DNA of 32,760 nt, taken from the NCBI GenBank assembly GCA_034408725.1, contig JAWXCN010000071.1, positions 1 to 32,760 on the forward strand, given 5' to 3'. Made by a program: the position numbers and the translations under genes. Shown piece after piece: positions 1-32,760 of this stretch; the stretch's first letter is position 1; each line of letters opens with the position of its first letter. The DNA comes from Candidatus Hydrogenedentota bacterium. Its GTDB lineage: Bacteria > Hydrogenedentota > Hydrogenedentia > Hydrogenedentales > SLHB01. The notes beneath the pieces were generated by a model, which saw only the letters and a list, made by a program, of their open reading frames with translations, made no database searches and was not told where the DNA came from.

Positions 1-16
1 ATGACGTCTCGAATTC

Positions 17-59
17 GCGCGGAGCGCCTTGGAGTGCGGCGGCGGGTAGCTGCCGCTTT
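17..59. repeat. REP-like palindromic intergenic repeat (family A, ...TTGGAGTGCGGC...GCCGCTTT)
   Basis: GCGCGGAGCGCCTTGGAGTGCGGCGGCGGGTAGCTGCCGCTTT closely matches the reverse complement of 7188-7227 (GCGCGCAGCGCCTTGGACTGCGGCGTGTCAGCGCCGCTTT); it contains an internal GCGGC/GCCGC stem. Confidence 0.7.
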
Positions 60-140
60 CCATTTCCTGGGCGAGGTCGCCTCGCAATTACGCGCGATTA
101 TCCTCGCTGGCTTTGATAAGGGTAGCCTGCGTGCAATGAC

Positions 141-167
141 GAGCGCGCGGGGACGCGCGCCCTCCCG
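141..167. repeat. REP-like palindrome (family B, GCGCGCGGGGACGCGCGCCCTCCC)
   Basis: GCGCGCG-GGGA-CGCGCGC hairpin followed by CCTCCC; resembles REP-like elements of Planctomycete-type genomes; only one copy in the window. Confidence 0.45.
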
Positions 168-226
168 TTGAAAGTCCCCGCCAAAAGCTGTTGTAATTGT
201 TATGGGCGGACCCGAGAGGAGTGACC

Positions 227-1780
227 GTGAACGAAACCAAGGGCCTCTGGCTGGCGAGGTTTGTCCTGATCGCTGGCGTCGTGGCGTCGTTCCTCCTGCT
301 CACCCAATCCCCGTCTGAACTCGTGTTCTGGTCCGGGGACGGCGGCCTGAAGCACATGATGGCGAAACAATTCGCCGAAGGCCGTTTCCACGTCGATCTT
401 CGATTGACGGATGATCCGTCCGTTGCGAAACTCTGGGCTGATGGCCTGCATCCCGGGGTGCGCGACGGTTACATCTTCGATCGCGGCGGCAAGTACTTCG
501 CAGTTTTCCCCTATCCATTCTCGTTGATAAGCGCGCCGTTCTACGCGCTGTTCGGCGTCCCAGGCTATTACATCGTTCCCATGCTCTCGACGTGGGGACT
601 TTGCTTCATCCTGTATCTCACGCTGCGACGGACGTGTATCGAGCCGTGGGTGATCGCGCTGCTGATGGCCGCGTTCATATTTGCCACGCCCATTATGTTG
701 TACGCAACCGCGTTCTGGGAGCACACGCTTGGCATGTTTCTGGCATTTGCGCCGGTCGCCTACACCCTCCGCCACGAAGACAGCGAGCCGGGAAAAATCA
801 CGCCAATTATCGCGGGCGCCACATTGGGGCTTGCTGTATGGATACGCCCGGAAATGATGGCGCTCATGGCGGCGCTGCTGCCCGCGGCATTTGTCTGGCG
901 CAGGCGCGCGCTCGGGTTCCGCGGCTGGTTTTTGTTCAGCGCGGCGGCCATTGCCATGGTTGTATGTTTCTTTCTTGCGAACCAGTTGATATACGGCCAT
1001 CCGCTCGGGACACATGGTCTTCAAGTGTTCAGCATCTATCCCCCGCCGACCCGGGCAGATATTGTTTGGGACAGGTTTGTGTTCATTACGCGCGCATTCG
1101 TCCGGTACGCGCCAGTGGTTGTTTTCATGGCGGGTCTGTTGGGTTTGATGATTTGGAAACGCTGTATCGCGTGGCGCGGAGAAGCAGTTTACCTTATCGT
1201 TGTAACCGGACTGTTTTATCTCCTAATGATTTATATGGTGCCGTCGAAGGGAGACTTCCAGATTGGGCCGCGCTTCGCACTGCTCGTGATGGCGCTCATC
1301 ATTCCTGTCTGCGCGTACGCCTGGAAATCGCTCTGGCCAATGCCGAACGCGTTGCGCATGGCTTGCGTTGGCGTATTGCTGTTCACTATCGCCGTTGGCG
1401 CAAGGCGAAATGTTGTCCAAGAATCGCAATGGGTGATCGGCCAATACCGTAACCGCGTGCTTCCCGCGTATACGTTCGTGGCGTCACGGGATGAACCGGT
1501 GGTCGCGGTCTCTCACGTGAAACTCACCGCGGAACTTTGCGGCCTGATGGATTCGAAAATATTCTTCGCGGCAATCGACGATCAGCGTTTCAACCAGTTA
1601 CTGGCCGGGTTGCGCGAGCGCGGCATCGACAACTTCCTTTATATCGCCGAAGGCGACGAACAATCTGAATACGATTCCCCCATCAAACATGACGTCGCCA
1701 AGACACTGGATGTCGAACCTCTTGGCCGCTATGGCGCGCATTTCTATTGCTACGCTGTTTCACTCCCGCCCGCGCCCTGA
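227..1780 (+). CDS. Multi-pass membrane protein, putative GT-C fold (PMT/GT39-like) glycosyltransferase
   Basis: About 12 hydrophobic segments; N-terminal periplasmic 'FWSGDGGLK' loop, 'FWEHTLG' and 'WIRPE' motifs typical of GT-C-like proteins; GTG at 227 follows AGGAG (ORF is open from 197). Confidence 0.65.
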   Translation: MNETKGLWLARFVLIAGVVASFLLLTQSPSELVFWSGDGGLKHMMAKQFAEGRFHVDLRLTDDPSVAKLWADGLHPGVRDGYIFDRGGKYFAVFPYPFSLISAPFYALFGVPGYYIVPMLSTWGLCFILYLTLRRTCIEPWVIALLMAAFIFATPIMLYATAFWEHTLGMFLAFAPVAYTLRHEDSEPGKITPIIAGATLGLAVWIRPEMMALMAALLPAAFVWRRRALGFRGWFLFSAAAIAMVVCFFLANQLIYGHPLGTHGLQVFSIYPPPTRADIVWDRFVFITRAFVRYAPVVVFMAGLLGLMIWKRCIAWRGEAVYLIVVTGLFYLLMIYMVPSKGDFQIGPRFALLVMALIIPVCAYAWKSLWPMPNALRMACVGVLLFTIAVGARRNVVQESQWVIGQYRNRVLPAYTFVASRDEPVVAVSHVKLTAELCGLMDSKIFFAAIDDQRFNQLLAGLRERGIDNFLYIAEGDEQSEYDSPIKHDVAKTLDVEPLGRYGAHFYCYAVSLPPAP

Positions 1781-1861
1781 CCTGTGTTCGCATGAATACG
1801 CGAAATATGCAGACGAGTCCGCTATACTCTGCCCGACACGACTAGCTGGATATGGGTTGCA

Positions 1862-2932
1862 ATGCCTGCCAAGAAACACAATTTCACGGTAACGGAGATC
1901 AAAGCCGGGGCCATGGTTATCGCCTCGGTGGCGGTGTTTGCCGCGTTCGCAATCGCGATTGCCGGGCTATGGCCGCGACCGGACCAAGTGATCTATGTCT
2001 GCTATTTCAAAGACGCGCTGGGCCTGAGCCCCGGGGGGGATGTACGGTTTGGAGGCGTGAAGGTGGGACGTGTCCGCACTGTGACACCGGATCCTTCCCA
2101 CATATTGGAAGACAGAGAGGACGGCGCGCCTCCGGATGAAATTGAATCCAAAGCCGAGGCGACTGTAATGGCCCAGGCCCCAATCATCCGCGTCGAAGCC
2201 GCGGTCATGCCTGGCTTGCCGATCAATCAGGAATCCATCGCTTTTATCGGACAGGCCACCCTCACGTCGGAAAAACACCTCGAAATTACCACCGGTTTGC
2301 CGCAGACGCGCCTGCTTGCCGCCGGAGAAGAGATTCCGACGGGACTGGGGGGCGGCATTTTTGATCAGGTTGGTGATATCGCGAAAAGCGTCGAGTCCGG
2401 CATCGAAAGCGTCAAGGCGCTGCTTGGAGTCGAGCAGGCCATGCTAAATTCACAAGACGGCACGCTGGACACGACCCTCGTCACCTTGCTTCGCGGCATC
2501 GATCAAACCGTGAACGAAAGCAAAGGCCTGGTCGGCGATGCGCGCGGTATCATGGGACAATATCGCGGCGACGTGGGCGAGGTCATCAAGGAAGTTATCA
2601 AGATAGAACAAAGCGCCAATGCGCTGGTCACGGAACTGAATGGCCTGGTCGTCGAGAACCGCCCGGATATTCAAAATACGCTTCAGCATTTGCCAACGCT
2701 CATGGGCCGCGTCGATGCTCTCGCCGATGATCTCGAGACGATCGCCGCGGGACTGCAAACCACCATTGAGTCAGCCCAGGATACGATCCAGGGAAACAGG
2801 CCCGCGATTGAAGAAACCATTCTGGACCTGCGGGACACCGTCGGTAACCTCAAGAATTTCTCGCGCGCTCTTGCCGAACAACCGGAATCGGTGCTGTGGG
2901 GTAAGAGCGAGAAGGAACGAAAACGAGAATGA
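1862..2932 (+). CDS. MCE/MlaD family protein (PqiB-like) with helical C-terminal region
   Basis: N-terminal TM helix, MCE signature 'FKDALGLSPGGDVRFGGVKVGRV...TLTSEKHLEI', long amphipathic helical tail ending 'LAEQPESVLWG'. Confidence 0.9.
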   Translation: MPAKKHNFTVTEIKAGAMVIASVAVFAAFAIAIAGLWPRPDQVIYVCYFKDALGLSPGGDVRFGGVKVGRVRTVTPDPSHILEDREDGAPPDEIESKAEATVMAQAPIIRVEAAVMPGLPINQESIAFIGQATLTSEKHLEITTGLPQTRLLAAGEEIPTGLGGGIFDQVGDIAKSVESGIESVKALLGVEQAMLNSQDGTLDTTLVTLLRGIDQTVNESKGLVGDARGIMGQYRGDVGEVIKEVIKIEQSANALVTELNGLVVENRPDIQNTLQHLPTLMGRVDALADDLETIAAGLQTTIESAQDTIQGNRPAIEETILDLRDTVGNLKNFSRALAEQPESVLWGKSEKERKRE

Positions 2933-4563
2933 GCAAACTTCTCCGTTCATTGGCCCTGCTCGCGATGGTGGCGCTCACTGGCTGCGTTGGCACCACGCCG
3001 CCGCGCCTCTACACCTTAAGCATGCAACGCGCAGGCTCCGCCCAACCCGCTTTTAATATCGAAGTCGACCGGTTGCGTCCCGCGGACGTACTCGACCGCG
3101 GACCAATCGTGATCCGGCGCGGCGAACATGAGTTGGACACCTATCCTCTCGATACCTGGGCATCCAACCTTGGGGAACTTGTCGCGGCTAAACTCGCAGC
3201 CGAATTCGGACCGTCTAATCCGGAGCGGCCAACACTCACGTTGACCGGAAACATCGTGGCCTTCGAGCATGTGCCGGCGCAGGATTCCGGCGGCGAAGCG
3301 CACGCCGCGCTCGCATTGGAAGCCCGCAAGAAAGGCGACACCCGGTACGAGGAACCGCTCATAACCAAACTGTATGAAGCCCGCGTGCCAGTCTCGGAAC
3401 GTTCCGCGACCGGGGTCGTGGCGGCGCTTACACGAGCACTGGAAAGTATTGCGCAGTCCATCGCCACGGATGTTTCAACGTTGACTTTACCGGAGCTGCC
3501 GGAAAAACCCGGACGCGAAGAACATCTTCACACTTTGGACATGACACCATCCGGCTCCGCGATTTCTTCCCTGAATATCGACGTTGTCTCGCTTCGACGC
3601 CATGAGGCACTTGCGCGCAACAGTATTCTCGTTCGTGCCACGCCAACGACGATCGAATACTATCCACAAGACCGCTGGGCCGCAAGCGTCTCGACCCTCG
3701 TTTCCGAAAAGCTCGAATCCGAATTCGGCGCGCCCGCTTCCGGTAAGGACACGGCGCAATTATCGGGTACGATCCTCGCTTTCGAGCGCGTTGATGGGAG
3801 TGACGGGCCCGTGGCGCACGTCAAACTCGATATGACGCTGCAACGCTCCGTGCCCCAAGGCAGGACGCGCCCCATGTTGTGGAAGGTTTACGAGAAATCG
3901 GTCCCCGCCGCGAGCACTTCACCTCACGACATCGCGAAGGCGCTTTCTCTGGCTGTCACGGAAATTGCCGCAACTATCGCCATTGACGTCGAACGCGTTC
4001 CCGCGCCCGAAACGCCGCCAACCGTCGAGCTTGTGCGATTGTATACGCTCGACATGACGCCTTCGGGAAATGCACAGTGCAAACACAACGTCGTATTCGA
4101 TCGAGTCGCCCCGCACGATTCGCTGACGCGCGCCGACATTCTGATCGTACGCGGGCAAACGGAAGTCGACCATTTTCCCAATGAGCGATGGGCATCGAGC
4201 CTGGCAGAACTCGTGCCGGAAAAACTCAGCGCCGAGTTTGGACCGGCACAGGATGATCGCCGCACTGTCCGCGTATCGGGCGCCGTGACCGGCTTTGAAC
4301 AGTCGGAAACAGAAGGCTTGCGAGAAGGCTATGTGAAACTTGCGCTCGAATTCCGATGGTCTGATATAGTCACTGACCCCATTCGGCGGACTTATGCTGT
4401 TCGAATACCCGTCGATGGCGAAGGGGCGCCCGCGTTGGTTAAATCCTTGTCCCGTGCGGTTGAAGACATCGCCGCACGGATTGCGGCTGACATCAATGCC
4501 CTGCCGGAACCGGAATTGCCGCCGGCACAGATCGACGAGCCAGCCGTCCCCACTACACCATAA
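2929..4563 (+). CDS. ABC-type transport auxiliary lipoprotein with three tandem PqiC-like domains
   Basis: Lipobox ALTG-C; three repeats of about 172 aa, each with 'L(Y/H)TL.M...(L/A)xRxxI(V/L)...WA..L..LV..KL..EFG'; ATGA overlap with the MCE gene. Confidence 0.85.
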   Translation: MSKLLRSLALLAMVALTGCVGTTPPRLYTLSMQRAGSAQPAFNIEVDRLRPADVLDRGPIVIRRGEHELDTYPLDTWASNLGELVAAKLAAEFGPSNPERPTLTLTGNIVAFEHVPAQDSGGEAHAALALEARKKGDTRYEEPLITKLYEARVPVSERSATGVVAALTRALESIAQSIATDVSTLTLPELPEKPGREEHLHTLDMTPSGSAISSLNIDVVSLRRHEALARNSILVRATPTTIEYYPQDRWAASVSTLVSEKLESEFGAPASGKDTAQLSGTILAFERVDGSDGPVAHVKLDMTLQRSVPQGRTRPMLWKVYEKSVPAASTSPHDIAKALSLAVTEIAATIAIDVERVPAPETPPTVELVRLYTLDMTPSGNAQCKHNVVFDRVAPHDSLTRADILIVRGQTEVDHFPNERWASSLAELVPEKLSAEFGPAQDDRRTVRVSGAVTGFEQSETEGLREGYVKLALEFRWSDIVTDPIRRTYAVRIPVDGEGAPALVKSLSRAVEDIAARIAADINALPEPELPPAQIDEPAVPTTP

Positions 4564-4590
4564 AAATAGCATCCACCACCATCTGCATGC

Positions 4591-4618
4591 TTGACGCCCA
4601 AGCCAGCCACAATATATT
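4591..4618 (+). promoter_or_regulatory. Putative sigma70 promoter of the amidase gene
   Basis: TTGACG (4591-4596), 16-nt spacer, TATATT (4613-4618). Confidence 0.5.
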
Positions 4619-4625
4619 GTAGGGG

Positions 4626-6368
4626 GTGATGTATGCTCCCGCTTCACAGATACTTCGTTTCGCACTACTGCTTGTGATGGCATGGGCCGCTATCCCGATC
4701 TCGCTTGCGTCTATCGTGCGCGCGCCCTTCGATGAACATTCCTCTGCCGTCTTGAGAAATGGGCGCATCATTGTTCTTGAAGTTAATCCTCCGGATGGCG
4801 CCGGCGAAACTTTCTTCGTGAAATACCTTGCTGAGTCAAACGACAGGAAAAATTACGCCAATAAAGGCGCGGTGGCGCTGCGATTCGCTGACCTCAACCC
4901 GCAAACCCAACGGAACACGTTGTTGGCATTGTTCCGGCAAGACATCGTCGATGAAAAAGGCTGGCGCCACGTCGCCATTCTCAATGGCGGTGAACGGGAG
5001 ACGTTATGGGCGATCGCGGAATGGTTGACAGGATCAGGGAACAATCACGAAAAAATCGCGCAACTAAATGACATTAAGGGCGGCGTGCTCAATCCCGGTC
5101 AGGAAGTGATCATTCCTTTCGACCTCCTGGTTGAAGTCATGCGTGAACCTACAACCGAACGGCTTCCAGCGATTGAAGAAGGCCCGGTAATTCCGGAGGA
5201 ACAGGAGAATCTCGGCGACCTCGCCGCACAGCTCAGTTTCACCAAGCGCGAACGGGATAGTTATGCCGTGTACCGCTTGAAACCCGGTGAAGCCTTGTAT
5301 ACCGCGGTCGTTGTGCGGTTCACGGACATCCGCGAGAACGTGGATATCCTGCGCGCGTGCGACGTGATTCAAAAAGAAAGTCTCATCAACGACGTCACGG
5401 ACATGGATCCGGGCACGGAGATATACATTCCCATCGACCTGCTTGCGGATCGATTCAAACCGGAGTCTAATCCAGATCGCCAGGAGTATGAGTCCATCCT
5501 CGCCGAAGCCAATCGTCTGCGCGGTCAAGTGCGCACGAAAGACCTCGAAGGCGTCGTCGTTATCCTAGATTCGGGTCATGGCGGCAAGGACAAAGGCACG
5601 AGCGCGACGAAGAACGGTTTTACGATTTACGAAGACGAAGTGACCTACGACGTGGCGTGCCGGATCAGGCGCCTGCTACAAACGCAAACCCGCGCCAAAG
5701 TCCACATGACCATGCTTGATCCGGACCAGGGCTTCGAGCCGGTGGATACGGAGCATTTCCCGTCGGACTCTGACGAGAAGGTCCTCGTCACGCCGAATTA
5801 TCCCAATGCGGATGCAAAGGTCTCCGCGAACCTCCGATGGTACCTTGCAAACTCCATCTACCGGCGCGAAGTGAACGGCGGCGCCGATCCGCGCAAAATA
5901 ATATTCACCAGTATCCATTTTGACGCGCTATTCGACGGACGCCTGCGGGGAACAATGGTCTATATCCCCGGTGCCGCGCATCGGCGCGAAAACGAGCGTG
6001 GCGGCTCGATGGCGGTCTACGGCCGCTATGTGGAGGTGCAGGAATCGCCGGAGGTAAAGTCAACGTCTGTTGAGCACCGCCGGGACGAAGCCCTCTCGCG
6101 CAATTTTGCGGCAACGCTGTTGGACGAATTGGGCAAGGCGCGGATTAAACGGCATAGCGTCGGGGATCCCATTCGAAATGTGATCCGGCAATCCGGGGGA
6201 AAACAGTATGTCCCCGCAGTCCTGCGCAACACCCTCGTGCCGACCAAAGTGCTTGTCGAGTGCGCAAACCTCACGAACCCCATCGACTGCAAATGGGCCT
6301 CGCAACCGTGGTGGCGCGAACGCTACGCCGAAGCCTACGTAGCCGCGCTGAAAGCGCACTACCGTTAG
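4626..6368 (+). CDS. N-acetylmuramoyl-L-alanine amidase (Amidase_3) with signal peptide and LysM-like repeats
   Basis: Zn/catalytic motifs 'ILDSGHGGKD', 'YEDEV', 'SIHFD', 'VLVECAN'; LysM-like 'GERETLWAIA...LNPGQEVIIP' and 'YRLKPGEALY...MDPGTEIYIP'. Confidence 0.85.
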   Translation: MMYAPASQILRFALLLVMAWAAIPISLASIVRAPFDEHSSAVLRNGRIIVLEVNPPDGAGETFFVKYLAESNDRKNYANKGAVALRFADLNPQTQRNTLLALFRQDIVDEKGWRHVAILNGGERETLWAIAEWLTGSGNNHEKIAQLNDIKGGVLNPGQEVIIPFDLLVEVMREPTTERLPAIEEGPVIPEEQENLGDLAAQLSFTKRERDSYAVYRLKPGEALYTAVVVRFTDIRENVDILRACDVIQKESLINDVTDMDPGTEIYIPIDLLADRFKPESNPDRQEYESILAEANRLRGQVRTKDLEGVVVILDSGHGGKDKGTSATKNGFTIYEDEVTYDVACRIRRLLQTQTRAKVHMTMLDPDQGFEPVDTEHFPSDSDEKVLVTPNYPNADAKVSANLRWYLANSIYRREVNGGADPRKIIFTSIHFDALFDGRLRGTMVYIPGAAHRRENERGGSMAVYGRYVEVQESPEVKSTSVEHRRDEALSRNFAATLLDELGKARIKRHSVGDPIRNVIRQSGGKQYVPAVLRNTLVPTKVLVECANLTNPIDCKWASQPWWRERYAEAYVAALKAHYR

Positions 6369-6379
6369 AATTCTCCAGC

Positions 6380-7126
6380 TTACCGCGGGAACAATCGTGA
6401 CCGTATCAGCCCCAGTTTCGTCAGCCGGAACTCCAGACCCGTTTTCAGGCAACCCAATCCATACCGCACGCTCCGCCGGAAATTTATCGACGACGCCTCC
6501 TCGAAGTACTTCGTCGGACACGTCACTTCCGCGATATCGAAGCCTTTCCACAGAATTTGCGCGAGCATTTGGTTGTCAAAAACAAAATCGTCAGAATTCG
6601 ATTCCAGCGGCAGCGCCTCAAGAATCTCCCGCGAGAATGCGCGATACCCCGTGTGATACTCCGAAAGTTTCGCGCCCAATAGCACGTTCTCCGCAAAGGT
6701 CAAGAAACGGTTCGACACATATTTCCACACCGGCATGCCGCCGTGCAGCGCATGGCCCCCCAAAATGCGGGAGCCCAGCACGCAGGGGTAAAGGCCATTC
6801 GCGATGATCGAAGTCATCGCTGGAATCAGCAGCGGCGTGTACTGATAGTCCGGGTGGACCATGATGACAATGTCCGCGCCGTGTTCGAGCGCAAGGCGGT
6901 AACAGCTTTTCTGGTTGCCGCCGTAGCCCCGGTTGCTTGGATGAGTGTGTACCGTCACATGGGGCAATAACTTTCCGATCGCCGACGTGTCGTCCTTGCT
7001 CGCGTCATCGACGAGGATTACCTCGTCTACCACGCCCTGCGCCATGACCTCTTCATAGGTTTTCACCAGCGTTTGCGCGGCGTTGTACGCCGGCATTACA
7101 ACGACGATCTTTTTCCCGTTAAACAT
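6380..7126 (-). CDS. Glycosyltransferase family 2 (polyprenol-phosphate glycosyltransferase, DPM1-like)
   Basis: 'VVVMPAYNAA', 'VDDASKD', 'NRGYGGNQK', 'HPDYQY', 'SEYHTGYRAF'; start taken at the ATG of MFNGKK. Confidence 0.9.
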   Translation of the reverse strand: MFNGKKIVVVMPAYNAAQTLVKTYEEVMAQGVVDEVILVDDASKDDTSAIGKLLPHVTVHTHPSNRGYGGNQKSCYRLALEHGADIVIMVHPDYQYTPLLIPAMTSIIANGLYPCVLGSRILGGHALHGGMPVWKYVSNRFLTFAENVLLGAKLSEYHTGYRAFSREILEALPLESNSDDFVFDNQMLAQILWKGFDIAEVTCPTKYFEEASSINFRRSVRYGLGCLKTGLEFRLTKLGLIRSRLFPR

Positions 7127-7134
7127 TGCGCGCG

Positions 7135-7143
7135 AGTGTACCA
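7135..7143 (-). promoter_or_regulatory. Extended -10 promoter (TGG-TACACT) of the GT2 gene, near-leaderless
   Basis: Minus strand TGGTACACT lies 8 nt upstream of the ATG at 7126; no Shine-Dalgarno sequence is present. Confidence 0.5.
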
Positions 7144-7187
7144 GATGCCAACGCGCCACGGCCAAGGCATCTTGGGTATCCGAAGTA

Positions 7188-7227
7188 AAAGCGGCGCTGA
7201 CACGCCGCAGTCCAAGGCGCTGCGCGC
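7188..7227. repeat. REP-like palindromic intergenic repeat (family A, inverted copy)
   Basis: AAAGCGGCGCTGACACGCCGCAGTCCAAGGCGCTGCGCGC is a near reverse complement of 17-59; GCGGCG/CGCCGC stem. Confidence 0.7.
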
Positions 7228-7295
7228 GGCCAATTGCATTTGCCCTGACCTGAAACTTTCACCATTGATTTCTTCCCACGCCACCTCCTACGCTA

Positions 7296-7324
7296 TTGAC
7301 ACTTGCCTTGGTGGCGCATTCAAT
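7296..7324 (+). promoter_or_regulatory. Putative sigma70 promoter for the retron ncRNA/RT
   Basis: Perfect TTGACA (7296-7301), 17-nt spacer, weak -10 TTCAAT (7319-7324). Confidence 0.4.
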
Positions 7325-7444
7325 TGCGCAGGCCGGCGTTTCGCCGGCCAGGTCTTATTGGGCCGTCCGAGAATCACCAGTACTCAATCGAGTAGCAAGG
7401 CAAGACGGATGCCGGGCACGTGTCCGGCATCCGTTTTCCGATGG
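7302..7444 (+). ncRNA. Candidate retron msr-msd RNA
   Basis: Non-coding region directly upstream of a retron-type RT with dense hairpins (7314-7329, 7331-7349, 7381-7394 and a long near-palindrome at 7405-7434) and two candidate a1/a2 inverted-repeat pairs (7302-7310/7396-7404 perfect 9 bp; 7363-7373/7434-7444 imperfect). Confidence 0.6.
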
Positions 7445-7467
7445 ATACGCGGAGAGGGAGCGGGAGC

Positions 7468-8340
7468 ATGTCGTTCTTCAAGAAGCTCTTTAAGGGCAGC
7501 GGGCTAACGGTGGAAGAATTGGCCACGCGCCTGGGCCTGAGTGCAACCGAATTGATTAACTTCACACCGTCCTACCATGAGTTTTTTATCCCCAAACGGA
7601 CAGGTGGCCAACGCCAGATTCTCGCGCCACAACCAGAACTGAAACGCATCCAGCGGCTTATCCTTCGACGCCTTCTCACGCGGCTGCGCGCGCATCCCCA
7701 CGCCGTCGGATTCGAGCGCGGACATTCCATTGTGACTAACGCGGCGTGCCACGTGCGACAAATGGTCGTGGTAAAGATGGATGTCATGGATTTCTTCACC
7801 AACACCACTGCCGCGCGCGTGGAAGATTACTTTCGTTTCATCGGCTGGAACCGCGAAGCCGCTGCCCTGTTAACGAAACTCTGCACACACGGCGGAGGTC
7901 TGCCGCAGGGCGCGCCAACGAGCCCACGCCTGAGCAATCTCGTCAACCACGGACTCGACGCGGCCTTGACCGCCCTCGCAAAGACGGTAGACGCCGCTTA
8001 CACGCGATATGCCGACGACATTACGATTTCGTTTTCTCGCGATGATGAGGACGAGATCAATATGATTCTCAGCACCACGCGGCTCACACTTAAGGATGTG
8101 GGGTACACCCTTCACGAACACAAGAAACGCCGAATCCTGCGCCGGCATCAACGCCAAAAAGTTACCGGCCTCGTCGTGAATGCAAAGGTCCAGTTACCGC
8201 GCGCCACCCGCCGCTGGCTGCGTGCCGTCAGACACCGCACGGCACAGGGCACGAATCCCAGCCTCACAGCCGCCCAACTTCACGGATGGCAGGCCCTGGA
8301 AGCAATGATCGCCAAGCAACGGGAAAACCCGCAGGCGTAA
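7468..8340 (+). CDS. Retron-type RNA-directed DNA polymerase (reverse transcriptase), about 290 aa
   Basis: 'IPKRTGGQRQILAP', region X 'NAACH', 'KMDVMDFF', 'LPQGAPTSPRLSN', catalytic 'YTRYADD', region Y 'QKVTGLVVN'; GGAG-rich RBS before ATG 7468 (ORF is open from 7420). Confidence 0.92.
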   Translation: MSFFKKLFKGSGLTVEELATRLGLSATELINFTPSYHEFFIPKRTGGQRQILAPQPELKRIQRLILRRLLTRLRAHPHAVGFERGHSIVTNAACHVRQMVVVKMDVMDFFTNTTAARVEDYFRFIGWNREAAALLTKLCTHGGGLPQGAPTSPRLSNLVNHGLDAALTALAKTVDAAYTRYADDITISFSRDDEDEINMILSTTRLTLKDVGYTLHEHKKRRILRRHQRQKVTGLVVNAKVQLPRATRRWLRAVRHRTAQGTNPSLTAAQLHGWQALEAMIAKQRENPQA

Positions 8341-8375
8341 TCCATGACGCGCCTTCGGATCGCGCTTGGTGCGCT

Positions 8376-9704
<1,329 letters not shown>

Positions 9705-10139
9705 TTAGTGCTTGCCCGGATTCGTAAGGTCGATACCCGCCTGCTTCAGGGCGGCGTCCTGGACCTGCTGCGCGCGGACGACGTAAATCTGCTGCAATTC
9801 ACCGACGGTAGTGGTGAGCAGCCCCTCTTCTTCGGGCGACAAATTCCCCTTGGTCTTGCCCCGCAGCATCATCAAGGTGTCGATGCAGAATTTTGCTTCC
9901 ACAACGTCGACGATGACTTCCTGCGAGTCGCGCGGAGCGATCAGGCCCAACGCAAACGCGCACTGCGTTGCAAGGCTTTGGATCAACGAGGAAAAAGTCG
10001 CCTCGTCCGGGCGCACGTTCCCGGTTCCGGCCGCCACTTCGGGCGCGACGGACTCGGTCACCTGCCGGGCTTCTTCTTTCTCGCGCTGGACCTGGGATTT
10101 CCAGTCCTCGTCGATGAAAATCTTGGGTTCATCCGCCAT
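9705..10139 (-). CDS. DUF1844 domain-containing protein
   Basis: 'KIFIDEDWKSQVQREKE', 'IDTLMMLRGKTKGNLSPEEEGLL...ELQQIYV'; GGAGG RBS before MADEPK. Confidence 0.85.
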   Translation of the reverse strand: MADEPKIFIDEDWKSQVQREKEEARQVTESVAPEVAAGTGNVRPDEATFSSLIQSLATQCAFALGLIAPRDSQEVIVDVVEAKFCIDTLMMLRGKTKGNLSPEEEGLLTTTVGELQQIYVVRAQQVQDAALKQAGIDLTNPGKH

Positions 10140-10261
10140 GGCGGTCCCCTCCACGGTCGTGGGCGTTAGCGATCCATCGGATTCTTGAGCACCGCCGGAA
10201 TGCCGCCAGGACAATAGCGGCTACGGCAACTCACGGAACCTAATGGCGCCACGCCCGCCCG

Positions 10262-10351
10262 CTATTTCTTCTTATGACGGTTCGCGCGACGGCGCTTCTT
10301 GCGCTTGTGCTTGGCGATCTTTGCGCGCCGCACTTTTCTTCCGCCTGCCAT
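10262..10351 (-). CDS. Small basic protein, bS22 / AURKAIP1-COX24 (DUF1713)-like ribosomal protein, 29 aa
   Basis: Translated by hand: MAGGRKVRRAKIAKHKRKKRRRANRHKKK*; AAGGAGG RBS; matches the 'KHKRKKR...NRHKKK' family pattern; not in the ORF track. Confidence 0.85.
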   Translation of the reverse strand: MAGGRKVRRAKIAKHKRKKRRRANRHKKK

Positions 10352-10452
10352 GATGGCCTCCTTGTTACCAGTCGTTCATGCGTATCGCCCGGTCCAGAAT
10401 GCGAACACGGGCGGCATCTTCAAATGGCGGGTTGAAAACCCGCCCTCTAAAA

Positions 10453-10908
10453 TCAGTCGTTTAACATCCACATTTCGTCCGGCATGGTGTGCGAAATGAG
10501 CTCTTCCGTCCGAAAATAAATCGCTATCTCGCGCGCCGCGGTCTCCGCCGAGTCGGACGCATGCACAAGATTATTTTGCACCGTAAGCCCGTAGTCGCCA
10601 CGCACCGTCCCGAGTTCCGCTTCCTGGCTGTTTGTCGCGCCGTTCATCTTGCGCACCGCGGCTACGGCATTCTCGCCTTCCCACACCATCTGCACGGTTG
10701 GGCCCGACGTGATAAAGCCCACCAAAGCGGGGTAAAATTTTTTGCCCTTGTGCTCGGCGTAATGTTCCTCGGCGAGCGCCGCGGAAACCACCTGTAACTT
10801 CATCGCTACAAGTTTAAGCCCTTTTCGCTCGTAACGGGCAATAATCTCGCCACTCAACCGGCGCCCGAATGCGTCGGGTTTGACCATCACAAAAGTGCGT
10901 TCTATCAC
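10453..10908 (-). CDS. ndk: Nucleoside diphosphate kinase
   Basis: 'ERTFVMVKPDA', 'EEHYAEHKGK', 'GTVRGDY', 'NLVHASDS' (catalytic His). Confidence 0.98.
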   Translation of the reverse strand: MIERTFVMVKPDAFGRRLSGEIIARYERKGLKLVAMKLQVVSAALAEEHYAEHKGKKFYPALVGFITSGPTVQMVWEGENAVAAVRKMNGATNSQEAELGTVRGDYGLTVQNNLVHASDSAETAAREIAIYFRTEELISHTMPDEMWMLND

Positions 10909-11136
10909 TACTCAGCCACCCTACAATTGCTTCAACAGTTTGCGACCCGGTTGCGCGCAGGCAAAATTCGCCCGCTTGACCCTCTCGAAATAATGGAAAA
11001 ACCTTAGCGGCCAGCCACGCGCACCGATAGCGTATCAAACACGGGCTTTTATGCGCAACATTTAACCGTGCGTCTCGAAAGGCATGCGTGGCATGCATTT
11101 CGCATGGTATCATCCACTGGTTTGGAGTATCTTGCC

Positions 11137-11910
11137 GTGACATCGTCCGAGTTGCTTACCCAAATCATCGGTCAGACCCGCGAACTGGTGGCGCGCGCCG
11201 CCCACCCCAAGCGGGGAACCATCGCGCTTTCGCCGGAAACGGCGGCGTTTTTTACCCCCGTCGCGGAATCACCGGCCGTGCTGTTCGAACCACCCGAGCC
11301 ATTAAATCTCGACGCCGTCGCGTCCCTGGATGACTTGGCGCGCATTGTCAGCGAATGCCGCCGGTGCGCCCTGTGCGAGACTCGGACGCAAACCGTCTTC
11401 AGCGATGGCAACGCGCGCGCAGGCGTCGCTTTTGTCGGCGAAGCGCCGGGCGCCGAGGAAGACCGCACAGGCGTGCCATTTGTGGGGAAGGCGGGCGAAT
11501 TGCTCACGGACATCATCGTGAAAGGCATGAAGTTGCGGAGGGAAGACGTATACATTTGTAACGTGCTTAAATGCCGTCCCCCAAATAACCGCGATCCTTT
11601 GCCGTCGGAAAAGGCGTTGTGCGAAGGCTACCTGGTGCGGCAGCTTGAATTCATAAAACCCAAAGTTATATGCGCGCTGGGAAAACATGCCGCCAACACA
11701 CTACTTAGAAAGAACGAGGCGACCGGCCGGCTTCGGGGGAGGTGGCACTCTTATCACGGAATTCCTCTGCGCGTAACGTATCATCCGGCGTACCTGTTGC
11801 GAAATCCTGCTGACAAGAAGCTCGTCTGGGATGATATTCAACACGTGATGCGGGTCCTGAATGGCGAAGAGGACCCATTCGCCGGCGCGCCGCCGAACGG
11901 CGCCGGATAA
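11137..11910 (+). CDS. Uracil-DNA glycosylase, family 4 ([4Fe-4S])
   Basis: 'CRRCALC', 'FVGEAPGAEED', 'PFVGKAG', 'NVLKCRPPNNRDP', 'TYHPAYLLRNP'; start uncertain (11068-11137). Confidence 0.92.
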   Translation: MTSSELLTQIIGQTRELVARAAHPKRGTIALSPETAAFFTPVAESPAVLFEPPEPLNLDAVASLDDLARIVSECRRCALCETRTQTVFSDGNARAGVAFVGEAPGAEEDRTGVPFVGKAGELLTDIIVKGMKLRREDVYICNVLKCRPPNNRDPLPSEKALCEGYLVRQLEFIKPKVICALGKHAANTLLRKNEATGRLRGRWHSYHGIPLRVTYHPAYLLRNPADKKLVWDDIQHVMRVLNGEEDPFAGAPPNGAG

Positions 11911-11915
11911 CGCGC

Positions 11916-13295
11916 ATGGCCTCCGATGACCCAGCCATATCCAGGGTCCACTGGTCGAATTCGCTCATCGCGCGGGTCGTAGCGTTGTGCGTGGTATTGC
12001 TTTTATGTCTGTTGGGGTCGGTTTACGTGTTGGCCGTTCATTTCCTGAAGGAAGTCCGGCACGAGTACGAGAACCAGGCCTATCAGATGGTCAACGATTT
12101 TCGTGTGTGGTTCGAAACGCATCCGGACGAAATGGAAAACATTGATTCCGCGCGCCGCGATCTCGAAGGCAAGTATCCGGGTGCGCGCCTGAATATCGTC
12201 CCTTCTGGGCCATCGGAGCAGAGCACGGAAGTCACAACCGAAATTACGGACGACGGTATCCGCATTTCGGGCCGCCATACGCTCCGCCAAGACGGCGTTC
12301 CCCCAATCGCCCTACTGATTGAATCGACCATTCCGGCGCAGGACGTCATGTTTGCGGCGTTCACGAACCGTTACATCGCGCTGTTGTCCGCCGCGTTCCT
12401 GATAGCGCTAGGGCTCATGGTTTATTTCATCGTGAACTCTCTGCGTCCCTTGCGGGAACTATCGAAAACCTGCGCGCGCATCAGCGCCGGCGAACTCGCC
12501 CCCGTCGAGATCAAGCGAAACTACGGAGAAGTCCTCGCGCTCGAACAAACCTTTAATCGTATGGTCGATGCACTTCGCGACAAGGAACAAATAGAATCGA
12601 ACCTGCGCCAGGCCCAACGCCTTTCCGCGCTAGGCTCGCTCGCCGCCGGTGTCGCGCACGACGTGCGCAATCCGTTGAACGCGATCAAACTCCTCTCGAG
12701 CCATGCCATTGACACGCTCGAGGAAGGCGGCGCCGAAAATGGCGCAGCGCAACAGTTGCGCACCATTCGCCGGGAAGTAGATCGCCTCGAAGAAATTGTT
12801 TCCGGCTTCCTGGCGCTCGCCAAGGAGCGTGAACTTCAACCAGAAGCTGTGCGCATTGACGCGTTGATCGAAGAGTGCGTTCGGCTCGTCACCGCCGAGG
12901 CGGAAACCCGCGCCGTTCGCATCACAACAGAACTTGGCGCGGGCGATCTTCAGCTCGAGGTCGATCCGAAGCAGCTCAAGCGCGCGATTATCAACGTCAT
13001 TATCAATGCGGTGGAGGCCTGCTCGTCCGGCGGGCGCGTGCGGGTCATTTCGCGAATCACAGAGGACGCATACCACGTCGAAGTGCGCGACGATGGTCCG
13101 GGGCTGACGAAAGACGTTGCGGAGCGCGCATTCGATCCGTACTTTACGACGAAATCCACGGGCACCGGCATTGGCCTTTCCATCACCCGCGGCATCGTGG
13201 AAGAACACGGCGGCGGCGTCTCGCTCTCGTGCTCCCTGGGTCTGGGATGCCAGGCGCTCGTCACGCTGCCATTGCGGCATAAGGTTGCGAAATGA
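11916..13295 (+). CDS. Membrane sensor histidine kinase (HAMP-HisKA-HATPase)
   Basis: Two TM helices, HAMP domain, H-box 'GVAHDVRNPLN', N-box 'NVIINAVEA', 'DDGPGL', 'FTTKSTGTGIGL'. Confidence 0.95.
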   Translation: MASDDPAISRVHWSNSLIARVVALCVVLLLCLLGSVYVLAVHFLKEVRHEYENQAYQMVNDFRVWFETHPDEMENIDSARRDLEGKYPGARLNIVPSGPSEQSTEVTTEITDDGIRISGRHTLRQDGVPPIALLIESTIPAQDVMFAAFTNRYIALLSAAFLIALGLMVYFIVNSLRPLRELSKTCARISAGELAPVEIKRNYGEVLALEQTFNRMVDALRDKEQIESNLRQAQRLSALGSLAAGVAHDVRNPLNAIKLLSSHAIDTLEEGGAENGAAQQLRTIRREVDRLEEIVSGFLALAKERELQPEAVRIDALIEECVRLVTAEAETRAVRITTELGAGDLQLEVDPKQLKRAIINVIINAVEACSSGGRVRVISRITEDAYHVEVRDDGPGLTKDVAERAFDPYFTTKSTGTGIGLSITRGIVEEHGGGVSLSCSLGLGCQALVTLPLRHKVAK

Positions 13296-14674
13296 AACCG
13301 GCCATTCTGATTGTGGAAGACGATGACACGCAACGTCTGATTATCCATGACATCCTGAAAGCGTCGCGGTATGAGGTCAGCACCGCGGCGTCCGCGAAGG
13401 CTGCGCTGGCGGCGTTGCGCGAAGATTCGTATGGCGTGCTGCTGACCGATATGCGCATGCCGGAGATGGACGGACTTGAGCTGCTCAAACAGGCCAAACG
13501 GCTCCGTCCGGAACTCGAAGTCGTCGTTATGACTGCCTTCGCTACAGTTCAAACCGCCGTCAACGCAATGAAGGAAGGCGCGACCGACTACCTAGCTAAG
13601 CCGTTCGATAAGGATGAGTTGCTCGTCACCATTGAACGCGCCATCGAACGGGGCCAACTCAAGCGCGAGAACACACAGTTGCGGGAGTTGGTAACCACCT
13701 CCGTTTCTCTTGGCAACATTATCGGCGAGAGCACCGCGATGCAGAAGGTGTTCAACATTATCCAGCGAGCTGTCAATGTAAACAGCACCGTCCTCATTCT
13801 CGGCGAATCGGGCACTGGGAAGGAAATGGTCGCGCGCCACATCCATTTTTCGGGTCCGCGCGCAAAGAAGACTTTCGCCGTGGTCAACTGCGCGGCAATC
13901 CCCGACACCCTCGTCGAGAGCGAATTGTTCGGCCATGAAAAGGGCGCCTTCACCGGCGCGGAGGCAAGCCGTTCCGGCAAGTTTGAAGTTGCCAACGGAG
14001 GCACGCTGTTTCTCGATGAAGTCGGCGACATGCGGTTGGAAAGTCAGGCGAAACTCTTGCGGGTCTTGCAGGACGGCATCGTAGAACGCGTCGGATCGAC
14101 CACTCCCCGGAAGGTGGACGTGCGCGTCGTCGCCGCCACGAATACCGATTTGCGCAAGCAAGTCGATGATGGCCGTTTCCGCGAAGACCTGTATTTTCGC
14201 CTCGACGTATTGCCGATTCATCTGCCGCCGCTGCGCGAACGGTTAAGTGACCTGCCGTTGCTTATCAGCCATTTTCGCGAAAAACTGTCAGCACGCGTCG
14301 GCAAAGCCTGCCCGACGGTAGGCCCGGACGCGCTTGACGCCATGCGCCGGTACCGGTGGCCGGGCAACGTGCGCGAACTCGAGAACACGCTCGAGCAACT
14401 GTACATCCTCACAGACGGCGACGTCATACACGAAGCCGACCTGCCGGAAAAACTGCGGGTTCACGTGCCAGAATCTGGAATGTTCGCGCTGCCCCCCGGC
14501 GGGATCGTGCTCGAAGAGCTCGAGCAGGAACTCATCCGCCAGGCGTTGGCGCGCAGTGGCGGCTCGATCAAGGAAGCCGCCGAACTGCTCGGCCTCACCT
14601 ACAAAACGCTGCAATATCGCCTCAAAAAACACGAGATCGATCGAAAGAGTGAAACCGACGAAGAACCAATGTAG
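13292..14674 (+). CDS. Sigma54-dependent response regulator (NtrC/AtoC family)
   Basis: Receiver 'VEDD...TDMRMP', Walker A 'GESGTGKE', 'GAFTGA', 'FLDEVG', Fis-type HTH; ATGA-type overlap with the kinase gene. Confidence 0.96.
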   Translation: MKPAILIVEDDDTQRLIIHDILKASRYEVSTAASAKAALAALREDSYGVLLTDMRMPEMDGLELLKQAKRLRPELEVVVMTAFATVQTAVNAMKEGATDYLAKPFDKDELLVTIERAIERGQLKRENTQLRELVTTSVSLGNIIGESTAMQKVFNIIQRAVNVNSTVLILGESGTGKEMVARHIHFSGPRAKKTFAVVNCAAIPDTLVESELFGHEKGAFTGAEASRSGKFEVANGGTLFLDEVGDMRLESQAKLLRVLQDGIVERVGSTTPRKVDVRVVAATNTDLRKQVDDGRFREDLYFRLDVLPIHLPPLRERLSDLPLLISHFREKLSARVGKACPTVGPDALDAMRRYRWPGNVRELENTLEQLYILTDGDVIHEADLPEKLRVHVPESGMFALPPGGIVLEELEQELIRQALARSGGSIKEAAELLGLTYKTLQYRLKKHEIDRKSETDEEPM

Positions 14675-14678
14675 CGTC

Positions 14679-15698
14679 TTATAGAATCAGCATCACGTCG
14701 CCATAACTATAAAAACGAAACCGCTCGGCAATCGCCTTTCGATACGCTTTCCTTGCGAGATTGCTCCCGGCGAACGCATGCACCAAAGCCAACAAGCTGC
14801 TGCGCGGCAAATGAAAATTCGTTTGCAGCGCGTCCACCATGCTGAACGCATACGGCGGGTAAATAAAATGCGCCGTCTCGCCCTCGCCGGCAAAGAGCAC
14901 TCCATCGCGGCCCTGAGACTCGAGGACCCGCGTCGTCGTGGTGCCAACCGCGACGATCCGTCCTCCCGCGGCGCGTGTCGCATTGACAATATCCGCTGTG
15001 GCTTGCGGTACCATAAACGATTCCGGTTCGAGCACGTGGTCTTCCACACGATCGGTGCGGATAGGACTGAACGTGCCATAGCCGACGTGGAGCGTTATCG
15101 TCGCGCGTTTTACGCCCTTCGCGTCGAGTGAGCGAAACACGTCCTCCGTGAAGTGCAATCCGGCCGTCGGCGCGGCAACCGAGCCAGGCGATTGCGCGTA
15201 AATAGTCTGGTACCGCTCCGCATCGGAGGGATCGCTTTTATCTCGCTGAATATACGGCGGCAAAGGCACTTCACCCGATTGTTCCAATATTTTCAACACA
15301 TCCGGCTTGTTGAAGACCACCCGGCGGCGCCCACTGCCAATGCGGTCCCCGACGGTCGCTCGCACGGGCCCAATGCGCAGTGTCGTGCCCGGCAGAATCT
15401 TCGCAGACGGCTTCACAAGCGCCTCCCATTCGCCCGGCGCAATCTCATGCAGAAGAAAAATCTCCGCCTTGCCCCCGCTCGGCCGTGCCGCGTGCAGCCG
15501 CGCTCGAATGACCCGCGTTTCGTTCACGACCATGCAATCGCCAGCGCGCAGATAGGAGGCAATGTTGGAATACACATCGCAGTGCAATTTCCCCGTGGCG
15601 CGGTCCACCACCAACAACCGTGCGGCATCGCGTCGATCGGCGGGCTGCTGCGCAATCAGATCATCAGGGAGTTCATAATCCAGTTCGACTACATTCAT
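14679..15698 (-). CDS. queA: S-adenosylmethionine:tRNA ribosyltransferase-isomerase
   Basis: 'DYELPDDLIAQ', 'PLPPYI', 'SVAAPTAGLHF', 'TLHVGYGTF', 'TNFHLPRSSL', 'FYSYGDVM'. Confidence 0.98.
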   Translation of the reverse strand: MNVVELDYELPDDLIAQQPADRRDAARLLVVDRATGKLHCDVYSNIASYLRAGDCMVVNETRVIRARLHAARPSGGKAEIFLLHEIAPGEWEALVKPSAKILPGTTLRIGPVRATVGDRIGSGRRRVVFNKPDVLKILEQSGEVPLPPYIQRDKSDPSDAERYQTIYAQSPGSVAAPTAGLHFTEDVFRSLDAKGVKRATITLHVGYGTFSPIRTDRVEDHVLEPESFMVPQATADIVNATRAAGGRIVAVGTTTTRVLESQGRDGVLFAGEGETAHFIYPPYAFSMVDALQTNFHLPRSSLLALVHAFAGSNLARKAYRKAIAERFRFYSYGDVMLIL

Positions 15699-15770
15699 GT
15701 GTTATTTAGTCCACGCGGGTTTCCAAACCCGCGCCTCCGTTATTTTATGCGGTTGCCGTACAGATATTTT

Positions 15771-15823
15771 GTAATCGTAATCGAATGAAAGCTCGATTAC
15801 GATTACGAGGAAGATTACGATTA
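15771..15823. repeat. GATTAC-unit palindromic intergenic repeat (family C)
   Basis: GTAATCGTAATCGA (15771-15784) and TCGATTACGATTAC (15793-15806) form a perfect 14-bp inverted repeat, followed by further GATTAC units. Confidence 0.75.
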
Positions 15824-15856
15824 GGTCGAAACGCGGGATATTTGGGGGAAGGGGAT

Positions 15857-16657
15857 TTGTTCGAAGCATACCGGCTTCCGCGCGATTTCATGCCCTTCTG
15901 GCATTTCGGCGCGCGCATGGGCATCGGAACGGTCCGGCGGTTTCTTTTGCGCATGCGCGTGCGCGGTTTCACAAATATGCTCGATGCGGGCACGGGCGGC
16001 GGCGCGAACGTGTTGCTGGCGGGCTGGAGCGGGTTTCGCGTCACGGCGTGTGATTTGTCGCATGGCGCATTGCAGACGCTGGGCCAAACGGCAGAACGCG
16101 CCCAGCCGGTGGTTCGCGCCAATGGCGTACAGGCGAATTCTCTCCGGCTCCCTTTTCGCGATGCGGCGTTCGACGTCGTGATTGCATCGCATATTATCGA
16201 ACACCTCGCCGAGCCTGGGGTGTTGTTGTACGAATGCGCGCGAGTCCTGCGAACGGGCGGTATGCTGCGCGTATCGTGTCCATCGCAATGGCATGCGATG
16301 CGCATTGGGACCTGGCTGGGATTGCGCCTGGACCCCGACGACCACGTCGTAACGGGGTACGAAGCCGACGAAATTGCTACATTGTTGCCGGAGAACATGC
16401 ATATCCGCCGCGTGACATATCAGGGCCGTGTAATCGAAAGTAATGTGTCGGATGCGCAGTTCTTTATCGCCCGAGCGATGGGCATGTCGGGCAATCCCGC
16501 GGTTGGCGATACGAAAAGCACGCCGCCAGCTTGGCTATATTGGATGAAAGAGGCGGTGCTCGTTCCATTTCTTGCGCTGGGAAAATGTGAAGACGCTATC
16601 TGCTTTTTCATGAAGGGAAGCATGATTTCCATAGAGGTTGAAAAGACCCGTGCATGA
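15857..16657 (+). CDS. Class I SAM-dependent methyltransferase
   Basis: 'LDAGTGGG', 'LPFRDAAFDVV', 'IIEHL', 'RVLRTGG'; the ORF-track start at 15785 lies inside the repeat, so TTG 15857 or ATG 15890 is more likely. Confidence 0.85.
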   Translation: MFEAYRLPRDFMPFWHFGARMGIGTVRRFLLRMRVRGFTNMLDAGTGGGANVLLAGWSGFRVTACDLSHGALQTLGQTAERAQPVVRANGVQANSLRLPFRDAAFDVVIASHIIEHLAEPGVLLYECARVLRTGGMLRVSCPSQWHAMRIGTWLGLRLDPDDHVVTGYEADEIATLLPENMHIRRVTYQGRVIESNVSDAQFFIARAMGMSGNPAVGDTKSTPPAWLYWMKEAVLVPFLALGKCEDAICFFMKGSMISIEVEKTRA

Positions 16658-18212
16658 ACGAACCGGGAGCGTTAACTTCGCGGCGACGAAAACGTCCACC
16701 CTGGAAATGTGCGCCGTGGGCTTCGCGGTCCTGTCGACCGCCGCGCTTTCGTTCGCGAACCTCGGCGGACCCAGCCTTTGGCACGATGAACTAATCCATC
16801 TCTTCGTTGGCAAAGAAATTCTGGAAACCGGCAAGCCGCTTTTACTCAGTGGCCGCCTGTTCACGAACGGCACGTTGTTCAATTATTTGCTGGCGGGCGT
16901 GATAGCCATTTTCGGCGATGGCGAATCCGCGGCGCGTTCAATTTCCGCCGTATTTGCCGTCGTCAATATCGTCCTAACATATCGCGTATTGCGACCGTTA
17001 ATCGGTGGCCCCGCAGCCGCGCTTACCGTGCTCCTGCTCGCATGGTCGCCGTGGCAATTGGCCTGGGCGCGGCAAGCGCGGTTTTATATGCTGCACCAGA
17101 CTGTCTACCTCGCGACCATGCTCGCCGTATGGCGCTTTGGCGAAGCCTCGACGCCGCGCGGCGCCGTGAAATGGGGCGCGGCAGTGTGCGTTGCTTACAT
17201 CGCGGGACTGTTGGCTGGCCCGCAGACGATCTTTTTTCTTGCGCCGATCGGCGCGTACTCGGCCTGTCTGTGGCTGCGGGATCGACAGTTGCGCTCGCGT
17301 TGGACCGCGCTCGCCGTGCTTTGCGCAGTCCTGGGCGCCGCAACGCTGGCGGGCTATTACGTCACGCTGCCCAAAGCCGAGCATGACGCGATTTTTGCCG
17401 AAGCGCTCCAATCCGGCGCGCGGCCCGATGATTTAATTGATCACGATCAATCCGACGCTTTTTATTATTTCCGCTTCTACACGCTGAACCTCGGCAGCGG
17501 CTTTTTCGTGCTCGCGTGCGCGAGTTTCGCGCTACTGCTCGCGCGTAGAGACCGGCACGGCTTGTTCATCGCCTTGGCATTTCTGATTCCGTTATTGATC
17601 CTCAATTTCGGAATCGCGAACCACCGACGATACCGTTTCTTGTTTTTCGCATACCCTTTCTACGTTGCCGCAAGCGCGTACGCAGCCGTGCGCCTCGCAA
17701 TGTTCATCCGGACATCCAAACAGTCTGCGTGGCGCATGGCCGCCGCGACGCTGCTCCTGTTATTTGCGGCGCGACTCGCCCTCACCCAGTACCGCCTCGT
17801 GGCCGATTGTCTCGAAATCGCCAAAGGCGGCAACACAACATTGGCAACGCACCATCCACAATGGCGGCAACCGTGCGCCTACGTGCGTGAGCATTCCGGC
17901 GGCGCGGTCGTGGTTTGCACGACTTACATTACCGCGCTGTATTACGTGGGCCGTGTCGATAATTGGTATCCGAGCCGGGTGATCGTCTGGGAGTACATCG
18001 AATCGGGCATGGATGGCATGAAGACGCTCAATGAATTGAAGGGCTATGTGCGGGAGAACCCGCGCGGGTTTTTTATCGCGGAAACGCGCCGCTTCCACAT
18101 ATGGCCGTTCTTCGCGGAAGACCTTGCGTGGGTCGAGGCGAACATGCAAAAGATCGACGAAGCGTCGAACAGCGATATAACCGTGTACGCATGGGGCGGC
18201 GGCACAGAATAA
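16638..18212 (+). CDS. GT-C fold (ArnT/PMT_2, GT39/GT83-like) membrane glycosyltransferase
   Basis: 'SLWHDE' acidic motif in the first periplasmic loop, 'ARSIS', 'RQARFY', multiple TM helices; start uncertain. Confidence 0.8.
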   Translation: MKRPVHERTGSVNFAATKTSTLEMCAVGFAVLSTAALSFANLGGPSLWHDELIHLFVGKEILETGKPLLLSGRLFTNGTLFNYLLAGVIAIFGDGESAARSISAVFAVVNIVLTYRVLRPLIGGPAAALTVLLLAWSPWQLAWARQARFYMLHQTVYLATMLAVWRFGEASTPRGAVKWGAAVCVAYIAGLLAGPQTIFFLAPIGAYSACLWLRDRQLRSRWTALAVLCAVLGAATLAGYYVTLPKAEHDAIFAEALQSGARPDDLIDHDQSDAFYYFRFYTLNLGSGFFVLACASFALLLARRDRHGLFIALAFLIPLLILNFGIANHRRYRFLFFAYPFYVAASAYAAVRLAMFIRTSKQSAWRMAAATLLLLFAARLALTQYRLVADCLEIAKGGNTTLATHHPQWRQPCAYVREHSGGAVVVCTTYITALYYVGRVDNWYPSRVIVWEYIESGMDGMKTLNELKGYVRENPRGFFIAETRRFHIWPFFAEDLAWVEANMQKIDEASNSDITVYAWGGGTE

Positions 18213-18275
18213 ATTCGATTACCTCCGCGCGGATAATTAGGATTACGGCCCGAACGCGGATCGAGTGACCGGCAC

Positions 18276-18971
18276 ATGGATTACGCAAAAAATTACGAGC
18301 GGTGTTGCCTCGAAGAAACCAACGCATTTCAGCGTTGGTTCGTCGGTCTTCTCGCGCGAAAAGCACAACAACTTGGCCAGACGAGCCATAAAATCTGGTC
18401 CTTGAAGTGGGTGCTGGACGAGTTCTTTCCGTCCCGCACAAACCTCACCGTGCTCGATTGCGGGGCGTGGAACGGCTGGTTTCTCAGCTACAAATCGCCC
18501 GCGATTCGCAAGCGAATCGCGCTGGATTTCGATGCGCATTACGCAAAGGAATTGCGGGAGCAGGGTATCGATTTTATTCTGTCGGATATGGAGCGGGGCT
18601 TCATTCCGCTCGCGGAAAACTCGATCGACCTTCTTGCGATGACCAGCACGCTCGAACACTTGGGGTGTCCCGAAAAGATCGCAACCGAACTTCGCCGCGT
18701 ATTGAAACCCGGCGGCATCGTGTTCATTACCGTGCCGGATATTATGAAATATGGTTTTCGCTTTTGGAACGATATTACGCACAAACGGCCATTCACACGG
18801 GACGCAATGAGATTCCTTTTTGAAACGCATGGCATGGAAACTTTGGAATTGTGTCCGTATAACCACAATCTGTTCGTGGCCGGGAACCTGTTTCCGCGCG
18901 GCATGCACCGGTTCCTCATGCGATTTCGCGGCGACGCAATCCTCTACGTTGGCAGGAAACCCGGCGCGTGA
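18276..18971 (+). CDS. Class I SAM-dependent methyltransferase
   Basis: 'VLDCGAWNG', 'TLEHL', 'RRVLKPGGIVFITVP', 'FWNDITHKRPFT'. Confidence 0.88.
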   Translation: MDYAKNYERCCLEETNAFQRWFVGLLARKAQQLGQTSHKIWSLKWVLDEFFPSRTNLTVLDCGAWNGWFLSYKSPAIRKRIALDFDAHYAKELREQGIDFILSDMERGFIPLAENSIDLLAMTSTLEHLGCPEKIATELRRVLKPGGIVFITVPDIMKYGFRFWNDITHKRPFTRDAMRFLFETHGMETLELCPYNHNLFVAGNLFPRGMHRFLMRFRGDAILYVGRKPGA

Positions 18972-19654
18972 AACGTCCCCAGGCAGTGTTGTTTGACCGT
19001 CTCGCCGCGGGCGCAAAACTTTACGACTATCCTGCCGAATCCTTGCGCATGCTCGACGGCATTGTCCCGCAAAAGGGCCGCACATTGGACATAGGCTGCG
19101 GCGACGGCGCAATTGCCGCCGCATTTACGGGCGGGCGGATCATGGGGTTCGACGTGTCGGCGCGGTGCGCACAGTTAAGCGCGTCGCGCGGCGTGCCTGC
19201 GATTGTCGCGGACGCGCAGGACGGATTGCCTTTTGCCGATGGCTCGTTTGACACCGTCTATTGCGTGGACGTGTTGCACCATCTTGAAGTCCGTTGGGCT
19301 CCGTTGCTGATCGAAGCGCACCGCGTGTTGCGGTCCGGCGGCTCGTTGGTCATCGTTGAGCCGGATGCGCGAAATCCCTTTGTGCGCGTCACCCAAGCCC
19401 CGGACTCGCCGTTGCGTGTCGCGCCATTTAATAACGAGCCGGCCATAAACCCGGACGAGCTGCTGCCTGTACTCGATGAATGCGGCTATGCCTGTTCCTG
19501 CGCCCCGATACACATCACCGGCGAACAAATCGAGCGCCGCACGTTTCCGATGTGGCAGCGCGCGTTGAAAGCGCCGTTTGTGCTTGGCCTTGCCTTTTGG
19601 TTTCGCGACGTGCCGAACAAGTTTGTTATCGTCGCGCGAAAGAAAAGCCCATGA
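18968..19654 (+). CDS. Class I SAM-dependent methyltransferase
   Basis: 'LDIGCGDG', 'LPFADGSFDTV', 'VLHHL', 'RVLRSGG'; GTGA overlap with the previous gene. Confidence 0.9.
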   Translation: MKRPQAVLFDRLAAGAKLYDYPAESLRMLDGIVPQKGRTLDIGCGDGAIAAAFTGGRIMGFDVSARCAQLSASRGVPAIVADAQDGLPFADGSFDTVYCVDVLHHLEVRWAPLLIEAHRVLRSGGSLVIVEPDARNPFVRVTQAPDSPLRVAPFNNEPAINPDELLPVLDECGYACSCAPIHITGEQIERRTFPMWQRALKAPFVLGLAFWFRDVPNKFVIVARKKSP

Positions 19655-20349
19655 CCGTTATGTCGTCCTGCGTGTTGATCACGGGCGCTACGGGCCTTGT
19701 CGGGCGCGGACTCGCAACACATTTCGCCGGGCGAGGCTATCGCGTGGCGTTGACGGCGCGCGACAGCGGGAGACTCGAATCGCTCGCAGCGGAAATTGGG
19801 GCGGCGGCTTGGCAATCGTCGGACCTTGCGGATGCGGCGTCGCTCAAGAGGCTGGTGGAGCACCTCGACGCAGCAAGTGCATCTCCCGATGTGTTGATCA
19901 ACAATGCGGCTGACGTTACTTCAAAACCCCTGCTCGACACGGCCCTCGACGAGATAGATCACCTCTTGCGCGTGAACGTAATCGGCGCTTTGCAGCTAAC
20001 CCGCTTGATCGCGCCATCCATGATCAGCCGCGGCAACGGGACGATTGTGAACATTTCCTCGCTGGCGGGCTTCAAACCGAACCGCGCGCAAACGGTGTAC
20101 AGTGTGTCGAAGTCCGCGGTGAACGCAATGTCCGAGGCGTTACGCGCTGAACTCGGGCCGCGCGGCATTCATTGTGTGAACGTGGCGTTGATGGGTGTCG
20201 GCGATGGGCCGGGCCGCGTTTCGATGGACGTAGTTGCGCGCCGCATCGCGCGCGCAATCAATGATCGCGAACCGGATGTGTTTTTTTACTGGAGGACAAA
20301 ATGGTTGATGCGGTTGTATGGGGCATTGCCGGCGTTGATGCGGCGGTGA
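19651..20349 (+). CDS. SDR family NAD(P)-dependent oxidoreductase
   Basis: 'ITGATGLVG', 'INNA', 'NISS', 'YSVSK' catalytic motif; ATG 19651 overlaps the previous stop (ATGA). Confidence 0.9.
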   Translation: MTVMSSCVLITGATGLVGRGLATHFAGRGYRVALTARDSGRLESLAAEIGAAAWQSSDLADAASLKRLVEHLDAASASPDVLINNAADVTSKPLLDTALDEIDHLLRVNVIGALQLTRLIAPSMISRGNGTIVNISSLAGFKPNRAQTVYSVSKSAVNAMSEALRAELGPRGIHCVNVALMGVGDGPGRVSMDVVARRIARAINDREPDVFFYWRTKWLMRLYGALPALMRR

Positions 20350-20436
20350 ATACAATGTCCCGGACATACGGCAATACGGGGACAGCCACCGGCAGCCAGA
20401 ACGCGCTGCCGGTGACAGTCCCCTGAGAGGCTTGCT

Positions 20437-21462
20437 TTGACTGGCAACGAAAAAATCGGCGTACTTCTCATTAACACGGGCACCACGGATGCCCCGCGCG
20501 CGGAAGAGACGCGGGTGTATCTGCGGCAATTTCTGTCGGACCCGCGCGTGCTGGACATTAATCCCGTTGTCCGCTGGTTGTTGTTGAACCTTGTGATTCT
20601 CCGCACGCGTCCGAAAAATTCCGCGCACGCCTATAGCCAGATTTGGACCGGGCGCGGTTCTCCATTGATTGCGAATTCCCTCGACCTGGCGGCGGCGCTC
20701 AAGGAACGCATGCCTCGAATCGAGTTCGCCATCGGGATGCGCTACGGAAAGCCCTCGATTGAATCCGGTTTTGACGAGTTGCTTGCCAAAGGCGTCGACC
20801 GCCTTATCGCCGCTCCCCTATTTCCGCAATATTCTTCGGCCGCGAACGGTTCGGCATTGGAAGTGGTGTACAGTCGCGCGGCGAAACTTTGGAACGTGCC
20901 GCCGATTTCAGTGTTGCCGCCGTGCTACGCCGACCCTGGGTTCATCAATGCTTGGGCCGCCGTGTGTGCGCCGGTGTTGGACGCGTTCAAGCCCGACCTG
21001 CTGTTGTTGAGTTATCACGGCCTGCCCGAGCGACACGTGAAAAAGAGCGACAAGACCGGCGGGCATTGTCTGGCAAGCGCGTCGTGTTGCAATGCCATTG
21101 TCGATGCCAATCAGCATTGTTATCGCGCGCACTGCATGGCCACGAGCCGATTGCTCGCGGCGCAACTGGGGCTGGCGGATGGGCAGTATTCAGTGGCGTT
21201 TCAGTCGCGGCTCGGTCGCGATCCGTGGATCAAACCCGCTACGGATGAAGTCGTGCCCGCACTCGCGAAGAAGGGGATCAAGCGGCTGGCGGTGGCATGC
21301 CCGTCGTTCACCGCGGATTGCCTCGAAACGCTCGAGGAAATCGGCATGCGCGCAAAGGACGATTTTTTTGCGGCGGGCGGCGAAGCGTTTGCGTTTATTC
21401 CGTGTTTGAACGCGCATCCTGTTTGGGTGGATGCGTTGGCCGGGATGTTGGAGAATCTGTGA
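20437..21462 (+). CDS. hemH: Ferrochelatase
   Basis: 'GVLLINTGT', 'YLRQFLSDPRV', 'MRYGKPSI', 'PLFPQYS', 'SYHGLP', 'FQSRLG..PW', 'FTADCLETLEEI'. Confidence 0.97.
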   Translation: MTGNEKIGVLLINTGTTDAPRAEETRVYLRQFLSDPRVLDINPVVRWLLLNLVILRTRPKNSAHAYSQIWTGRGSPLIANSLDLAAALKERMPRIEFAIGMRYGKPSIESGFDELLAKGVDRLIAAPLFPQYSSAANGSALEVVYSRAAKLWNVPPISVLPPCYADPGFINAWAAVCAPVLDAFKPDLLLLSYHGLPERHVKKSDKTGGHCLASASCCNAIVDANQHCYRAHCMATSRLLAAQLGLADGQYSVAFQSRLGRDPWIKPATDEVVPALAKKGIKRLAVACPSFTADCLETLEEIGMRAKDDFFAAGGEAFAFIPCLNAHPVWVDALAGMLENL

Positions 21463-21474
21463 GTGATCGAACGC

Positions 21475-22557
21475 CTAGCGCGACCCGGCCGACAAAAACA
21501 CAATTATCCCTACCACCGCTGTCAACGCGATAACCGCCAGCGCGATCTTGATCCAGCTCCAGGGCCGCTCCCCCTGCACCTCGCCCGTGCGCGCGTTCAC
21601 GAGGAACCGGAAAACCTTTCCGCGGTAGCGGTACGCGCTAATCCAAATCGGCAGCAAGATGTGCTTAAACGTAATGTTGTCGTATTGAGATGCAGTTGAT
21701 GTCACCCGTTGATGATCGCCGCCGATGTCCGCGCAGATCGTGGCGTGGATCGCCGAAGCCATGATCGCCTTCGCGAGTTCGAAGCCGCCGCGCAAATCGA
21801 CCTGATAACTTTCCGCGCCAAACCCGGCGAGATACCCGGCCTGATACGGCACGAGGTGCTGCATGTCCCACGGCGCGAGTTCGTGTGCATATTCGCGCGG
21901 AAGGGAATTACTCGCCACGACCAGCACGTCGTCGAACTGATTGAACACCGTGCCGGAAGCGGGCGACCAACGCGTGCGGCGCACCTGCCGTGTGCGGGTC
22001 ACGTGCCGTCCATTTTCAAACGCCGTGTACGACTCCGTGGTCCAGTAGTCGTCGCCGCGCATGCCGCTGTATACCGTCGTCGTGTTGCAGTCGTAGGTCC
22101 AGTACGGACAATACATTCCGTTGACCGGGGCATCCTGGCGCGCGCGCCGTCGCAATTCGTTCGGCGCGAACCAGAGGCCGCGAATCCAATCCCGGAACAG
22201 GTTGCCCGCGGTTTTCCGATCTATATCGAACGGCAGCAGCGCCTTTGGCTTGAGTTGTTTCCTCGATGCGCCCGTCGCGACGATGTCCGCGCCGCAAAAT
22301 GGGCATTTGCCCGCGGTGACGTTCGGCGGTTTGGTGGATTCCGCTCCGCAGGTCACACACTTCACGGTAATGACGTCGATGGTCTCCGCGGTGCGTTCGG
22401 CGTTATTCAGGTGGTCGACGTAGTCGAGCTCATGGATTTCGTCCGCGGACGCTGGAATAACATTTTCCGCGCCGCAATACCGGCACCGCTGGGCGTGTGT
22501 GCCGGGTTCGTATTCAAGCTGGGCGCCGCATTGGTGGCATGGAAACATTTGCTGCAT
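21475..22557 (-). CDS. Zinc-ribbon membrane-anchored protein (YdjG-like)
   Basis: Four CxxC pairs (CHQC, CRYC, CVTC, CPFC), 'YCPYWTYD', 'FLVNARTGEVQGERPWS' and a C-terminal TM helix. Confidence 0.75.
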   Translation of the reverse strand: MQQMFPCHQCGAQLEYEPGTHAQRCRYCGAENVIPASADEIHELDYVDHLNNAERTAETIDVITVKCVTCGAESTKPPNVTAGKCPFCGADIVATGASRKQLKPKALLPFDIDRKTAGNLFRDWIRGLWFAPNELRRRARQDAPVNGMYCPYWTYDCNTTTVYSGMRGDDYWTTESYTAFENGRHVTRTRQVRRTRWSPASGTVFNQFDDVLVVASNSLPREYAHELAPWDMQHLVPYQAGYLAGFGAESYQVDLRGGFELAKAIMASAIHATICADIGGDHQRVTSTASQYDNITFKHILLPIWISAYRYRGKVFRFLVNARTGEVQGERPWSWIKIALAVIALTAVVGIIVFLSAGSR

Positions 22558-22643
22558 GGCGTTGGCATAAAAGAATCCCTGATCGGGGTGCTGCGATCAA
22601 GCTGCGGCTCGCATTTGCGGTTTTTACGCGCAGATGGGGAAAG

Positions 22644-22678
22644 TTCGATTACGAGCACGAGCACGAGCACGAGCACGA
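22644..22678. repeat. TTCGATTAC(GAGCAC)4 hexamer tandem repeat (family C)
   Basis: TTCGATTAC followed by four GAGCAC units; shares the TCGATTACGA core with 15793-15802. Confidence 0.75.
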
Positions 22679-22719
22679 AACAGTAAGACGTGTGCGAAAA
22701 AAATGGCAGGTAGTTCCAT

Positions 22720-24030
22720 TTACGGCTGCACCGCCACGGGAATGTAGACCCGCGCGCCGCCGGGGACGTCGGTTTCCACCACTACGATTGAGGTTAGCCG
22801 GTCGGGGTTGGCGGGTGATTGCGCCGTAACCGTTACTGATGCGGAGATATTGGCATCATTCGCTTCGGACTGTGTTACCGCGGCGGTAAGTATGTCCTGC
22901 TCGAACCCGATGTTGGTGATCTTCAAAGGTCCCCCGAGTCCGCTGGAAAATTTGACCGTTCGTGTTTCGCCCGGTTTGATGGTGAGGATGGCCGGTTCGG
23001 CAATCACAGATGCCGCCATGCGAAAATATATTGGTATGACCGTGACGGGCTGGTCGGCACTGTCCGTCATGACGTAGACGGCGCCTGACTGCGGGCCTTC
23101 GCCCGCGTTGTCGCCCGCGTGAATGGCAATCTTGTGTACGGCGGCGCCCTCGGCAGTTGGGACAATGATCGCCTTGACGGCGCCAATGGCCATTGCACCG
23201 AGCAGTTTCGGCAATCGTGCGCCGGACTCGCTGGGAGCGACGGTGATCTCGGAGATGCGCTGGCCAAGGGTGTATGCCGTCTTCGGGCTAATGATCGCGG
23301 GCGGTGTGACCAACACGTCGCCAATAATTTCTCCGCGCAGTGGCGCGATAATTTGCGCTTCTTCGCCGGCAACGCGCACGCGCGCTTCCACCTCCAATTC
23401 CAGAATCCCGAGCGGAACTTCTGGCGCAACTGTAAACGTCGCGACGATCAGGCGTTCGTCGCCTCGCGTAATTTTTTCAGTCTCCACGCGCACGCCGGGA
23501 TTCGACACGGTAATCTCGATCAGTTCGATGTCGTTCTTCGAGTTTCCTGGCGAAATTTCGAGTTTCTTGTTGATGGTGTCTCCGCGCGGCACGTAACCCC
23601 AGACAACACCGTTTGGCGGACGCACCACCACCAACGATTCAACGAACGCTGTGACATCGAGCGTCAACGCCGGATTTGCGGGGTCATCCGTCATGATTGC
23701 GATCACCGCGCCCTGCGGCCCTATGCGATCTTTTGAATCGTACCGCACCGGCAAATTGTACGTAGCGCCCGGCGCGATCATCGCGAGTTCCGCCGGGGGC
23801 ATTTCGAGGATCACGCAGGGACACGATGAATTCACTTTGGTAATGGTGTACGCCGCATCGCCGTCATTGCGGATGGGTATCGTCTTTTCCGCAGTGTCAC
23901 CTCGCAGCACCGTTCCGAAATCAAGTTTCTCGATCCCAAGCACGGCTTTTGGCGCGCCTAGCGCCGGCGAGGAGAGCAATACGACGAAGCTCGAAAGCAT
24001 GCCGGCCAGTCGAAAAAATTTTAATTTCAT
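22720..24030 (-). CDS. Secreted DUF1573 / Ig-like domain protein
   Basis: Signal peptide; 'DFGTV..G......IRNDGD...I..V.SSCPC' DUF1573-type motif followed by beta-rich repeats. Confidence 0.75.
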   Translation of the reverse strand: MKLKFFRLAGMLSSFVVLLSSPALGAPKAVLGIEKLDFGTVLRGDTAEKTIPIRNDGDAAYTITKVNSSCPCVILEMPPAELAMIAPGATYNLPVRYDSKDRIGPQGAVIAIMTDDPANPALTLDVTAFVESLVVVRPPNGVVWGYVPRGDTINKKLEISPGNSKNDIELIEITVSNPGVRVETEKITRGDERLIVATFTVAPEVPLGILELEVEARVRVAGEEAQIIAPLRGEIIGDVLVTPPAIISPKTAYTLGQRISEITVAPSESGARLPKLLGAMAIGAVKAIIVPTAEGAAVHKIAIHAGDNAGEGPQSGAVYVMTDSADQPVTVIPIYFRMAASVIAEPAILTIKPGETRTVKFSSGLGGPLKITNIGFEQDILTAAVTQSEANDANISASVTVTAQSPANPDRLTSIVVVETDVPGGARVYIPVAVQP

Positions 24031-24054
24031 GCGTCCGCTGTCCCAGAAATATCC

Positions 24055-24084
24055 GGGCCTGCAAGCACGAATGCTTGCAGGCCC
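24055..24084 (-). terminator. Perfect 13-bp hairpin downstream of the GDSL gene (terminator or stability hairpin)
   Basis: GGGCCTGCAAGCA-TTCG-TGCTTGCAGGCCC on the minus strand, about 40 nt after the stop at 24126; no strong U-tract. Confidence 0.5.
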
Positions 24085-24125
24085 AGCGAAGTAACTACTG
24101 CGTATTCACCGGATACCAGAGGTGC

Positions 24126-24923
24126 TTAGAAGCGCGATGCGTCGTAAGTGATGTTCGCCAGCAGGTGTTGGCCGCTCTTGTCCGGATGGAAGCAATCGAT
24201 GTCGCTCAGGTTGCCACGGCTGAACTGCCATTCAAATACATCGTCGTCGAAAGGAAGGCCGCGCTGCGCGCAAATGCCGCGGAGCACGTTGTTGTATTCG
24301 ATGTTGCGCGCATCCGCCGCGTTGCGCTGCGTCGAGCCGTTGCGGAGGACGTTGTCGCACCACTGGAACACACCCCACTGCAACAGGCAACCGAGGTTGA
24401 ATCGGCCCACGTCATACACCCGCTTCACGCGCACGACTTCCGTCACAAGAATTGTTGCATCCGGAAGTCCGGCCTGCAGCGTGTTCAACGCGGTCGTGAA
24501 ATTACCCGTGTAGCTCGCCACCGTCGTCATTTGCGCCGTGCTGTCAGCACAGACGTCATTGCCGCCCATTTGGATCACGACGTACTGTGCGCCGGAGGAA
24601 ACCGCGGCATTTGCCTGGCCCGGCAGATCATCCATTTGCGCGCCGGATTCAGCGAGGTTGAAGGTGTTGCCGCCAATGGAGGGGTTGGCCGCGAGAATGC
24701 GTTCATAATGGCTGGTTACACCATCGCCCGCTTCATACCCCGTTGACCACGAATGTTGCGGCTGTCCGTAATCAAGACCGCCGATGGAATTGTCGGACAG
24801 CGCGGCGCGGGTGATGCTGTCGCCAAGGCCGGCGATTGAATTCGGAAGTTGGGCTTGGGCGGCGCCCGAGCAGACCAATGCGGCTATCGCAAGCGCCGCA
24901 AAATAAAATTTCCGAGACTGCAT
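24126..24923 (-). CDS. Secreted SGNH/GDSL hydrolase
   Basis: Signal peptide, block I 'GLGDSIT', block III 'MGGNDVC', block V 'DCFHP'. Confidence 0.9.
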   Translation of the reverse strand: MQSRKFYFAALAIAALVCSGAAQAQLPNSIAGLGDSITRAALSDNSIGGLDYGQPQHSWSTGYEAGDGVTSHYERILAANPSIGGNTFNLAESGAQMDDLPGQANAAVSSGAQYVVIQMGGNDVCADSTAQMTTVASYTGNFTTALNTLQAGLPDATILVTEVVRVKRVYDVGRFNLGCLLQWGVFQWCDNVLRNGSTQRNAADARNIEYNNVLRGICAQRGLPFDDDVFEWQFSRGNLSDIDCFHPDKSGQHLLANITYDASRF

Positions 24924-25150
24924 GATTGTACGCTCCCTTGGATGTTTGATTTGGTTGACCCGAAATTACCAAAACACACCAGCTTGCCCAGAATGTTGCC
25001 AGTACACCCCCTTTACTTCCCCGCGAAGAGAGAGGCCAACGGACACATCGGTCACACAGAGAAACGTATTTTTTTGCCCAGCGCGGTCACGCTAACACAC
25101 GTCACGCGATCTGTCAATGCTTCTGACAATTCTTGACGGGACTACCCGAT

Positions 25151-27049
25151 TTATTTCAGCGCCAGCGTCAATTCGCGTTGTTCGCCTTCCTCCAATGACA
25201 CCAATTCGCTCGCAATTCGAAGGCTTGCCATCGGGTCGCCCGCATCGTCATCGGGGTTGAACGAAATCGCAATCACGGTATATGCGCCGGGGTCGATTCC
25301 CTGGACGCGAAAGACCCCGCCGTTGCCCGTCGAGACCACGCTCGATGCCATCTCCCGGAGCGCCAACATTTCCTCGACGTTCCGGGTATTCACGGCGACC
25401 GTGCCGGGCGCCACAAGCACCTCGGCGGCCTCGCCAACGCCAAGGCCTTGAACTATCCCAAAGATCGCCGTCTCGCTGCTGATCGCGACTTCCTGCCACA
25501 CTTCCTGCCCTTCGCCAAGCGCAAACGTGAACACCCGCTTCACATCGGAATCGGCATCGATATGCACTGTTACTTCGAGGTACACGGCGCCCGCCGGAAG
25601 CCGCTCCGCCCGAAACGCCCCGTCCGTTCCCACTACCGCGCTGAAAAAGGTCTGCGTAGCGCCGGCGCCTATGACGCCTTGAATGTCCACATCCGCGGTG
25701 GGTACGCCATCAATCGTGACGCGGCCTGCCACGGCGGCTGTTGCAGCCTGAAATGAAAAATCGACAGCAGTCGTGGCGCCCGCCTCCACAACGGCGGGTT
25801 GCGTCAACATCCGTTCGGCGTCTGAGGCTGAATCGTCTTTGAAGTACGCCATGACATCGTATTGGCCCGCAGGAAGTCCAGTGATTTCATAACGGCCATC
25901 GGCATCCGTCGTGGTTTCGTTCGACTTCGGATTCTGACTGGGCCGCGCCTGCAACGACGCCACCACGCGCTGTCGAGAAGCGGCAACACCACCCGTCGTC
26001 ACTACGCCCTCTACCGCGCCTCCCGCCGCAAGCACCAGCCTCACCTCCGTAGTCGTCCCGGCTACGGGCGTTACGTTCGCGCGCGCGCTGTCATATCCCG
26101 GAAAGTCTGCTACCAGTATCAACGGAACTTCCGGCGCGCTGTGAATGGTAAAACGGCCTTCGCCATCCGTCGTCGCTGCTTCGACCAGCGCCTGTTCCGA
26201 TGTCCCCGCGCTCACGCGGGCAAACGACGCGGGAGCATCCTCCGGCGTAACGACCGTCCCGGAAATAGTGGCCCCCGCCGCGAGGCTCACGATGACATCC
26301 GTGCTGGACTTTCCGGGGGTAATCGGCGCGAGCCGCACCAATTCCAGCTTGTAGCCTTGAGCGCGCACCGCAATCGCAACCGGTTCATTGGCGCGAATAT
26401 CCGCGATTTCGAATTCACCCCCGGCATTGCGCACGGACCGCCACGCAACATTTCGATTGATGCTTTCGACTGCCCACTCCGCGTCCGTTGACGGTACCGC
26501 CGGCAAGTAGCTCACCCCGAACGCGGAAATCGGCGCATTGGTTTCCGCGTCGACCACTCGTCCGCGGACCGTGCTGGACGGCGGAAGCACAATCTCTAGG
26601 TTATGCGTGCCGGGCACCACTTGTTCGAAAACGAATTCGCCATGCCCTGGCGCGACCGCGCTCACTCGATACGTTTTTGCGGGATCAAGCGATTCGAGAA
26701 CAAATCTGCCATCCGCATCAGCCGTTGCGCGCGTCTCGCCCGTATCCGCGTCGTAAGCGGCAACATTGGCGCCGACGACCGGCTCGCCGGGTTCGTTCCG
26801 CACGACGCCAGCGATTGCATGACTCGAAAGCGCGCGGACAATCCCGGTTTCAAGAAGACCTGTTTGTGGGATCGGAAGGGTTTCATCAGCCGTTGCCGGC
26901 GGACTGGGTTTAACTGCTTCCTTCGGCGTGGCGGGGCGAATACCGGCCGGGTCCACCCGCGGGGCCTCCGCGCTTTTCGGCCAGAACAGCAGCACCAACA
27001 CGCACAATGCCCCACTCAGCGCAACGAGGATGGATGTCCTGCCTGACAT
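25151..27049 (-). CDS. Membrane-anchored protein with repeated carboxypeptidase-regulatory-like (Cna-B-like) domains
   Basis: N-terminal TM helix; repeats such as 'IAGVVRNEPGEPV', 'TADADGRF', 'TTDGEGRF', 'TTDADGRYEITGLPAGQY'. Confidence 0.8.
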   Translation of the reverse strand: MSGRTSILVALSGALCVLVLLFWPKSAEAPRVDPAGIRPATPKEAVKPSPPATADETLPIPQTGLLETGIVRALSSHAIAGVVRNEPGEPVVGANVAAYDADTGETRATADADGRFVLESLDPAKTYRVSAVAPGHGEFVFEQVVPGTHNLEIVLPPSSTVRGRVVDAETNAPISAFGVSYLPAVPSTDAEWAVESINRNVAWRSVRNAGGEFEIADIRANEPVAIAVRAQGYKLELVRLAPITPGKSSTDVIVSLAAGATISGTVVTPEDAPASFARVSAGTSEQALVEAATTDGEGRFTIHSAPEVPLILVADFPGYDSARANVTPVAGTTTEVRLVLAAGGAVEGVVTTGGVAASRQRVVASLQARPSQNPKSNETTTDADGRYEITGLPAGQYDVMAYFKDDSASDAERMLTQPAVVEAGATTAVDFSFQAATAAVAGRVTIDGVPTADVDIQGVIGAGATQTFFSAVVGTDGAFRAERLPAGAVYLEVTVHIDADSDVKRVFTFALGEGQEVWQEVAISSETAIFGIVQGLGVGEAAEVLVAPGTVAVNTRNVEEMLALREMASSVVSTGNGGVFRVQGIDPGAYTVIAISFNPDDDAGDPMASLRIASELVSLEEGEQRELTLALK

Positions 27050-27065
27050 CTCGGCGGCTGGTCCC

Positions 27066-30002
27066 TTACGGCGCCATCGCGGCCACTGTGGCCGTTGCGG
27101 CCGCCGCTTCCAGCGTGCGGCGATCAGAATGATGCAAAAATTCGAGCAGGTCTGCCATGCCCTGCACGTCGAATGCCTGCTCCAATCCCTGCGGCATCAG
27201 TGACATCGTGCTGGCGGACATCTCTTCGATGTTGTCACGCATGACGGTGACCTCGATGCCGGCCGCCTGTTTTACGGTAACGCTCGTTGCGGTTTCAGCG
27301 CCGATAACGCCGTTGATTAGATCGAGGTCCAGCGTCGAAATCGTGTAGTTGATGAAATCAGGCGACACCTCGGCGTTGGGATCGAGGATATCATGCAACA
27401 ACTGCTCTTTTGTTTTAGTAGCAATAGCACTGAGGTCTGGCCCAACTTTCTGGCCAATACCCTGAACCGTGTGGCACGGCATGCAATTCATGGCGAATAT
27501 GCCCGCGCCGCGTGATTTGTCGCCTGCGAGGTCCAGCACGGGCTTGTACTGGGCAATCAATTCTTCCTTGTCCGGGGAGGTCTTGATCACGAAAAGCATC
27601 GCGGCGCGCTCCTGCAACGCGGCAACCGGATACGCCTTTAGTGTCTCCCGCGCGGAAGCATCGAGCTCTTGCGGTGCGGGGCGGCCCTGTTCCATGGCTT
27701 CGACCAGTATTTCAGCCATTACCGGCGATGCGAGCATGCTGGACACCAACAGGCGGCGCGCGGGCACGCTCAACGCGCTCCAATCCTGCAACAATGACGC
27801 GGTGACCATCGAGTCGCCGCCGTTGACGAGCGCATTCAGCGCGGCGTTGCGCACGACATCGCTCCTGCTCGAGGTCATCATTGTTTTCAGCTTCGCGATG
27901 GCCTCGTCTCCGGGCTGTTGTCCAATCACCACAACCGCGGCGGCGCGCAGATAATCCCGCGCGCCTTCCCTGTTGGCGACGTGTTCCGCGTTGGCAAACA
28001 CAGGCTGGAGCGCCGCGACCGTTCCAGCAGTCAATCCGTTGGATGGCGTCGCCAGCCGCGCGCGCAATGGCGAGCCTGTCCGTGCAAGACCTTTGGTGAG
28101 ACCTGACAACAGGGCGAGACTCGGCGCGGCGGTAACGCTGTGCGCGCTGGAAGTTTTCGCGATGAGCGCGACGATGTCGTCCGGTTTGTCCGATGCGCCA
28201 ACGAGTTCGCTAAGTCCCGCGAGAAAATCAAAACTGGAATACGCGAAGCTGTCAATGTCTTTTGCGCGGCCGGCAAGCACTTCGTTGAGTAATGAGGATG
28301 CGTCCGTGTCCGTGCTTCCGAGCAGCGCGAGCCTAAACCACGGATCATACGCGTCGGTCGCGGCAATCGCAGTTAGAATGGGAAGCCGCGCATCGGCCGG
28401 CAATGCCCCCGCCGTCGCGGCGACCTGAAACCGCACCGCGGCGTCGCTGTCAGAAACGAGCCGCGCCAACGCGGCTTCTACGGTTGCGTTCGATGCGCGG
28501 GACTCGCAGAGCAGCACGGCCTGCCGGCGAACGCGCGCATCGGGGTCTTTTAACGATGCGATAAGCGTTTTGCCGTCCAATGCCGCAAGTCCTTCGAGTG
28601 TCCAAAGCGCGTGGATGCGCCCCTGCGGCGTAGACGCCTCGCGCGCGAGTTCTTTGAGCACGGGCGCGATTGAATCATCTCCGCGCGTCACGAGCAGACG
28701 TTGCGCCTGCGTGCGATACCAGGCATTGGCGTGGTCGAGAAACGTGATGAGTCCGGCCGATGCGATGCCGGACAACTTTTGCGCGGGCTTCACCGCGGCG
28801 TCTTTTGCGCGCACGCGCCAGATGCGGCCGAGGGTGTCGCCGTTGCGCCAGTTGACGCTGTCGCGCATTTCTTGCGGCACGAAATCCGGATGCTCGACCC
28901 ATTCCCGCACGAAATCGACAATGTACAACGCGCCATCCGGGCCGGTGGCCAGATTCACCGGGCGAAACCACAGGTCGGTCGAGGCCAAAAATTCTTTGCC
29001 TGCATCGGCCCGGCGCGCGACAAATGTCGGCCCGTCGGGCTCGAGCGCCATACGATGCACAAGGCTTGTGACCGATTCGCAAACGAATGCGTTTCCGTTG
29101 TATCCGGGGAGAGAACCGCCCCGGTAGATCGTGAGGCCACAGCTCGCGTTCCAGTATTCAATGGGTTCAGTGTTGAACCGCTGCTGCGGGGGCACAATCG
29201 GATAGATGCGCAAATCGTTCTTCGCAATCAGCGCCTCGGTGGCGGTTGCCGCAAGCAAGGGATTGCGCGTGAGATAACGTTCCTCCAACGCGATGTGGCG
29301 AATCGGCACCGTATTCCACGAAAGAAACCGGTTGCCCCAATCGTCCTGCGCAATGCCAAACTGGCTAAGACCGGAAATCGGCTCGATGGCGCTGAAATCC
29401 GGTTTGAACCGCAGGTCGTGATGGCGCATGAGTATGGCCGATTCCGGCGCATCTTCCGGACGCCGCACCGTGCCGTCGCTGCGGCCGTTCGCGGCGTAAA
29501 TCCAGTTGTCGAGTCCCCAGAACAATCCATTGATGCGTAGTTGCTGGTTGCCCTCGCCGAAACCAGTCAACACCACGCGCCGTTCATCTGCAATGCCGTC
29601 GGCGTCATTGTCTTTCAAAAACCAGACGTCGGGCGCCGCGGTAACGAGAAGCCCGCCATTGTATGCCAGCGCGGAATTCGGGTACGGCAATCCGTCAGCG
29701 AACACGGTCGCGTTTTCATATCGTCCGTCACCGTCACTGTCGGTTAACTGGCGAATCGTTCCGCCGGTGGGACCCATCGGGTAGTCGCGCATCTCGACAA
29801 CGTACATCCGGCCGTCTTCGTCCCATGTGACTGCAACGGGATCGATGATGTCGGGTTCGCTCGCAACGCATTCGATGACCAACGAATCATCGGCAAGGCG
29901 CAGCGAAGACAGCACGTTCGCCACGGAATGATCTGCTGGCGCGTCTTGGCCGGCAGCGACCATACACGCGAAAAACACAAAATAAAAATTTCTGATCGTC
30001 AT
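27066..30002 (-). CDS. PVC-type heme-binding CxxCH protein (membrane-bound dehydrogenase-like beta-propeller, HEAT repeats, cytochrome c)
   Basis: 'ASEPDIIDPVA..WDEDGRMYVVEM.DYP', 'WFRPVNLATGPDGALYIVD', HEAT repeats, 'CMPCH...VGPDL', 'SLMPQGL'; alternative start at 30014. Confidence 0.9.
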   Translation of the reverse strand: MTIRNFYFVFFACMVAAGQDAPADHSVANVLSSLRLADDSLVIECVASEPDIIDPVAVTWDEDGRMYVVEMRDYPMGPTGGTIRQLTDSDGDGRYENATVFADGLPYPNSALAYNGGLLVTAAPDVWFLKDNDADGIADERRVVLTGFGEGNQQLRINGLFWGLDNWIYAANGRSDGTVRRPEDAPESAILMRHHDLRFKPDFSAIEPISGLSQFGIAQDDWGNRFLSWNTVPIRHIALEERYLTRNPLLAATATEALIAKNDLRIYPIVPPQQRFNTEPIEYWNASCGLTIYRGGSLPGYNGNAFVCESVTSLVHRMALEPDGPTFVARRADAGKEFLASTDLWFRPVNLATGPDGALYIVDFVREWVEHPDFVPQEMRDSVNWRNGDTLGRIWRVRAKDAAVKPAQKLSGIASAGLITFLDHANAWYRTQAQRLLVTRGDDSIAPVLKELAREASTPQGRIHALWTLEGLAALDGKTLIASLKDPDARVRRQAVLLCESRASNATVEAALARLVSDSDAAVRFQVAATAGALPADARLPILTAIAATDAYDPWFRLALLGSTDTDASSLLNEVLAGRAKDIDSFAYSSFDFLAGLSELVGASDKPDDIVALIAKTSSAHSVTAAPSLALLSGLTKGLARTGSPLRARLATPSNGLTAGTVAALQPVFANAEHVANREGARDYLRAAAVVVIGQQPGDEAIAKLKTMMTSSRSDVVRNAALNALVNGGDSMVTASLLQDWSALSVPARRLLVSSMLASPVMAEILVEAMEQGRPAPQELDASARETLKAYPVAALQERAAMLFVIKTSPDKEELIAQYKPVLDLAGDKSRGAGIFAMNCMPCHTVQGIGQKVGPDLSAIATKTKEQLLHDILDPNAEVSPDFINYTISTLDLDLINGVIGAETATSVTVKQAAGIEVTVMRDNIEEMSASTMSLMPQGLEQAFDVQGMADLLEFLHHSDRRTLEAAAATATVAAMAP

Positions 30003-30071
30003 GTCGTCTGGCAACCTTACTTCAATGAAAACTTCGCGCTCGCGAATGCACTCAGAATCTACAATTAGCCA

Positions 30072-32174
30072 TTATTCCTTGGCGAGTTCGTTTAACATGC
30101 CGACAATCTCGTCCACAATGGCTTCGCCCGTTCCAACTTCGCAATAGCTGTGATGGCCCATCCACATTTGATAGCCGCCGCGTTCGTAACCTTTCCGGTC
30201 TCCGATGTATCCGACCCAGTCGTTGGACAACTCAGCGACCAGCGTGTGGGTAAACGGCGAACGGCGTTTGATTTCGATTCCTAGCACCGTGAAATATTCG
30301 GCGGGCACGGCGGCGATGGCGACATCGCCGATGCGCATGACCTGCAAATACGTTTCGCGCGGTTCGCCGATATGCGGGCGCAACTCTTCGCGCATGGTGC
30401 GAAACACCCCGATGGTGTACTCTGCGGCGGACGGCGCGCGTTTGTTGCAATACGAAGAAACCTTTTCTTCTTCAACCGCCTCGTCGAAATCACGGACCTT
30501 GAAGGTGAATGGACGGCGAATCGCGCCGAGATTCGTGATGCGTTGCGGCACGCCTGAATCCATCGTTTTCATCACCGTCGTCTTTACGCGCTCGATCATC
30601 ACCGGCGTCGTCAGATGAAGGTTGTGCGTTGACCCCGACGCGCCTTCAAGAAAGGCAATCGTCGCGCCGGTTTCCTGTTCAAGCTGTTGCGCGGCGAGAC
30701 CGTAGAATGACGGCGACCGCACCATGCCTCCGAGCGTGCCGATCGAGTGCGTGGAATGGTTGTACACGGCAGTACGGAGTTTTTGATCAGGGCCGTAAAA
30801 AGAAAGTACCGGCAATTCTGGATCAAATGGATCAGTTGGGCGGACGCGATCATCGAACGGTCCAGTCCAAAAAATGGTGTTGTCCGCAAGTAGCAATCGG
30901 CTGTTTTCGCCGACGCCGTATTCCGCGCCAAGGGCGTATCGAAACGTGCAATCGTCTTGAAGGTTCGCATGCGCTTTCTTCACGGCATCGACGATGGCGC
31001 TCCGCAGCGATTCGCGAAATTTTTCGACCGGGCCGTACCCGTGAATCCGCGTGACGCTGGGCGCGCTGTGCGTATGCGACGCGTTCACCAGCACGTGTTC
31101 GGGTGGAATGCCTGTCGCCTGCTGAATCTCATCCAACGCGGCATCCACGAGGTCGCGTGTTACAAACAATACGTCGCAGCCTACCAGCGCATACGTGCCG
31201 AACGGTTCCTTGCTGTAAACCACCGCGGTAGCGCGCAACTCCCCTTCCTGTCCCTTCGGCGTCCACGGGCCAATGCCGCCGGCCATGGTCATCGTGTCGT
31301 CGCCGGTCATGTTCGACGCGGCGGCGCCGACGCGCAATTTTGTATCTGGCCCTTCTATTAGCGCGGGCTTCCCGGTGGGAAGGCGTTTTATCTCGATGTT
31401 GCGATAGAAAATTTCCGCCGCTTCAATTTCGAGCGCGATGCGCCCCTTGCTCAAAGGCTGTGGTGCAACACCGGAATCGGGTTTTGCGTAGCGGATATTT
31501 TCGCAGCGGTTAATGAGTTTGCCGTTAAGAATGTGTTTGGAGGTATTTCCTTCGCAGATGACTTCGAGTGTGTTCCATCCTTCCAATTCATATAATCCAC
31601 GCCGTTTTTGATAGCCGATGCCTTTTCCGCCAAGCACGGCGGGTTCACCGCCATCCAATGGGTCCATAAAAGTTGCGTAGTCATTTGCTTTCGAGATGGG
31701 ATCGATCCACGTGTCGCAGGCCACTCCGTATAGCGCGAGCAAATCACCCACGTCGTTTAACTGGATTTGATACTGAAGCGATACCGGCCAGACTGCGTCG
31801 TCACCCACAATGTGGTAATACAGGCCCGCGTCTTTCGGAAGCGCGTATCGTGGCTCAAAAAATTTCTCGCCCCACTTGTACTCGAGCCGCAGGTGGTAAT
31901 TCTCATACTCCTGCCCGGTGCCGATATAGCCCATCAACACGTGTCCGCCTTGCGGAGCGTTCTTGTACAAGTGAATCGCGCCGTTTTCAATTGTAATAAT
32001 TTTATCGGGATCGCTGTTCTTGCCGTGTTCCTGAAGAAAGGTGTACCACCCGCTGAGGTCTTTGCCGTTGAATAGCGGCTCCCAGCCCGCCTGATTGCGA
32101 ACGCCGCCATCGACTTCGGCAAACGCACACGCAATCCCTAAAATATACGCCGAAAAAAATACACTAGCTCGCAC
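30072..32174 (-). CDS. DUF1080 (3-keto-disaccharide hydrolase-like) domain fused to a neutral/alkaline ceramidase-like domain
   Basis: 'LFNGKDLSGW', 'YENYHLRLEYKWG', 'GWNTLEV', then 'NASHTHSAP', 'PAEYF', 'ELSNDWVGYI...YERGGY'; GTG 32174 follows GGAG. Confidence 0.8.
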   Translation of the reverse strand: MRASVFFSAYILGIACAFAEVDGGVRNQAGWEPLFNGKDLSGWYTFLQEHGKNSDPDKIITIENGAIHLYKNAPQGGHVLMGYIGTGQEYENYHLRLEYKWGEKFFEPRYALPKDAGLYYHIVGDDAVWPVSLQYQIQLNDVGDLLALYGVACDTWIDPISKANDYATFMDPLDGGEPAVLGGKGIGYQKRRGLYELEGWNTLEVICEGNTSKHILNGKLINRCENIRYAKPDSGVAPQPLSKGRIALEIEAAEIFYRNIEIKRLPTGKPALIEGPDTKLRVGAAASNMTGDDTMTMAGGIGPWTPKGQEGELRATAVVYSKEPFGTYALVGCDVLFVTRDLVDAALDEIQQATGIPPEHVLVNASHTHSAPSVTRIHGYGPVEKFRESLRSAIVDAVKKAHANLQDDCTFRYALGAEYGVGENSRLLLADNTIFWTGPFDDRVRPTDPFDPELPVLSFYGPDQKLRTAVYNHSTHSIGTLGGMVRSPSFYGLAAQQLEQETGATIAFLEGASGSTHNLHLTTPVMIERVKTTVMKTMDSGVPQRITNLGAIRRPFTFKVRDFDEAVEEEKVSSYCNKRAPSAAEYTIGVFRTMREELRPHIGEPRETYLQVMRIGDVAIAAVPAEYFTVLGIEIKRRSPFTHTLVAELSNDWVGYIGDRKGYERGGYQMWMGHHSYCEVGTGEAIVDEIVGMLNELAKE

Positions 32175-32288
32175 AGTTTTCTCCGAGGTGTTCCAAGGTG
32201 GCAAACACTGGCAGTATGACGAATTTACGGGGGAACAGTAAAGACCGCGCCGAAGTAAGTACACACGCAAAACTTCCACACCATGAGG

Positions 32289-32388
32289 AATCGCTACCGC
32301 TTTTTCTTCCGGCGGAGCCGAAGCCTTCGCGCAATAATGAGGTCGTCTATCATAGCGTCGAGCAGGGTGAGTTAAAGCGGTCGCGGTT
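32289..32388. repeat. Imperfect inverted repeat pair ending in CCGCTTT (degenerate family A)
   Basis: AATCGCTACCGCTTT (32289-32303) and AAAGCGGTCGCGGTT (32374-32388) are complementary at 13 of 15 positions. Confidence 0.45.
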
Positions 32389-32398
32389 GTTGCCGGCG

Positions 32399-32760
32399 CT
32401 ATTCCTGTCCCGTGAGGCTGCGGATAAACTCTTCTTGATTGCCGGTCTCATCGTCTGGTCTTCGTTCGAAAAACTGTTTCACGAACGGGTGATCGGCTTT
32501 TTCCAACTCATCAAACGTGCCGTAGCCGACGACCTTCCCCGCCAGCAACATAAGCACGCGGTCCGCTATCAATCGCACACTCGACATCTCATGCGTCACA
32601 ACCACGCTCGTCAGGTTGAACGTGCTCTGCATCTTGCGGATCAGCGCGTCCAACCCGGCGGCGACAATCGGATCGAGTCCCGCGGACGGCTCGTCGTAGA
32701 AAATTATCTCGGGGTCCATCGCCATGGCGCGGGCAAGGCCGGCGCGCTTTTTCATACCGC
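32399..32760 (-). CDS. mlaF: ABC transporter ATP-binding protein, MlaF/Mkl family (5'-truncated by the window end)
   Basis: 'GMKKRAGLARAMAMDPEIIFYDEPSAGLDPI', 'SVVVTHE', 'HPFVKQFF'. Confidence 0.85.
   Translation of the reverse strand, partial: GMKKRAGLARAMAMDPEIIFYDEPSAGLDPIVAAGLDALIRKMQSTFNLTSVVVTHEMSSVRLIADRVLMLLAGKVVGYGTFDELEKADHPFVKQFFERRPDDETGNQEEFIRSLTGQE

Follow-up and report, generated by a model that had tools for sequence, protein, structure and literature searches.

Stand-alone (msr-msd)-RT cassettes are on record in RT clades 2 and 11 in passages of Mestre et al. 2020 (PMC7736814), where the role of effector-less retrons is also raised as a question. The literature searched holds no answer to that question. 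In the same passages the Retron-Eco5 (Ec107) branch of RT clade 2 stands alone between housekeeping genes, with neither prophage nor effector; passages of the SPIRE survey (PMC13712802) assign this branch mainly to Bacillota. Clade 11 (PADLOC RT_outgroup/RT_other; ncRNA families A and B) is described in passages of PMC7736814 as two-part, with no associated protein. Low-confidence 'clade11-B' candidates are concentrated in Planctomycetota in passages of the SPIRE survey. Type XIII corresponds to RT clade 10 (Mx162, Mx65, Sa163, Ne144; Mestre et al. 2020), and type X (RT clade 7) is characterized by an IHF-like/VHL partner.

The window, the whole stretch of 32,760 nt that was analysed, carries at 7265–8340 what is likely to be an intact two-part retron of a separate lineage: an accessory element with an RT-msDNA particle as its working unit. 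Its features are collected in Table 1.

Table 1. Features of the retron locus and its flanks (window positions)
Feature	Position	Strand	Basis
Divergent family-2 glycosyltransferase (GT2), flank outside element	6380–7165	-	Pfam Glycos_transf_2
Candidate ncRNA promoter: TTGATT 7265–7270, 18-nt spacer, TACGCT 7289–7294	7265–7294	+	Conservation; predicted
TTGACA	7296–7301	+	Read off the sequence
Retron ncRNA gene (msr-msd-like), 137 nt	7301–7437	+	Fold, covariance model R1, covariation
a1	7302–7310	+	ncRNA part
Invariant unpaired G7311, candidate priming/branch G	7311	+	ncRNA part
P2	7314–7329	+	msr-like hairpin
P3, near-invariant stem with UUU loop	7331–7349	+	msr-like hairpin
P4	7351–7364	+	msr-like hairpin
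Linker	7365–7380	+	ncRNA part
Short variable msd-like hairpin	7381–7394	+	ncRNA part
G7395, facing G7311	7395	+	ncRNA part
a2	7396–7404	+	ncRNA part
3' GC-rich terminator-like hairpin	7405–7434	+	U run at 7434–7437
Candidate purine-rich ribosome-binding site GGAGAGGGAG, 7 nt 5' of ATG	7451–7460	+	Sequence reading; predicted
Retron-type RT, 290 aa, no N-terminal extension, no fused domain	7468–8340	+	ORF, Pfam, PADLOC, NCBIfam, PDB
Region X NAACH	7738–7752	+	In frame in RT
Catalytic YADD	8008–8019	+	In frame in RT
Region Y VTG	8161–8169	+	In frame in RT
Convergent adenylosuccinate synthetase (purA), flank outside element	8376–9692	-	Pfam Adenylsucc_synt, 607 bits

The reverse transcriptase is of the retron class. 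The first-pass annotation had read an RT of about 290 aa with YADD, NAACH and VTG motifs and no fused effector domain, and this reading is borne out: all three motifs lie in frame, they conform to the retron motif definition (NAxxH, YADD, VTG) followed here from passages of PMC7736814, and RVT_1 (69 bits) is the sole Pfam domain. All PADLOC retron RT models match, at 170–270 bits, with RT_XIII the best (270 bits). PDB matches are retron RTs in 12 of 12 cases, headed by Ec86 (127 bits). In NCBIfam the retron St85 model scores 208 bits versus 45 for Drt2 and 33 for Drt3a; identity as a group II intron RT (56 bits), DRT2 or DRT3 was rejected on these scores. The reading frame is open from 7420. 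GTG 7420 was rejected as the start: 7420–7467 overlaps the 3' hairpin of the ncRNA and relatives begin at the codon aligned with ATG 7468, which is therefore taken as the real start. The RT is present in a single copy in the genome. NAxxH, YADD and VTG are kept across 48 family members, most of which are full length (271–347 aa), two being shorter (141 and 256 aa). The window RT is under purifying selection, with dN/dS of 0.08–0.16 against three relatives at saturated synonymous sites; the element is therefore not a remnant.

The leader of the RT is a structured RNA. It folds at -94.4 kcal/mol (z = -6.7), a value equalled by 0 of 200 shuffles. A structured leader of about 170 nt had been proposed; the structure holds, and the length does not, the conserved RNA being 137 nt. 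Rfam gives no match for the whole window at the gathering threshold and none for 7150–7520 at E <= 10. Covariance model R1 was built from 4 close relatives and is therefore of limited reach: it misses locus L012, whose RNA can be seen by eye. In 48 loci, spread over several phyla, an R1 match lies directly upstream of the RT and in its orientation; the ncRNA occurs once per RT-bearing genome, invariably beside the RT. Across the 48 loci 92.7% of cells pair versus 36–47% in slid controls, and double changes are found in 40 of 45 pairs, these counts being drawn from a model-fitted alignment that leans towards the model structure; the observed values are reached by 0 of 500 shuffles. The a1/a2 helix, which encloses P2–P4, has double changes in 8 of its 10 pairs. 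U16, G17, G18 and C215 are invariant in 48/48 ncRNAs, and 46/48 carry the opposing G. The invariant UGG and GCA thus leave a pair of Gs facing each other where a1/a2 begins, in the window G7311 at the inner end of a1 and G7395 on the msd side.

The msd-like hairpin is short and variable in sequence. Across the family it ranges over 8–63 nt (median 29.5), and its length and sequence vary in the manner of an msd. The window copy takes up 12 nt of the alignment segment, or 14 nt once the closing pair is counted, and the hairpin has 5 bp in this clade. The canonical msd, defined by a 'long stable stem-loop', is far longer, and with a hairpin of 5 bp normal msDNA production is uncertain. On the proposed course of events, a1 would pair with a2 in the folded RNA, the RT would recognise the conserved msr hairpins, P3 above all, and the 2'-OH of G7311, the putative branch point, would serve as primer from which the RT copies the RNA leftwards from 7394. 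The resulting msDNA would be branched and very short, only a few tens of nucleotides long.

DRT2 and DRT9 are RT-plus-ncRNA defence systems making repeated or extended cDNA. By analogy with these two-component systems, the RNA of the present element might template another product, such as a repeated or extended cDNA, in place of a classical branched msDNA. The unusually short msd-like hairpin of the window is compatible with this, as is the strong conservation of the ncRNA, whose mean column identity among the four closest loci is 86%, single-stranded parts included, versus 67–72% identity of the RTs. The reading is nevertheless improbable: the RT belongs to the retron class and not to the UG class by the St85, Drt2 and Drt3a scores given above, and the invariant Gs that face each other at the a1/a2 stem have the priming geometry of a retron.

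The ncRNA probably has a promoter of its own. TTGATTT and TAnGCT blocks are the sole conserved stretches upstream of the ncRNA in the four closest loci, and the TTGATT/TACGCT pair would predict a start near 7301; a consensus scanner accepted no strict sigma-70 site in the ncRNA promoter region. TTGACA, previously offered as the promoter candidate, was rejected as a -35 element: the three closest relatives do not share it, and it runs into the first conserved ncRNA bases. A T run of at least 4 follows the 3' hairpin in 23/48 loci, and at least 5 T in 8 are found in 28/48; the three nearest relatives have no U run there. Given the terminator-like hairpin at the 3' end of the ncRNA, RT expression would depend on read-through or on a weak internal start.

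Type XIII is among the nearest known systems. RT_XIII is the best PADLOC model for the window RT, as it is for 8 of the 10 family members that were scored. The ncRNAs share a CCUUG/CAAGG-type inner stem, a small hairpin, P3, a further hairpin and an msd hairpin in identical order, and in both of them P3 carries the GAUGUUUCGUC motif. The family differs from type XIII in an RT_XIII score of 213–290 bits, versus 422–545 for true XIII RTs; in spanning only about 139–413 of the 469 model positions, hence in having no N-terminal extension; in an msd hairpin of 8–63 nt, versus some 90 nt at those XIII loci that were inspected; and in R1, which gives no match in XIII loci at E <= 0.01. Neither a type XIII-level RT score with an N-terminal extension nor adjacent SWIM/winged-helix and WGR/HEAT-ARM proteins are found.

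From clade 11, which has the same two-part build, the family differs in scoring 213–248 bits on RT_other/RT_outgroup, below the level of these models, versus 472–535 for two Mycobacteriales references that are called clade 11 by model scores and not by Mestre's list. These references are about 420 aa long with an N-terminal extension, and R1 matches nothing beside them. From the Ec107 branch, with which it shares a stand-alone position, the element differs in its RT_Ec107-like score of 211 bits, towards the lower end of the retron models. Type X has a similarly small RT, and the RT_X model aligns to the window RT over 21–271 of 272 positions at 239 bits. The window differs from type X in having no upstream IHF-like, TM or VHL-type protein gene, the divergent GT2 standing there instead; IHF-like and VHL domains are absent from the 25 most frequent of 40 families listed for 46 upstream neighbours of family loci. 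The best RT_X scorer in 301 Planctomycetota genomes (283 bits) is 42% identical over 177 aa and has no R1 match, and 6 of the 9 next-best are members of the present family.

In the tree a branch with SH-aLRT 98 divides all 35 family rows from type XIII and the clade-11-type references, which group together on the opposite side (95); these trees come from 'quick' searches with SH-aLRT only, on sequences drawn by likeness to the window RT plus the two score-defined clade-11-type references, and clade 7 (types IX, X) is not represented in them. A confident R1 match is lacking for seven family-side rows: it is weak for L004 and L033, only the motif is seen in L012 and L040, and L009, L045 and L046 show nothing. 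By model scores and by this tree the RT lineage stands apart both from type XIII and from the two clade-11-type references. The literature searched contains no description of the lineage; supplementary lists accompanying Mestre 2020 and the SPIRE survey may include members, and the SPIRE 'clade11-B' candidates may overlap with it.

The element lies between GT2 and purA, with a gap of 35 bp (8341–8375) between RT and purA. The divergent and convergent orientations of these flanks and the width of the gap had been reported correctly. The position among core housekeeping genes is accurate for the neighbours themselves; the site, however, is a synteny break within the genus, with a high-copy REP-like repeat at 7166–7236. 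A look through sequencing runs turned up no RNA run containing the locus; in four DNA runs no contig covers the whole of 6000–10000, and contigs end at the repeat near 7206. GT2 occurs in genomes G001, G002 and G004 without the RT alongside, and in the Pfam tallies it is 1 of 46 upstream neighbours of family loci, purA being 1 of 44 downstream neighbours. In G001 the gene of a 1644-aa TIR/RHS protein ends 48 nt before the ncRNA. In G003, the nearest relative, purA is bordered by different DNA, with a DUF4143 ATPase gene in it; the RT contig and the purA/ATPase contig of this genome have no end overlap.

Neither a linked effector gene nor an RT-fused effector domain is present. When the 5 kb on either side of the RT were compared in 44 close loci, no real cluster of neighbours covered more than 6 loci, and in the Pfam tallies any one family is seen at most once among 44 downstream neighbours and at most twice among 46 upstream ones. 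The identical procedure applied to type XIII loci as a positive control recovers a neighbour of about 550 aa in 14/21 and one of about 1000 aa in 7/21, confirmed as SWIM_XIII and WGR_XIII, respectively; the family has no such SWIM_XIII or WGR/HEAT-ARM neighbour. The proposal of a stand-alone retron, ncRNA plus RT with no effector in cis, thus extends from the window to the lineage, no recurrent neighbour being found. Homologues carry no adjacent effector. A remnant had also been put forward; on this reading a type XIII retron, or another tripartite one, would have decayed and lost its effector at the locus, which would fit RT_XIII as the best-scoring model and a P3 motif common to XIII-clade RNAs. 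The reading is highly improbable and already contradicted: the effector is absent in all 48 loci and not in the window alone, the RT is intact in its motifs and selected, the ncRNA covaries, and the tree position is apart from XIII.

An effector encoded elsewhere is another explanation. The element would then be a tripartite retron whose RT-msDNA restrains an unlinked toxin or nuclease until phage infection; characterised retrons operate by such restraint of an effector. The distribution of the element, patchy and shaped by horizontal transfer, resembles that of defence genes, and the TIR/RHS gene in G001 and the DUF4143 ATPase gene near purA in G003 are suggestive neighbours, each at a single locus. 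An unlinked effector for orphan retrons is a possibility raised in passages of Mestre et al. (PMC7736814). Against it, a module crossing phyla alone would shed an unlinked partner at each transfer, and no neighbour recurs. The type XIII partner was sought in trans: SWIM_XIII has 0 matches in host genomes G000, G001, G003 and G020, with 2 in control genome G041, both beside XIII RTs, and WGR_XIII gives only weak, repeat-level matches (19–26 bits) in the four host genomes. The single SWIM-domain frame of G000 (1274 aa) has no retron match. A search of G000 for VHL, the type X partner, gave no match, but its control was also silent, so this result says little. G000 is 92% complete, which bears on the search for unlinked effectors. 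On balance an effector in trans is rather unlikely.

The lineage is environmental, and its hosts are Hydrogenedentota, Planctomycetota, Verrucomicrobiota, Armatimonadota and others. Among the candidates examined 2600 proteins match at E <= 1e-10, and the closest 120 are nearly all of about 290 aa. A family-level copy is present in 8 of 41 related genomes, at differing loci; one genus holds two RT sub-lineages; Myxococcota and Burkholderiaceae copies nest among Planctomycetota in the tree. The element is accordingly read as an accessory, horizontally exchanged module.

The role of the intact two-part retron is most likely that of a sensor or decoy acting via unlinked host factors, with no dedicated toxin. 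A further reading, possible at low probability, is a minimal self-sufficient retron consisting of the RT and an RNA of about 140 nt, with an msDNA shorter than any characterised and the particle itself as effector, no toxin being needed for its function; it might be the core form out of which type XIII and clade 11 systems were elaborated. The particle would then act, for example, as a decoy for phage nucleic-acid-binding proteins or as a domesticated cellular regulator.

Stand-alone retrons being already known from the Ec107 branch and clade 11, the surprise expressed in the first-pass annotation was overrated, and the tripartite picture of retrons is not overturned. The lineage is a third effector-less retron lineage, added to the two on record. 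Its very short msd-like segment may be of interest for retron engineering towards DNA production. Large, compact (about 1.1 kb) and provided with a well-defined covarying RNA, it is a good test case for the role of effector-less retrons, and since its type XIII relatives do carry partner genes, a direct comparison with them is possible.

The element is a real and intact two-part retron, made up of an RNA gene and a reverse transcriptase (RT) gene, and belongs to a distinct, large, effector-less lineage (the family) whose closest neighbours are type XIII and clade 11. The first-pass annotation read it as a stand-alone retron with another role, an effector acting in trans or the state of a remnant as options; the evidence supports this reading apart from the remnant option, with no linked partner at the locus or in the lineage. 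The flanking genes, GT2 and purA, are placed and oriented as first annotated.

Features of the retron locus in the window; P2–P4 are msr-like hairpins, a1 and a2 the pairing RNA ends
Feature	Position (nt)	Strand	Remarks
GT2 gene	6380–7165		divergent from RT
Interspersed repeat copy	7166–7236		
TTGATT	7265–7270		conserved, upstream of RNA
TACGCT	7289–7294		conserved, upstream of RNA
RNA gene	7301–7437	+	conserved block
a1	5' part of RNA		ends in invariant UUG
Unpaired G	7311		after a1; invariant, 48/48
P2			follows unpaired G
P3			follows P2; nearly invariant 8-bp stem, UUU loop
P4, then linker			follow P3
Variable hairpin			after linker; msd-like; length and sequence vary, 8–63 nt, median 29.5; 12 nt in window
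Opposing G	7395		opposite G7311; 46/48
a2			after G7395
GC-rich hairpin			3' of a2; then UUUU in window
Retron-type RT gene	7468–8340	+	ATG 7468, 290 aa
NAACH	7738–7752	+	RT motif
YADD	8008–8019	+	RT motif
VTG	8161–8169	+	RT motif
purA	8376–9692		convergent with RT; 35-bp gap after RT stop

The three RT motifs are in frame where they had been placed, on the plus-strand ORF ending at 8340, and the codon aligned with the start ATG also starts the RT in the three closest relatives. The protein matches Pfam RVT_1 and all PADLOC retron RT models (170–270 bits), RT_XIII (270) and RT_X (239) being the highest. The NCBIfam retron St85 RT model gives 208 bits, under its cut-off of 235; non-retron NCBIfam models give 56 (group II intron), 45 (Drt2) and 33 bits (Drt3a). 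All 12 of 12 matches in a PDB sequence search are retron RTs, with Ec86 at the top (127 bits). The RT is present in one copy in the window's own genome (G000). The remnant option is ruled out because the RT is under selection with its motifs kept: dN/dS against the three closest relatives is 0.08–0.16 (dS 1.5–2.7, synonymous sites saturated), and the catalytic and retron motifs are conserved across 48 family proteins, nearly all of 271–347 aa (two shorter, 141 and 256 aa).

A structured leader of about 170 nt had been proposed upstream of the RT. The structure holds, 7280–7470 folding at −94.4 kcal/mol (z = −6.7; 0/200 shuffles as good); the length does not, the conserved block being 7301–7437. 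In an upstream-region alignment of the window with the three closest RT loci (congeners G003 and G001, and G020; RTs 67–72% identical) this block is sharply bounded, with unconserved sequence on both sides, and has a mean column identity of 86%. Global pairwise alignments at the nucleotide level give 77–83% identity for the RNA block versus 67–68% for the RT genes. A covariance model (R1), built from these four sequences and searched against 91 sources (window and loci), gives 55 matches at E ≤ 1; the strong matches, without exception, are full length and lie immediately upstream of the RT on its own strand. When the alignment is rerun on the 48 sources having such an upstream match at E ≤ 0.011, standard pairs make up 92.7% of 1999 cells, versus 35.6–46.5% with partners slid by 1–3 columns, both sides are changed in 40 of 45 pairs, and 0/500 shuffles reach the observed pairing values; fitting to the model biases this alignment toward the model's structure, the margin over the controls nonetheless being large.

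The predicted layout, with its paired ends, opposing pair of Gs, msr hairpins and variable hairpin on the inner side of a2, is the retron msr-msd arrangement of Mestre et al. (PMC7736814). The window RNA has all the features used as working criteria for retron ncRNAs in the accessible part of a census preprint (PMC10849725): an inverted repeat of >8 bp, a priming G close to the start and multiple hairpins adjoining the RT. Runs of at least four T follow the GC-rich 3' hairpin in 23/48 loci, and at least five T in 8 in 28/48. By genome search, each of four RT-bearing genomes has a single copy of the RNA gene, in every case adjoining the RT; none was found in the RT-less congener G002. The TTGACA promoter candidate is not borne out, its sequence not being conserved in relatives, and a strict promoter scan found none upstream of the RNA. 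The conserved TTGATT/TACGCT pair would set the transcription start near 7301.

A linked partner gene is absent at the window locus and across the lineage. When all ORFs within 5 kb of 44 close loci are clustered by blastp, real neighbour clusters reach at most 6 loci; three larger clusters were rejected, being other-frame ORFs overlying the RT gene itself. Nearest neighbours, taken from greedy gene calls and tallied by Pfam family, share no family in more than 1/44 downstream or 2/46 upstream genes; they cover a wide range of metabolic and housekeeping functions, and roughly half of those downstream are convergent. Comparison of homologue neighbourhoods, the check first suggested, thus reveals no recurrent adjacent effector. 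Applied as a positive control to 21 loci from the neighbouring RT clade, the procedure recovers a ~550-aa upstream gene in 14/21 and a ~1000-aa gene in 7/21; control genes tested match the PADLOC models of the type XIII partners, with scores of 782 and 591 bits for SWIM_XIII and of 1125 bits for WGR_XIII. SWIM_XIII was not found in G000 (92% complete), G001, G003 or G020; control genome G041 has two copies, each adjoining a true XIII RT. WGR_XIII gives only 19–26-bit, repeat-level matches in the four genomes without SWIM_XIII. The sole SWIM-domain frame in G000 (1274 aa) is without a retron match.

Individual neighbourhoods differ. In G001 the retron RNA is preceded, on its own strand and after a gap of 48 nt, by an ORF of 1644 aa (L092 862–5793, G001:C26) that encodes a TIR domain at the N terminus as well as RHS repeats; this ORF matches no PADLOC model and is present at this locus alone. 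In G003, the closest relative, an AAA_14/DUF4143 ATPase gene (L098 6136–7530, G003:C445) adjoins purA at the position taken by the RT in the window. This gene runs off the contig end, the RT contig stops 67 nt past the RT stop, and no end overlap of the two contigs was found. In G002 about 4 kb with several genes (L095 400–4400, G002:C3) separate the amidase and GT2 genes, adjacent in the window; the region is therefore variable on both sides of GT2.

The repeat beside GT2 is a copy of a 55–70-nt interspersed repeat with 74 matches in G000, many at contig ends and some in arrays with ~210-nt spacing (e.g. G000:C64:18393–19083), in which a ~26-nt inverted partial copy adjoins full copies. It resembles a REP/BIME-type element. 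At 7206/7207 metagenome contigs break off and summed depth jumps from ~10 to ~890. The repeat is absent at the corresponding site of G003.

A protein search with the window RT scored 8000 candidates and gives 2600 matches at E ≤ 1e-10. Identities for the 120 matches listed are 56–73% (plus one partial self-match); most of these proteins are ~290 aa, with source records in Hydrogenedentota, Armatimonadota, Verrucomicrobiota and Acidobacteriota; in the genome collection, the best 80 of 565 relatives are mostly Planctomycetota. In a set of 41 genomes, G000 plus 40 relatives, an RT match at E ≤ 1e-20 is present in 10 and one at family level (E ≤ 1e-98) in 8. Of the congeners, G003 shares the GT2-RNA-RT arrangement of the window (GT2 93%, RT 72% identical), G001 and G004 have RT copies at other places, and no copy was found in G002. 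GT2 and purA lie on separate contigs in G001, G002 and G004, so the RT site is a synteny break. The G004 RT belongs to a sub-lineage other than that of the G000, G001 and G003 RTs, and in an 89-row tree the copies from Polyangiales and Burkholderiaceae are nested among those from Planctomycetota. Such a distribution is typical of an accessory module exchanged by horizontal transfer, not of a housekeeping gene fixed by vertical descent. Besides its family copy, G020 has a second, distant retron-like RT (L091, G020:C7:182182–182862; 31% identity, E 6.5e-22).

True type XIII RTs score 422–545 bits with RT_XIII versus 213–290 for the family; the family copy in the same Polyangiales genome scores 211. 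The family RT spans only positions ~139–413 of the 469 in this model and thus is without the XIII N-terminal extension. With RT_other/RT_outgroup, the models for stand-alone clade 11, two Mycobacteriales plasmid RTs score 472–535 bits versus 213–248 for the family. Trees were built after removal of duplicate loci and of rows with an RT match <180 residues. In the tree of 89 RT domains, rows with an R1 match are separated from XIII references by one branch (SH-aLRT 97). On the family side 47/54 rows have a confident R1 match; of the other seven, L004 and L033 have weak matches in the right place, L012 and L040 have the P3 motif upstream, and no RNA sign was found upstream of L009, L045 and L046. 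In a 60-row tree, a hand-picked subsample with two clade-11-type references, 35/35 family rows fall on one side of a branch (98) and XIII and clade-11-type references group on the other (95), both trees being quick searches without bootstrap or clade 7 references.

On the evidence of motifs and their order, the family RNA is related to XIII-clade RNA. In XIII loci of Bacteroidota and Verrucomicrobiota, the P3 motif and element order are seen again between the SWIM gene and the RT gene, and the msd hairpin is much longer than in the family; R1 run on XIII loci does not reach their RNAs. RT_X matches at E ≤ 1e-60 occur in 43 of 301 Planctomycetota genomes. The highest-scoring of these, at 283 bits, shares only 42% identity with the window RT across 177 aa and is without an R1 match; 6 of the next nine RT_X loci are family members, with R1 at E ≤ 7e-7. 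Five Planctomycetota RTs (L127, L132, L133, L048, L059), 39–45% identical to the window RT and intermediate in position between family and type XIII, may form another related lineage; L127, L132 and L133 have weak upstream R1 matches only (E 0.02–0.08).

The accessible text of Mestre et al. 2020 (PMC7736814) defines 13 tripartite retron types, records stand-alone (msr-msd)-RT cassettes in a clade 2 branch (Ec107) and in clade 11, reports most orphan-retron hosts to be without homologues of known partners, and calls orphan function open. The SPIRE survey (PMC13712802), in its accessible part, has 26 candidates of type XIII from Planctomycetota. It also has 'clade11-B' candidates of low confidence, for the most part from the same phylum, which it regards as heterogeneous and gives low priority; part of the family may be hidden there. 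No description of the family lineage was found in the literature outside the supplements of these two papers. Effector-less retrons already being on record, the element belongs to a known kind. It is valuable chiefly as a tractable case for the question of what toxin-less retrons do and as an unusually compact msr-msd/RT pair.
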